Assembly (NCBI GenBank): GCA_030018135.1
Contig: JASEGJ010000010.1
Span: 13,283 to 37,282 of the forward strand
Source of the DNA: Candidatus Hodarchaeaceae archaeon
GTDB lineage: Archaea; Hadarchaeota; Hadarchaeia; Hadarchaeales; Hadarchaeaceae
Direction: 5' to 3'
DNA length: 24,000 bases
In this document: one piece after another, positions 1 through 24,000 of the stretch
Position numbering within the stretch: position 1 is the first letter of the stretch
How the letters are laid out: each line of letters opens with the position of its first letter
Program-made: the position numbers and the translations under genes
The notes under the pieces: generated by a model
Told to the model about the DNA's origin: nothing
Databases searched by the model: none
What the model saw: only the letters and a program-made list of their open reading frames with translations

Positions 1-174
1 GCAAGGTGGGATTTTTGCGGCCGCCCCGTCATAGACCGAAGAAAGGTCGTTTTGATGGACACGGGAATCCATCCGCGCTTCATCGCACCGAGCGTTGAGC
101 CTTTTGATCCGGCTGAGGAGGATTTACAAGCCGATAGCTCGCTTGCGGACCTCGGGATGAACCTCACGCCTTAA
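1..174 (+). CDS. 3' end of an unidentified protein-coding gene (partial, runs off the window start)
   Basis: Frame 1 is open from base 1 to TAA at 172-174 (..FCGRPVIDRRKVVLMDTGIHPRF..LADLGMNLTP*). No family recognised. Confidence 0.3.
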   Translation, partial: ARWDFCGRPVIDRRKVVLMDTGIHPRFIAPSVEPFDPAEEDLQADSSLADLGMNLTP

Positions 175-205
175 GATATCGAAGGGCGATGTTACATCGA
201 GTAAA

Positions 206-1252
206 ATGACTTGGGAAGCCTTGTTGGATCGGTATACGGCCCTCATCGACCGCAAGCTGGAGGGGCACTTCAGGTCGTTGAAAGAGGTGGCGAGTAAATA
301 CCACCATTTCATGCTCGAGACCTATGAAAACCTCGAGGAATATGTGCTCAGAAGGGGGAAAAGGTTGGCTTCGTGTAGCACCCTCCTCGCTTACAAGGGT
401 TATGCCGGCGATGTGGACGAAAAAATCCTCAATGTTGGCGTCGGCATAGAACTCTATAGGCATTCTATCCTAGTCCACGACGACTTGGTCGACGAGGATG
501 AAGCCAGAAGGGGCGGAAAATCGTTTCACGAGCTCTCCTCCGGAGTTCGCGGCCCAAAGTTTGGAGGGGGAGTTGCCATTTTCTTGGGCGATGCGGCATA
601 TGCCCTCTCGCTGGAGGCGATATTGAACTCTGGCTTCAGCGGGGAAGCGCTGCTTCGAGTGGTCCGGCTGTTGGCTGGGGGTTACCGTGAGGTGAACGAG
701 AGCCAGGTCCTCGATTTGCTTTTCGAGCACAAGGAGCCGGATGTCGAGGAGTGGTACGCAATGGCATCCAAAAGGGCGGCGTCCCTCTTCAAAGCCACGA
801 TATTAACCGGCGCCATCCTCGGCGGCGCGCCGGAGGAGGACCTGCGGACCCTGGGGGAAGCGGCGGTGAACATAGGCTACGCGTTCGACATCCAGGACGA
901 CATCATAGATACCTTCGCCACCGAGCAGCAGTACGGCAGGCCGCCTGGCGGGGACGTAGCCCGGGGTAAAAAGCCCCTCCACGTAGTGTACGCGCTTAAG
1001 TTGGCCGGGCCGGACGAGCTGGAGGTGTTTAAGGGCATCATAGGCAAGGGCAGGCTCACCTCGGAAGACCTCGAAACGGTGCGCGAGATCCTGAGGAGGA
1101 CGGGCGCCCTAAGGGCCGCGAAGGCCAAATCGGTGGAACACGCTGAGGAAGCGAAGGAGCTGATCGGAAGGACGCGAATGGACGGGGGAAGCAAGGAGTT
1201 CTTCAGCGCTTTCACCGATTACATCGCCCGAAGTCTGGACTGGTACAAGTAA
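206..1252 (+). CDS. Polyprenyl diphosphate synthase (geranylgeranyl-diphosphate-synthase-like trans-prenyltransferase)
   Basis: 348-aa ORF with both aspartate-rich motifs of trans-IPPS enzymes (LVHDDLVDEDEARRG and FDIQDDIID). Confidence 0.9.
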   Translation: MTWEALLDRYTALIDRKLEGHFRSLKEVASKYHHFMLETYENLEEYVLRRGKRLASCSTLLAYKGYAGDVDEKILNVGVGIELYRHSILVHDDLVDEDEARRGGKSFHELSSGVRGPKFGGGVAIFLGDAAYALSLEAILNSGFSGEALLRVVRLLAGGYREVNESQVLDLLFEHKEPDVEEWYAMASKRAASLFKATILTGAILGGAPEEDLRTLGEAAVNIGYAFDIQDDIIDTFATEQQYGRPPGGDVARGKKPLHVVYALKLAGPDELEVFKGIIGKGRLTSEDLETVREILRRTGALRAAKAKSVEHAEEAKELIGRTRMDGGSKEFFSAFTDYIARSLDWYK

Positions 1253-1312
1253 CATTGGATCGGCCCAAGTGCTATTTAGCCGGCCCGCCGCTGGAGCCGA
1301 TTCGCGTCACGC

Positions 1313-3118
1313 TCACGCGTACTTGCTCAACCCGAGTTCCTTAAGCTTCTCCGGCGTCGGCCTCCCGTCCTTCCATCCTCGCAATTTGTAGTACTCGTCG
1401 AGCATCGCGTCGAGCTTTACCACATGTCCCTTTGCCGGACCTTCGGGCATTGGCTCCTTCAGGAGCCTTGAGGGTAGCGTGTCGTGTTCGCGCCCGAAGC
1501 CCTCGCGGTTTATGAAGAGCCGCTCGAGGTTGTAGATCCGCTCGCCCGCCTTCAGCAGGTCGTCGGCCGACCAATTCCAGCCAGCGATGGCGTTGAGGAG
1601 TTCGGCGATCTCCGGTGCACCGAACGCGAAGGTCAGGAACTTGCAAACGACTGCCGAGTCGCAAACCGCGAAGAGATCTTGGAAGGTCTTCACCCACCGC
1701 GCCTTGCCATCGGTCGCGAACCCATCGAGGCGCTCGGGGATGCCCAAGATTTCCGGCGCGATCATGTAGGCCCGCAAGTGACAGCCGCCCCGGTTGCTGG
1801 TCGCATAGCCAAGCCCATGGCCTTGTACCCCGCGGGGGTCGTAAGCAGGCAACTCCAGTCCCTTGACATGCATCGCGAGCTCGGGCACGCCATATTTCTC
1901 CGCCAGCCTCTTAGCGCCCAGCGCGATATCGTCTCCGAAGCCGACGCGATAGGCGGTTCTCCAGGCGAGTTCGACAATCACCTGGGGGTTGCCGAACCTG
2001 AGTTCAAGCCCTCCAAGCCTCTCCTTTGAGATCTTGCCCCTCTCGTACAGCTCCATCGCGCAGCCCACGGTATTGCCGTAGGAGATCGGGTCGATGCCCA
2101 GCTCATCGCACAGGTTATGCGCTTTGGTTATGGCATTGAGGTCGTCGATGCCGCAGTTTGCGCCCAACGACCAATCCGTCTCGTACTCCGGCCCCTCGCC
2201 CTCGACTTGGTACGGCGGTTGGGTCACCCGAGTAACCCTACCACAGGCTATCGGACAGCCCCAACAAGCCTTGTTTTTGACGAGGATCGTCTTGGCGATG
2301 GTCTCGCCGCTCGTCTTGTCCGCGGTCGGAAAAGTGCCCGTCTGGAAGTTGCGCGTCGGGTAGATGCCGTGCTCGTTGATGATGTTCACAAGCACGGCGG
2401 TGCCGTAGGTGGGCAACGCTTGACCGGTTACGCCGCTATCCTTGATCATCTTCAGCACCTTCGCCACGGCTTCCCTGAGCTTTCCCTCATCAGCGATAGG
2501 AGGCTTTTTGGTCCCCCGCACCGCGACCGCCTTCAGGCGCTTGGAGCCCATCACCGCGCCAGCTGCGGTTCTGCCGGCCGCGCGGTGCTTGTCGTTGATG
2601 ATCGCGGCGCACATCGCGAGGTTCTCGCCGGCGGGTCCAATCGATGCGACCTTGATTTGAGAGTCGCCGAGTTCCCTCCTGATGTCGTCCTCGGTGTCCC
2701 AGGTGCCCTTGCCCCAATAGCGCTTCGCAGGCTTGAGTTCCGCCTCGCCATTATGGAGCCACAGGTAAACTGGCTCGCTTGCCCTGCCCTCCAGTATTAT
2801 GCCCTCGTAGCCCGCGAATCTCAGCTCGGGGCCGAAATCCCCGCCGCAGTTGGTGTCGCCTATACCGCCGGTCAGGGGCGACTTGGTGATCACGTGAAAC
2901 CTGCCGCTCGCGGGAAATGCCGTTCCCGTGGCCGGACCGACCATGAAAAGCAGCTTGTTTTCTGGCCCCAGGGGGTCTACGCCCGGTTTGAACTCGTCCA
3001 TGAGTAACTTCACGCCCAAGCCGCGCCCACCCATGAATTTCTCGACATCCTCGTCATCGACCATTTCGTCCCTCATGGAGCCCGACGAAAGGTCGACTCG
3101 GAGCAATTTCAATTTCAT
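1313..3118 (-). CDS. aor: Aldehyde:ferredoxin oxidoreductase family (tungstopterin enzyme)
   Basis: 601-aa ORF. AOR-type N terminus (MKLKLLRVDLSSG..FMGGRGLG), Fe-S ligand motif CWGCPIAC, GGCHLRA segment. GGAGG-like site just upstream of the ATG. Confidence 0.9.
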   Translation of the reverse strand: MKLKLLRVDLSSGSMRDEMVDDEDVEKFMGGRGLGVKLLMDEFKPGVDPLGPENKLLFMVGPATGTAFPASGRFHVITKSPLTGGIGDTNCGGDFGPELRFAGYEGIILEGRASEPVYLWLHNGEAELKPAKRYWGKGTWDTEDDIRRELGDSQIKVASIGPAGENLAMCAAIINDKHRAAGRTAAGAVMGSKRLKAVAVRGTKKPPIADEGKLREAVAKVLKMIKDSGVTGQALPTYGTAVLVNIINEHGIYPTRNFQTGTFPTADKTSGETIAKTILVKNKACWGCPIACGRVTRVTQPPYQVEGEGPEYETDWSLGANCGIDDLNAITKAHNLCDELGIDPISYGNTVGCAMELYERGKISKERLGGLELRFGNPQVIVELAWRTAYRVGFGDDIALGAKRLAEKYGVPELAMHVKGLELPAYDPRGVQGHGLGYATSNRGGCHLRAYMIAPEILGIPERLDGFATDGKARWVKTFQDLFAVCDSAVVCKFLTFAFGAPEIAELLNAIAGWNWSADDLLKAGERIYNLERLFINREGFGREHDTLPSRLLKEPMPEGPAKGHVVKLDAMLDEYYKLRGWKDGRPTPEKLKELGLSKYA

Positions 3119-3257
3119 CTCCAGTCCTCCAACGGTTCAATAACGCTTACTGGTTTAAGTAAGTTTTGAAGTTAGGGCAGTCAGTTATAAACAATTCAGC
3201 AACCAAAATCATTTGGAAATGTAGAGTAAAGTTCGGATGACCTTAGCACTAGCGAGC

Positions 3258-3265
3258 TATTTAAT
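3258..3265 (+). promoter_or_regulatory. TATA-like box for tRNA-Gln(UUG)
   Basis: TATTTAAT lies about 26-33 nt upstream of tRNA position 1 (3291). Confidence 0.45.
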
Positions 3266-3290
3266 CGTGGGGAATCAAAACTTAAAGGGT

Positions 3291-3425
3291 AGCCCCGTGG
3301 GGTAGACCAGTAAAGCTGGGCCTAATGGTCAGGGTTCAAAGCCCCCATAAAAGCCTTCGGGCCTTTGGAGCCCGTGACCCCGGTTCGAAATCGGCCAGCC
3401 GACGAAGTTCCGGGCGGGGCTACCA
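3291..3425 (+). tRNA. tRNA-Gln (anticodon UUG) with three non-canonical introns and genomically encoded CCA
   Basis: Acceptor AGCCCCG/CGGGGCT (A1-U72), then A and CCA. Anticodon arm CGGGC-CTTTGGA-GCCCG at 3358-3374, anticodon TTG at 3365-3367. T stem CCCGG 3379-3383 / CCGGG 3410-3414. A 73-nt cloverleaf needs removal of about 3306-3325, 3332-3351 and 3390-3408. Confidence 0.8.
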
Positions 3426-3426
3426 T

Positions 3427-3621
3427 TTTTGTTAAGTAGTCTTGAGAAGTCGGATCGCCGAAGGACGTGGGGCAATTATCGCTTTTTAGCCGCTTTATTG
3501 CCTCCTTAAGGGCGTTTTCCGCGACCCGTGAAATGTTCAGGCCCGCATCCTTCGCTTCCTTCAAGATAGCAGGATCAAGGGTGATTGCGGTTATCTGGCG
3601 CTTTCGGTTTGGTCCCTTCAT
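3427..3621 (-). CDS. Candidate int(N): N-terminal ~65-aa fragment of a partitioned SSV-type integrase (alternatively a separate small ribbon-helix-helix-like protein)
   Basis: ORF 3322..3621 starts MKGPNRKRQITAITLDPAILKEAKDAGLNISRVAENALKEAIKRLK. It then reads through the tRNA 3' half as MVAPPGTSSAGRFRTGVTGSKG. That is the same phase as GRIRTGVAGSKG at the N terminus of the recombinase ORF at 5050..5940. Confidence 0.45.
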
Positions 3622-3915
3622 GTATATACACTCCTATGCACTCTCAGCCTCTTCAAGCACTTCTTTCAATCTCCTAGATATAATCCCCTTGATGTTTTCC
3701 ATACTCTGCTCCTCCGCGAGGCGGCAAAGTTGTTCTATTCGCTCAGGAGACAACTTGCGGCCCCGCCCTCGCCTGCTCGATGCTGCACACTATTAAAAAC
3801 CACTTTGCCAACCGAGACAGTGCATCGCCCATATTAAACCACGCGACATAAAAACTCGGCGCGATCTTTTTTTAGATTTTTAAGGAAATAAAAAAAGAGA
3901 GTTTGGGGCCCTAGG

Positions 3916-4392
3916 ATGGACTGGAGAGAATTTCTTCCTGTACATGAGTATAAAGCGTGGGTCGAAGACGCTCGAGATAAATTGGAGGAAGCGAAGAAGG
4001 ATCTAGATGACTTTCCTTTTAGTGCCTTTCAACGGGCCCATGAATCTGCCGAATTTTTATTAAAAGCCGTTTTGGTCCGTGCGGGCAAATTCGGTAGAAA
4101 AAATCGAATCCACCAATTACCACCGCTTCTGGATAAGATAGATCGCGAAAAATGCCTTCCACCCGGAGCGATTACTAAAGCACGAGAAATTGTGCCAGAA
4201 CTCGAGATTATAAATGTGGGCGGCCCGCGACCAGCCCCTACGCATGTCGACTCCATTACATACACAGCCGAGGTTGAATATCCGAAGGCAGGAATGTCTT
4301 CTACCGATCGAATATCAAAGGAAATGGCTGAGGAAAAAATATGTTTGTCACAACAACTGCTTGAATTATTACTTCCTTATTTGGACTGTTAA
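3916..4392 (+). CDS. HEPN-domain protein
   Basis: 158-aa ORF, helical. HEPN-like segment AHESAEFLLKAVL followed by an R-x4-H motif (GRKNRIHQL). AT-rich TATA-like sequence upstream (3870-3895). Confidence 0.7.
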   Translation: MDWREFLPVHEYKAWVEDARDKLEEAKKDLDDFPFSAFQRAHESAEFLLKAVLVRAGKFGRKNRIHQLPPLLDKIDREKCLPPGAITKAREIVPELEIINVGGPRPAPTHVDSITYTAEVEYPKAGMSSTDRISKEMAEEKICLSQQLLELLLPYLDC

Positions 4393-4402
4393 ATTGGCGC
4401 TG

Positions 4403-4687
4403 TTAACTTTTCTTTTTCCTCAACAATCTTCTTATTTGCTCTTCCTGTCTATTGTACCATTTATCAAAGAGCAGATACCCAAAGGGTAAATGAATGCCAA
4501 AGATTCCGAGTCCTCAGAAAATTAGGGGCCAGTGAAACCATATCTTTTCCGGCACAACTACGAGGTTGTAAACTGGAAAAATAACTGCGTTGAAAACCAA
4601 GTATATCACGAGATGGCAAAGGAAACCTTTTTTTGCTTCTCTCTTTTCCACAACTCTTCTCGCTTCTCTGTAATCCTTCACACTCAT
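4403..4687 (-). pseudogene. 2TM-domain small membrane protein interrupted by an in-frame TGA (4514-4516)
   Basis: My translation: MSVKDYREARRVVEKREAKKGFLCHLVIYLVFNAVIFPVYNLVVVPEKIWFHWPLIF-TGA-GLGIFGIHLPFGYLLFDKWYNRQEEQIRRLLRKKKS*. The TGA sits where this family usually has Trp (W-G-x-G-L). Below the ORF-track size cutoff. Confidence 0.5.
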
Positions 4688-4973
4688 TTTTTCACATCCA
4701 TCGGTGTGATATTGCTTCCTTAAAAGGTTGATGGAGGTATTAAGTTAACACCTATGTGAATCGCGAGGTTTTTTATTCATTTCGGTTTTCTCACTATCAC
4801 CTCATCGGTTTTGGGCATGATTGCATACACCTATCCGCGGTCTTTCGCCGCAATATAGTTTTTCGCTCGGGGCCCTCAATCAAACCCACGCGGTCAAAGC
4901 CGCAATTGAATTCCCGAGGTGCCCCTGCCCCTTTTGTTTCTCCCTTTGATGGTTGTGGGAGCATGATATTCAC

Positions 4974-5003
4974 CCGCCTCTCATCGAATAGTTTGAGAGG
5001 CGG
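4974..5003. repeat. Inverted repeat (9-bp stem, 12-nt loop) downstream of the integrase stop
   Basis: CCGCCTCTC (4974-4982) / GAGAGGCGG (4995-5003). Confidence 0.4.
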
Positions 5004-5049
5004 ATCCCTTAAAGCCGAGCGATTCATCATCCTATCAGCACCGTTAAAT

Positions 5050-5940
5050 TTACGAGAGAACTTTTAACCCCGCGCCATCGTATATCCTCTTTAACCGTTC
5101 GGGAGAGAAGTCCGTGTAATGCCTCGCCAGCACGCTCCTCGGAACCCGCCCACAGAAGGCATCGACGTATCTGTCTGCAACGCCCAACTCGCCCATCTCG
5201 GAGCAGAACCAGTCGCGCAAAATCTGGGGCGTGATCTTAACGCCCGATGCCTCGCTCGCCCGCTTGAACCACCTATCAATTCGACTACTCCGCCACGGAA
5301 AGAGCCTTTGGTCGGCGCTCACGTCCCGCCCGTTGAGGTATTCTCTCAGCGCTTGCTCCGCTTCTCGGTTGAAAAATGACGCCCATCTTTTCTTTGTTAT
5401 TGTGCTTGTTACGTTTGGCAGCACCATTCTCTTGTCAAGGTCGATGTCGCCTATCTTGAGCGATGCGACCTCATCTCGCCTAAGCCCCGATGTGGCGAGC
5501 ATCAGGAACACCGCACGTTCAAATGGCCTTTTGAGCGCTTCGTAAAATCGCTTCAACTCTTCCTTGGTCGGCACCCTTTTCGGCTTGAACTCTTGGCGCG
5601 GTAATTTGAACGTCGCCACTATTTCGCCTCTGCCCAAGAAGTCGCGGAAAAATCTTCTAAATGCTTTAAGAATGTTGGCGCGAGTCGAGGCGCTTGAATC
5701 CTTAAAGCCCGCGAGATAATCTCTAATAACATCGGTCGAAACTTCAGCGCCGTTTAACCATCTCAAGAATCGTTTAATTTCACGACAATGATCTTGGGCG
5801 GTGGCCTCGGACAGCGATAGGTCGATCGTGCAAAATTTCTTGAACTTCTCCAAAACATCAGGATCGAACGTTATGCCTTTGGAGCCCGCGACGCCGGTTC
5901 GAATCCGGCCGGGGCTACTAAATTTTAGGAAAAGTCGCAT
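5050..5940 (-). CDS. Tyrosine recombinase/integrase, C-terminal catalytic part (int(C) of an SSV-type partitioned integrase)
   Basis: 296-aa ORF. N-terminal residues SSPGRIRTGVAGSKG are the translated tRNA 3' half. SAM-like core-binding region present. Catalytic-type residues ATSGLRRDE (Arg), ILRDW (the xxR Arg) and C-terminal VLARHYTD (Tyr). The ATG at 5940 lies outside the repeat, so it is probably fortuitous. Confidence 0.85.
   Translation of the reverse strand: MRLFLKFSSPGRIRTGVAGSKGITFDPDVLEKFKKFCTIDLSLSEATAQDHCREIKRFLRWLNGAEVSTDVIRDYLAGFKDSSASTRANILKAFRRFFRDFLGRGEIVATFKLPRQEFKPKRVPTKEELKRFYEALKRPFERAVFLMLATSGLRRDEVASLKIGDIDLDKRMVLPNVTSTITKKRWASFFNREAEQALREYLNGRDVSADQRLFPWRSSRIDRWFKRASEASGVKITPQILRDWFCSEMGELGVADRYVDAFCGRVPRSVLARHYTDFSPERLKRIYDGAGLKVLS
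5875..5917 (+). other. Intron-less partial copy of the tRNA-Gln(UUG) 3' half (right att repeat)
   Basis: GCCTTTGGAGCCCGCGACGCCGGTTCGAATCCGGCCGGGGCTA: anticodon loop to discriminator, canonical T arm GCCGG-TTCGAAT-CCGGC, no 5' half, followed by CTA instead of CCA. Confidence 0.8.
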
Positions 5941-5985
5941 TTTTTTCGCCGCACGTAAGCTTAATATCGGCGATGCGCAAGTAAA

Positions 5986-6210
5986 ATGAGGCGAGGGCTC
6001 ATGGCCGTGGTTGAAAGGGGGTTAAGGAAGGTAGGGATAACGGTTTCCAAGCCGGTCTTGGCCACGACGTGCATCATCTTCGGGCTGCTGGTCATAATTT
6101 TTTCAGAACTCCTCCAGTGGATAGTCGGATTGTTCCTGATAACCCAGGGAATGCTCATATTGGCCGACTACATGAAACTCAAGAGGCACCAAGCACGCCT
6201 AACAGGCTGA
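5986..6210 (+). CDS. Small two-helix membrane protein (DUF3096-like pattern)
   Basis: 74-aa ORF with two hydrophobic helices (ATTCIIFGLLVIIF.. and WIVGLFLITQGMLIL). Start could be the second ATG. Confidence 0.5.
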   Translation: MRRGLMAVVERGLRKVGITVSKPVLATTCIIFGLLVIIFSELLQWIVGLFLITQGMLILADYMKLKRHQARLTG

Positions 6211-6279
6211 ACTCGAAACGGGTAGGCGACATGATTGTGGGGCGTTATGAAGCGCCACGCCCCAGCTGCCAGAATTTCG

Positions 6280-6966
6280 CTATACCAACATCAATTCGAC
6301 CAATTCGTGGAGGTTTTTAGCCCGCCTTACCTCAATGCCGGGCGCCCTTGGCACGCCGGTTTGATTGGAGGCCACGATGAAAACTTTAAAGCCGGCCTCC
6401 TCGGCGACGCGCAGTTTCACGTCGATCTCCCCGACAGGTCCGAGCCTGCCGTACCCGTCCAAGGTCGCGCTGACGATCGCATCTCGGCGCACTTCCCTAT
6501 TTTCGATCGCGGCGACCAACACGACCCCCATCGCGCCGCCAGCTGATGGGCCGGCGATGACCTCGACATCCGCCTCGATGGAGAAGACGACATCCGCTGA
6601 GGAGAGGTCAAAACCCGTCTCCCGCTCGGCGGCCAGTTTGGCGTTCCTAGCGGACTTCTGGGTGTCCTCGTTCTCGTAGGGCGGCACGCTGATGAGCACC
6701 CGTCCCTTGCCCAAGCCAAGCTCGACGGTAAGCGTTGCCAGCCTCCCCTCCCCCCGCCCCTGCTTGACGACGCCCACGATCGCCGTGGAGCGCGCGCTGA
6801 CCCCGCCCTCCGCAAGCTCCAAGGGAGGTCTCGTGGCGTACCAGCTGGAGGCGAGCGTGCCGCCGAGGCAAAGGCCTATCAAGAAGGCGGCGACTAAAAG
6901 GCCCTTCAAACTCGACCCTTTTGCCCGGTGCAGCTCAAGCTGGTCCATGAGGCTCATGCGGGTCAC
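6280..6966 (-). CDS. Membrane-anchored Lon-protease-like S16 proteolytic domain protein (no ATPase domain)
   Basis: 228-aa ORF. N-terminal TM helix (LLVAAFLIGLCLGG), Lon catalytic-serine motif IAGPSAGGAM, downstream Lys (DVKLRVAEEAGFK). Confidence 0.75.
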   Translation of the reverse strand: MTRMSLMDQLELHRAKGSSLKGLLVAAFLIGLCLGGTLASSWYATRPPLELAEGGVSARSTAIVGVVKQGRGEGRLATLTVELGLGKGRVLISVPPYENEDTQKSARNAKLAAERETGFDLSSADVVFSIEADVEVIAGPSAGGAMGVVLVAAIENREVRRDAIVSATLDGYGRLGPVGEIDVKLRVAEEAGFKVFIVASNQTGVPRAPGIEVRRAKNLHELVELMLV

Positions 6967-7006
6967 ATAACCGCCAACCTAATTTAATAGTTGTCCAATC
7001 TTAAAT

Positions 7007-7459
7007 TTGGATTCCATGATAAGATACACGGGACTAAAATTCCAAGTGGCGGTGGATGTGGCGTTCGTGTTCATTCTGGCGCCACTGTACTTCATCTTAC
7101 GTTCAAACTTGCCCCTGTTACAACATGAGATTAAAGTGCTCTTCAGCGCCAGCTACGTAATACTTGCGTTGAGCATCCTAGTCCTCTTTCTAATTTTCGG
7201 GATGAACCCAAAGCTTTCGCTTTTGATTCACGTCGCCCTCTTCCCCATGCTGGGTGCCTTCTACCTCTTTCTGAAGTGGATGCCGGACGCGATCAGGAAG
7301 GTCGGGGGTGTGCCGCCTTACGGCTCCGATCCGGGGATGTTCTCGGCGAACATGCTGGCTTACCTGATAGTACTTTTTGGATATTTTATTGGCCAGCTCG
7401 TCCTTTACCTGCACGAGCAGAAGCTGGTGCCGGTACCATATTATCGGCCCATCGAATAG
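7007..7459 (+). CDS. Polytopic membrane protein, function unknown
   Basis: 150-aa ORF with about four hydrophobic segments. Start ambiguous (TTG 7007 or ATG 7016). Confidence 0.5.
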   Translation: MDSMIRYTGLKFQVAVDVAFVFILAPLYFILRSNLPLLQHEIKVLFSASYVILALSILVLFLIFGMNPKLSLLIHVALFPMLGAFYLFLKWMPDAIRKVGGVPPYGSDPGMFSANMLAYLIVLFGYFIGQLVLYLHEQKLVPVPYYRPIE

Positions 7460-7491
7460 GTGCGCGCGGATCGCCACATTGAGAAGCAAGC

Positions 7492-7501
7492 TTATTAAAA
7501 A
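7492..7501 (+). promoter_or_regulatory. TATA-like box for tRNA-Gln(CUG)
   Basis: TTATTAAAAA lies about 22-31 nt upstream of tRNA position 1 (7523). Confidence 0.45.
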
Positions 7502-7522
7502 TGGAGGATACTCCTAATCGGT

Positions 7523-7653
7523 AGCCCCGTGGGGTAGACCAGTAAAGCTGGGCCCAATGGTCAATCCTGGCGGACGCTTCACAAGGCCGCAATCTGGATC
7601 CGTCGACCCCGGTTCGAAATCGCCCCGCGACGAAGTTCCGGGCGGGGCTACCA
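7523..7653 (+). tRNA. tRNA-Gln (anticodon CUG) with three non-canonical introns and encoded CCA
   Basis: Same acceptor and D region as the 3291 gene. Anticodon stem GCGGA (7571-7575 region) / TCCGT, anticodon CTG at 7594-7596. T stem CCCGG/CCGGG. A 73-nt cloverleaf needs removal of about 7538-7557, 7576-7592 and 7619-7636. Confidence 0.8.
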
Positions 7654-7661
7654 TTTGATCC

Positions 7662-7922
7662 CTAGACCTCGACCACGATCGCCGTGTTCGTATCGACGAC
7701 GCCCTTGATCTTGTGGATGCCCTCGACAACCGTGTTCGTCAGCTTCGCCAGATCCTTCGCCTCGACGAAGACGACGATATCGTACGGCCCCGTCACGACG
7801 TGCACGGACTTAACTCCGGCCAGGCGCTCGAGTTCCTTCGCGACTTGCCTGACCCTGCCGATTGCCGCGGTCACCAAGATATAAGCCTGTATCACTTGCT
7901 CACCCCGCCAATTCTTTGGCAT
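7662..7922 (-). CDS. Stand-alone Lrp/AsnC-type ligand-binding (RAM) domain protein
   Basis: The ORF is open to 8063, but the RAM-like fold starts at the internal Met (MPKNWRGEQVIQAYILVTAAIGRVRQVAKELERLAGVKSVHVVTGPYDIVVFVEAKD..). The upstream extension overlaps the KH gene. No HTH domain. Confidence 0.7.
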   Translation of the reverse strand: MPKNWRGEQVIQAYILVTAAIGRVRQVAKELERLAGVKSVHVVTGPYDIVVFVEAKDLAKLTNTVVEGIHKIKGVVDTNTAIVVEV

Positions 7923-8004
7923 AATGCTATTTATAAGAACCGCCTCGAGAAGACCACCGTTTTCAAACGGAGGATGAATCGATGGATTACTTTCGACGAC
8001 CGCG

Positions 8005-8208
8005 TCACGTCGATTCCTTGATGTCGAGCTTTCGCTTAAGGACGAGCTCCACCGAGCGAACAACGCAGCCGCCCGCGCCTATCGCCTTCGCAACCTGCTC
8101 CTTTGGAACGTAGACGACGAGCTGTTCACCCTGCTCCTCAATCTTATCGATCTTGACGTTCAACATTCGCTTTATCAGTTCGATAGTTTTCTCTTCCAAG
8201 TGACGCAA
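8005..8208 (-). CDS. Small KH-domain RNA-binding protein
   Basis: 67-aa ORF with a GxxG loop (AIGAGGCVV) in a KH-like beta-alpha-alpha-beta context. TATA-like TTTTTAAAT upstream. Confidence 0.6.
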   Translation of the reverse strand: MRHLEEKTIELIKRMLNVKIDKIEEQGEQLVVYVPKEQVAKAIGAGGCVVRSVELVLKRKLDIKEST

Positions 8209-8285
8209 CTCCCTTGCGATGTTCTAATTCGGATTTAAAAAAGCTTATGCCGTCGGGTGGACGTCAAAAGTCGTTTGTTAGCTTT

Positions 8286-8996
8286 CTAAGCCGCCACCGT
8301 ATACCCCCATGAAACCGCATGCCATCCTCTGCGTTCTCTCGTCAATCTCTGGCAGAGCCCCGGAACATGTCCAGCGCCGACGACGCATACGATCCTCCCA
8401 CTGCTCAGGGCGAGGAGCTCGGCGATCCTCGCCGCCATATATTCATTGCGCTCCTCGATGAGTACCTCGTAGGCGGCTGGCGACGCGCGTTTCAGCGAGG
8501 ACAGAAGGTGGGAGAGGACCTCATCCTCGGTAAGCTTGTCCAATTTCACACGCGGGCCAAAGGGTAGGAACCCCAGCAAGATTTCGGCCAAAAACTTCAT
8601 CTTTTCCATCATCCCCGTTCGCCCCATGAGCCTCTCCAACGTTATCCCGATGTCGCGATCTATGAGTTCGACCCTAGCGCCGACCCTTTTCGCGCACTCG
8701 ATCGCAGCAAGCATTTCCTCGCCGGCCGGTGTGCCCGTCTGGCGGGCAAACCTGTTTTGGAGGAGGTAGAGCAAGTTGTTTAGCATGAATAGCCCAAACC
8801 TCCGGGCGCGCAGCACCTCGAGCACGCTTGGCCGCGGGAGATCATGCGCGAGCGCTTCATACCGCCCACGGCAGAGTTCGACGGCCACGACCTCCGGTCG
8901 CTCGCGCTCGATCGCCCTTTCGGCCTCGACCCTGCTCTCTGGCAGGATGTGGGCCACGCCTACCAGGATGAGGCGGTCGTTCAGCCTTCTAAGCAC
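8286..8996 (-). CDS. TraB/PrgY-family protein
   Basis: 236-aa ORF. N-terminal LILVGVAHILPESRVEAERAI..PEVVAVELC and C-terminal VVGAGHVPG, typical of the TraB family. Confidence 0.8.
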   Translation of the reverse strand: MLRRLNDRLILVGVAHILPESRVEAERAIERERPEVVAVELCRGRYEALAHDLPRPSVLEVLRARRFGLFMLNNLLYLLQNRFARQTGTPAGEEMLAAIECAKRVGARVELIDRDIGITLERLMGRTGMMEKMKFLAEILLGFLPFGPRVKLDKLTEDEVLSHLLSSLKRASPAAYEVLIEERNEYMAARIAELLALSSGRIVCVVGAGHVPGLCQRLTRERRGWHAVSWGYTVAA

Positions 8997-9648
8997 CTCG
9001 CCACCCCTTGACGCGATAGGTCAGGAGGAGATCGGCCCCGACGCGCCCGACGTTTTTTAGCTCGATTTCAACGCCATCGGAGACCTTGGCGAACCCCTCG
9101 CCGCCGACGAGGGTTCTGGCCGCCTCGCCCCCGACGATTCGAGGGGCGACCGCGACCCGCACCTCGTCCACCAGCCCCTGCCTGAGCATCCCCCAGTTCA
9201 GGGTCGAGCCCCCCTCGAGCAAGAGCTTGCGCACGCCCAGCGCGTACAGCCTCTCGAGAAGCATCGGCAGGTCGACCTCCTTGTCGCCGCCAACTATCAC
9301 CCGCGCGCCCATCGCTCGAAGCTTCTCCACATTCCTCCTCGGCGCCCTCCTGCTCACCGCGACGATGGTCTGCGCCGAGCCATCCAGGACCTTAGCGCCT
9401 CGAGGGGTCTTCGCCAAGCTGTCCACCACAACTCGCATCGGGTTCTTGCCCCGCGTGCGCCTCACGGTGAGCGAGGGATCGTCGGCGAGCACCGTGCCCA
9501 CGCCCACCATGACCGCATCGACGCTCGCGCGGAGTCTATGGACGCGGTCGAGGTCCTCCTCGCAGGAGATCCTGCTATCGCCGGCGACGGTGGCGATCTT
9601 GCCGTCGAGCGTCATCGCCGCGTTGAGGACGACGTAAGGGCGGGCCAT
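8989..9648 (-). CDS. arfC: 2,5-diamino-6-(ribosylamino)-4(3H)-pyrimidinone 5'-phosphate reductase (RibD C-terminal-domain type, archaeal riboflavin pathway)
   Basis: 219-aa ORF. PYVVLNAAMTLDGKIA..GDSRISCEEDLDRVHRLRA..DAVMVGVGTVLADDPSLTVR signature. 8-nt overlap with the downstream TraB gene. Confidence 0.8.
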   Translation of the reverse strand: MARPYVVLNAAMTLDGKIATVAGDSRISCEEDLDRVHRLRASVDAVMVGVGTVLADDPSLTVRRTRGKNPMRVVVDSLAKTPRGAKVLDGSAQTIVAVSRRAPRRNVEKLRAMGARVIVGGDKEVDLPMLLERLYALGVRKLLLEGGSTLNWGMLRQGLVDEVRVAVAPRIVGGEAARTLVGGEGFAKVSDGVEIELKNVGRVGADLLLTYRVKGWRGA

Positions 9649-9835
9649 TCGCGAACCCCAGGGTTCAATAACTCGCCCGGGGCTCTTAAGGCTGTTTAGC
9701 CGTTATGGGCTTCCCGGACCATTCGCATCCGAAAAAATAATAAGCACCCCTCACAAGTAGCCATCGCACGGTTAGGCGGTGATTTGCCGAAAAATGGGTG
9801 ATGATCTCTCATAAGCTCAGATAGGAGGTGGCTGG

Positions 9836-10081
9836 ATGAAAAAGGCGTCCGAATACTACGGCATGCGCATTTACAGCGATCGAGCGCGTTACATCGGCGC
9901 GGTCGAGGATGTAGTGATCGACGATAAGGAGGGTGCGGTGGTGGGGCTGGCTTTTGGCCGGAGGGAGGGCAAAGTGGCCTCTGTGCCCTACAGCAGCATT
10001 ATGGCGATTGGCGACATCGTTCTCGTTCGAACCAAAAAGCCGACTGAACCAGGAGGGGCCGGTGTTGCTGCAGGAGTTTGA
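9836..10081 (+). CDS. PRC-barrel domain protein
   Basis: 81-aa ORF (YYGMRIYSDRARYIGAVEDVVIDDKEGAVVGLAF..VPYSSIMAIGDIVLV). GGAGGTG lies 7 nt upstream of the ATG. Confidence 0.7.
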   Translation: MKKASEYYGMRIYSDRARYIGAVEDVVIDDKEGAVVGLAFGRREGKVASVPYSSIMAIGDIVLVRTKKPTEPGGAGVAAGV

Positions 10082-10607
10082 CGGCAAGCGACCGCGCATC
10101 CACCCCACAGCATTTGTCCACCCCGCCGCAGTCGTCATCGGTGATGTCACCATAGGGGAATACTCCAGCGTCTGGCCTGGTGCGGTCGTCCGGGGGGATT
10201 TTGCAAGCGTTAAGGTGGGCCGCTACACCTGCGTGCAGGACAATACCGTCGTCCACGCAGCCGACATCTATGAGGGTAAAACGGAGAAGTACTTGCCGGT
10301 CAAGATCGGCGACTACGTCATCGTCGGTCATAACGCGCTACTGCACGGCTGTGCGATAGCGAATGACTGCATAGTTGGCGCTGGCTCGATTGTGTTCAAC
10401 GGCGCCAGGGTCCGCGAGGGGGCGCTCGTAGGCATGGGGGCGGTTGTGCTGGCGGATGTTGAGGTGCCCCCGCGCACCATCGTCATCGGCATACCGGCAA
10501 GACCCCTTCGGAGGTTGACCGATGAGGAGTTCGGCAGGATCCGCGCACAGGCAAAAAACTACGCCAAGCTGGCGAGGCTGTACAAATCGTCCGGCGTAGA
10601 AGGTTAG
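10062..10607 (+). CDS. Gamma-class carbonic anhydrase-like left-handed beta-helix protein
   Basis: The tracked ORF opens at 9933, but homology-like sequence starts at GTG 10062, preceded by AGGAGG. Hexapeptide-repeat protein with RIHPTAFVHPAAVVIGDVTIGEYSSVWPGAVVRGD. Confidence 0.85.
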   Translation: MLLQEFDGKRPRIHPTAFVHPAAVVIGDVTIGEYSSVWPGAVVRGDFASVKVGRYTCVQDNTVVHAADIYEGKTEKYLPVKIGDYVIVGHNALLHGCAIANDCIVGAGSIVFNGARVREGALVGMGAVVLADVEVPPRTIVIGIPARPLRRLTDEEFGRIRAQAKNYAKLARLYKSSGVEG

Positions 10608-10697
10608 GTTACAATGCTTCAGTTTTTACTGTCATCTCCTTTTAGCGACTACGCCCGTCGGTAGCCCATTGAACCCATCGATCGCGTTTTAAGCCCT

Positions 10698-11777
10698 TCA
10701 GAGCGGCACAAACGTGGTCTCCAGTCGATCATGGGTTGGATATTCCTCGACTATGGCAAACTTTAGATTTGGCTCGAGCTTGGCCAGCTCTTCCGCGATG
10801 TACCAGGCCGTCTCGAGCCTGCATTTTTTTCTATCGACTGCCATTAGCTCGGCGGGGATGTCATAGCGCCTGATCAATCGCCTTCTCGTGGCCCTCAGCT
10901 CTGCTGCCGGCAGGTCGTAGATGATGCCCTTTATCAGCAACCCATCCTCGTTGATGACATCGTAGGGCATCGCGACATTTTTCGCCCTCCGCTTGAGCCT
11001 GTTGCGCAACTGCACGCCGTCCTTGAGCGCGCTTGGGCAGTAGTGGATGTTTAAGCGGGTGTTACGGGCCGCCCATTCAAGCACCCTTCGCGCGATCTCC
11101 TCGCTGCCCTTTACCGCCATCGATTCATCTGACTTGATCTTGAAACCTCTAGCCTTTAGCGCCGCGAGGTTCGTGTCGGAGAACTCCAGCTCGTTCAAAT
11201 TGACGAAGGGGCAACCGATGCGATCCAGTTCGCGAAGCAACGCGATGGTATGCCTAAATTTGCCCGGTACCGCGGGAATTTCGACGCCGGCGCGGAGCCC
11301 GGCCTCCAACGCCCTTTGAACGGGCTCGTGCGACCAAGTGTGGAATCTGAGCTCGTCGAGCCCCGCCAGACGCAACCTGTGCAATTGCTTCGAGGACAGC
11401 TCGCCCCCCACGTACATGTGGACGTGATGACGTTTGCCGAACCTCCGCTTGAGGAGCCGAAGGTAGCGAAGGGCTCGTCCTAGCCGCAGGGATGGGTCGC
11501 CCCCAGTTAGGCCGGTGCCAAGCGCATCGATGAGTTCGGCTTCCTCGACGATATCTCGCTGAGACCTGACCGGGCGCTCGTTGGCGTAGATGACATCCTT
11601 GCCGCGGCGCCTATCCGATAGCGGGCAATAAAAGCAGCCACGGGTGCAGAGCCCGGTGACAAACAGCACCAGCTTAGCGCCGCGTATGCAAAGTCGGCAG
11701 CCCTTTGGCATTCTTCCAAGCAGGATCGAGTTCGCGGGGGTGCGGACGACTCGGCGGCGCTGGTCACTCGCCCTCAT
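10698..11777 (-). CDS. Radical SAM protein (PflA-related, COG2108-like, function unknown)
   Basis: 359-aa ORF with CTRGCFYC (CxxxCxxC) after MPKGCRLCIRGAKLVLFVTG. Its ATG (11777-11775) lies 14 nt inside the end of moaE. Confidence 0.8.
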   Translation of the reverse strand: MRASDQRRRVVRTPANSILLGRMPKGCRLCIRGAKLVLFVTGLCTRGCFYCPLSDRRRGKDVIYANERPVRSQRDIVEEAELIDALGTGLTGGDPSLRLGRALRYLRLLKRRFGKRHHVHMYVGGELSSKQLHRLRLAGLDELRFHTWSHEPVQRALEAGLRAGVEIPAVPGKFRHTIALLRELDRIGCPFVNLNELEFSDTNLAALKARGFKIKSDESMAVKGSEEIARRVLEWAARNTRLNIHYCPSALKDGVQLRNRLKRRAKNVAMPYDVINEDGLLIKGIIYDLPAAELRATRRRLIRRYDIPAELMAVDRKKCRLETAWYIAEELAKLEPNLKFAIVEEYPTHDRLETTFVPL

Positions 11778-12192
11778 GAACCCAGTACTCCCCGCTTTCC
11801 GTGACTTCCTTCTTCCATATCGGCACCTCCGTTTTTATGCGGTTCATGATCTTTTGGAGCGCGGAGAATACGTCGGATCGGTGCCTGCCACCCACGATGA
11901 CATAAATGGCGTCATCCCCGGGCGTCAGGTCATCGATGATGTGGTGGATCATCACCCTCGAAATTTTCGGGTCCTTTTCCACATCCCTGGCTATTTGTTC
12001 GAGCTTTTTCACGGCATCCTCAGAGCACTCGTAGTGGAGTCGCTTCACCTCCTCGCCATCCTTCGACACATGCCTGACCACGCCGATGAAACAACCTATC
12101 GCGCCAACGTTCCCCCTGAGATCTTGCCTGAACTCTTCCAACAGCTTGGGCAGGTCAAGTTCGCCTTTCCGGTGGATCCCAACGTCGGCCAT
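11764..12192 (-). CDS. moaE: Molybdopterin synthase catalytic subunit MoaE
   Basis: MoaE-type sequence with the C-terminal VPIWKKE motif. ATG at 12192 preferred over the TTG at 12204. Confidence 0.9.
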   Translation of the reverse strand: MADVGIHRKGELDLPKLLEEFRQDLRGNVGAIGCFIGVVRHVSKDGEEVKRLHYECSEDAVKKLEQIARDVEKDPKISRVMIHHIIDDLTPGDDAIYVIVGGRHRSDVFSALQKIMNRIKTEVPIWKKEVTESGEYWVHEGE

Positions 12193-12260
12193 TGTTAGCC
12201 CCAATGGAACTAGTTCGTCCAGTTAAAATTAGCCTCCGACCAAGTTTTAGAAGTATATCG

Positions 12261-13277
12261 CTAAATGCCTTTGCAAACGGGGCAGTTTGGATCCCGGCGA
12301 ACTTCGATTACGTCGAACGTCATGTCCTCCCCGTTAAAGAACAGCATTTGTCCGACGAGCGGTTTGCCTATGCCCACGATGAGCTTGATAGCCTCCATCG
12401 CCTGAAGGCAGCCGATCGCGCCCGGCGTCGGACCCAGTACTGGGAAGGCGGGTTTCATGGGCGGTTCCCTCGGAATGATGCATCTCAAACACGGCCCCTT
12501 GCCCGGCAGGACGGTCGCGAGCTGGCCGATGAGCCCCTCGACGGCGCCGTGCACGAATGGCACGCGGTTGCGCACGCAGGCTTCGTTCAACAGGTAGCGC
12601 GTTGGATAGTTGTCCATGCCATCGATGACGACATCGGCGTCCTTGATGAGGGCACCCACATTTTTGTTCGTTATGACGTCGAGCTTGCTGTCTATTTCCA
12701 CGCTCGGGTTCATGGCAAACAACTTTTCGATCGCAGACCCAGCTTTTGACCGACCCACGTCGAGATGCCAATGCAGTATCTGGCGGTTGAGATTGCTGAG
12801 TTCGACTCGTTCAGCGTCGAGGATTGTCAGGTGCCCAACGCCGGCAGCGACCAAGTATACCGAGGCGGGACTGCCGAGGCCCCCCAAGCCAGCCACGAGC
12901 ACGTGCGCGGCCTTCAGCTTTCGCTGTCCCTCCTTGCCAAATCCGCGAATCATCATCTGCCGATTGTAGCGCTCGAGTTCCTCCGGCGTGAACGATGCTC
13001 CGCCCGATACCGGCGGAAAGATCGCCACGATGTCGCCATCTTTTAGCCCCGTCTTCAACCCGCTGAGCAGGTTTATGCCGCGGCCGTTCACCAGAATGTG
13101 GACGGTATCGCGCAGCTTTCCAGTCCTTGGCTCATAGAGTTGTTCAGCTAGCCTTTCCCCAAACTTACGGACGAGCTCCTCGAGCAGGGAAGCTACATCC
13201 TCTACGCCATCGATGTCCTCTTGTTCCTTCCCAACGGCCTCGCGGAAGTTCGCGAAGAACTTCACCTTGATAGCCAA
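12261..13277 (-). CDS. Fusion protein: MoaD/ThiS-type ubiquitin-like domain ending in Gly-Gly (aa 1-93), joined to a MoeB/ThiF/UbaA-type E1-like adenylyltransferase (aa 94-338)
   Basis: N terminus MAIKVKFFANFRE..DIVAIFPPVSGG (GG codons 13004-12999). It continues directly into ASFTPEELERYNRQ..VLVAGLGGLGSP..LSNLNRQ (E1 nucleotide-binding motifs) and the CLRC..CPVC zinc motif. TTG start. Confidence 0.9.
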   Translation of the reverse strand: MAIKVKFFANFREAVGKEQEDIDGVEDVASLLEELVRKFGERLAEQLYEPRTGKLRDTVHILVNGRGINLLSGLKTGLKDGDIVAIFPPVSGGASFTPEELERYNRQMMIRGFGKEGQRKLKAAHVLVAGLGGLGSPASVYLVAAGVGHLTILDAERVELSNLNRQILHWHLDVGRSKAGSAIEKLFAMNPSVEIDSKLDVITNKNVGALIKDADVVIDGMDNYPTRYLLNEACVRNRVPFVHGAVEGLIGQLATVLPGKGPCLRCIIPREPPMKPAFPVLGPTPGAIGCLQAMEAIKLIVGIGKPLVGQMLFFNGEDMTFDVIEVRRDPNCPVCKGI

Positions 13278-13560
13278 TGTGCCACCAGCCCACGGTTGGG
13301 TTCGATCAATTATAAGTTTAGAGGGTAGGGTTTTCGGCAGTCATGTTAATGAAACAGTGGTCGGCGGGGGCTGGGGAATGCCTATATTTACCTATCGGTA
13401 AAGGGTTGTCCGAGGGGGAGCATAGATGTCGGCGCGAGGCTTCTCGGGCATAAAAATTTCAGCTTCGTGTGGAAGGTTCAAGCGGGATCGAGTAGCATCG
13501 CGCTTAAGACGAAGAGGCTATGGCCAAGAGATCCCCCGCGGGGCATAGGAGGGGTGGAAA

Positions 13561-14103
13561 ATGGCAGGGGTAAAAACACAAATTCAAAACATAGTGCTGT
13601 CCGTCACCTACGAGGGCATAGAGTTCAACCTCGAGAAGCTGGCGAAGTCCCTGGACGGGGCGAGGTACGACCCGGAGGTCTTTCCGGGCATAGCGTATAA
13701 GTCGGAGGATCCTTCGGCGTCATTTCTCATCTTCTCATCGGGCAAGATGAACTGCGTCGGCGCAAGAAGCATGAACGACGCCAGGCAGGCGATAAAGAAG
13801 CTGACGAAGAAGCTCAGAAAGGCCAGCGTCAAGGTAAAATCCGAGCCGAAGGTCGAGGTTCAAAATATGGTCGCTTCCTTTGACTTCGGAAGGGAGTTCG
13901 ACCTCGAGCGAATCGCACGAAGTTTTGAGAACACCGAGTACGAGCCCGAGGTCTTTCCGGGGCTCGTCTTCAGGCTCGACGATCCTCCTGTCGTAGTGCT
14001 GCTATTCGTGTCGGGGAAGGGCGTCTGCGCTGGCGCTAAGAGCATGAGGGACGTAAAAAAGGCGGCACAAAAGATAACTAAATTACTTTCCCGCCGAGCA
14101 TAG
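13561..14103 (+). CDS. tbp: TATA-box-binding protein
   Basis: 180-aa ORF with the two TBP direct repeats (IQNIVLSV..YDPEVFPGIAYK..FSSGKMNCVGARS and VQNMVASF..YEPEVFPGLVFR..FVSGKGVCAGAKS). GGAGGGG upstream. Confidence 0.95.
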   Translation: MAGVKTQIQNIVLSVTYEGIEFNLEKLAKSLDGARYDPEVFPGIAYKSEDPSASFLIFSSGKMNCVGARSMNDARQAIKKLTKKLRKASVKVKSEPKVEVQNMVASFDFGREFDLERIARSFENTEYEPEVFPGLVFRLDDPPVVVLLFVSGKGVCAGAKSMRDVKKAAQKITKLLSRRA

Positions 14104-14138
14104 TGGCCCAGTTTGCCCCGCAGCTCCCACAGAATTTT

Positions 14139-14151
14139 ATAACAACGTTAT
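14139..14151. promoter_or_regulatory. Palindromic operator candidate ATAAC-N3-GTTAT (site a1), abutting a TTTATAAG TATA box
   Basis: ATAACAACGTTAT, immediately followed by ATTTATAAG. Confidence 0.6.
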
Positions 14152-14178
14152 ATTTATAAGGGGGGGGTTTATCGAAGT

Positions 14179-14191
14179 ATAACGGTGTGAT
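14179..14191. promoter_or_regulatory. Second, one-mismatch copy of the operator candidate (site a2)
   Basis: ATAACGGTGTGAT, 40 nt downstream of site a1, between the TATA box and the SD/ATG of the micro-ORF. Confidence 0.4.
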
Positions 14192-14206
14192 AGAGGAGGT
14201 AATCCA

Positions 14207-14236
14207 ATGAGGAATAGCCTTTGCGCCTGCTGCTGA
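14207..14236 (+). CDS. 9-codon Cys-rich micro-ORF (MRNSLCACC)
   Basis: ATG is preceded at 6-7 nt by GAGGAGGT, among the strongest SD-like sites I saw in the window. Sits downstream of a TATA box plus two operator-like palindromes. Translation unproven. Confidence 0.3.
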   Translation: MRNSLCACC

Positions 14237-14242
14237 TGCGTC

Positions 14243-14265
14243 GGGAGATAGGCCTTTTTCCTCCC
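14243..14265 (+). terminator. Hairpin with embedded T5 tract after the micro-ORF (possible bidirectional terminator, also for hypC)
   Basis: GGGAG (14243-14247) pairs with CTCCC (14261-14265). The loop contains TTTTT (14255-14259). CTCC is also complementary to the upstream GGAG of the SD. Confidence 0.4.
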
Positions 14266-14296
14266 AATTACCATCAACCGAAAACGAATTGTGTTC

Positions 14297-15091
14297 CTAA
14301 TCTGTTTCTACCATATATCTCTTCAGTTTCTCAGCGAGTTCGGCGGGAAGTGGCATAGATTCCATGAGCGTCGTATCCGTACAAACGGAAACGGTCGAGC
14401 ACTCGGCCACCACTTTACCCGACGTGAGATTTTTGATGACATTTCTGAACTTTATGTGCTTCCGTCCAACCTCTTCCACCCAGACCGCGACCTCGATCAT
14501 GTTGTCCAATCTGACTGGCCCAAGTATCCTGCCCGAGGTCTCCACGGTTGGGACAAACAGGCCAAACTTGTGGATTAACGCGGCATAGCTGAAACCGAGG
14601 CCCTCGAGAAGCTCCTGCTGCGCCCGCTCGCAGAACCTAAAGTAGTTCGTGTAGTGCATGACTTGTAGGTAGTCCGTGTCCGAGAGGGAGACCTTATAAG
14701 ATCTCTTGAAAGCGTTGCTGGGTATGAAAATTTCCTTCTCAGCGACTGCCATGGGTTCCGCTACCTCCGGCTCGATACTTGCTATCGACCCACGGACCCC
14801 TAAAGAATTCAGCAATTTATCCGTTTCATCCGTGGCCTTTTCTTTCGCCGCTTTTTCGTCGAGCCCAGCATCCAGCAGTTCCTGTGTGCGGATGTCCCGG
14901 TACAATGCCACATTTTCCATGAAATCTTCTGGGCTGAGCTTACCTATTATCATGCCGGCGTGGATCATGACCAAGTCACCGGACGAGATCCCGCTCGCCG
15001 CCACGACGACCTCTTTCTTAACTCCGCCGAAATCCACGAGGGCTGTGGGACCATCGAGGCTAAGGATTTTTGCTGGAACGCCCCAACACAT
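14297..15091 (-). CDS. hypC: HypC (hydrogenase maturation chaperone) fused to a C-terminal hotdog-fold 4HBT/YbgC-type acyl-CoA thioesterase domain
   Basis: N terminus MCWGVPAKILSLDG..ALVDFGGVKKEV..GDLVMIHAGMIIGKL is canonical HypC (Met-Cys start at 15091, 1 nt after the hypD stop). After a Lys/Glu-rich linker comes YKVSLSDTDYLQVMHYTNYFRFCERAQQELLEGLGFSY.., matching the 4HBT thioesterase pattern. Single uninterrupted ORF. Confidence 0.85.
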   Translation of the reverse strand: MCWGVPAKILSLDGPTALVDFGGVKKEVVVAASGISSGDLVMIHAGMIIGKLSPEDFMENVALYRDIRTQELLDAGLDEKAAKEKATDETDKLLNSLGVRGSIASIEPEVAEPMAVAEKEIFIPSNAFKRSYKVSLSDTDYLQVMHYTNYFRFCERAQQELLEGLGFSYAALIHKFGLFVPTVETSGRILGPVRLDNMIEVAVWVEEVGRKHIKFRNVIKNLTSGKVVAECSTVSVCTDTTLMESMPLPAELAEKLKRYMVETD

Positions 15092-15092
15092 G

Positions 15093-16340
15093 TTAGCCAT
15101 CTCCCGATCGTGCCTCGGATTTAACCGAACTCATCTCGCTGTACCTGGCCCAGATAGCGCATGCCCCCTCCGAGGATACCATACATGGCCCCCACGGGTT
15201 CAGCGGGGAGCAGCCCTTCATGAAGAGGGGGCAGTCCGCGGGCTTAGCTATGCCGACGATGACCTCGCCGCACCTACACCTTGGAGGGAGGTCGTGCTCC
15301 CATGGGACGCCGTGGTGCGCATGGGTGTAAATAAATTCCTTCGGGGTCAAATCCGGCACGTCGAAGTGTTTCAATGCATCATGCTTTTCGAAAAATTCCC
15401 CTTTGAGCTTGAGCCCGCTTCGGGGGATGAATCCGAGACCCCTCCAAGCCGCATATGCCCTTTCAAAGACCTCGTCAATCAATTTCTTCGCGTATTCGTT
15501 CCCTCCCCATTTCACGAGCCGCTTGTACTCTATCTTTACCGCGGGTCTGTTCTCCTTTATCATCAGGAGTATCTGGGCCACCGCCATCAGGACGTCGATC
15601 GGCTCAAACCCTGCGACCACGGTGGGCAAACCGTGCACCCGCGGAAGGAACTCCCACTCCGCCGCGCCGATTATGGTTGAGACGTGGCCTGGCGCTATAA
15701 CCCCCCTTATCGGCAACAACCCGCGCTCTTGGTGGATCTTGACAGTGTACTTCATCGATGGCGGGGTCAACCTCATTACGTTAAGGAATTTTAGGTCCTC
15801 CGAAACCATTCCCCTCGTCAGCGTCAACGCGTAACTGGGGGCCGTCGTCTCGAACCCTATGCCGAAAAACACGCTCTCTTTTCCTTGCTCACGCGAGTCC
15901 CTTGCCGCATCGAGGAAGCTATAAACGACTTTGACATCGCCGCCATCCACCTTAACTTCTTGGAGGCTGGCAGGGCATCCGGCCTTTGCGCTGCGAAGTC
16001 TCAGCGAGTCGCCATAGGTGTAAATCCTGATGCCTTCCCGCGCGAGTTTTACTGCGACATCGACATAGTACGAGGGGACAACGCACACGGGGCAACCTGG
16101 TCCAGCCACCATGTCCAAGAAAGGAGGAAGGAGGTCCCTCAGGCCGTAGTAGGTTGTGGTCCATTCGTGGGTGCCGCAGAAGTTCATTATCTTGATCGCG
16201 TCGCATTTCTCCCTCTCCCTGATCGCGCTAGCGTACTTCCATATGGTGTCCCTAAGCTTCGACGCTAGCGGTAGGTTCTGCCTGAACACTTGTCTTATGA
16301 GTTCCCGGTCATCGAGCTGACTTTTCAAGTACCGCACCAT
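15093..16340 (-). CDS. hypD: [NiFe]-hydrogenase maturation protein HypD
   Basis: 415-aa ORF with the motifs FCGTHE, GPGCPVCV and a C-terminal Cys cluster (PRCRCGEV..DCPLF..GPCMVSSEGAC). Confidence 0.95.
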   Translation of the reverse strand: MVRYLKSQLDDRELIRQVFRQNLPLASKLRDTIWKYASAIREREKCDAIKIMNFCGTHEWTTTYYGLRDLLPPFLDMVAGPGCPVCVVPSYYVDVAVKLAREGIRIYTYGDSLRLRSAKAGCPASLQEVKVDGGDVKVVYSFLDAARDSREQGKESVFFGIGFETTAPSYALTLTRGMVSEDLKFLNVMRLTPPSMKYTVKIHQERGLLPIRGVIAPGHVSTIIGAAEWEFLPRVHGLPTVVAGFEPIDVLMAVAQILLMIKENRPAVKIEYKRLVKWGGNEYAKKLIDEVFERAYAAWRGLGFIPRSGLKLKGEFFEKHDALKHFDVPDLTPKEFIYTHAHHGVPWEHDLPPRCRCGEVIVGIAKPADCPLFMKGCSPLNPWGPCMVSSEGACAIWARYSEMSSVKSEARSGDG

Positions 16341-16421
16341 CCCGCTATCAAATCATGTCTTTAACTATTTAGGCAACGGAAAAAAATTCAGTTTTCCGCA
16401 ATGCGGTGCCAATGCTGTTAT

Positions 16422-16763
16422 TCAAACCTTATCCGCTTCGAGCAATAGTCGGAGATCCTCATCCTTTAGGTCTGCCCTATGATATACTCTGACCAAGTAA
16501 GCTACCCGATCCGCAACCGATGACTCAACGCCTAGTTCACCCAAGATTTTTCGTGCAAGCTTTGAGCCTTTTCGGCAGTGGATTTCCATCTTTGAATTCT
16601 GGTCTTGAATGTTGCCCACAAATCCCCCTCGGTATGGAAGGGAGTAACCAATATCATGGAGGTAAGCGGCTGCGATGAGCAACTGCTTGTTGAGCGTCGA
16701 TGTTTTAAGGAGCCTTTTCACGTTCGCGACTACCTTCGCTGTATGCTCGTAGTACCTAGGCAC
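16422..16763 (-). CDS. HD-domain protein (possibly N-terminally truncated)
   Basis: 113-aa ORF with AAYLHDIGY (HD motif) and an upstream His (YYEHTAKV). GTG start directly after an in-frame TGA. Confidence 0.6.
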   Translation of the reverse strand: MPRYYEHTAKVVANVKRLLKTSTLNKQLLIAAAYLHDIGYSLPYRGGFVGNIQDQNSKMEIHCRKGSKLARKILGELGVESSVADRVAYLVRVYHRADLKDEDLRLLLEADKV

Positions 16764-17165
16764 GCTGTTCTCGAATATCTCCTTAACCCTTTGGTCCAGC
16801 TTCGTTTCAAGAGCCCGCAGCCATCTAGATGCTCTGCCTGTCGAACTCGTGCTTCATAAATTTTCAAATTTGTCATTTGAGCTTGCTGAGGAAGAGGTCA
16901 TCCTGAGCTTGTTCATTAGGTCCTCATACGTCATCCTGTCTACCAAGCTCCAGTTGAACTCCTCTGCCTCCCTGAACTCCAAACGCAGCGCGTTATATGG
17001 ACATGCGGGGGACATGCGGCGTGCGATGTCCCCAAGCTTTCTAGCTCCCCTTTGACCTGACTGAAATTTTCAGCTGCATTGGCTTTTTCGACTACTTGGT
17101 CCAGTTCGCCCCAACTTCTGCAGTATTACCTCGTGTTCCTCCTTCAGTATCTGAATTGGGTGCAT
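16764..17165 (-). pseudogene. Decayed coding region (hemerythrin/DUF438-like N terminus followed by multiple frame breaks)
   Basis: ATG at 17165 gives MHPIQILKEEHEVILQKLG... Protein-like sequence then continues only by switching frames (..LDQVVEKANAAENFSQVKGELESL.., ..EFREAEEFNWSLVDRMTYEDLMNKL..). Lower GC than the neighbours. Confidence 0.3.
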
Positions 17166-17224
17166 GGGATCTAGCGCCGAGGCCTTCCCAATAATCCGGT
17201 GAAAATTTTACTTGTCTATAAGAG

Positions 17225-17851
17225 CTAATATTTTTTGCACAACCGAACGGCTTGCATAATATGGGCGGCATGAGCGTCAGCGCCCATCTCGTGCGCCAAG
17301 CTCTCCGAAGCGGCCGATCCGCCGATGATAACCTTTACATTTTTTCTGAGCCCCCTCGCCTCCAACATCCCGACGGCCCGCCACGCCGCATAAATCGCCG
17401 TCGAAAGCCGCAGCGACATTGCAGCGATGTCAGCTTTATGCCTCTCGACTGCTTTGACGAAGGTCTCCGGCGAAACGAAGACGCCCACATCCACCACCTC
17501 GAATCCCGCGGCCCTCAGCCACGTAGCCACCAAATTTTTCCCGATGTCGTGTACGTCGGGTCCGACCGTCCCGATCACAACCTTACCTAACTTTCCTCCT
17601 TCAGGTAACTTCGGTGCAAGCCTTTCCCGGGCCCTCTCAAACATCTCGGCGGCGATCAAGACCTCCGGCAGGAAAATTTCTTGTTTTTCATATGCTCCCC
17701 CGACGGCCATCATCCCCCGCGATAGGCCCCTCAAAATGGCTTGAGCTGGGATTTTCTGAAGTGTAGCCCTATCGATGTCCTCGAGGAGTCCCCTATAGTC
17801 GAGCCTACTTACATCTCGCTCAATTTCCCTCAAAATTTTAGCCATGGGCAT
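17225..17851 (-). CDS. Cobalamin-binding corrinoid protein (MtaC/MtbC/MttC-like)
   Basis: 208-aa ORF with the B12-binding motif GTVGPDVHDIGKN (DxHxxG), then MSLRLS and IIGGSA elements, and an N-terminal helical cap domain. Confidence 0.9.
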   Translation of the reverse strand: MPMAKILREIERDVSRLDYRGLLEDIDRATLQKIPAQAILRGLSRGMMAVGGAYEKQEIFLPEVLIAAEMFERARERLAPKLPEGGKLGKVVIGTVGPDVHDIGKNLVATWLRAAGFEVVDVGVFVSPETFVKAVERHKADIAAMSLRLSTAIYAAWRAVGMLEARGLRKNVKVIIGGSAASESLAHEMGADAHAAHIMQAVRLCKKY

Positions 17852-18893
17852 GGGCCTTCGCCACCTCCAACACGGCTTTAACCTTCGCCATGGCGCCGGC
17901 CTCGCCGAAGCTCCTGCCCGGGAATGGCCTATGCGTGTCTGTTAAAACCAGCCGCCTGCTGCCGTGGCGGCGCAGGAGTTTTTCCGCTACCCTGGCGACC
18001 TCCTGTGGTCCGACATCATCCATGAACATGAGCTCTATCGGAATTCCCGTAAAGAAGACCATCTCGCTGACCGCCTTTCGGGCTTTCACGATTAAATCCA
18101 CCCACTTGAGCGAATCGCCGACCGTAGCCTTGGGCGCGAAATCGAGCGGGTGGAGCGAGTCGTAACACCTCGCGAGCTCGACTAAAAGGTTTCGAACGAG
18201 AAGGTTACCATCCGCGTGCAACTTCGTGAATTTCCCCCGCTTCCTCACCTCGCCGGCCAGCTTCCTGTGCCAGCGAAGGTAGTCGCGTCGCATGAACCGG
18301 GCTGAGTAGTTTGGCCCCGCGTGGCCGCATGCGTCGTCGGCTATGCGCACCGCGTCGACGTAATTGAGTTCAGCTCCCACCTTCACCAGCTCGAGGATGT
18401 ATGCGCCGCACCGGTCGTACAGCTCGCGGCCCCTGCGTGGCCCCAACTCCGTCAGGATCGAAAAGTCGAAGTGATGCCTGGAGAGCGCCGGGTAAGTCGC
18501 GCGTTCAGGGTAGGCGATGGGCGAGGGGGGCATGCAGAAGAATTCGCTCTGCTCGGTTGGCCCCAGGACCTCGAATACGACGAATCTATCATTCGTGAAC
18601 CGCTCCATCTCTTCGACTTTGTTCATCGTCTCCTCGACGACCTCGTCGACGTCGGGCCAGTCGTACTCGTCCATGTCGAGCCCCTCCGACCACTCCCACA
18701 GGTCCCCCCCCTCGCGGCGCCTGAACGGACCTCCCTTCGAGAGAAAGGATCCCCACCTAGGCACCCATGCATGAATCACGACCGCATCGCCCAGCTCGTG
18801 CTCCAAGGTCTTTTGCTCGCTCTCGAACAGGAGTGGGATTCGAGGCGGCTCCTTGCCCTCAAAGACCGCGTGGACGAGTTCCCTCGAGTTCAC
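17838..18893 (-). CDS. Uroporphyrinogen-decarboxylase (URO-D/MtaA) family methyltransferase-like protein
   Basis: 351-aa ORF. URO-D-type N terminus (SRELVHAVFEGKEPPRIPLL) and LHADGNLL..LHPLD core. No obvious H-x-C zinc motif. GTG start with GGAGG 7 nt upstream. 14-nt overlap with the corrinoid protein gene. Confidence 0.75.
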   Translation of the reverse strand: MNSRELVHAVFEGKEPPRIPLLFESEQKTLEHELGDAVVIHAWVPRWGSFLSKGGPFRRREGGDLWEWSEGLDMDEYDWPDVDEVVEETMNKVEEMERFTNDRFVVFEVLGPTEQSEFFCMPPSPIAYPERATYPALSRHHFDFSILTELGPRRGRELYDRCGAYILELVKVGAELNYVDAVRIADDACGHAGPNYSARFMRRDYLRWHRKLAGEVRKRGKFTKLHADGNLLVRNLLVELARCYDSLHPLDFAPKATVGDSLKWVDLIVKARKAVSEMVFFTGIPIELMFMDDVGPQEVARVAEKLLRRHGSRRLVLTDTHRPFPGRSFGEAGAMAKVKAVLEVAKAHAHG

Positions 18894-18977
18894 CGAGCAC
18901 CCCTCCTTGAAAAATTTAACGCGATGCGCGGGCGAGATGCCTCTTGTAGGAGTTGGCGCAGTGCACGCAGCAGAACA

Positions 18978-19205
18978 TCAACACCACATGAACGCGATGT
19001 CAGGCTGCGGTGAAGTTGCTGAGGTCCCCTTCCGCGACACATTCGATTTGCCCCCATAGGCTGCACTCCTCACAAATTCGCAGAAGCGCGCCGGCAATTT
19101 CGGCCTCTGCCCGGCAATCACTTCCTTCGATATCTTTATCGCCACAGGGCTCGCCGAGAGCTGAAAGAATTTTCGAAATTTCTTTGATGTCCCCTCATAC
19201 CTCAT
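18978..19205 (-). CDS. Small ORF coupled to SepCysS; resembles only the N-terminal part of DUF169 proteins (possible gene remnant)
   Basis: ATG at 19205 lies 1 nt after the SepCysS stop. MRYEGTSKKFRKFFQLSASPVAIKISKE..RFCEFVRSAAYGGKS is DUF169-like; the remaining residues are not. Confidence 0.35.
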   Translation of the reverse strand: MRYEGTSKKFRKFFQLSASPVAIKISKEVIAGQRPKLPARFCEFVRSAAYGGKSNVSRKGTSATSPQPDIAFMWC

Positions 19206-19206
19206 T

Positions 19207-20427
19207 TCATTCAACCCCGATGTCGTATGACCTAGCTATTTCGTGAAATGCATCCGCGACCTTTTGAAGTTGATCTCGGTTCAGGCCGTAAGTGTTTAAT
19301 TTTATCAGCTTGGTCATCCCTGGATGTATGCCGGATATCTTCCTCTTTTTAAGTTCCTCGTGGAGGAAGAACCCGCGCCGTTCATGTTTTTTGGCGACCC
19401 TGTGGAAGGATGGGGTTTCGAAGCTGACGAGGGTGTGCCGCCTCGGCCGTTCGCCAAGTTGGTGGAAGTCCTTGATGCGTTCTAATTCTTTTACCAACCA
19501 CCTGATTTTCTCCACCTCCTCCTCCCAGCGCTTCACTCGCCCGACGACGTGCGGGAAGCTCGCCATTAGCGTCGCGATTGGCGCCCCGAACACTGGCGGA
19601 CATCCGAAGAGGAAGACCTCTTTTTTAGCGAAGGCACGGCCGCTCCAAGGACCTTTGATCGTCGAAGTTCTGAAAACCTTATCTGCGAACTCATAGGTTG
19701 TTGCTAAAATTCCTATTGGCCCAGATGCAGCCCAAGATTTATGCCCGCTACCCACCAGAAAATCTGCCTGCAACTTTTTGCCGTCTACAGGCATAACGCC
19801 CGCCGTGTACGCGGCATTCAAGATGAAAGGTACACCGTAACTCTTAGCTATTTTTCCAACCGCAGCTGCTTCAGCGAGGTTCCCGTAGCGGTAGTCGGCA
19901 TGCGTTAGAAGTACCGACGCCGGGAGCTCACCCGTTTCTCGCTTGACCTCATCGATTTTTACCGCATAGTCGTCTGCCTTTATCTTGAACTCGGGATAAC
20001 CGCTGTGCGGCACCTCGACTATCTTGAGGCCGTTGAGCTCAGCTGCGATGTAAGTGGTGTAATGAGCAAGCGAGTCGATCACTACCATGTCACCAGGCTC
20101 AGTTATTGCCTTGAAAATCGCATTTTTTGCGCCCCTTGCGCCTGGTGTGAAGTTGACCTCGTCCATGTTCAAAAACTTGGCCACATCGTCGGCGAAGTCG
20201 AATATGGGCGGTTTTTTCACCAGGTCAACGCGACCCTCTAAACAATAATCGCAGACGCTGTAGCCGTCGGCGAATGAGAGCAGGGTCTCGCGGGTTTCCG
20301 GGGGCAGTATTCCTCCCCTTTGAATCGGGTGTAAATTGATCCAACTCTCGTCGACCTCTCGGCGGAGGTTTTTGTATATGTCGAGATTTATTTCTCTCAC
20401 CCTATCGTCCCCAAGAAACTGTCCCAC
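19207..20427 (-). CDS. pscS: O-phosphoseryl-tRNA(Cys):Cys-tRNA synthase (SepCysS)
   Basis: 406-aa ORF. INLHPIQRGG, GYSVCDYC, PLP-lysine motif VGSGHKSWAASGPIG, MASFPHV..RVKRWEEEV, closely matching SepCysS as I recall it from Archaeoglobus and methanogens. Start is GTG 20427, or possibly GTG 20400. Confidence 0.9.
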   Translation of the reverse strand: MGQFLGDDRVREINLDIYKNLRREVDESWINLHPIQRGGILPPETRETLLSFADGYSVCDYCLEGRVDLVKKPPIFDFADDVAKFLNMDEVNFTPGARGAKNAIFKAITEPGDMVVIDSLAHYTTYIAAELNGLKIVEVPHSGYPEFKIKADDYAVKIDEVKRETGELPASVLLTHADYRYGNLAEAAAVGKIAKSYGVPFILNAAYTAGVMPVDGKKLQADFLVGSGHKSWAASGPIGILATTYEFADKVFRTSTIKGPWSGRAFAKKEVFLFGCPPVFGAPIATLMASFPHVVGRVKRWEEEVEKIRWLVKELERIKDFHQLGERPRRHTLVSFETPSFHRVAKKHERRGFFLHEELKKRKISGIHPGMTKLIKLNTYGLNRDQLQKVADAFHEIARSYDIGVE

Positions 20428-20434
20428 GAACTTA

Positions 20435-20447
20435 ATAACTGTGTTAT
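20435..20447. promoter_or_regulatory. Palindromic operator candidate ATAAC-N3-GTTAT (site b) between SepCysS and the tusA-like gene
   Basis: ATAACTGTGTTAT. Flanked by TTA.. and ..GTTAAATAT (TATA-like on the SepCysS strand). Overlaps the tusA-like ATG. Confidence 0.6.
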
Positions 20448-20700
20448 GTTAAATATCCTTTATCGAAAGCAAGGGTCGGCTCGAAAAATCGATATCCGGG
20501 GCGATGTTTGCCCTTACACATTCGTGAAGTCGAAGCTCGCGCTGGAGGACATGGAGGGCGGCTAGGTGCTCGAGATCATCGTCGACCACGCGCCTGCCGT
20601 CGAAAACGTCCCGAGGAGCTTGACCAACGAAGGGCATAAGGTGCTCGAGGTTAGACAGGTTGGGGAAAGCGAGTGGAAGATCGTCGTGAGGAAGGCTTAG
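20446..20700 (+). pseudogene. tusA: TusA/SirA-family sulfur-carrier protein interrupted by an in-frame TAG (20563-20565)
   Basis: My translation: MLNILYRKQGSARKIDIRGDVCPYTFVKSKLALEDMEGG-TAG-VLEIIVDHAPAVENVPRSLTNEGHKVLEVRQVGESEWKIVVRKA*. Conserved CP(x)P-type active Cys present. The TAG aligns with the Glu of the usual G-E-x-L-x-V motif. Not in the ORF track because it is split. Confidence 0.7.
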
Positions 20701-20727
20701 CGAACCTTTATTTCAAGTTCCTCAATT

Positions 20728-21114
20728 CTACCACCCTTGCAAATGTAGGCCCTTCTTTCTCTGATTTTTTTCCTTCGTCGCGCCTACGATTAGCCACGCC
20801 ACGTCGGGCCATAGAGCCAAGAACTCCGCGTCCCTGCCGCTCACGTGGGCGCTGGCATTTGGGTGGGAGTGATAGATGCCGATGAGCGCCAGCCCCCTTG
20901 ACTCGGCTTCCACGATGGCATTGTAGACGAATTCCGCGTCTATTTCGAAGATTGTCGCCGATTCCTCGATATTTTCGGCCGAAATTACATCCTCGACATT
21001 TAGGTCCGCGTTCGCCCGCTCCCCCACCAATAGACCACAACATTCCACGGGGAAGCACTTCAGCGAATGCTCATCGATCGCGCGCAGGTCCTCTTTTTGG
21101 ATCTTGAGCCTCAT
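20728..21114 (-). CDS. JAMM/MPN+ metalloprotease (stand-alone, Mec+/QbsD/HvJAMM-like)
   Basis: 128-aa ORF with the complete JAMM motif: Glu in PVECCGLLVG, then HSHPNASAHVSGRD (H-x-H-x7-S-x2-D). Confidence 0.9.
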   Translation of the reverse strand: MRLKIQKEDLRAIDEHSLKCFPVECCGLLVGERANADLNVEDVISAENIEESATIFEIDAEFVYNAIVEAESRGLALIGIYHSHPNASAHVSGRDAEFLALWPDVAWLIVGATKEKNQRKKGLHLQGW

Positions 21115-21163
21115 CCGTCCACCACTTGACTAAACCCCCCCTTCCAAATTTAAAGAAAGAATT

Positions 21164-21184
21164 CCACCAGTCTTTGACTGGTGG
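21164..21184. repeat. Perfect 9-bp-stem/3-nt-loop hairpin, copy 1
   Basis: CCACCAGTC-TTT-GACTGGTGG. Confidence 0.8.
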
Positions 21185-21229
21185 TAACCCGTAGCTGAGT
21201 GACAGCATCCTGAAGTCGAGCATTTCATG

Positions 21230-21250
21230 CCGCCGGTCTTTGACCGGCGG
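21230..21250. repeat. Perfect 9-bp-stem/3-nt-loop hairpin, copy 2 (covaries with copy 1)
   Basis: CCGCCGGTC-TTT-GACCGGCGG. Two A-to-G changes in the 5' arm are matched by T-to-C changes in the 3' arm. Confidence 0.8.
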
Positions 21251-21299
21251 TTCTTGACAAACAAAAACAAATATGTCGCTAAAATCACGCTCGCTTTTA

Positions 21300-21312
21300 A
21301 TAACGTCGTTAT
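21300..21312. promoter_or_regulatory. Palindromic operator candidate ATAAC-N3-GTTAT (site c) in the thiI-like promoter
   Basis: ATAACGTCGTTAT. Overlaps TTTTAATAA (TATA-like) and ends 23 nt before the ATG at 21336. Confidence 0.6.
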
Positions 21313-21335
21313 GCTAAAAATTCTTAGGGTTCGCC

Positions 21336-22001
21336 ATGAGGGAAAAGGTCGTGTGCTTGGTCTCAGGGGGCATAGATTCCCCGGTCGCCTGCGCCTTGGC
21401 CGCTAGTAGGTTCGAGGTTTTGCCGCTTCACTTCTGCCTTTACCCCTACACGTGCGAGGAGACATTCCTCGTGGCGATGGAGGTGCTGAAGGATCTCAGG
21501 AAAAAGGCCAAGTTCAAGAAGGTCATCGTCTACCCCTGGGCGAGGATTTTGGACGCCATCCTGAAGTATCGGGAAAAGAGGAGCTACGCTTGCCTCGCGT
21601 GCAGGAAGAGCATGTTTGAGGTCGCCGAATCCATCTGCGAGCGGGAGGGGGCGGCGGGAATAGTAACGGGGGAGTCGCTCGGGCAGAAGGCGACTCAGAC
21701 GTTGACGAACCTTGGTGTGACCTCCCGGGGGATCAAATTTCCGATCTTCAGGCCCTTGCTCGGCTTGGACAAGGAGGAGATAGAGGGGATCTCCAAGCGG
21801 ATGGGCATCTGGCACGAGGTACACGCCGGCTGTTGCTTCGCCACCCCGAGGTACCCGCGGACGAGGGCTGAGCTCGAGGTGCTCGACAAGTTCCTCGAGG
21901 ACCTAAGGATTCGAGAGGCGATTCAGCGGGGTTTTGAGGGGATTTTGGAGGTCCGCACCTTCGAGGAGGACTTCAAGGGCTACCTCGAGGCACTCGCATA
22001 G
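21336..22001 (+). CDS. ThiI-like PP-loop ATPase/sulfurtransferase lacking the N-terminal ferredoxin-like and THUMP domains
   Basis: 221-aa ORF starting directly with the PP-loop (VVCLVSGGIDSPVA). ThiI-type TGESLGQKATQTLTNL and RPLLGLDKEEI. Cys motif CLAC plus a later GCC. Confidence 0.8.
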   Translation: MREKVVCLVSGGIDSPVACALAASRFEVLPLHFCLYPYTCEETFLVAMEVLKDLRKKAKFKKVIVYPWARILDAILKYREKRSYACLACRKSMFEVAESICEREGAAGIVTGESLGQKATQTLTNLGVTSRGIKFPIFRPLLGLDKEEIEGISKRMGIWHEVHAGCCFATPRYPRTRAELEVLDKFLEDLRIREAIQRGFEGILEVRTFEEDFKGYLEALA

Positions 22002-22059
22002 TTCTGGGCCCTGCGATGACACTTTTGGTCGTCGACAGGGTGTTGACAAACCTTGGCGT

Positions 22060-22907
22060 TCACCTGAGCTTTTCCAAGATCGCGTGATGCCTCTCGCAGA
22101 ATTCGTGTTCCTTCGGGCCGAGTTGGGCTAGGATGACCTCCTCCTGCCAATGGCCATTAAAGAGCCGACACTTCCTGTCGGGGCAAAACGGCTCGAGCAT
22201 GAGGTGATGGAAGATAGCCTGCATCACATACCCCTTCATCACCTCCGTGAGCCTATCGTCGTCGTAATCGATGAACCTGCCCTTGAACCTCTCCTTCAAC
22301 GCCTCTATGGGCACACCGCTCATCCCCAGCGCCGCGTATCGCTGCTTGAGTAGGTAGAACTCCTTGGGCTTGGCGGGCGCCTCGACGATACCAGTGGTGG
22401 AGATGATGGAAGGGAGGCCGTAGACGCTCACGCGCGCGTGGTATCTCCGGTCTCCCTCGTCGAAAGTGGCGAAGAAGCGGTTCGTGAAGATAATGTGAGC
22501 ATGCTCGATGCTGAACTCGTCAGTTGGCAGAATTTCCCGGAGCAGCGCTTGGAGCTTGAATCCATCGTAGAGCACCCCAGTGAGCCTGAGGCTGGGGTCG
22601 CGAAGGAGCTTACGCTCGAACTCGATTTCACCGGGGAGTGGCTCAAAGTGCGTGTCTGGGTTCGACGGGTCGCGGATCTTCGTCTTGGCCAGCTTCAGAG
22701 CTAGGGCTTCGATTTTATCCGGCGAAGTTGCTTAATGAAAGGTCCTCGCACCTCGACCGGGACCTTGCCAAATTTATCCTCCAGACAGCGGGCAATCTCA
22801 AACAGGTCGAGGGTCTTAGCTGAGAGGTCTTGGTACAAGTGGATGCTAGGCAAACGTTCGCTTATCACCGTTGAGTTGCTCATGTAGAGCACCACGTCTA
22901 TTTTCAA
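22060..22907 (-). pseudogene. Archaemetzincin-like (M54-like) protein without HExxH, apparently split by a frameshift near 22700-22712
   Basis: ORF 22701..22907 (MKIDVVLYMSN..FGKVPVEVRGPFIKQL) and ORF 22060..22575 are joined by a stop-free stretch in the second frame (DKIEALALKLAKTKIRDPSNPDTHFEPLPGEIEFERKLLRDPSLRLTG) that has no start codon. The C terminus has FHHLMLEPFCPDRKCRLFNGHW..FCERHH, where AmzA has HExxHxxGxxHC..C..C. Confidence 0.45.
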
Positions 22908-22988
22908 GCAGTTGTACTACTTTAAGCGCTCCACCATACGCTCCGAAGGAAAGGATGAAAAGCGATGTGCAAATGGTAACTTGATCTT

Positions 22989-23774
22989 CTATAACTCCTG
23001 TAACTTCTGATACGCGACTTCCGCTGCTCGCCGGCCGCTGATCAGCATCGAGCCGAAAGTTGGACCCATCCTCGGCAGGCCGTAGGCCGTCGTCACCGCC
23101 ATCCCCGCAACGATGAGGCCTGGGTAGACCTCCCCCGTATGCTCGACAACGAGATCCTCGGAGCGCTCGACCCACATGGCCCCGTAGCCCGGCACCCTGA
23201 TCAGGCCTCGCCGCTCGAGCAGGCGCACCACGGCCGCGTCGTGCCCCGTCGCATCGATCACGAGCTTGCTCTCCAGCCCGACCGGGTCAACGCATGTCAG
23301 CTCGCGGGGCAGCGTCGACACGGGGGTCCAGTTGATAACAACGCCTCCCACGCGGTTCTTCTCCCGAAGCACGATGTCGTCGATCAGCGCCATGTTGAGT
23401 ATCTTCGCGCCAGCGTCGCAGGCGGCGGCGATCAGCCTTGAGCAGGCGTGGGGACCATCGGCCACGTAAAGGCCCTTCGACGACTCTATGTAGGGGACCC
23501 TCAACTCATCGAGGATTTTTTGCGCTGGTGCTCGAATAGTAACCTTGTTGAGCAAAAACCCGCCGATCCAGAAACCCCCGCCTAGGTAGTTGTTCCGCTC
23601 GACGACGAGGGTGTTCACGCCTCGCTCCGCCAGCCCCTTTGCGGCCATCAGACCGCTCGGGCCGCCTCCGACCACTATCACATCGCTCTCGGCGTATTTT
23701 TGAAAATCCTTCATGAACTCGCCGACGATCGCCCTCGTTATTTCCTTTTCCCCCGCCGGTTCAAAGGCTACCAT
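22989..23774 (-). CDS. thi4: Thiamine thiazole synthase Thi4 (archaeal type)
   Basis: Dinucleotide-binding [52 protein letters not shown] at 23774 preferred over the GTG at 23783. Confidence 0.93.
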
Positions 23775-23884
23775 TTCCACCACCGTCCACCGCTGCTATT
23801 TTCAAATCAGCCAAATCCTCGCCCTCTTGGGTATTAAGTTTTTGTTTTTCAAAGATCTCCTCGCTCCCGCATCGCCTTATTTAT

Positions 23885-23897
23885 ATAACAGTGTTAT
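23885..23897. promoter_or_regulatory. Palindromic operator candidate ATAAC-N3-GTTAT (site d) upstream of thi4
   Basis: ATAACAGTGTTAT within the extended palindrome TATAAC-N3-GTTATA. TATA-like ATAAATAAGG follows on the thi4 strand, about 110 nt upstream of the thi4 ATG. Confidence 0.6.
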
Positions 23898-23913
23898 ATT
23901 TATTTAAGTCATA

Positions 23914-24000
23914 TCACCTAATTTTCGCCGTAAAATAGTTCTTGAGATACTTCCTCACAGCTTTTTCCAATCCCTGAAGGTCACCGTAAAACCAGTTGGC
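23914..24000 (-). CDS. 3' end of an unidentified gene (partial, runs off the window end)
   Basis: Minus-strand frame is open from 24000 to TGA at 23916-23914 (ANWFYGDLQGLEKAVRKYLKNYFTAKIR*). Confidence 0.35.
   Translation of the reverse strand, partial: ANWFYGDLQGLEKAVRKYLKNYFTAKIR

Follow-up and report, generated by a model that had tools for sequence, protein, structure and literature searches.

A tRNA-Gln(UUG) gene interrupted by three bulge–helix–bulge introns beside an integrated element in a Hadarchaeota genome

Introduction

The locus at positions 3291–3425 on the plus strand of the window (the whole stretch of DNA that was analysed, 24 000 nucleotides) raises the question of whether a tRNA gene that goes unrecognised by standard tRNA finders can be a genuine gene, and of how a mature tRNA would be obtained from it. 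Neither ARAGORN, run with and without its intron mode, nor Rfam at the gathering threshold reports a tRNA in the uncut window. A sequence-only reading had claimed that the locus is a tRNA-Gln(UUG) gene which is interrupted three times, with no intron at position 37/38. This claim is borne out here by the cloverleaf of the spliced product, by the geometry of the bulge–helix–bulge (BHB) motifs at the junctions, by orthologs with and without each insert and by covariation, and the locus is a genuine tRNA-Gln(UUG) gene with three introns. We further consider it highly likely that this is the sole tRNA-Gln(UUG) gene of its genome and that its precursor, with three BHB introns, would be spliced by EndA and RtcB, intron 3 having probably been installed together with an integrated element.

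Recognition and anatomy of the gene

Removal of three segments (3306–3325, 3331–3350 and 3390–3408) from the 135-nt gene leaves 76 nt, which ARAGORN identifies as tRNA-Gln(ttg) with all stems perfect. A BHB-motif search, one of the checks that had been suggested for this locus, shows all of the inserts to be BHB-compatible. The first and third segments are as originally read from the sequence; the second had been placed at 3332–3351, and BHB geometry favours 3331–3350 instead, with an identical product. The acceptor stem is AGCCCCG/CGGGGCU (with A1–U72), the anticodon arm is CGGGC-CUUUGGA-GCCCG and the T stem is CCCGG/CCGGG, with A73 and an encoded CCA at the 3′ end. In the ARAGORN solution the D loop of the spliced product has 9 nt (AGUGGUCAA) and the variable loop 4 nt, and the T loop reads UUCGAAU. 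The parts of the gene are as follows.

3258–3265, plus strand: TATA-like box TATTTAAT read from the sequence, centred about 29 nt upstream of tRNA position 1; putative promoter
3291–3305, plus strand: exon 1, tRNA positions 1–15 (acceptor 5′ strand, U8, G9, D-stem 5′ strand GGGU, A14, G15)
3306–3325, plus strand: intron 1, 20 nt, at position 15/16; HBh′-type BHB
3326–3330, plus strand: exon 2, the 5-nt micro-exon UGGUC (U16, G18, G19, U20, C20a)
3331–3350, plus strand: intron 2, 20 nt, at position 20a/20b in the D loop; HBh′-type BHB
3351–3389, plus strand: exon 3, positions 20b–59 (D-stem 3′ strand, anticodon arm with UUG, 4-nt variable loop, T-stem 5′ strand, T loop UUCGAA)
3390–3408, plus strand: intron 3, 19 nt, at position 59/60 in the T loop; strict hBHBh′
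3409–3425, plus strand: exon 4 (U60, T-stem 3′ strand, acceptor 3′ strand, A73, encoded CCA)

A T5 tract (3426–3430) lies directly 3′ of the encoded CCA, and an A/T box similar to the TATA-like box is found about 27 nt upstream of the tRNA-Gln(CUG) paralog described below.

A conventional tRNA-Gln(UUG) elsewhere in the genome, part of the counter-case named in the sequence-only reading, was looked for with ARAGORN and the Rfam tRNA model, and neither lists another tRNA-Gln(UUG) in the 93%-complete assembly. An anticodon arm with CUUUGGA in a tRNA context likewise occurs a single time in the genome, at 3291–3425. The gene is probably essential to its host. Two further loci gave 'Gln(ttg)' solutions; their acceptor stems begin with G1–C72, and they are actually genes for tRNA-Asp(GUC) and tRNA-Glu(UUC).

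The window holds a second interrupted glutamine tRNA gene.

7523–7653, plus strand: tRNA-Gln(CUG) paralog with three introns, at 7538–7557 (position 15/16), 7576–7592 (32/33) and 7619–7636 (59/60)

The first 41 nt of the CUG gene differ from those of the UUG gene by one base, a similarity that suggests gene conversion between the two paralogs.

The whole genome was scanned with an unbiased SPLITS-like procedure, in which acceptor seeds were passed through a T-arm filter, as many as four BHB segments were removed and ARAGORN was run on the result. Both Gln genes were recovered with their hand-derived introns, the top solution for the UUG locus consisting of precisely the same three introns. At least ten further loci need at least two BHB removals, a count that is a rough census because the solutions are ambiguous and uncurated. 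Only 28 tRNAs are reported with confidence for this genome by the Rfam tRNA model, and 16 of these exceed 90 nt. A 180-nt locus on another contig of the same genome (G000:C10:19634–19813, plus strand, where G000 denotes this genome) gives a tRNA-Phe(GAA) cloverleaf only after the removal of four BHB candidates, again as an ambiguous solution. Both tRNA-Gln genes and about a dozen others here escape standard tRNA finders, and metagenome-assembled genomes (MAGs) of the Hadarchaeota appear short of essential tRNAs.

Geometry of the intron junctions

The BHB template comprises a 4-bp helix H, two 3-nt bulges that are each cut after the second base, an inner helix h′ and an outer helix h. All three junction pairs of the gene have four of four pairs in H, two 3-nt bulges and a 5-bp inner helix. 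For intron 1, H is formed by GGGU (3300–3303), which is the D-stem 5′ strand, and the intronic GCCU (3320–3323); the bulges are AGA (3304–3306) and AAU (3324–3326), the inner hairpin is CCAG(U)/(G)CUGG and there is no outer helix. The motif of intron 2, which also lacks an outer helix, has AUGG (3325–3328) and CCAU (3345–3348) as H, UCA and AAA as bulges and GGG(UU)/(AG)CCC as inner hairpin, the 5 bp of which include wobble and A–U pairs. For intron 3 the 5-bp T stem serves as the outer helix, H is UUCG (3384–3387) with CGAA (3403–3406), the bulges are AAA and GUU and the inner hairpin is UCGG-CCAG-CCGA.

The two D-loop motifs are intertwined. The 3′ bulge of motif 1 (3324–3326) overlaps helix H of motif 2 (3325–3328), and the exon between the introns is 5 nt long. 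The two motifs cannot therefore form together, and the two D-loop introns would have to be removed stepwise, with refolding in between. Helix H of intron 2 pairs at all four positions both before and after the removal of intron 1: its first base is the last nucleotide of intron 1, and once this intron is lost G15 takes its place and still pairs.

Minimum free energy (MFE) folding with ViennaRNA gives a different picture of part of the precursor. The BHB conformers lie 13–16 kcal/mol above the MFE, in which intron 2 is paired with the anticodon arm. The MFE fold reproduces the BHB motif of intron 1; those of introns 2 and 3 are not reproduced by MFE folding. Within positions 3326–3378, the MFE structure pairs exon 2 and intron 2, with CAAAG in the loop of the latter, with the anticodon loop and stem (CUUUG...). 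The long helix between intron 2 and the anticodon arm is not conserved among the intron sequences of relatives and may be due to chance or be specific to this lineage. Since the competing helix is not conserved, we take the disagreement with the MFE as a caveat and not as a refutation.

Conservation among relatives

The gene was used as a BLAST query against 40 related genomes, and extraction of all tRNA-Gln genes then gave 27 UUG orthologs. These carry between zero and four inserts each, solely at positions 15/16, 20a/20b, 53/54 and 59/60. Eight orthologs have no insert (73-nt genes), 11 have one, three have two, three have three (this genome, G010 and G024) and two have four. The four-insert genes, which use all four sites, are those of G006 (L007:1501–1656) and G014 (L005:1501–1655). 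The intron at 15/16 is present in 17 of the 27 orthologs and that at 20a/20b in eight, and at the 59/60 site relatives exist in which both flanks directly abut. The intron-less ortholog of G021 differs from the predicted spliced product at two of 73 nt; it scores 60.6 bits with the Rfam tRNA model (RF00005), whereas the interrupted genes obtain no score. G021 belongs to the same genus (g7) as the four-intron G006 and G014, so that both extremes of the range from zero to four introns occur within one genus, which points to very fast intron turnover.

A strict BHB template with no boundary shift (H 4/4 and h′ of at least 2 bp) is matched by 31 of the 34 inserts, compared with 151 of 31 946 control junction pairs (0.47%), a fit far beyond chance. 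For two of the three exceptions, in G006 and G014, H reaches 4/4 only once intron 1 has gone, when an A–C opposition becomes a G–C pair; this supports ordered splicing. The helices also covary. In the intron at 15/16 the H2 pair is G–C in nine genes and U–A in eight, and the h′1 pair is C–G in nine and U–A in eight. For the intron at 59/60, all three scored h′ pairs switch between Watson–Crick types.

Host and splicing enzymes

The sequence-only reading had looked to a Thermoproteales-like archaeon with a splicing endonuclease of relaxed specificity. This does not hold. The nearest relatives of the EndA of this genome (71–80% identity) all come from Hadesarchaea/Hadarchaeota MAGs, which identifies the host as a member of the Hadarchaeota and not as Thermoproteales-like. 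The suggested check of the EndA type found a single gene for an alpha-type protein of 179 amino acids (PF01974, 122 bits), not an (alpha-beta)2 enzyme. Neither Pfam at E ≤ 10 nor phmmer --max against all six-frame ORFs revealed a second EndA subunit in this genome. Among 41 related genomes, 38 have a strong EndA match in ORFs of 174–239 amino acids, and two matches are found in G017 only.

The protein aligns nearly gap-free with the alpha4 EndA of M. jannaschii. It has neither the 9-residue Crenarchaea-specific loop (CSL) of the A. pernix alpha subunit nor the 5-residue insertion of the ARMAN-2 enzyme between the catalytic Tyr and His; the spacing of these two residues equals that in the M. 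jannaschii EndA, with no insertion relative to it near the catalytic His, where Kaneta et al. (2018) define an 'L3' loop in Hadesarchaea. The enzyme is predicted to be an alpha4 assembly able to cut HBh′ motifs. A tryptophanyl-tRNA synthetase-like gene (trpS) follows endA (L001:1474–2013, minus strand) directly on the same strand, and the ends of the two genes overlap (the pair spans L001:362–2013).

The ligase RtcB is present (521 bits). Its match falls into two parts about 1.4 kb apart within one stop-free frame of 874 amino acids (G000:C11:68229–70859, minus strand, locus L089), and the gene may carry an intein.

The company of the gene had been described as an unusual combination, with SepCysS and a corrinoid methyltransferase system nearby. 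A SepSecS/SepCysS-family gene is indeed present at 19207–20427; no corrinoid methyltransferase was found in the ORFs scanned. A Hadarchaeota host with a single alpha-type EndA explains the combination with SepCysS.

Proposed splicing pathway and its alternatives

The sequence anatomy, the BHB geometry, the presence/absence pattern among relatives and the presence of both enzymes are observed, and from these we infer excision itself and the order of splicing. Transcription from the gene's own TATA-type promoter would give a precursor of about 135 nt. EndA would cut within the 3-nt bulges and the RtcB ligase would join the exons, resulting in a 73-nt tRNA plus CCA. Intron 3 would be presented to the enzyme as a strict hBHBh′ substrate stacked on the T stem and introns 1 and 2 as relaxed HBh′ substrates, the D-loop introns being excised one after the other as the RNA refolds. 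There is a tension in this scheme. In published work the loop-less EndA class is tied to strict BHB substrates, yet two of the three introns are of the relaxed HBh′ type.

An entirely different explanation is that the gene is a decaying pseudogene in which the inserts stay unspliced, UUG decoding being supplied elsewhere, for example by a gene in the unassembled part of the genome. The genome is about 93% complete, an integrative element has disturbed the locus and tRNA finders fail to recognise the gene, all of which would suit such decay. It is difficult to reconcile, however, with a spliced product in which every stem is perfect, with three inserts that all have exact BHB geometry and with an architecture that is kept, with covariation, across genera. 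The TATA-like box, the encoded CCA and the T-tract are also intact, and the 93%-complete assembly yields no substitute tRNA-Gln(UUG). We consider decay very improbable.

Only marginally more credible, and still very unlikely, is a scheme in which the alpha4-like EndA cuts the T-loop intron and leaves the D-loop inserts, which would need another factor, a diverged helper subunit or the use of the tRNA body as a ruler as in eukaryotes. The absence of both the CSL and the ARMAN-2 insertion from EndA is in its favour, as are the missing outer helices of introns 1 and 2 and the reported inefficiency of loop-less enzymes in cleaving a D-loop HBh′ intron (PMC5829648). Against this, one EndA-like ORF is found in this genome and in the relatives examined (38) save G017, and these include assemblies of three to four contigs. 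The D-loop inserts moreover keep the exact spacing of 4-bp helix and 3-nt bulges that only EndA is known to measure, and Kaneta et al. link this enzyme class in Hadesarchaea to disrupted tRNAs (PMC5829648). Splicing of all three introns by EndA and RtcB is the reading that we retain. The locus would offer a clean test substrate for how a single-subunit EndA without a recognised specificity loop handles two overlapping D-loop introns with a 5-nt exon between them.

An integrated element and the possible source of intron 3

The distance between the UUG and CUG genes is 4.1 kb in this genome, compared with 36–990 nt in most relatives and about 1.5 kb in genus g4. An integrated element lies between the two genes.

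3424–5918: integrated element of about 2.5 kb with a split SSV-type integrase, a HEPN gene and an orphan tRNA-Gln 3′ half
3427–3621, minus strand: int(N), 65 codons, ribbon-helix-helix-like; N-terminal part of the SSV-type integrase, reading into the tRNA 3′ half
3916–4392: HEPN gene within the element
5050–5874, minus strand: int(C), SAM-like and catalytic domains of a tyrosine integrase (PF00589, PF16795, PF13495)
5875–5918, plus strand: orphan intron-less tRNA-Gln(UUG) 3′ half, attR, with T stem GCCGG/CCGGC

The ORF that contains int(C) extends from 5050 to 5940 on the minus strand, and its first codons overlap the orphan tRNA 3′ half. The split int(N)/int(C) arrangement is the signature of an SSV-type split integrase, for which recombination at the att site is predicted. 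In five relatives the homolog of int(N) directly adjoins a tRNA gene encoded on the other strand, toward the 3′ end of which it reads (Ser, Leu, Ser, Gly and Ser), and in G043 an int(C) fragment and int(N) are 5.7 kb apart in the same orientation. A second copy of the element was not found; neither its int(C)–att junction nor the intron-3 allele had an exact match among viral and metagenome contigs.

The two copies of the tRNA 3′ half differ. Both contain the 14-nt core GCCUUUGGAGCCCG and the same final 9 nt; one base of the variable loop differs, a T-stem pair is swapped and the 19-nt intron is present in one copy only. Their identity begins 2 nt before the anticodon loop. The anticodon loop is the usual crossover region for such integrases. 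The orphan half abuts host DNA that is syntenic with G003 and G013, and it is identical at 43 of 43 positions to the tRNA 3′ end in G003, the gene of which has no intron at 59/60. Intron 3 sits inside the att repeat of the element. When int(N), att and int(C) are joined, the frame is open for 361 amino acids only with the 63-nt intron-containing att; with the 44-nt intron-less att the joined integrase frame stops at residue 81.

The behaviour of the frame suggests that intron 3 was probably delivered by the element. The att of the element, inside its integrase gene, would be a copy of an intron-containing tRNA-Gln 3′ half, and an integration crossover at the anticodon loop would have exchanged the intron-less 3′ half of the host for the intron-bearing one. 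The original half would have been displaced to 5875–5918, leaving a functional gene that is now a chimera. The UUG intron 3 is identical at 18 of 19 positions between this genome and G002, while the CUG introns at 59/60 of the same two genomes differ strongly, which is consistent with delivery by the element. We rate horizontal delivery of the T-loop intron and the present T arm by the SSV-type element at about an even chance, the main argument being that of the reading frame, with its 1-in-3 prior of arising by chance.

Alternatively, intron 3 could be host sequence inherited vertically, with the orphan half being the element's own att and the crossover located at the 3′ end, within the shared CGGGGCUAC. 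In its favour, the CUG gene of this genome contains a homologous intron at 59/60 and an identical T stem, G002 carries the same intron allele beside host-syntenic DNA, and at a chance of 1 in 3 the frame argument may be coincidental. We regard vertical inheritance as quite possible, if somewhat short of an even bet. It would leave unaccounted for the frame that breaks at residue 81 with the intron-less att and is open over 361 amino acids with the other; the orphan half directly abuts the syntenic host flank and matches the G003 gene, which lacks a 59/60 intron, at all 43 positions. The start of att identity 2 nt before the anticodon loop and the close match of the UUG intron to that of G002, at a site where the CUG introns are strongly divergent, also speak against it.

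In G002 the contig begins precisely where the att core within the tRNA-Gln(UUG) gene ends (L071, G002:C28:1–54). Assembly may have broken off there because of a repeated att, which would hint at an element in that genome too. The 5′ part of the G002 gene was sought on its other contigs, and the candidate match proved to be a different tRNA.

If delivery of intron 3 by the element is correct, integrase-mediated replacement of the 3′ half would give BHB introns a way of passing from one archaeal lineage to another, besides the intron transposition already proposed. An att-borne intron would provide a testable mechanism of horizontal tRNA intron gain, and it would complicate the idea that introns shield tRNA genes from integrases.

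Comparison with known systems

Multi-intron tRNA genes are already known and common in the Hadarchaeota lineage, and the gene described here is a further case. Kaneta et al. (2018; NAR, PMC5829648), in a summary that covers one Hadesarchaea genome (YNP_N21), linked an alpha4-type EndA in Hadesarchaea to heavy disruption of tRNA genes. The present genome belongs to the same phylum and shares with that set a single alpha-type EndA of about 180 amino acids and many tRNA genes with multiple or non-canonical introns. The specific gene, its four intron sites, the polymorphism from zero to four introns and the link to an integrating element are not described in that summary.

The multi-intron tRNA genes of the Thermoproteales, as presented in PMC4033280, are similar: a gene holds at most three short BHB/HBh′ introns, placed in its D and T loops, and these are gained and lost quickly among closely related organisms. 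The host here is instead a member of the Hadarchaeota, and its EndA is not (alpha-beta)2 and has no Crenarchaea-specific loop. Three introns per gene is the published maximum according to the same source (Sugahara et al., 2008, via PMC4033280), and the orthologs of G006 and G014, with four inserts each, exceed it. A D-loop HBh′ intron is also known from a euryarchaeal-type host with an EndA that has no specific loop; in the present case there are two overlapping D-loop introns plus one in the T loop, and a single type of EndA subunit.

The element resembles the SSV1-type partition at a tRNA att site, in which a tyrosine integrase is split into int(N) and int(C) within a tRNA 3′ half and the 3′ half is duplicated. 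In Caldiarchaeum, a recombinase-bearing insertion of 1.8 kb is reported between a tRNA gene and a tRNA fragment (Sugahara et al., 2012, as cited in PMC4033280). We found no description in the literature of an att site carrying a tRNA intron. Unlike in the SSV1-type and Caldiarchaeum cases, one of the two att copies described here carries a BHB intron that the other lacks, and the integrase frame stays open only with the copy that has it. The noteworthy features of this locus are the overlapping D-loop introns, the polymorphism from zero to four introns among orthologs and the probable delivery of one intron by an element.

Follow-up and report, generated by a model that had tools for sequence, protein, structure and literature searches.

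The stretch of DNA analysed here (24,000 nucleotides; the window) belongs to a Hadarchaeota metagenome-assembled genome (MAG) of 45 contigs and 93% completeness. It contains an integrated element of 2514 bp (3375–5888, one core copy counted), delimited by its repeats, by an empty site in a relative and by its GC profile. A multi-intron tRNA-Gln(UUG) gene (3291–3425, plus strand) lies on one side of it and a displaced 44-nt tRNA 3′ half (5875–5918, plus strand) on the other. GC content is 38–46% at 3600–5000, compared with ~60% in the flanking genes. These features bear out the initial annotation, made from the letters alone, which had described a ~2.5 kb remnant inside tRNA-Gln(UUG) with a relatively AT-rich interior and a partial tRNA-Gln 3′ half at its far end; every part it listed was recovered in place. 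The host is a small subsurface archaeon.

The two flanks share two repeat pairs, 3361–3396/5875–5910 (36 nt, 89% identical) and 3409–3430/5904–5925 (22 nt, 82%), in which exact identity across the pair is confined to the first 14 nt. This core (GCCTTTGGAGCCCG; copies at 3361–3374 in attL and 5875–5888 in attR) comprises the anticodon loop and the 3′ strand of the anticodon stem, and is the probable region of crossover. The repeat is not due to chance, because 5875–5918 is 100% identical over all 44 nt to the native tRNA-Gln(UUG) 3′ half of genome G003. attR (5875–5918) consists of the core copy followed by the displaced native, intron-less tRNA-Gln(UUG) 3′ half, in which the encoded CCA now reads CTA.

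G003 provides the unoccupied tRNA-Gln site that the initial annotation proposed to seek in related genomes. It belongs to another genus and is the closest syntenic relative, its neighboring proteins being 58–90% identical versus 46–76% for a second relative, G002. The gene order in G003 is AOR, tRNA-Gln(UUG), a 74-aa membrane gene, a 228-aa gene, a 150-aa gene and tRNA-Gln(CUG), with the 74-aa gene directly 3′ of tRNA-Gln(UUG).

The interior of the element holds little cargo. A HEPN-domain gene (3916–4392, plus strand; 158 aa; PF05168, 32 bits) carries the Rx4H motif, and no MNT partner is present. A 2TM-domain pseudogene (4406–4687, minus strand) is interrupted by one in-frame TGA (4514–4516); reading this codon as Trp gives a 94-aa product that matches positions 5–76 of 79 in PF13239. 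A frameshift as the cause of the break was ruled out by translation, which shows the single in-frame TGA instead. An ORF of 39 aa (3634–3753, minus strand), immediately upstream of int(N), has no family match and may not be a gene. Searches of the cargo genes with PHROGs and PADLOC gave no match. The HEPN gene and the broken 2TM gene named in the initial annotation are thus both present, and its description of the element as decayed or minimal is supported: we regard the element as a decayed derivative because it has no replication gene, unlike its relative on contig L024, and carries a nonsense codon in the 2TM gene.

The divided integrase gene

The ORF at 5050–5940 (minus strand) encodes a tyrosine recombinase of 296 aa and was first annotated as starting in the partial tRNA; its product begins MRLFLKFSSPGRIRTGVAGSKG. 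The sole ATG of this ORF (5938–5940) lies in host flanking DNA, outside the element. The portion belonging to the element, int(C) (5050–5874, minus strand), was assigned from the ORF, Pfam and structure matches, and comprises a SAM-like core-binding domain and a catalytic domain. Catalytic residues are R154, K184, Q239xxR242, R265 and Y275 (296-aa numbering); the signature is QxxR, and is KxxR in the close homologs P0003 and P0006. Phage_integr_3 (PF16795) matches at 36.9 bits (cutoff 27), and PF00589 and SAM-like domains score higher. The nearest solved structures are those of archaeal XerA (PDB entries 4a8e and 5hxy), the whole of which is spanned by residues 28–287. The phmmer match to the catalytic domain of SSV1 integrase (3uxu) is marginal (E 0.0096).

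At the opposite end of the element, a small minus-strand ORF reads in the same phase into the intact tRNA, again as first annotated. As present it runs from 3621 to 3322 (99 aa), passing through the tRNA as ...AGRFRTGVTGSKG. Its element-borne portion, int(N) (3375–3621, minus strand), is delimited by the ORF, Pfam and the join described below, and provides the start codon, a ribbon-helix-helix (RHH) domain and a linker antisense to the tRNA 3′ half. The RHH domain is CcdA-like (residues 9–47; 3481–3597, minus strand; PF07362, 30.9 bits, cutoff 22.4), and the match covers positions 2–40 of 71, that is, the RHH part only. An AlphaFold model of this domain contains an extended segment and two helices. 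Foldseek searches with the model placed CopG, Arc, CdbA and VapB at the top, all with E > 1 and none significant, so we draw support for the RHH fold from Pfam and secondary structure only.

Joining the two ends of the element at the 14-nt core produces a single ORF without a stop (1086 nt, 361 codons) that encodes the CcdA-like RHH domain, the tRNA-antisense linker and an XerA-like core-binding and catalytic module. An in-frame integrase arises only from crossover at this core. The tRNA-like sequence occupies codons 66–87 of the joined ORF, and attP thus lies inside the integrase gene. The initial annotation had placed the att site about 65 codons into the gene; the tRNA homology does begin there, and the crossover core is found further on, at codons 83–87.

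Homologs with the same architecture in a single chain (P0048, P0111 and P0113) contain a CcdA-like RHH domain, a tRNA-antisense linker, and SAM-like and catalytic domains, with P0048 and P0111 exceeding the Pfam cutoffs for CcdA, SAM-like and integrase domains. In these unsplit homologs a stretch resembling a tRNA 3′ half lies inside the gene. P0111 is encoded on a circular 12.2-kb contig (L017; 141-nt terminal overlap), that is, on a free element. A search for further fusions with P0048 residues 1–75 as query (word-index search) returned P0048 alone, and a locus search with a single RHH protein yielded one weak locus. Contig L024 carries a complete relative of the element (6289 bp) with the same split around a primase-helicase. 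Its Int(C), at one end, is 80% identical to that of the window, and its RHH ORF, at the other, is 64% identical and enters an intact tRNA in the same phase; both elements read the peptide MMAGPPGFEPGPPAPQA. The L024 element is bounded by a 64-nt direct repeat, and its tRNA was confirmed by Rfam (65 bits). The division of the integrase into int(N) and int(C) proposed initially is therefore supported by the in-frame 361-codon join, by the unsplit homologs and by the L024 split.

The small ORF could instead be an independent RHH antitoxin or regulator, with the recombinase an intact, classical pNOB8-type integrase and the phase shared with the tRNA a coincidence. The match to Pfam CcdA, the prevalence of stand-alone ORFs of 50–150 aa among the RHH homologs, and the fact that the 296-aa protein already contains the equivalent of a whole XerA would all fit such a gene. 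However, neither CcdB nor any other toxin is encoded next to it, the CcdA match stops short of the rest of the model, and the 296-aa ORF has its sole start codon outside the element. Moreover, RHH domain and integrase are fused in single chains, one of them on a circular contig, and the RHH and Int(C) parts co-vary between the window and L024 while occupying opposite ends in both. The initial annotation had named an antitoxin-family match, combined with full-length recombinase homologs beginning at the equivalent of residue 1, as evidence against a split; the family match was found, but the full-length homologs start with the RHH domain. Tails that continue into tRNA-antisense peptides were seen in half of the RHH homologs (75 of the 150 best representatives), compared with 6.2% of the 50–150-aa ORFs in this genome. 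Because of the unsplit homologs, the L024 split and these tails, the CcdA match does not refute the split, and we consider an independent antitoxin improbable.

The link to tRNA extends across the family. Among integrase homologs with an N-terminal extension of at least 12 aa, 44 of 73 have a tRNA-antisense peptide just before the SAM-like domain. Judged by sequence, most of this RHH family is Int(N). The N-terminal modules found among close Int(C) parts are RHH, HTH-like and coiled-coil, an apparent case of module swapping. In the AlphaFold model of P0111, nearly all of residues 71–345 have a pLDDT of ~95 or higher, and values fall below 50 at residues 44–61, which form the N-terminal half of the linker. 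The peptide encoded by att (approximately residues 51–69) spans this dip and the next block, for which the average is 56. Homologs at E ≤ 1e-20 occur in only 4 of 41 related genomes, this one included, and the same integrase family is present in metagenomes and in MAGs labeled Bathyarchaeia, Aenigmarchaeota and others.

The chimeric tRNA-Gln(UUG) and its T-arm intron

The gene at 3291–3425 (plus strand; attL) is the only tRNA-Gln(UUG) found in this genome. It encodes CCA, contains about three introns, and is chimeric, being host DNA up to 3374 and element DNA from 3375. The assignment is based on intron-removal trials and on the homologous genes carried by relatives. Neither ARAGORN nor Rfam (even at E ≤ 1) calls a tRNA in this region, because the gene holds ~59 nt of non-canonical introns. 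With the T-arm insert (19 nt) and ~40 nt in the D region taken out, ARAGORN called tRNA-Gln(ttg) in 8443 of 8635 trial splicings; the program accepts almost any cut, so brute-force removal does not fix the borders of the D-region intron. Run with introns allowed, ARAGORN returned a spurious "tRNA-Ile" with a 2555-nt intron, joining 3291 to 5918.

The T-loop intron (3390–3408, plus strand; 19 nt, position 59/60) was identified by direct reading and derives from the element att arm. Its surroundings read CCCGG/UUCG/[AAA]/UCGG-loop-CCGA/CGAA/[GUU]/CCGGG, a canonical helix-bulge-helix-bulge-helix, and the minimum-energy fold contains its outer and top helices. Read over 3379–3414, the BHB motif has a 4-bp helix flanked by two 3-nt bulges, one on each strand. 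Removal of 3390–3408 restores the T loop TTCGAAT and lets ARAGORN detect the tRNA. The native T arm is intron-less, both in the displaced copy (5875–5918, copy B) and in G003. The paralogous tRNA-Gln(CUG) has the same intron layout, and gene conversion from this gene was considered as a source of the intron; its hairpin differs, and the 59/60 intron instead matches that of the tRNA-Gln(UUG) of G002, a member of another genus, at 18 of 19 nt. On this sequence comparison, the att arm borne by the element supplied the host tRNA with a canonical BHB intron at 59/60, as the intron-gain model of 2012 would have it. The chimeric tRNA is presumably spliced and functional.

Crossover in the acceptor stem would reverse these assignments, making 3291–3425 native, T-arm intron included, and 5875–5918 the att arm of the element. 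A second short block of identity is available there (GGGGCTAC, 3416–3423/5911–5918), and in G002 a tRNA-Gln(UUG) 3′ end with the same intron adjoins a host gene. However, a gene joined at this position has a stop at codon 81, and copy B is the one identical to the native tRNA of G003, the closest syntenic relative. An independent integration on contig L022, from another Hadarchaeota assembly, points the same way. Its left boundary is identical to that of the window element, with the same core beside a 76%-identical Int(C), followed by the host's own lineage-specific tRNA 3′ half; this copy bears the two T-arm introns of that host lineage. We therefore hold acceptor-stem crossover to be very improbable, and place the exchange in the anticodon-arm core. 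The chance that a foreign contig was joined at shared tRNA sequence during assembly or binning is negligible: although mis-joins are typical at tRNA repeats and the MAG is in 45 contigs, synteny with G003 extends across both flanks, the insert falls precisely between the tRNA and the adjacent gene, the two junctions are reciprocal as site-specific recombination predicts, and the independent assemblies L024 and L022 show the same architecture. Exact 33–35-mers of the attP junction had no match in metagenome or viral contig collections, and those of the attB junction had none in metagenome contigs.

Proposed route of integration and its implications

The locus is very probably occupied by a split-integrase element of SSV-type ("suicidal") design that inserted into tRNA-Gln(UUG) and is now decayed. 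The ancestral form would have been a small circular element with a 361-codon tyrosine integrase gene. Its attP, an antisense copy of the tRNA-Gln(UUG) 3′ half, would have lain in a flexible linker between the RHH domain and the XerA-like module. Recombination catalyzed by the integrase would have joined attP to the host tRNA-Gln(UUG), with the exchange inside the 14-nt core of the anticodon arm. The tRNA would have been reconstituted from a host-derived 5′ part and an element-derived 3′ part, the latter bringing in the BHB intron at 59/60, and the native 3′ half would have ended up at the opposite end of the element. The integrase gene would thereby have been divided, with int(N) (3621 to 3375) and int(C) (5874 to 5050) left at opposite ends. 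Decay may have followed, or the element may already have been a deletion derivative when it integrated. Excision would require full-length integrase in trans. That Int(C) alone is inactive is an assumption, since it corresponds to XerA over its full length and has gained an ATG from the host.

The N-terminal part of the SSV2 integrase controls multimerization (PMC8371274), and by analogy the RHH domain may help the enzyme to multimerize or to bind DNA. An att site within a linker that is predicted to be disordered would explain how tRNA-derived sequence, even an intron, is tolerated, and also how tRNA targets can be switched.

At this locus, a T arm carrying the 59/60 intron seems to have taken the place of an intron-less one. 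It is tempting to speculate, although we rate the odds at slightly less than even, that RHH/XerA-like split integrases are active carriers of BHB introns, passing them from one tRNA gene to another and from one archaeal lineage to another. As tRNA 3′ halves, introns included, lie in the integrase linker, each integration would overwrite the 3′ half of the host tRNA. Were this so, small archaeal ORFs with a match to the CcdA model would, in their hundreds, be severed integrase heads. Since the severed head in this system is a CcdA-like RHH domain, many small CcdA-matching ORFs beside tRNA genes are probably integrase fragments, and such ORFs could mark element boundaries precisely. The locus offers a before-and-after example for the delivery of non-canonical introns to archaeal tRNA genes by mobile elements, a proposal previously based on one case in the searchable literature.

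Self-splitting integrases were described as a feature of hyperthermophilic archaea in a 2021 review (PMC8371274). The design is now placed in Hadarchaeota, and with homologs in metagenomes and in MAGs labeled Bathyarchaeia, Aenigmarchaeota and others, the mechanism reaches far beyond the range given there.

Comparison with known systems

As in the SSV1 and SSV2 integrases (PMC8371274), attP lies inside the integrase ORF, insertion into the 3′ part of a tRNA leaves int(N) at one end and int(C) at the other, the tRNA is rebuilt with a partial direct repeat remaining, and the severed piece is a small N-terminal module. In contrast to SSV1 and SSV2, the severed module here belongs to the CcdA-like RHH type, Int(C) amounts to a full XerA-like recombinase with both domains, and the host is a Hadarchaeota MAG rather than a member of the Sulfolobales. 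Similarity to SSV1 is marginal, and the signature is QxxR where SSV1-type enzymes have KxxR. PF16795 is common to the SSV, pTN3-like and pT26-2-like suicidal families (PMC8371274). The pT26-2/pTN3-type elements of Thermococcales, Archaeoglobales and Methanosarcinales (PMC7253208), compared by their descriptions, share with the window element the suicidal design, tRNA targets and PF16795, and likewise show many integrated remnants and apparent swapping of N-terminal modules. An RHH Int(N) is not mentioned in the text of either PMC8371274 or PMC7253208. In pNOB8-type elements the integrase is intact and does not overlap the att site; here the ORF overlaps attR, and the N-terminal domain of unsplit homologs is found 2.2 kb away, at the other end of the element.

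By sequence and fold, the best match to the core-binding and catalytic domains is XerA (Pyrococcus abyssi, 4a8e; Thermoplasma acidophilum, 5hxy), the chromosomal enzyme of dimer resolution at dif, which has no RHH domain, internal att site, tRNA or mobile-element link. The window gene, by comparison, is part of a low-GC insert missing from G003, and its homologs at E ≤ 1e-20 are confined to four of the 41 related genomes. CcdA/CopG-type antitoxins and repressors share the N-terminal strand-helix-helix module for DNA binding and dimerization. Unlike CcdA, the protein here has neither a toxin partner nor a C-terminal toxin-binding region, the tail of the small ORF is tRNA antisense, and the domain is fused to an integrase in free elements.

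A parallel for the intron is the 1.9-kb insertion in tRNA-Thr(GGU) of Caldiarchaeum subterraneum, for which Sugahara et al. (2012; PMC3293823) proposed an intron-gain model. There too, a very small, recombinase-bearing insert lies between a tRNA and a tRNA fragment, and the rebuilt tRNA gained an extra BHB intron from an intron-containing attP. That insert was judged pNOB8-like, its recombinase does not overlap the tRNA, and its intron is in the 5′ half (24/25). Here, in contrast, the intron is at 59/60, inside the integrase frame, and the cross-genus empty site shows the prior state. While the mechanism is known, the RHH/XerA-like architecture of the integrase and the host lineage are new.

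The tRNA-Gln(UUG) gene and the inserted element

The window (G000:C1:13283-37282) comes from an archaeal MAG of 1.1 Mb (45 contigs, GC 55%). Its tRNA-Gln(UUG) gene (3291-3425, plus strand, 135 nt) goes undetected by ARAGORN and Rfam because it contains ~59 nt of non-canonical introns, which are common among the tRNAs of this genome. The gene is identified by its anticodon arm (CGGGC-CTTTGGA-GCCCG), by homologous genes found by search and alignment in 37 of 41 related genomes, and by ARAGORN itself, which returns tRNA-Gln(ttg) after the inserts have been cut out. This chimeric gene is the sole tRNA-Gln(UUG) detected in the genome, which is 93% complete.

At 5875-5918 (44 nt) is a second copy of the tRNA 3' half that lacks the T-arm insert. 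The two 3' halves have 14 identical bases in common, GCCTTTGGAGCCCG, and diverge thereafter; GC content is 38-46% between the copies versus ~60% in the flanks. The locus comprises a 99-aa ORF (3621 to 3322, minus strand), the first 47 residues of which match the ribbon-helix-helix (RHH) part of Pfam CcdA, and a 296-aa tyrosine recombinase ORF (5940 to 5050, minus strand). Between the tRNA copies are also a HEPN gene, assigned through Pfam and with a predicted cargo role, and a 2TM gene broken by a single in-frame TGA. The initial annotation had described tRNA copies, ORFs, composition, and cargo accurately throughout.

The closest syntenic relative, genome G003, has a neighborhood matching the window, in the order aldehyde:ferredoxin oxidoreductase (90% identical at the protein level), tRNA-Gln(UUG), 74-aa membrane gene, 228-aa gene, 150-aa gene, tRNA-Gln(CUG), and AsnC-like and TraB-like genes. 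There, tRNA-Gln(UUG) directly adjoins the 74-aa gene, with no insert between. Judged by this comparison, the stretch at 3375-5888 is an insertion. All 44 nt of 5875-5918 match the G003 tRNA-Gln(UUG) 3' half (100% identity), while identity in the surrounding DNA is only 69-79%. This copy is therefore the native 3' half, displaced (attR), and the element supplied the 3' part of the intact tRNA gene (attL). In the region 5938-5990, the ATG of the 296-aa ORF comes from host DNA, 20 nt past the displaced tRNA half, and a TATA-like A/T-rich stretch (~5966-5974) separates it from the divergent 74-aa gene.

A partitioned integrase gene and its crossover

The two minus-strand ORFs had been proposed to be int(N) and int(C) halves of one integrase, a claim borne out from several directions. 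Among the best 120 of 1061 homologs of the 296-aa protein, three (P0048, P0111, and P0113) are single polypeptides in which a CcdA-like RHH, a linker, a SAM-like domain, and the catalytic domain follow one another. The linker is tRNA-antisense in P0111 and P0113; that of P0048 was recognized by eye and is unflagged by the motif test. P0111 is encoded on a 12,370-nt contig (L017; ENA ERZ27247977 k141_1108553) from a k=141 assembly, the first and last 141 nt of which are identical. Identical contig ends of k-mer length are the usual mark of a circular molecule. By this mark L017 is a circular free form with an unsplit integrase gene, inside which lies a tRNA 3'-half-like stretch. The 12.2-kb circle has cargo including an M48 peptidase, an Mrr-like nuclease, DUF6884, DUF2400, AGOG, and a 1330-aa ATPase.

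A second locus, L024, shows a complete relative in its integrated state. The copies of its 64-nt direct repeat are 6289 bp apart. An Int(C) 80% identical to that of the window (P0003) stands at one end, and at the other an RHH ORF, 64% identical to the window's, runs into a tRNA that Rfam confirms. In both ORFs the repeat is translated as MMAGPPGFEPGPPAPQA. The interior holds a PrimPol-D5_N primase-helicase and a TrmB-like gene along with small ORFs.

The tRNA-derived peptide recurs across the family. When the 65-aa RHH part was searched against a library of 1.84 billion proteins, T-arm-antisense motifs (GFEP, DLNP, IRT, and similar) occurred in 75 of the 150 best representatives, ~15-30 residues past the RHH domain in the tails displayed; the background rate is 6.2% of 50-150-aa ORFs in the source genome. 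Such a peptide also stands just before the SAM-like domain in 44 of the 73 integrase homologs whose N-extension is 12 residues or longer. The counts point to Int(N) as the main identity of the CcdA-like RHH family. The initial annotation had set against its own proposal an antitoxin match for the small ORF combined with full-length homologs starting at residue 1 of the recombinase; the small ORF does match an antitoxin family (CcdA), but full-length homologs do not start at residue 1. Taken with the in-frame junction, the homologs indicate that the small ORF is the head of the integrase.

In conservative site-specific recombination, exchange must occur within shared sequence, which leaves two candidate places, the 14-nt core and an acceptor-stem identity block. 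Exchange in the core joins 3621-3375 to 5874-5050 in a stop-free frame of 1086 nt (361 codons). Exchange in the acceptor stem puts a stop at codon 81 of the joined gene and was rejected. Locus L022 (GCA_030602765.1, JAUVZC010000034.1, region 7600-8100), where the gene neighborhood is the same, has a 76%-identical Int(C) directly against this core. The tRNA 3' half that comes next contains two T-arm introns, exactly like the native tRNA-Gln(UUG) in genomes G006 and G014. Since this arm is of the native type, what lies to the right of the attR core is host sequence, and this independent integration supports the core as the crossover place. L022, G006, and G014 represent another genus, in which the two T-arm inserts of tRNA-Gln(UUG) are different. 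Exact 33-35-mers of the junctions were absent from metagenome and viral contigs (attP) and from metagenome contigs (attB).

Both integrase halves are still open reading frames. Unlike L024, the element carries no gene for replication. Of its two recognizable cargo genes, one is a pseudogene, and PHROGs and PADLOC recognized nothing further. In our reading, the locus is a deletion derivative that has decayed and could excise only with help in trans. Integrase homologs are rare, present in 4 of 41 related genomes including the source genome itself. Two further C-terminal remnants of the family in the source genome (C29:540-629, minus strand; C34:2-151, plus strand), with 87% and 74% identity across their final 30-50 residues, suggest earlier integrations, decayed or broken by assembly.

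A predicted T-arm intron delivered by the attachment site

A 19-nt T-loop insert (3390-3408) sets the element-derived 3' half apart from the native one. The sequence here can be folded with one 3-nt bulge on each strand (AAA and GUU), a 4-bp helix (UUCG/CGAA) between them, the T stem below, and a UCGG/CCGA hairpin above; minimum-energy folding shows the outer and top helices, and the central helix comes from reading the sequence. A cut after base 2 of each bulge yields TTCGAAT, the native T loop. The insert lies in the integrase frame and encodes TSSAGR; only with it present do the integrase halves join in frame.

The multi-intron tRNA-Gln(CUG) gene (~7520-7656, plus strand), also missed by ARAGORN, shares the 59/60 BHB layout, its top helix differing by compensatory changes, so the host is presumably able to splice the new 59/60 intron. 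This gene has an additional intron next to the anticodon loop, and a spurious 71-aa ORF (7514-7729, minus strand) reads through it. In genome G002, tRNA-Gln(UUG) (L006; C28:1-54) ends in the same 3' half (52/54 identical, 96%; intron 18/19) and adjoins a host gene. The contig starts inside the att core, 3 nt before its end, and this break may stem from a mix of integrated and empty sites in that population. The corresponding hairpin varies freely between genera in the CUG paralog. These observations are consistent with the att arm having carried the intron horizontally, the model put forward by Sugahara et al. 2012 (PMC3293823) and restated in PMC8371274.

Domain architecture and relation to SSV-type integrases

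Residues 28-287 of the 296-aa ORF align to the whole of archaeal XerA (4a8e, 5hxy), with catalytic positions R154, K184, Q239xxR242, R265, and Y275. The same structures are the best Foldseek matches of the P0111 model, which is confident: the XerA-like part has a mean pLDDT of ~95 or more in nearly all ten-residue blocks, and the RHH region ~68. Values drop under 50 for residues 44-61 and have a mean of 56 in the block after them, and the att-encoded peptide (~51-69) lies in this dip; the attachment site is therefore probably within a disordered linker. Such a linker would plausibly explain both the tolerance of tRNA-derived sequence and the occurrence of peptides from different tRNAs in close Int(C) sequences.

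The RHH assignment of Int(N) rests on the Pfam CcdA match (30.9 bits), the modeled strand-like segment and two helices, and Foldseek matches headed by CopG and Arc, none of them significant. RHH domains are obligately dimeric. By analogy with the SSV2 integrase, whose N-terminal end controls multimerization (PMC8371274), a dimeric RHH could help synapse assembly, and its loss would then cripple the integrase. Two or more other kinds of N-terminal module occur in the same Int(C) family (P0006 and P0076; P0020, P0024, P0022, and P0021): an HTH-like domain with a tRNA-antisense linker after it, and a coiled-coil-like segment that ends ...ERGPPREIK and lacks a tRNA motif. N-terminal modules may therefore have been swapped among Int(C) homologs.

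The predicted mechanism is the SSV-type or 'suicidal' integrase design (PMC8371274, PMC7253208), which has been ascribed to hyperthermophiles (PMC8371274), with one thaumarchaeal case reported (PMC6563490). The element would belong to the SSV-type class by behavior and, in part, by sequence: set against that class, the window integrase scores above cutoff for PF16795, has the signature QxxR, and finds its nearest structures in XerA. An RHH Int(N) is unmentioned in PMC8371274 and PMC7253208 (text search) and in other literature found by search. New here are the predicted RHH/XerA-like architecture, the evidence linking most of the CcdA-like RHH family to Int(N), the lineage of the host, and the apparently clean delivery of an intron.

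Follow-up and report, generated by a model that had tools for sequence, protein, structure and literature searches.

The locus described here bears on how archaeal tRNA genes gain non-canonical introns, and raises the question of whether a mobile element can bring one in. In the window, by which we mean the whole 24,000-nucleotide stretch of DNA that was analysed, an integrated element lies between two copies of the 3′ part of a tRNA-Gln(UUG) gene, one with an intron in its T loop and one without. Which of these arms was native, and which arrived with the element? We consider it quite probable, judging from the sequences of this locus and its relatives, that the intron-bearing T arm of the only tRNA-Gln(UUG) gene was borne by the element and replaced an intron-free native 3′ part. 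This reading is favoured by an integrase that joins in frame to 361 aa, by the att anatomy of the integrase family and by element-free loci in the closest genus, and it makes the locus most likely one of the few tangible examples of a tRNA intron brought into a gene by a mobile element.

Two copies of a tRNA-Gln(UUG) 3′ part

The window contains two exact occurrences, and no more, of a 29-nt pattern, GCCTTTGGAGCCCGNGACNCCGGTTCGAA; they lie at 3361-3389 and 5875-5903, both on the + strand, with no occurrence expected by chance (100 shuffles). The left occurrence falls in the 3′ part of the working tRNA-Gln(UUG) gene (attL; 3291-3425, + strand), and the right one opens an intron-less tRNA-Gln(UUG) copy that runs from the anticodon loop to the discriminator (5875-5917). 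Direct reading gives GCCTTTGGAGCCCG TGAC CCCGG TTCGAA[ATCGGCCAGCCGACGAAGT]T CCGGG CGGGGCT A CCA for the left copy (3361-3425) and GCCTTTGGAGCCCG CGAC GCCGG TTCGAAT CCGGC CGGGGCT A CTA for the right copy (5875-5920). Both begin with an identical 14-bp core, GCCTTTGGAGCCCG, which covers tRNA positions 30-43 in the anticodon loop and stem (attL core 3361-3374, attR core 5875-5888, both + strand) and is the putative crossover region. Beyond the core, the copies align and differ just as the original prediction had described, by a 19-nt T-loop insert present in the left copy only, a variable-loop base (position 44, T3375 versus C5889) and a swap of T-stem pair 49-65 (C3379/G3414 versus G5893/C5909); their 3′ ends also differ, with CCA on the left and CTA on the right, a point that the prediction touched on only indirectly. 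Pair 49-65 is Watson-Crick in each copy, in keeping with the earlier proposal that both are coherent tRNA-Gln(UUG) T arms of different ancestry. The swap likewise rules out a crossover inside the T arm, since an exchange between positions 49 and 65 would imply that both parental stems were mismatched (C49/C65 and G49/G65).

The working gene contains three inserts. A D-loop intron (3306-3325, + strand) and a second intron past the D loop (3332-3351, + strand) both lie in the host part, with borders uncertain by about 1 nt; the first was placed by alignment to intron-less orthologues and the second by orthologues with and without the intron (L004, L021, L016), a brute-force splice search being too permissive to set borders. 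The third is the T-loop intron ATCGGCCAGCCGACGAAGT (3390-3408, + strand), which direct reading places between T-loop positions 59 and 60. Removal of all three leaves a canonical tRNA-Gln(UUG) cloverleaf with anticodon UUG and an A1-U72 pair, called by ARAGORN as tRNA-Gln(ttg), and the same call is returned when the 5′ part on the left is joined to the 3′ part on the right. The unspliced window yielded no tRNA by ARAGORN or by Rfam in gathering and E-value modes. A scan of the 1.1-Mb assembly for the 14-bp core plus acceptor motif found 3291-3425 as its only tRNA-Gln(UUG) gene.

The T-loop intron can be read directly as a bulge-helix-bulge motif, CCCGG-UUCG-[AAA]-UCGG-CCAG-CCGA-CGAA-[GUU]-CCGGG, composed of the T stem, a UUCG/CGAA helix, the 3-nt bulges AAA and GUU, and an inner helix UCGG/CCGA. 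Of these elements, the minimum-energy fold of T arm plus intron recovered no more than the T stem and an inner hairpin, with an uninformative z-score, and its energy, which did not differ from shuffles, was left out as evidence. The host paralog tRNA-Gln(CUG) (7523-7653, + strand) has introns in its D, anticodon and T loops, the last with a compensatory UCGC/GCGA helix, and homologous T-loop inserts are found at the same place in the CUG genes of six genera. With a homologous intron at this very place in its own paralog, the host should be able to splice a T-loop intron delivered to the UUG gene. The left T arm looks unlike a product of concerted evolution with the host paralog, because its intron is 16/19 identical to that of the host CUG paralog, whereas a 42-nt 5′ stretch that includes the D-loop intron is 41/42 identical between the two Gln genes of the genome under study (G000).

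An integrase split across the tRNA gene

The integrated element (3375-5888; 2,514 bp, core to core) is compositionally foreign, with a G+C content of 47% against 58% in the flanks. An integrase gene is divided between its two borders, with both parts on the minus strand. The int(N) part (3361-3621; 87 codons to the core, the ORF as called extending to 3322) comprises a CcdA-like ribbon-helix-helix (RHH) domain (Pfam CcdA at residues 9-47), a linker and the antisense tRNA 3′ part, and reads from 3621 to 3361 into the working tRNA. The int(C) part (5050-5888) begins at 5888 within the right att copy and encodes a complete XerC/D-like tyrosine recombinase, with a SAM-like core-binding domain (PF13495/PF02899, residues 30-104) and a catalytic domain (PF00589 and PF16795, residues 122-278); its match to PF16795 (Phage_integr_3, residues 122-277) reaches 36.9 bits against a cut-off of 27, and 1059 homologues were identified at E <= 1e-20. 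The catalytic signature R...KxxR...Y, assessed by eye, shows QILR here where homologues have K/Q (PKVLR, PQVLR), and by the same reading the RHY tyrosine is present. The cargo of the element includes a HEPN-domain protein (3916-4392, + strand; Pfam HEPN, E = 1.5e-7). We rejected the RHH gene as a free-standing antitoxin of this HEPN gene, since its homologues either form fusions with integrases or lie directly against antisense tRNAs.

The position of the join decides the reading frame. Joined at the core, int(N) and int(C) give 1086 nt, an open ORF of 361 codons in which the T-loop intron, on the minus strand, provides ~6 codons (GTSSAG) of the linker; joined in the acceptor block CGGGGCTAC, they give 1067 nt, with a stop in the RHH frame once 81 codons have been read. 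This bears out the expectation that no crossover except one 5′ of the intron lets the two parts meet in frame. The joined protein is also colinear with unsplit homologues, aligning from residues 11-361 to residues 11-361 of the 361-aa P0050 at 48% identity, and likewise following P0115. P0050 has Pfam CcdA, SAM-like and integrase domains in one ORF, and in both homologues an int(N)-type N-domain is fused to the integrase.

The wider family repeats this architecture. A whole antisense tRNA follows the RHH relative by 8-113 nt in 46 of the 80 metagenomic relatives, and in 10/12 of the tRNA-adjoining relatives read through, the RHH frame stays open into the tRNA. A circular 6-kb contig with a 141-nt terminal repeat (L143) encodes an unsplit integrase, P0078, whose ORF contains the stretch of tRNA-Gln(UUG) that begins 1 nt ahead of the anticodon loop and ends with CCA. 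As a positive control, another integrated member of the family (G045:C34) has an int that joins in frame across attL/attR. The displaced tRNA-Ser fragment of G045 and of G047 begins 2 nt ahead of the anticodon loop, the same as in the window; the tRNA-Ser attL/attR mismatches were unhelpful as crossover markers, the site being polymorphic. The int(N) module of relatives is RHH or, alternatively, helical DNA-binding. Members of the integrase family occur in MAGs of Hadarchaeota, Bathyarchaeia, Nitrososphaeria and Korarchaeota, and the RHH-type int(N) module is widespread in uncultured archaea. Protein and contig collections contained no copy of the element or its integrase above 82% identity, the protein database no 361-aa version of the integrase, viral contigs neither the exact junction pattern nor an integrase relative, and phage and fusellovirus records no tblastn match to the integrase at E <= 1e-5, and in a metagenome scan with int(N) no relative exceeded 69% identity, all of them being on other tRNAs.

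These features are consistent with a small circular element of ~2.5 kb encoding a 361-aa self-splitting, SSV-like ("suicidal") integrase made of an RHH domain, a linker and an XerC/D-like recombinase. The linker would be encoded by the antisense tRNA-Gln(UUG) 3′ part, from position 30 to the CCA, and because the 19-nt T-loop intron sits inside it, the intron would be read as integrase protein. The attP would recombine with the anticodon stem-loop of the host tRNA-Gln(UUG) through the shared 14-bp core, in which the overlap region is likely to be the 7-nt anticodon loop; the SSV1 integrase cleaves at the anticodon-loop borders, according to the account of Serre 2002 in PMC8371274. Integration would split int into int(N) 3621-3361 and int(C) 5888-5050 and shift the native intron-free 3′ part (C44, T stem GCCGG/CCGGC, CTA end) 2.5 kb downstream to 5889-5920 on the + strand. 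At the same time, it would join the host 5′ part (to 3374) to the element-borne 3′ part, or P′ arm, at 3375-3425 on the + strand (T44, T stem CCCGG/CCGGG with pair C49-G65, T-loop intron, acceptor 3′ strand and CCA), leaving the working gene a hybrid. The circle junction would then read ...GTTATGCCTTTGGAGCCCG joined to TGACCCCGGTTCGAAATCGG..., and the empty site ...TTCGGGCCTTTGGAGCCCG joined to CGACGCCGGTTCGAATCC...CTACTAAATTTT. The integrase frame would serve as a record of which arm was the element's, and the same 19 nt would be at once an RNA intron that can be spliced and codons of the integrase linker.

Element-free loci and competing explanations

The original prediction had left the choice between the arms to relatives that lack the element. 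The synteny of an AOR gene, tRNA-Gln(UUG), downstream genes and tRNA-Gln(CUG) is found without the element in genera g4, g12 and g7. Genus g4 is the closest (aEF-2 88-89% identical, others at most 83%; AOR 88%), and from C44 to C74 the right copy is identical, 30/30 nt, to its syntenic UUG genes (G013, G003). The same 30 nt are also identical in G043 and G061, and the flank downstream of the right copy is homologous to the g4 flank. This comparison favours an element-borne intron arm. That 3375-3425 came with the element is argued by the frame, by its difference from the sister genus whereas the right copy is identical, and by its similarity to a gene of genus g3 (G002), whose UUG 3′ part is 52/54 identical to the left one and occupies the syntenic UUG position with no element adjoining; the anticodon of this gene is deduced only from synteny and a 'CCGCGAC' start, its 5′ half not having been found, and the contig breaks directly after the att core. 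The G002 UUG intron is also the best match of the left T-loop intron (18/19, versus 17/20 for g7 genes). Set against the CUG introns of the same two genomes, which are ~73% alike, this match suggests recent horizontal sharing (binomial p ~0.02).

Two arguments had been raised for a native intron-bearing arm, and neither carries much weight. The intron shared with the CUG paralog is, at 16/19, no closer than those of other genera, and the CCA end is void as a marker, for in both scenarios the native end is ...GCTACTA and the CCA comes from the element. Parsimony from the sister genus is itself soft, because the intron content of the UUG gene changes fast, from 0 to 4 introns within one genus, and the host 5′ half carries an intron that the sister genus lacks. 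In G054 both Gln genes contain the intron, with matched T-arm stretches, introns included, identical over 44 nt, and the UUG gene has a native-looking intron-bearing arm. Given this arm and the element-free one in G002, the intron-bearing arm could have been native here too.

We regard this alternative as improbable. It holds that the intron-bearing arm came by inheritance, as in G002 and G054, or by conversion from a gene of CUG type, and that attP was the intron-less right arm, with the crossover in the 9-bp acceptor block (3415-3423 / 5910-5918). The integrase ORF would hold the intron-less arm (...CGACGCCGGTTCGAATCCGGCCGGGGCTACCATTTTTG...), CCATTTTTG would come after that arm in the circle, and CTAAATTTT after the intron-bearing arm in the empty site. 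A host paralog with the same T stem and a homologous intron in the same place speaks for it, but the two introns share only those 16 positions. The right copy, moreover, matches the UUG 3′ half that is most frequent in the family (g4, G043, G061) and could be an attP derived from such hosts. Against the alternative stands the RHH frame, which on this account stops after 81 codons although unsplit relatives are RHH-att-Int fusions colinear with the 361-aa join; the RHH gene and the integrase would have to be separate ORFs, with a TTG start in the third frame possibly giving a 304-aa integrase, or else a defective element moved in trans. On the 5′ side of the crossover, the alternative further needs tRNA homology over 45 bp, whereas the homology of other members begins at the anticodon loop, and it requires both a T-arm change and an intron gain since the split from the sister genus. 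The acceptor block, on direct reading, has no dyad symmetry.

Integration between identical intron-less arms, followed by gene conversion of the working 3′ part from an intron-bearing tRNA-Gln, strikes us as very unlikely. Conversion between Gln genes does take place, as is evident from the identical T-arm stretches of G054 and the near-identical 5′ parts in G000, but the original integrase gene would have lacked the 19 nt and, without them, would not have been in frame, the sole possible donor in the genome differs at 3/19 intron positions, and the open 361-codon join would be a coincidence (1 chance in 3, plus a stop-free frame). The source is a metagenome-assembled genome, which counts against the preferred reading, and the G002 contig break shows assembler trouble at this site; yet an artefact that merged two strains, with left and right copies from different genomes, is scarcely credible for an element bounded by complementary int(N)/int(C) parts that join in frame, with both flanks syntenic with relatives and no sign of a join in the sequence.

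If the element did bring the intron, a wider role can be proposed tentatively, in which self-splitting-integrase elements act as a vehicle that moves the T-loop intron, along with the entire T arm, from one tRNA-Gln gene to another and from one Hadarchaeota genus to another. The intron would travel as integrase coding sequence, be dropped into intron-free genes on integration, and could remain if the element were later lost by recombination 3′ of the intron. Such a vehicle would explain the patchy occurrence of the intron among UUG genes and the arm in genus g3 that has no element.

Known integration systems and routes of intron gain

Delivery of an intron in this way has been proposed once before, from a single locus. 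In the tRNA-Thr(GGU) of Caldiarchaeum subterraneum, intron gain was attributed to an intron-bearing attP that recombined with an attB lacking the intron (Sugahara et al. 2012, PLoS One 7:e32504, PMC3293823), a model restated in Badel et al. 2021 (PMC8371274). The mechanism would be the same in both cases, with an intron on the tRNA-like attP of a mobile element; here such an attP is supported indirectly, by the frame and by the point at which the tRNA homology begins. The intron-less native attB arm of the model is found here too, provided that the right copy is the native arm. In the earlier case the element was judged to be pNOB8-type, with a recombinase gene that does not overlap the tRNA, whereas here the integrase splits itself; its intron lies at 24/25 in the 5′ part, and ours in the T loop at 59/60, inside the integrase frame. 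That case was inferred from fosmid heterogeneity, whereas the frame in the window indicates which arm is the element's, and the host is a Hadarchaeota genome in place of Caldiarchaeum subterraneum. The locus would be a second case of attP as an intron vector, and a cleaner one because it offers the two att copies together with a split integrase that is intact and with relatives that lack the element.

Among known integrases, the closest resemblance is to the SSV type ("suicidal", type I: SSV1, pTN3, pT26-2), which shares with the window an attP within the int ORF, int(N) and int(C) at the element borders, a target in the tRNA 3′ part from the anticodon loop, and PF16795, the catalytic domain that is a trait of suicidal integrases (PMC8371274). 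It differs from that type in having no detectable similarity to fusellovirus genomes, in an int(C) that is a complete two-domain recombinase with int(N) as a separate DNA-binding module, and in a family found in MAGs of Hadarchaeota and other lineages, not just in classical hyperthermophile hosts. The best matches among sequenced plasmids are to the pNOB8 type (type II, Sulfolobales conjugative plasmids pNOB8, pAH1 and others), and these are distant, with 26-30% identity over 78-94% of int(C). The pNOB8-type genes are intact and lie beside the reconstituted tRNA on the same strand, whereas the window has a split, antisense gene with int(C) by the displaced fragment.

Fujishima and colleagues reportedly described, in 2010, the 'transposition' of tRNA introns in Thermoproteales. 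The likeness lies in related non-canonical introns in different tRNA genes, and the window differs in that a physical vehicle is visible. The locus is also relevant to a suggestion by Randau and Soll in 2008, as cited in PMC3293823, that introns shield att sites. Here the T-loop intron falls inside the att homology, yet on the 3′ side of the inferred crossover, where it did not stop integration and would be no obstacle to another. The sequence equivalent to the core is broken only by the anticodon-loop intron of the CUG paralog.

The att copies and the element between them

The tRNA-Gln(UUG) gene at 3291-3425 (+ strand) carries three inserts, two of about 20 nt, one within the D loop (3306-3325) and one following it (3332-3351), and a third of 19 nt in the T loop (3390-3408). 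Because of them standard finders miss the gene: neither ARAGORN nor Rfam found it in the unspliced window, and ARAGORN called a canonical tRNA-Gln(ttg) once the inserts were taken out. No other tRNA-Gln(UUG) gene turned up in the assembly. A partial tRNA-Gln copy at 5875-5920 runs from anticodon-stem position 30 to the 3′ end, and a 29-nt pattern common to both copies occurs exactly twice in the window, with 0 occurrences expected by chance. The original prediction took the copies for an intron-bearing and an intron-less T arm of the same tRNA; the observation is real and its reading correct. By direct reading, the copies differ, as had been stated, in the 19-nt T-loop insert, at position 44 (T versus C) and in the swapped T-stem pair (C49-G65 versus G49-C65). 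Each T arm is internally coherent, and ARAGORN again calls tRNA-Gln(ttg) when the left 5′ part is fused to the right 3′ part. The left copy ends in CCA and the right in CTA.

The core-to-core stretch of 2,514 bp has 47% G+C, against 58% in both flanks. On its minus strand, a ribbon-helix-helix (RHH) ORF starts at 3621, encodes a CcdA-like domain at residues 9-47 (Pfam) and continues through the tRNA 3′ part, and a second ORF (5940-5050), int(C), opens inside the right copy; its product is a complete XerC/D-like tyrosine recombinase with a SAM-like core-binding domain (residues 30-104) and a catalytic domain including PF16795 (Pfam). The element also carries a HEPN gene (3916-4392) and, at 4809-4931, 123 bp of non-coding sequence that is found again at 86% identity on the opposite strand of the same contig, outside the window (G000:C1:667-788).

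The split integrase and its family

As had been claimed, the two ORFs come into frame only through the core: a join in the 14-bp identity (3361-3374/5875-5888) gives 1086 nt, open for 361 codons. At CGGGGCTAC, the second long block of identity, which lies in the acceptor stem, the joined length is 1067 nt; the RHH frame then closes after 81 codons, leaving the recombinase only a TTG start in a third frame. Four grounds make the RHH domain int(N), the other half of the split integrase. Once joined, the protein aligns end to end with the unsplit homologues P0050 (361 aa; residues 11-361 to 11-361, 48% identity), a single ORF with CcdA, SAM-like and integrase domains (Pfam), and P0115 (381 aa). 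Two further unsplit homologues, P0078 and P0008, combine another helical N-domain with the same tRNA-encoded linker. P0078 is located on locus L143 (ENA k141_175582, 6114 nt, ~6.1 kb), which is circular given its 141-nt terminal repeat, and whose unsplit 382-aa integrase ORF holds, in antisense and without an intron, the tRNA-Gln(UUG) 3′ part, starting 1 nt ahead of the anticodon loop and ending at CCA. L143 represents the family as a free element and targets the same tRNA. No copies of the present element above 82% identity were found in the protein and contig collections searched.

In 46 of 80 metagenomic loci with RHH relatives (L062-L141), the RHH domain is followed at 8-113 nt by a complete antisense tRNA, eleven amino-acid specificities being represented, and the RHH frame is open into the tRNA in 10 of the 12 loci read through. 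In a positive control, another integrated family member, in tRNA-Ser(GGA) (G045:C34), int(N) and int(C) likewise join in frame. This CcdA-like int(N) module reading into antisense tRNAs is widespread in metagenomes, and the MAGs in which members of the integrase family occur are labelled Bathyarchaeia, Nitrososphaeria, Methanodesulfokora, Methanocellaceae and Hadarchaeota. The evidence for int(N) therefore makes this a self-splitting ("suicidal", SSV-type) integrase by organization (PMC8371274). By sequence, its nearest plasmid relatives are pNOB8-like integrases (26-30% identity), and a sequence search of fusellovirus records returned no match.

A degenerate second RHH relative (39% identity) lies at G000:C11:139603-139740 without an adjoining tRNA. 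Short pieces of the integrase C-terminal end (residues about 240-296, 74-96% identity) are dispersed in the family's genomes (e.g., G000:C34:2-151 and G000:C29:540-629), some in tandem and adjoining tRNA fragments (G058:C97, G045:C34); they were probably left behind by repeated integrations and deletions.

Origin of the intron-bearing T arm

Since the 49-65 pair is swapped between coherent T arms, the crossover lay either 5′ of position 49, the intron-bearing arm then being element-borne, or in the acceptor block, the arm then being native; had it fallen between positions 49 and 65, the stems of the parents would have been mismatched. We favor an element-borne arm as the likely, though not proven, reading, the only one of the two to keep the integrase in frame. 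The tRNA homology adjoining int(C) starts 2 nt before the anticodon loop here and in the elements that sit in tRNA-Ser in G045 and G047, and 1 nt before it in L143, which would be expected if the anticodon loop were the strand-exchange overlap, as PMC8371274, citing Serre 2002, describes for the SSV1 integrase.

Comparison with relatives lacking the element, which had been proposed as a check, showed that in both genomes of the sister genus g4 the UUG 3′ half equals the right copy (30/30 nt) and has no T-loop intron. This genus is the closest (aEF-2 88-89% identity versus at most 83% for all others; 88% for AOR, the conserved gene upstream), and g4, g12 and g7 all keep the order AOR, tRNA-Gln(UUG), downstream genes, tRNA-Gln(CUG) with no element in it. 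Within g7 (e.g., L148-L159), tRNA-Gln(UUG) varies from 0 to four introns, the four-intron form having two in the T arm, at 53/54 and 59/60.

Two arguments for a native intron proved weak. The CCA end carries no weight because the native gene ended in ...GCTACTA whichever arm was native. The kinship with the host tRNA-Gln(CUG) paralog (7523-7653) is not specific: the left intron matches that gene at 16/19 positions, no better than g7 genes (17/20), and the T-loop intron is old in CUG genes, being present in g1, g3, g4, g7, g8 and g11. The 5′ parts of the two host genes (3291-3332 and 7523-7564, D-loop intron included) are identical at 41/42 positions, which suggests, from sequence, concerted evolution of the intron-bearing 5′ halves; g4 genomes show the same within-genome identity. 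In genome G054, UUG and CUG genes both carry the T-loop intron, and their matched T-arm stretches, introns included, are identical. Set against these identities, the 16/19 match makes the left T arm unlike a product of within-genome concerted evolution.

Its nearest relative is in G002 (genus g3), in the first 54 nt of contig C28 (L245, G002:C28:1-1551), with 52/54 positions identical and 18/19 in the intron. This fragment occupies the syntenic UUG position, followed directly by the homologous downstream genes and the CUG gene, with no element downstream; the contig break comes just past the att core, and neither the 5′ half nor the anticodon is assembled. Between the two genomes, the CUG introns agree at just 44/60 positions (about 73%), so the near-identity of the UUG arms is unexpected under vertical descent (binomial p about 0.02, our calculation) and suggests recent horizontal sharing. 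G002 plausibly represents a type that once hosted the element, or else a further recipient of this arm; either would fit delivery by the element. The fragment cuts both ways, in that intron-bearing arms existing natively help the alternative of a native intron with a crossover in the acceptor block. We consider that alternative improbable: it leaves the integrase out of frame and calls for a 45-bp stretch of homology upstream of the crossover that nothing would maintain. Gene conversion after integration, which would again put the original integrase out of frame, is a good deal less probable, and an assembly artefact is the least credible explanation.

The intron and its proposed acquisition

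Read directly, the 19-nt insert has a textbook bulge-helix-bulge shape: the T stem (CCCGG/CCGGG) is the outer helix, followed by a central helix (UUCG/CGAA) and an inner helix (UCGG/CCGA), with 3-nt bulges GUU (outer to central) and AAA (central to inner). Cuts in both bulges would leave the usual T loop, UUCGAAU. In the CUG paralog, a compensatory change (UCGC/GCGA) preserves the inner helix; fold energies of the intron-containing T arm were uninformative. On the opposite strand, the insert reads as about six residues (GTSSAG) of the linker that separates the RHH domain from the core-binding domain, a region variable in length and sequence among homologues.

We propose that an intron-bearing attP recombined with an intron-less attB in tRNA-Gln(UUG), after which the only such gene found in the assembly would rely on the delivered arm. 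Exactly this route was proposed by Sugahara et al. 2012 (PMC3293823) for the extra intron of Caldiarchaeum subterraneum tRNA-Thr(GGU), and repeated in a review (PMC8371274); the principle is therefore not new, and the locus is a variant of a mechanism proposed once before. It differs in that the integrase is self-splitting with the intron inside its ORF, the intron sits in the T loop, the host phylum is Hadarchaeota and the reading frame provides internal evidence. With respect to the Randau and Soll idea that introns protect att sites, the inferred crossover is 5′ of the T-loop intron, which neither stopped this integration nor would stop another; only the anticodon-loop intron of the CUG paralog interrupts core-equivalent sequence. 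That insert lies inside the anticodon loop at 7568-7590, and the invaded UUG gene has none there.

Follow-up and report, generated by a model that had tools for sequence, protein, structure and literature searches.

A MoaD-MoeB fusion of Hadarchaeota as a probable precursor of a ubiquitin-like sulfur carrier and its activating enzyme

Fusions of a ubiquitin-like (Ubl) domain with an E1-like enzyme, of the MoaD-MoeB and the ThiS-ThiF kind, have been described several times (PMC1779556 in 2006, PMC2948915 in 2010 and PMC11237513 in 2024). MoaD-MoeB fusions occur in 61 of 98 Thaumarchaeota, and cluster 356.1 of the Fusion/fission families in Archaea includes Rokubacteria and NC10 as well (PMC11237513). 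The 'Ubl-E1-TBP' of Thaumarchaeota was described by Makarova & Koonin (2010, PMC2948915). In the ThiS-ThiF fusions of delta/epsilon-proteobacteria and Firmicutes the Ubl is likewise N-terminal to the E1 Rossmann domain. These Ubl domains are reported to differ from ThiS, and a solo ThiS is found in addition, so that an accessory role without cleavage is suggested for them (Iyer, Burroughs & Aravind 2006, PMC1779556). In the searchable literature we found no experimental work on any MoaD-MoeB or ThiS-ThiF fusion.

Fusions of MoaD with another partner are better known. The JAMM protease DR0402 (DRJAMM) of D. radiodurans cleaves a MoaD-MoaE fusion, according to the accounts in PMC8832034 and in reference 122 of PMC11237513. 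HvJAMM1 of H. volcanii acts on SAMP1-MoaE (PMC4443979), MoaX of M. tuberculosis is active only after cleavage (PMC4326299), and CsRpn11 processes a ubiquitin precursor (PMC6043591). Small stand-alone JAMM/MPN+ proteins are the known cutting agents of linear MoaD-MoaE fusions. In two other systems the genes for Ubl, E1 and JAMM adjoin those of sulfur-incorporating enzymes: CysO/MoeZ/CysM/Mec+ of M. tuberculosis (PMC3227635) and, as cited in PMC5764234, HcyS/HcyF/MetY/HcyD of Wolinella (Krishnamoorthy & Begley 2011). In the CysO and HcyS systems JAMM removes a C-terminal extension from the Ubl.

The fusion described here belongs to Hadarchaeota, a phylum that we did not find named for it in PMC2948915 or PMC11237513. 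It lies in a stretch of 24,000 nucleotides that was analysed as a whole (the window), and the following features concern it most directly:

12261..13277, minus strand: MoaD-MoeB fusion ORF, 338 aa, TTG start, stop codon at 12261-12263
12999..13277, minus strand: MoaD/SAMP1-type beta-grasp domain, residues 1-93, ending in AIFPPVSGG (Pfam ThiS, TIGR01687)
12999-13004, minus strand: codons of Gly92-Gly93
12264..12998, minus strand: MoeB/ThiF E1-like adenylyltransferase domain, residues 94-338 (Pfam ThiF; 1JW9_B alignment; Foldseek)
11764..12204, minus strand: MoaE, molybdopterin synthase catalytic subunit (Pfam E 3.4e-25), 56 nt downstream of the fusion
10698..11777, minus strand: radical SAM / DUF8061 protein, conserved third gene of the operon, with a 14-nt overlap with the end of MoaE
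13561..14103, plus strand: TATA-binding protein, divergent from the fusion, a conserved neighbour that marks archaeal origin
1313..3118, minus strand: aldehyde:ferredoxin oxidoreductase, AOR (Pfam AFOR_N, AFOR_C)

As in the Ubl-E1 proteins catalogued in PMC2948915 and PMC11237513, an N-terminal MoaD/ThiS domain is joined at its Gly-Gly to a ThiF-family adenylyltransferase in one polypeptide and one ORF. Here the product is without the extra C-terminal extension of the ~440-aa thaumarchaeal-type proteins. Representatives of the thaumarchaeal, Rokubacteria and NC10 fusions are 35-47% identical to this one, and the Hadarchaeal fusion may have arisen independently of them. Unlike the Ubl domains of PMC1779556, the Hadarchaeal domain is a genuine MoaD whose Gly-Gly is invariant, and there is no solo MoaD in the operon. 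As in MoaX, the MoaD-MoaE substrate of DR0402/DRJAMM and the SAMP1-MoaE of HvJAMM1, the Gly-Gly of MoaD is capped by another protein of the pathway fused to it and needs exposing, but here the partner is the activating enzyme, whereas in MoaD-MoaE fusions it is a synthase subunit.

A survey of the spread of the architecture, which had been suggested in an earlier reading made from the sequence only, yielded 46 Hadarchaeal protein clusters at 90% identity and, at 50% identity, no fewer than 35 additional clusters that have the junction. The same Pfam pair was found in ten of ten distant junction-spanning representatives. Gly-Gly is kept at 14 of the 15 distant junctions listed (P0357 has lost it); the linkers there measure 0-25 residues, against zero in the Hadarchaeal fusion. 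That sequence-only reading had overstated the novelty of the architecture, given that Ubl-E1 fusions were catalogued in 2006, 2010 and 2024 and that JAMM cleavage of MoaD-MoaE has been shown experimentally. What is new is the occurrence of a MoaD-MoeB fusion in Hadarchaeota. Taken alone, this adds one phylum to a catalogued architecture and is of modest interest.

The claim that the fusion is one uninterrupted ORF of 338 codons is borne out. In the ORF listing of the window 12261..13277 (-) is a single ORF without internal stop or frame break, and homologues have ATG at the same start position (MAVTVKFF, MAITVKLF). In Pfam, residues 5-93 match ThiS over its whole profile (1-76, E 2.3e-15) and residues 104-334 match ThiF (E 6e-71). 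In the alignment with E. coli MoeB (1JW9_B, E 5e-51), residue 3 of the latter pairs with residue 95 of the fusion; hence there is virtually no linker. Purifying selection acts on both halves, with dN/dS of 0.11 for MoaD and 0.08 for MoeB.

One might still suppose that a stop codon was lost, or a frameshift introduced, in sequencing or assembly, so that two genes were merged. A public annotation could be taken to point that way, as P0046 (Hadesarchaea DG-33-1) is annotated as a 253-aa ThiF protein alone. This is, however, a truncated gene model, and its DNA has a fused ORF of 347 codons with a TTG start. A stop or frameshift at the junction, the alternative raised along with the original claim, was looked for in the ORF and is not there. 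Since the fusion recurs in 45 other protein clusters of Hadarchaeota and, across independent assemblies, in 19 distinct DNA loci, we rejected the two-gene reading and give an artefact practically no credence. Production of a free MoeB from an internal start was rejected too. The sole in-frame Met codons (residues 108-109) follow the essential R103/R106, they are not conserved (Ile, Leu, Thr or His in other sequences), and a GGAGG-like sequence seen by eye about 22 nt upstream of them is too distant.

The MoaD half scores 84.8 bits with the archaeal MoaD model TIGR01687 (cutoff 49.5) and 68.2 bits with the SAMP1 model NF041918 (cutoff 60; both NCBIfam). These family models, together with an AF2 pLDDT of 75-94 over residues 1-89, point to a beta-grasp fold. 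A85-V90, G92 and G93 (AIFPPVxGG) are invariant among the 46 fused sequences. The family HMM found no other MoaD/ThiS-family ORF in the window at E below 0.01. As translated, the product has 245 residues beyond Gly92-Gly93 and no free Gly-Gly at its C-terminus; such an end can only be attained through proteolysis of the fusion. E1-type adenylation requires a free Gly-Gly carboxylate. Hence, without a cut after Gly93, the fused MoaD could not act as a sulfur carrier.

It had been suggested that the fusion implies either obligatory cleavage or some as yet undescribed mechanism in cis. The first part holds for a carrier role, for which the cut is required. Nothing points to the second: Gly-Gly processing of MoaD fusions has precedents, and the junction is predicted to be flexible or disordered, with pLDDT below 50 for residues 90-96 between two folded domains in the AF2 monomer. 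The tryptic peptide of the fusion that spans the junction is DGDIVAIFPPVSGGASFTPEELER.

The E1 half carries the motifs G130-L-G-G-L-G135, R103/R106 and D219/D222. The Rossmann GxGxxG, the Arg finger and the catalytic Asp are all in place, and G130-G135, R106, R165, K178 and D219/D222 are invariant; so are R103/Y104/R106/Q107 in the fused sequences. We take R106 to be the equivalent of R14 in E. coli MoeB. A structural zinc site is represented by two invariant CxxC pairs, C263/C266 and C332/C335, and the best Foldseek matches of this half are 1ZUD and 1JW9. The description of the protein as MoaD followed by a 'complete MoeB/ThiF/UbaA-type' enzyme is thus right about the architecture, but it goes too far in its last term. 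The column of the crossover-loop Cys187 of E. coli MoeB is a gap in the 1JW9_B alignment, Pfam found no rhodanese domain in the fusion, and the UbaA equivalog model gives 241.7 bits against a cutoff of 450, with the MoeB equivalogs likewise under their cutoffs (NCBIfam). Judging from these features, the E1 half falls short of a complete UbaA-type enzyme, and the earlier idea that the released domain could serve as a SAMP-like protein modifier is accordingly speculative.

Also new are Hadarchaeal relatives whose MoaD ends at GG, continues for 1-5 residues or keeps a decaying remnant of MoeB. Half of the 120 solo homologues (60) terminate at GG, 31 have non-conserved tails of 1-5 residues after it, and 17 have a tail of 13-16 residues left over from the C-terminal end of MoeB. 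The twelve tails of 16 residues have a pairwise identity of 0.61, compared to 0.90 for the MoaD part, and a CxxC motif is retained in 8 of the 17 remnants. One locus with a remnant tail, L036, is fully syntenic with the window. In L036 and L037, which are syntenic loci, the same MoaD stands alone directly upstream of MoaE, the E1 half being deleted. [quoted passage not shown] The series of C-termini and the synteny of L036 indicate that the GG pair is needed, whereas what follows it can be lost. The series also argues for routine trimming after GG. Together, the zero linker, the invariant GG and the clade series (GG end, short tails, remnant, full fusion) make a substrate panel for the maturation of archaeal Ubl precursors.

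The observation that MoaE follows 56 nt downstream in the same operon is supported by Pfam and by 13 loci with the same order, in which MoaE is directly downstream of the fusion. The AOR of the window, a tungstopterin/molybdopterin-dependent oxidoreductase, is a likely consumer of the cofactor. In four loci (L005, L007, L010 and L011) it is a SepCysS homologue that comes immediately after the fusion. An Rfam scan of the window returned no RNA family. A candidate for the post-Gly-Gly cut is found elsewhere in the window, and it has to be considered with its neighbours and with two other proteins:

20728..21114, minus strand: stand-alone JAMM/MPN+ metalloprotease, 128 aa, candidate for the cut after Gly-Gly (Prok-JAB E 1.2e-16; HSHPNASAHVSGRD motif intact)
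19207..20427, minus strand: SepCysS (TIGR02539, 513 bits, cutoff 365), next downstream of JAMM on the same strand
20446..20700, plus strand: TusA-family sulfurtransferase ORF between JAMM and SepCysS, broken by an in-frame TAG at 20563-20565
22060-22575: DUF6775 'probable metallopeptidase'
6280-6966: Lon_C-like protein

The JAMM protein matches PfJAMM1 (5LDA) with E 3.7e-11 and has the zinc-binding catalytic motif E24...H82-S-H84-x7-S92-x2-D95. All six JAMM ORFs that were found, from five distinct loci, retain HxHx7SxxD. The setting of this gene is a further new finding. Of 10 loci with good flanks, 5 have an intact JAMM gene no more than 10 kb from the fusion, and in L007, L010 and L011 the distance is only about 1.2 kb. 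No JAMM gene was detected in the 10 kb on either side of the fusion in five well-covered loci (L001/L042, L005, L006, L008 and L041), nor around the tailed solo MoaD in any of the three loci L036-L038. Wherever JAMM was found (the window, L007, L009, L010 and L011) it stands beside SepCysS and not beside MoaE, and the JAMM-SepCysS pair often comes with COG1900/NIL-ferredoxin/COG2122 homocysteine genes. Since JAMM always keeps to SepCysS, and in this clade is near the fusion only in type-B loci, a wider or different role is hinted at. With the NCBIfam desampylase equivalog it scores 59.3 bits, under the cutoff of 130, so it is at most a putative orthologue of HvJAMM1. The proposal that this protein trims the fusion fares accordingly: its intact active site and its closeness to the fusion in three loci make it a reasonable candidate, but its constant partner is SepCysS.

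The fusion almost certainly has to be cut apart. We consider it fairly probable that the precursor is cut after Gly93, probably by JAMM, and yields MoaD and MoeB for molybdopterin/tungstopterin synthesis. The analysis itself establishes the architecture and how well it is conserved, the invariant Gly-Gly, the linkage to MoaE and the intact active-site motifs of the E1 and JAMM proteins. That cleavage occurs, which protease is responsible and where the sulfur comes from we infer as follows. The gene product would be a precursor, in which residues 1-93 are a MoaD/SAMP1-type ubiquitin-like sulfur carrier and the remainder is its own MoeB-type adenylyltransferase. A protease, most likely the JAMM/MPN+ metalloprotease at 20728-21114, would cut the flexible junction after Gly93 and free MoaD-Gly-Gly-COOH and a MoeB that starts at about Ala94. 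MoeB, as a dimer, would adenylate the liberated Gly93 carboxylate. With neither a catalytic Cys nor a rhodanese domain in the E1 half, it would be sulfide or a persulfide carrier that makes the thiocarboxylate. MoaD-COSH and MoaE would then produce molybdopterin or tungstopterin for enzymes like the AOR of the window. The sole effect of the fusion would probably be the 1:1 co-production of carrier and activator. Several observations run counter to this scheme, among them the JAMM-free flanks of five fused loci and the low desampylase score. L041 (7508-7921) and L042 encode another Ubl whose very last residues are GG, and this one could serve MoaE instead. Besides, four loci have the fusion in a homocysteine/SepCysS operon and lack a MoaE close by, so that molybdopterin synthesis may not be its sole or main role.

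Alternatively, the fusion might never be cut. In that case its beta-grasp domain would be a built-in part of the E1 with a structural or regulatory function, or a pseudo-substrate, and a separate free Ubl, such as the second one near the fusion in L041 and L042, would serve MoaE. Uncleaved Ubl-E1 fusions do exist, since P0357 is a Ubl-E1 fusion without the GG pair and solo ThiS is encoded in the operons of ThiS-ThiF fusions (Iyer et al. 2006, PMC1779556). We nevertheless hold this to be quite improbable here. Against it stand the invariance of the GG pair and of A85-V90 in 46 fused sequences, the omega of 0.11 for the MoaD half, and the loci L036 and L037, in which deletion of the E1 half left MoaD directly upstream of MoaE. 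Moreover, the fusion is the sole MoaD-family ORF both of the MoaE operon and of the whole window.

If the fusion is cut after Gly93, JAMM need not be the agent. Another peptidase could do it, the candidates in the window being DUF6775 and the Lon_C-like protein, or the cut could be autocatalytic. The JAMM-free flanks of five fused loci and of L036-L038, the low desampylase score and the recurrence of DUF6775 in the same sulfur neighbourhood would all agree with this. However, cleavage behind the Gly-Gly of MoaD/SAMP/CysO-type proteins has been demonstrated for JAMM/MPN+ enzymes alone (PMC4443979, PMC8832034, PMC6043591), and three loci have JAMM no farther than 1.2 kb from the fusion. The literature ties DUF6775 to Thi4, not to Ubls (bioRxiv 10.1101/2025.09.23.678117), and no autoproteolytic motif is evident in the fusion. 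A cut by something other than JAMM is therefore unlikely in our judgement, and the preferred scheme keeps JAMM as the protease.

A further suggestion concerns where the sulfur goes. The released Ubl might mainly donate it, as a protein thiocarboxylate, to the synthesis of cysteine by SepCysS and of homocysteine by a COG1900-type route, and not to molybdopterin. JAMM would then have two tasks, maturation of the precursor and hydrolysis of adducts between the Ubl and amino acids, like its counterparts in CysO/CysM/Mec+ and HcyS/MetY/HcyD. We regard this as possible, if on the unlikely side. The gene order HcyBio(COG1900)-NIL/Fd-COG2122-fusion-SepCysS is found in L005, L007, L010 and L011, followed by JAMM in the last three, and the same slot of the operon in L038 holds the solo tailed MoaD. 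On the other hand, the basis of the suggestion is entirely gene neighbourhood. SepCysS and COG1900 proteins are reported users of enzyme persulfides, according to the summary in PMC5764234. In the window the fusion belongs to the MoaE operon and is 6 kb from SepCysS. 'A few sulfur metabolism genes' near SepCysS of Hadesarchaea/MSBL1 had already been noted (Mukai et al., PMC5424206).

A broader version, which we offer tentatively and think rather doubtful, would have the Hadarchaeota MoaD(-MoeB) Ubl, E1 and JAMM form a protein-thiocarboxylate module that delivers sulfur to SepCysS and to COG1900/NIL-ferredoxin/COG2122 besides its part in molybdopterin synthesis. JAMM would release the Ubl from the fusion or tail and hydrolyse Ubl-amino-acid adducts like the bacterial Mec+ and HcyD. 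In contrast to the CysO and HcyS systems, the neighbours here are SepCysS and COG1900/NIL-Fd/COG2122, not CysM or MetY, and the coupling is read from gene order. If correct, the module would name a physiological sulfur donor of SepCysS; in the searchable literature we found no link between SepCysS and ubiquitin-like carriers. The repeated placement of Ubl, E1 and JAMM beside SepCysS and COG1900 genes makes them a testable candidate sulfur donor for anaerobic pathways. Such placement takes other forms as well: JAMM and SepCysS are paired in the window and in L009, L041 and L042 have MoeB2-SepCysS2-Ubl2, and an unfused MoeB adjoins SepCysS in L013 and is near it in L002.

The gene under study is a single uninterrupted ORF of 338 codons, starting at TTG, and a MoaD/ThiS domain ending in FPPVSGG is followed directly by an activator, just as the sequence-only reading had described. 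Its ThiS/MoaD domain is complete at residues 5-93 (Pfam; profile 1-76 of 76, E 2e-15) and its ThiF domain occupies residues 104-334 (Pfam, E 6e-71). The first part is an archaeal MoaD by NCBIfam TIGR01687 (84.8 bits, cutoff 49.5) and also passes the SAMP1 model of NCBIfam (68.2 bits, cutoff 60). The MoaD half closes with AIFPPVSGG, the codons of Gly92-Gly93 lying at 12999-13004. In the alignment to E. coli MoeB (1JW9_B, E 5e-51) residue 95 pairs with MoeB residue 3, so the activator starts at the end of the carrier, with no linker. AlphaFold2 predicts two confident domains from a 46-sequence alignment (mean pLDDT 76.6, pTM 0.67), with pLDDT below 50 at junction residues 90-96 and in the crossover loop 254-283; the first Foldseek matches are ThiF and MoeB structures. 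MoaE and a stand-alone JAMM gene were also found where that reading had placed them.

Genes of the window discussed here
1313..3118, AOR gene
10698-11777, minus strand, radical-SAM/DUF8061 gene, overlapping the end of MoaE
11764..12204, MoaE (Pfam), 56 nt downstream of the fusion
12261..13277, minus strand, MoaD-MoeB fusion
upstream of the fusion, divergent, TATA-binding protein (TBP) gene
20728..21114, minus strand, JAMM gene, 128 aa, motif E24/H82/H84/S92/D95 intact

The TBP gene beside the fusion identifies the organism as an archaeon.

The architecture is already known, and Hadarchaeota are a new host for it. N-terminal Ubl domains on ThiF were described by Iyer, Burroughs and Aravind, and some ThiS-ThiF fusion operons encode a second, solo ThiS too (PMC1779556). 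Makarova and Koonin list "Ubl-E1-TBP in Thaumarchaeota" as a fusion common to archaea and bacteria (PMC2948915). According to a 2024 survey, 61 of 98 Thaumarchaeota have a MoaD-MoeB fusion, which also occurs in some Crenarchaeota, in Rokubacteria and in NC10, and MoaD-MoeBR fusions occur in Poseidoniales; cleavage of MoaD fusions is needed, it states, a free C-terminus being essential (PMC11237513). No experimental work on MoaD-MoeB or ThiS-ThiF fusions turned up in our literature search.

The survey of its spread that had been proposed confirms that the fusion recurs. Among 5.8 billion proteins, 45 further clusters have ThiS and ThiF in one protein (64-92% identity, 318-365 aa), labelled Hadesarchaea wherever an organism is given. 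Further away, an exhaustive HMMER search with residues 1-140 as query gave, among the 150 best representatives of 50%-identity clusters, at least 35 that span the junction, and all 10 tested carry the ThiS+ThiF pair. These distant junctions read AVGGG, SVAGG, AVAGG, SIGGG or AIAGG, and linker length ranges from 0 to 25 residues; a single distant fusion, P0357, has lost the junction glycines. The closest apparent ThiF-only match (P0046, from DG-33-1) starts MFPPVSGG and is not an unfused ThiF: its DNA holds a fused ORF of 347 codons with a TTG start, which the annotators called too short.

A stop codon or frameshift at the junction would have meant two genes; none was seen, and in 19 distinct DNA loci (GTDB genomes and metagenomes) the reading frame continues through IFPPV[SA]GG into the MoeB helix. 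Across the 46 fused proteins A85-I-F-P-P-V90, G92, G93, R103, Y104, R106 and Q107 are invariant. The dN/dS ratio is 0.11 in the MoaD half and 0.08 in the MoeB half (Nei-Gojobori, 26 unsaturated pairs); both halves are functional. A separately initiated MoeB is unlikely, because the aligned fused proteins share no conserved in-frame Met near the junction.

The activator had been called a complete MoeB/ThiF/UbaA-type enzyme, but it is not a full UbaA-type E1. The GxGxxG loop (G130-G135), the N-terminal arginines, R165, K178, D219/D222 and both CxxC pairs (C263/C266 and C332/C335) are invariant. The crossover-loop cysteine, Cys187 of E. coli MoeB, falls in a gap in the alignment to 1JW9_B, Pfam detects no rhodanese domain, and the fusion attains no MoeB or UbaA equivalog cutoff of NCBIfam. 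We read this half as a putative adenylation-only E1, dependent on sulfide or an external persulfide carrier.

What follows the glycines is best judged from solo MoaD proteins. With the MoaD domain alone as query, 120 homologues (42-77% identity) were among the matches listed. Sixty end exactly at GG, and 31 carry 1-5 extra non-conserved residues (A, I, V, RS, TS, KVR, LRKI and others). A tail of 13-16 residues, e.g. GVETRRNKNCPVCKGV, is present in 17 (clusters among P0122-P0161), and other, longer tails in 7. The search motif is missing in the remaining 5: three of these nevertheless end at GG, a fourth has GG with a remnant-like tail, and the last breaks off ahead of its C-terminus. The GVETRRNKNCPVCKGV-type tail corresponds to the extreme C-terminus of MoeB (…NKNCPVCKGV), IEVRRDPNCPVCKGI in the window. 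Such tails are what in-frame deletions have left of an ancestral fusion that lost nearly all of its E1 half. This remnant is decaying: pairwise identity is 0.61 in twelve 16-residue tails versus 0.90 in their MoaD part, and CxxC is retained in only 8 of the 17. One tailed MoaD (L036, 8617-8946) lies in a locus syntenic with the window over ~10 kb, ordered TBP | MoaD-tail, MoaE, rSAM, hexapeptide transferase, PRC, RibD_C, TraB, AsnC, Lon_C, polyprenyl synthase; locus L037 reads TBP | MoaD(GGI)-MoaE. In this clade, then, what follows GG can change or disappear, whereas GG itself is constant, as would be expected of a protein that has to lose all residues beyond Gly93 before it can function. The pattern also shows that the fused E1 is dispensable in cis.

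In the mechanism we favour, the gene product is a precursor, cut after Gly93 at the flexible junction. Freed MoaD would be adenylated by dimeric MoeB, sulfide or a persulfide carrier would make the thiocarboxylate, and MoaE would use it for molybdopterin/tungstopterin. In the structure of MoeB with MoaD, each ATP site is approached by an N-terminal Arg from the opposite MoeB subunit; because of this, fused MoaD might be pre-positioned on the partner subunit. We regard cleavage after Gly93 as very probable. That the fused MoaD is an accessory Ubl which is never cleaved is a rival reading that we think improbable. The sequence-only reading had offered a cis mechanism not yet described, which is not needed: JAMM cleavage after Gly-Gly has been demonstrated for MoaD-MoaE fusions and Ubl precursors (PMC4443979, PMC8832034, PMC6043591), and MoaX activity depends on cleavage (PMC4326299). 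Overall, the architecture, coordinates, MoaE and JAMM of that reading stand, its mechanistic interpretation only in part.

Given cleavage, JAMM is likely the enzyme. JAMM genes, all with HxHx7SxxD (family HMM), occur in the window and its duplicate L039, L007, L009, L010 and L011, that is, in 5 of 10 fused loci with good flanks; none was found within +/-10 kb in L001/L042, L005, L006, L008 and L041. A different protease is an unlikely alternative that would fit these latter loci. Each JAMM gene found adjoins a SepCysS gene, and the gene neighbourhood as a whole favours JAMM as this Ubl's partner. SepCysS was assigned by TIGR02539 (cutoff 365) at 513 bits in the window, 526 in L005 and L040, and 411 in L042. 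One arrangement (type B: L005, L007, L010, L011) comprises HcyBio(COG1900)-CBS, NIL-ferredoxin, COG2122/AbpE-like, fusion and SepCysS, with a convergent JAMM after SepCysS in three of the four; L038 holds a solo MoaD(GGKVR) in the same slot. The COG1900/NIL-Fd/COG2122 genes form an anaerobe homocysteine pathway co-evolving with SepCysS (summarised in PMC5764234). DG-33-1 and L041 have a second E1 adjoining a second SepCysS and also a second Ubl ending at GG; an unfused MoeB adjoins SepCysS in L013 and lies near it in L002. Because of this SepCysS/COG1900 neighbourhood, the Ubl thiocarboxylate could, by analogy with CysO/CysM/Mec+ and HcyS/MetY/HcyD and from gene order, feed cysteine and homocysteine synthesis. 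As the main role, such supply is rather unlikely, though compatible with the mechanism favoured here. The other arrangement, TBP | fusion-MoaE-rSAM (type A), is that of 14 fused loci including the window; L006 combines both types. Two questions become directly accessible to experiment through the natural series of substrates and the SepCysS/JAMM/E1 neighbourhood.

Hadarchaeota SepCysS genes accompany JAMM, MoeB-type E1, MoaD-type Ubl and COG1900/NIL-Fd/COG2122 genes in at least five arrangements (window 19207-21114; L005, L007, L009-L011, L013, L040-L043), and several genomes have two SepCysS paralogues. Near Hadesarchaea/MSBL1 SepCysS, Mukai et al. mention no more than "a few sulfur metabolism genes" (PMC5424206). 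The literature searched pairs SepCysS nowhere with "ubiquitin-like" and co-mentions it with "thiocarboxylate" in a single paper, without connecting them. The 300-nt JAMM-SepCysS gap holds a TusA-family sulfurtransferase ORF (20446-20700, plus strand; 83 bits on PF01206 when read through the stop). One in-frame TAG, at 20563-20565, interrupts this ORF at a position occupied by Gln in a bacterial homologue, which might mean a pseudogene, an error or read-through. Its sole other copy, in L039, is 100% identical and probably the same data. A cluster at 21336-23783, also in L005, comprises a ThiI-like PP-loop ATPase, DUF6775/DUF7001 ("probable metallopeptidase") and Thi4, matching the reported Thi4-DUF6775 association (bioRxiv 10.1101/2025.09.23.678117). 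For P0383, identical to the JAMM at 20728-21114, NCBI gives the Asgard source name "Candidatus Hodarchaeaceae archaeon", probably a labelling slip, since close relatives and synteny are all Hadarchaeota/Hadesarchaea.

The radical-SAM/DUF8061 gene is the constant third gene in all type-A loci; its protein matched no curated family and may catalyse a not yet characterised step in making the pterin/tungsten cofactor. In one relative (L006, 11213-16987) a 1,924-aa sulfatase/Ig-like protein breaks the otherwise conserved operon between fusion and MoaE. The interval from the polyprenyl synthase to the Lon_C-like gene contains AOR, a HEPN-domain gene (3916-4392) and a gene for a tyrosine integrase (5050-5940); the syntenic L036 has different genes there, and the segment 1313-5940 may be an integrated element. 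Upstream of HypD, the gene at 14297-15100 (minus strand) joins a HypC hydrogenase chaperone (residues 4-66) to a thioesterase domain of 4HBT type (residues 137-259); HypC of L005 is stand-alone, with 103 aa.

Follow-up and report, generated by a model that had tools for sequence, protein, structure and literature searches.

HypC is joined in a single archaeal gene to a complete hotdog-fold thioesterase domain, and this is very probably a real and functional HypC fusion. HypC and HypD build and carry the Fe(CN)2CO group of [NiFe]-hydrogenase, and a plain HypC serves hydrogenase maturation in most anaerobes. The fused gene lies on the minus strand at 14297-15091 of the window, the whole stretch of 24,000 nucleotides that was analysed, and encodes 264 amino acids followed by a stop codon at 14297-14299. 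It is defined by its ORF, by a start common to its homologues and by two Pfam domains. An earlier note on this DNA had described one ORF at exactly these positions, consisting of a canonical HypC, a charged linker and a complete 4HBT/YbgC-like domain. Pfam matches and a structure model bear out this description, with the minus strand as a refinement, and the motifs that the note had singled out (VDFGGVK, HAGMIIGKL and SLSDTDYLQVMHYTNYF) are all present in the ORF.

Where does the protein start? A mechanical ORF listing gives a longest call of 14297-15100, which corresponds to 267 amino acids beginning with MANMC. The true start is the ATG at 15089-15091, since a start at MCWGVP is common to all homologues and is also that of an NCBI protein (P0001) to which the fusion is identical. 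This NCBI entry carries the label 'Candidatus Hodarchaeaceae', an Asgard family; all close relatives and the syntenic contigs are Hadarchaeota, and for this reason the label probably results from a confusion of names.

The gene directly upstream is hypD (15093-16340, minus strand; PF01924, E = 4e-116), which has the same orientation and forms a two-gene hypD-hypC unit with the fusion. The 3' end of hypD is at 15093 and a single base separates it from the start codon of the fusion, so that the position directly after HypD given in the earlier note holds. On the other side, a TATA-binding protein gene on the plus strand (13561-14103; PF00352, E = 6e-55) is convergent with the fusion; with it the hyp unit ends, and it identifies the window as archaeal. 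The context throughout the window is archaeal and tol-pal genes are absent.

The N-terminal part of the protein has the features of HypC. Residues 1-75 (14867-15091, minus strand) comprise an OB-type beta-barrel and a C-terminal helix, and contain Cys2 and His44. Pfam HupF_HypC (PF01455) matches residues 1-63 with E = 2e-17 and 63.4 bits, compared with a gathering cutoff of 28.5. The score against NCBIfam TIGR00074 is below the curated cutoff (35.4 versus 48 bits); the NCBI name for the protein is still HypC/HybG/HupF family. Over their full length, the first 75 residues align with Thermococcus kodakarensis HypC (2z1c and 3vyr-3vyu, E = 3e-11). The protein starts with MCWGVP, and Cys2 is found in all 39 of the homologues with complete N-termini; removal of the methionine makes this cysteine residue 1 of HypC. 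His44 is present in 48/48 fusions and aligns with the histidine of T. kodakarensis HypC; this is the conserved histidine of the xHxG strand, which we take to be His51 in E. coli HypC numbering. An AlphaFold2 model of the fusion, built from a 48-sequence alignment (mean pLDDT 87), places the strands of the HypC barrel at residues 5-52 and the usual C-terminal helix at 54-74.

Between HypC and the thioesterase lie two further segments. The first is a second helix, residues 76-98 (14798-14866, minus strand; helix 79-96 in the model), which is specific to the family and in which G76, A82, A86, L97 and G98 are nearly invariant across the fusion alignment. The second is an acidic flexible linker, residues 99-123 (14723-14797, minus strand), which is poorly conserved and has a pLDDT below 50 at residues 110-118. 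Thus, the linker that had been proposed to separate the domains is present, and its site is slightly downstream of the 14830-14900 first guessed. Both the length and the sequence of the linker vary between homologues, yet the two domains remain in frame. With its extra enzyme domain the fusion, at 264 amino acids, is outside the range of about 70-110 amino acids for single-domain HypC.

Residues 124-264 (14300-14722, minus strand) form a hotdog (4HBT) thioesterase domain of the YbgC class, matched by both PF13279 and PF03061. Pfam 4HBT_2 (PF13279) covers residues 134-256 with E = 2.5e-11 and 44.5 bits (gathering cutoff 25.5), and 4HBT (PF03061) scores 31.5 bits with E = 2e-7 (gathering cutoff 20.6). 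The domain does not reach the cutoff of the NCBIfam YbgC/FadM subfamily TIGR00051 (56.4 versus 68.7 bits), nor those of the tol-pal YbgC equivalogs (53.1 versus 141 and 43.4 versus 185 bits). The best sequence relatives of solved structure are Pseudomonas aeruginosa 5v10 and E. coli YbgC (1s5u, 5kl9 and 5t06), with E between 2e-14 and 5e-8. In Foldseek comparisons, the same YbgC-type structures match the modelled fold with TM 0.84-0.90, normalised to the target, and the matches include YbgC structures solved with CoA or acyl-CoAs. The hotdog domain is modelled at residues 128-259. Its pLDDT is mostly 85-97 and falls to about 66 at residues 141-150, the active-site loop. The pTM of the whole model is 0.53, which gives no confident packing between the HypC and hotdog domains, and hence the relative placement of the two is not predicted.

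Is the added domain likely to be an active enzyme? In a HMMER alignment, the 'sdtd' of the fusion aligns with the 'edtd' of E. coli YbgC, where the second aspartate is presumably the catalytic residue (D18 in YbgC, D17 in the Pseudomonas 4HBT enzyme). The corresponding residue of the fusion, Asp140 (codon 14672-14674, minus strand), is the second D of S-D-T-D and is the predicted catalytic aspartate. A loss of the catalytic pattern in homologues, which the earlier note had raised as an objection to its own reading, was not seen: Asp140 is invariant in 48/48 aligned fusions. Other invariant residues are Y141, L142, Q143, H146, Y147, N149, E155, R156, H174, R194, D196, N221 and D239, and the motif DYLQVMHYxNY is invariant among the fusions. 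C154 and C237 are nearly so; one homologue (P0045) replaces both and another (P0023) only C237. Judged from these alignments, the catalytic residues of the domain appear intact.

Conservation is uneven along the protein. Mean pairwise identity is highest in the thioesterase domain (61%), compared with 50% in the HypC barrel, 34% in the first helix, 43% in the second helix and 18% in the linker. From these values it follows that the added thioesterase domain, by the measure of sequence identity, is the most constrained part of the protein. The fusion is under strong purifying selection.

How widespread is the fusion? The earlier note had called for a database search for HypC+4HBT architectures. 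Such a search, of 5.8 billion proteins, matched 61 protein clusters with 39-100% identity, drawn from NCBI, JGI, ENA and Logan assemblies. Both Pfam domains are present in 60 of the 61. The exception (P0059; 152 amino acids, thioesterase only) was considered as a split version of the gene; it is a contig-end truncation, with hypE-hypF after it. In a scan of one genome per species, the fusion was found in 24 GTDB species, which carry labels of Hadarchaeota/Hadesarchaea, Geoarchaeota, Nitrososphaerota, Desulfurococcales, Sulfolobales and Thermoproteota. All 24 are metagenome-assembled genomes (MAGs) of uncultured archaea, with no cultured organism among them. The hosts appear to be anaerobes; many of the source MAGs bear labels that point to hot springs or the subsurface. 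The fusion is old enough to be common to Hadarchaeota and several Thermoproteota-type lineages.

This breadth bears on the most mundane explanation, namely that two separate genes were joined by an error of sequencing or assembly, through a missed stop or a frameshift. Intact fused ORFs occur in many independent clusters and assemblies from 24 species, so that neither a missed stop between the domains nor a restriction to a single assembly, both of which the earlier note had considered, is found. Moreover, genuine lost states of the domain look different, being either a clean deletion or a stop combined with an internal deletion (see below). An artefact is therefore exceedingly improbable, and the independent assemblies have already refuted it.

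Are there other HypC-thioesterase fusions? The thioesterase domain was compared exhaustively, by HMMER, with 1.84 billion representatives. Among the best 150 of 1969 matches there are only four fusion representatives, followed by a sharp drop in score to a stand-alone protein; within the same best 150, the nearest stand-alone proteins are 41% and then 37-38% identical. In place of the DTD-YLQ-VMHY motif of the fusions, the nearest stand-alone relatives have a motif of the DTD-AAG-VVHF type. The stand-alone relatives P0062 (41% identity) and P0063 (37%) do not adjoin hyp genes. Longer proteins among the best 150 of 1969 matches were considered as further HypC-thioesterase fusions and proved to be unrelated architectures or double hotdogs. 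As far as its sequence indicates, the thioesterase domain of the fusions forms a clade of its own.

Elsewhere, YbgC-like domains have partners that are unrelated, cytidylate kinase and a response-regulator receiver among them, and because of this the fusion alone is weak evidence of a common pathway. It could be that a housekeeping acyl-CoA thioesterase gene was joined to hypC by an intergenic deletion and plays no role in maturation. Such a coincidence would fit the fusions to unrelated partners, the loss of the domain from genomes where hypD-hypC stays, and the position of one clade's gene far from other hyp genes and beside metabolic genes. However, the fusion has survived divergence at the level of phyla, with identities as low as 39%; its thioesterase part is more conserved than its HypC part and carries an invariant motif peculiar to the family; the linker drifts freely and both domains are nevertheless still in frame; and the nearest stand-alone relative in the best 150 of 1969 matches is only 41% identical. 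We regard a coincidental joining as improbable.

The surroundings of the gene are of three types. In four Nitrososphaerota-labelled loci (L003 and L013-L015), a full operon contains two hdrA-like genes, mvhD/FlpD, the small subunit, the large subunit (HoxH type), hycI, hypD, the fusion, hypE and hypF. Here the fusion stands exactly in the hypC slot. In Hadarchaeota, Geoarchaeota and some Desulfurococcaceae, a hypD-fusion pair is found, and hypE and hypF frequently lie no more than a few kilobases from it; for example, three Hadarchaeota loci (L006, L008 and L009) have the pair with hypE and hypF close by. The adjacency of hypD and the fusion is also seen in Nitrososphaerota-labelled loci. The third type is an isolated gene in a clade labelled Sulfolobales/Desulfurococcales, in which the fusion lies away from other hyp genes. 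There its neighbours are always a four-subunit 2-oxoacid:ferredoxin oxidoreductase operon, two unknown genes, IscS and NifU, and this neighbourhood persists through an inversion. The two unknown neighbours (377 and 203 amino acids) were considered as a divergent HypD or other Hyp proteins and rejected, giving only weak, sub-threshold thioredoxin/glutaredoxin-like signals. The Sulfolobales-labelled MAG SKW88 has a 334-kb contig on which about 110 kb separate the fusion from an equally isolated hypD, and this hypD has no canonical hypC as a neighbour. Within the loci that were compared, no second hypC was found. The fusion is the HypC of these hyp systems.

Do all relatives of the window's host keep the thioesterase? 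When the HypC part of the window's protein was used as the only query, HypC proteins of 108-114 amino acids were found that are 76-83% identical to it. One of them (P0209), without a thioesterase, is present on ten contigs, and three of its loci (L037-L039), each from a different sample, were examined. Their gene order follows that of the window almost from end to end, with a nucleotide identity of 70-82%: hypD, hypC, the convergent TATA-binding protein gene, ThiS-ThiF, MoaE and radical SAM, onward to AFOR. Positions 14104-14854 of the window have no counterpart in these loci, and the thioesterase domain of this lineage was removed by a clean deletion. A second protein (P0208, from three samples) stops at a TAG codon where the window has GAG. 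Downstream of this stop there is a remnant, 'VAKKEISIPHNAFKGT', and then a deletion that fuses 'YK.SL' to 'LFVPTVET' and takes out the central helix together with the catalytic motif.

A neighbour-joining tree, built from the HypC part without bootstrap, places P0208 and P0209 within the fusion-bearing Hadarchaeota, with P0208 beside the window's protein; the remnant of P0208 and the synteny of P0209 point in the same direction as the tree. Taken together, these three lines show that the fusion is ancestral in this clade of Hadarchaeota and that the domain has been lost at least twice. Apart from the contig-end truncation mentioned above, the full-length search of 5.8 billion proteins found no close stand-alone copy of the thioesterase domain. 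Since that search should have shown such a copy, the loss looks real rather than the result of a gene split. The second helix is kept in the thioesterase-less proteins of 108-114 amino acids (P0208-P0210) and is absent from a canonical HypC of 68 amino acids (P0211). The thioesterase domain is thus a dispensable accessory and not a core requirement: close relatives that lost it, on two occasions, retain hypD-hypC, and for that reason it is not an obligatory step.

What might a thioesterase do on HypC? Hotdog thioesterases hydrolyse thioesters, and we know of none that releases CO or moves acyl groups onto a protein thiol. The anaerobic source of the CO ligand, which the earlier note had called unresolved, is likewise named as the most pressing question in a 2025 review, in which formyl-CoA is among the candidates (PMC12134894). 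Native mass spectrometry of E. coli HypC has revealed adducts of +28 Da (formyl/CO) and +26 Da (possibly acetyl-derived) that depend on Cys2, and the authors discuss these Cys2-dependent adducts as possible precursors of CO (PMC10847431). Processing of thioesters by the hotdog domain at the HypCD iron site is plausible, and the reading of the earlier note, an acyl- or formyl-thioester route to the CO ligand or a proofreading step, is supported in part. More specifically, it is tempting to propose that the tethered domain cleaves a small acyl-CoA near the HypCD iron and feeds in a carbonyl precursor. We put this forward tentatively as the preferred reading, a serious possibility that falls short of being probable.

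In this proposal, the hotdog domain would probably dimerise, because the active site of hotdog enzymes lies at the subunit interface, and it would swing on its linker of about 25-30 residues. A short-chain thioester would be processed beside Cys2 of HypC and the iron site of HypD; Asp140 would cleave formyl- or acetyl-CoA, and the carbonyl precursor would go to the iron. The result would be an accessory module for the supply of CO, similar to HypX in role and not in fold. Such a module would supplement whatever default anaerobic route exists, and this would account for the relatives that manage without the domain. The broad conservation of the fusion, its place in the hypC slot, Cys2 and His44, the invariant Asp140 motif and the separate clade all count in favour of a role in CO supply. 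Counted against it are the losses, the plain HypC of most anaerobes, the lack of confident packing between the modelled domains, the moderate confidence of the active-site loop and the unrelated fusions of YbgC-like domains. The link to CO is one of guilt by fusion, and only some two dozen uncultured species have the domain.

A bolder version of this proposal would make the fusion a source of carbonyl that operates under anoxic conditions and independently of HypX. Asp140 would act on formyl-CoA to give a formyl-aspartyl mixed anhydride, or the formyl group would pass to Cys2, and CO would be freed at the HypCD iron. Small-molecule formic anhydrides do decompose to CO and an acid. We consider this chemistry unlikely; if it is true, stand-alone hotdog thioesterases could carry out the same step redundantly in other anaerobes.

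Alternatively, the thioesterase may protect the scaffold rather than supply it, by stripping acyl groups from Cys2 of HypC or from cysteines of HypD/HypE, or by lowering the local concentration of acyl-CoA. The scaffold thiols would then stay free in hot cells rich in acyl-CoA, which would suit the hot-spring or subsurface labels of many of the MAGs. An invariant catalytic aspartate, tethered to a protein with an essential N-terminal cysteine, is consistent with such an editing role, and the loss of the domain in some lineages would be expected of a quality control that is useful and non-essential. The Sulfolobales-type gene also adjoins the 2-oxoacid:ferredoxin oxidoreductase operon, which makes acyl-CoA. 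Against this, an N-terminal cysteine undergoes the S-to-N acyl shift rapidly, so that hydrolysis would have to be very quick to help, while the acceptance of protein-bound thioesters by the domain is an assumption. Furthermore, the conserved polar residues Q143, H146, E155, R156, H174, R194, D196, N221 and D239 suggest one particular ligand or partner and not broad scavenging. In favour of editing, Cys2-dependent adducts do accumulate on HypC and HybG of E. coli, and the +26 Da species among them may be off-pathway (PMC10847431). On balance, editing is conceivable and in our view doubtful.

The domain could also serve a structural purpose, as a module for dimerisation or docking that pairs two HypC-HypD units or stabilises HypC against heat, with thioester chemistry secondary or absent. 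Hotdog folds are known as obligate dimers or tetramers, and invariant polar residues of the surface type, together with C154 and C237, could mark an interface or a stabilising pair. The second helix, moreover, outlasts the loss of the thioesterase. However, a catalytic aspartate and an active-site motif conserved in 48/48 fusions would be needless in a pure scaffold, the long disordered linker speaks against a rigid architecture, and a working-looking hypD-hypC pair remains after the domain is lost. A need for pairing would agree with the report that one HypE dimer is bound by two HypCD heterodimers (PMC12134894). A purely structural role nevertheless seems unlikely.

The strongly conserved HypC-thioesterase fusion offers independent genomic evidence for thioester chemistry at Cys2 or at the iron site, and a compact protein in which a thioester origin of CO could be tested. 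The sister lineages without the domain are ready points of comparison. Even a domain that proves to be protective or structural would represent a new kind of accessory module in a maturation machine that has been studied very thoroughly.

How does the fusion compare with known systems? It resembles HypC/HybG in its Met-Cys start, the conserved histidine, the OB fold with its helix, the neighbouring hypD and, in some cases, full hyp operons. In contrast to canonical HypC, which is a single domain of 68-90 amino acids, it adds a second helix, a disordered linker and an enzyme domain of 140 residues. A C-terminal extension is reportedly also present in HupF of Rhizobium leguminosarum, a HypC paralogue in which it is said to serve maturation additionally under certain conditions. 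In HupF this extension is short and not an enzyme, whereas that of the fusion is a complete hotdog thioesterase domain; by analogy, HupF may be regarded as the closest earlier example of a HypC with an extended C-terminus. Annotation of the fusions in sequence databases is piecemeal, the names being 'HypC family' or 'acyl-CoA thioester hydrolase'. A search of open-access papers and preprints on HypC together with thioesterase, hotdog, formyl-CoA or Hadarchaeota returned no description of the fusion. The architecture, of which the earlier note knew no description, is thus apparently undescribed, and the two losses of the domain in Hadarchaeota are a new finding here.

The thioesterase domain resembles YbgC/FadM in fold (TM 0.84-0.90), in sequence (E down to 2e-14) and in the position of the catalytic aspartate. 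It differs in that the usual residues after the aspartate (DTD-AGG/AAG) are replaced by an invariant Y-L-Q, with additional invariant polar residues, and in that the fusion is covalently joined to HypC and has no tol-pal context.

In its proposed role, the closest counterpart of the fusion would be HypX, the aerobic CO-ligand synthase, an accessory and non-universal factor that converts formyl-CoA to CO for HypCD (PMC12134894). Both have patchy distributions. In contrast to the hotdog domain of the fusion, HypX has an N-terminal formyl-THF transferase domain and a C-terminal crotonase-like domain that decarbonylates formyl-CoA, and is free-standing; none of its domains is found in the fusion, which is matched only by the HypC and 4HBT families in Pfam and NCBIfam. 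The resemblance to HypX is one of proposed role and not of homology.

The thioesterase domain of the hypC-thioesterase fusion gene has met two different fates among related loci. In three syntenic Hadarchaeota loci (L037-L039), compared with the window at 14104-14854, the domain is cleanly missing. In the sister lineage (L040 at 1082-1600, and likewise L041 and L042) it is in the course of pseudogenisation: a TAG codon ends hypC at the position where the window reads GAG, and downstream of this codon lies a decayed thioesterase remnant from which an internal deletion has removed the catalytic motif. The loci with the clean loss also differ upstream of hypD, where they carry an oxidative-stress cluster encoding rubrerythrin-like, rubredoxin, ferritin-like and flavodiiron proteins; the corresponding region of the window (16320-19207) contains instead an HD-domain gene, a B12-binding gene and a 351-aa gene of unknown type.

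Which genes accompany the fusion when it stands apart from the other hyp genes? In the clade of isolated fusions (L001, L019-L028 and L030-L031), the fusion is always adjoined by a 2-oxoacid:ferredoxin oxidoreductase operon in the order delta-alpha-beta-gamma, and the IscS and NifU genes are equally constant, as are two unknown genes (203 and 377 aa) that are weakly thioredoxin/glutaredoxin-like. A small gene that belongs to the same constant set has a very weak TusA-like match (E 0.037, far below the cutoff). The neighbourhood has been kept despite an inversion (L019, L028), and in the Hadesarchaea loci L002 and L011 genes for NifU and IscS and an oxidoreductase operon are also found within 10 kb of the fusion. 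An isolated hypD is encountered in two loci from Sulfolobales-labelled MAGs (L043, 10001-12292; L044, 1162-3453), and in each of them the gene immediately after it belongs to the FmdA_AmdA (formamidase/acetamidase) family. The adjacency of a C1-amide hydrolase gene to hypD, which encodes the cyanide/carbonyl scaffold, may be a coincidence.

Within the hotdog domain of the fusion, C154 and C237 are nearly invariant in the alignment of 48 fusion sequences. Both cysteines are replaced in P0045 (C154 to V, C237 to A), while P0023 has only C237 replaced, by S. Judged from the sequences, such a pattern may reflect a disulfide bond or a site to which the two residues both belong. The NCBI protein P0001, which is identical to the product of window positions 14300-15091, bears the source label 'Candidatus Hodarchaeaceae' (Asgard). 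Every close homologue, and likewise each syntenic contig, carries the label Hadarchaeota or Hadesarchaea, and the label of this record is probably a confusion of the Hod- and Had- names.

Elsewhere in the window, a 36-nt direct repeat (3361-3396 and 5875-5910; copies 89% identical) flanks an insert of approximately 2.5 kb, which includes a HEPN-domain gene (3916-4392) and, on the minus strand, a tyrosine/archaeal-type integrase gene (5050-5940). The repeat contains GGTTCGAAxCCGGCC, similar to the 3' half of a tRNA, although ARAGORN called no tRNA genes in the window. The insert is absent from L037, which is otherwise syntenic. The whole, spanning about 3361-5940, resembles a small element that has integrated here and bears att sites. 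Finally, a single minus-strand ORF (12261-13277), adjoining a MoaE gene and a radical-SAM gene, joins a ThiS/MoaD-like ubiquitin-fold domain to a ThiF/MoeB-like E1 domain, and the same fused arrangement is found in both L002 and L037.
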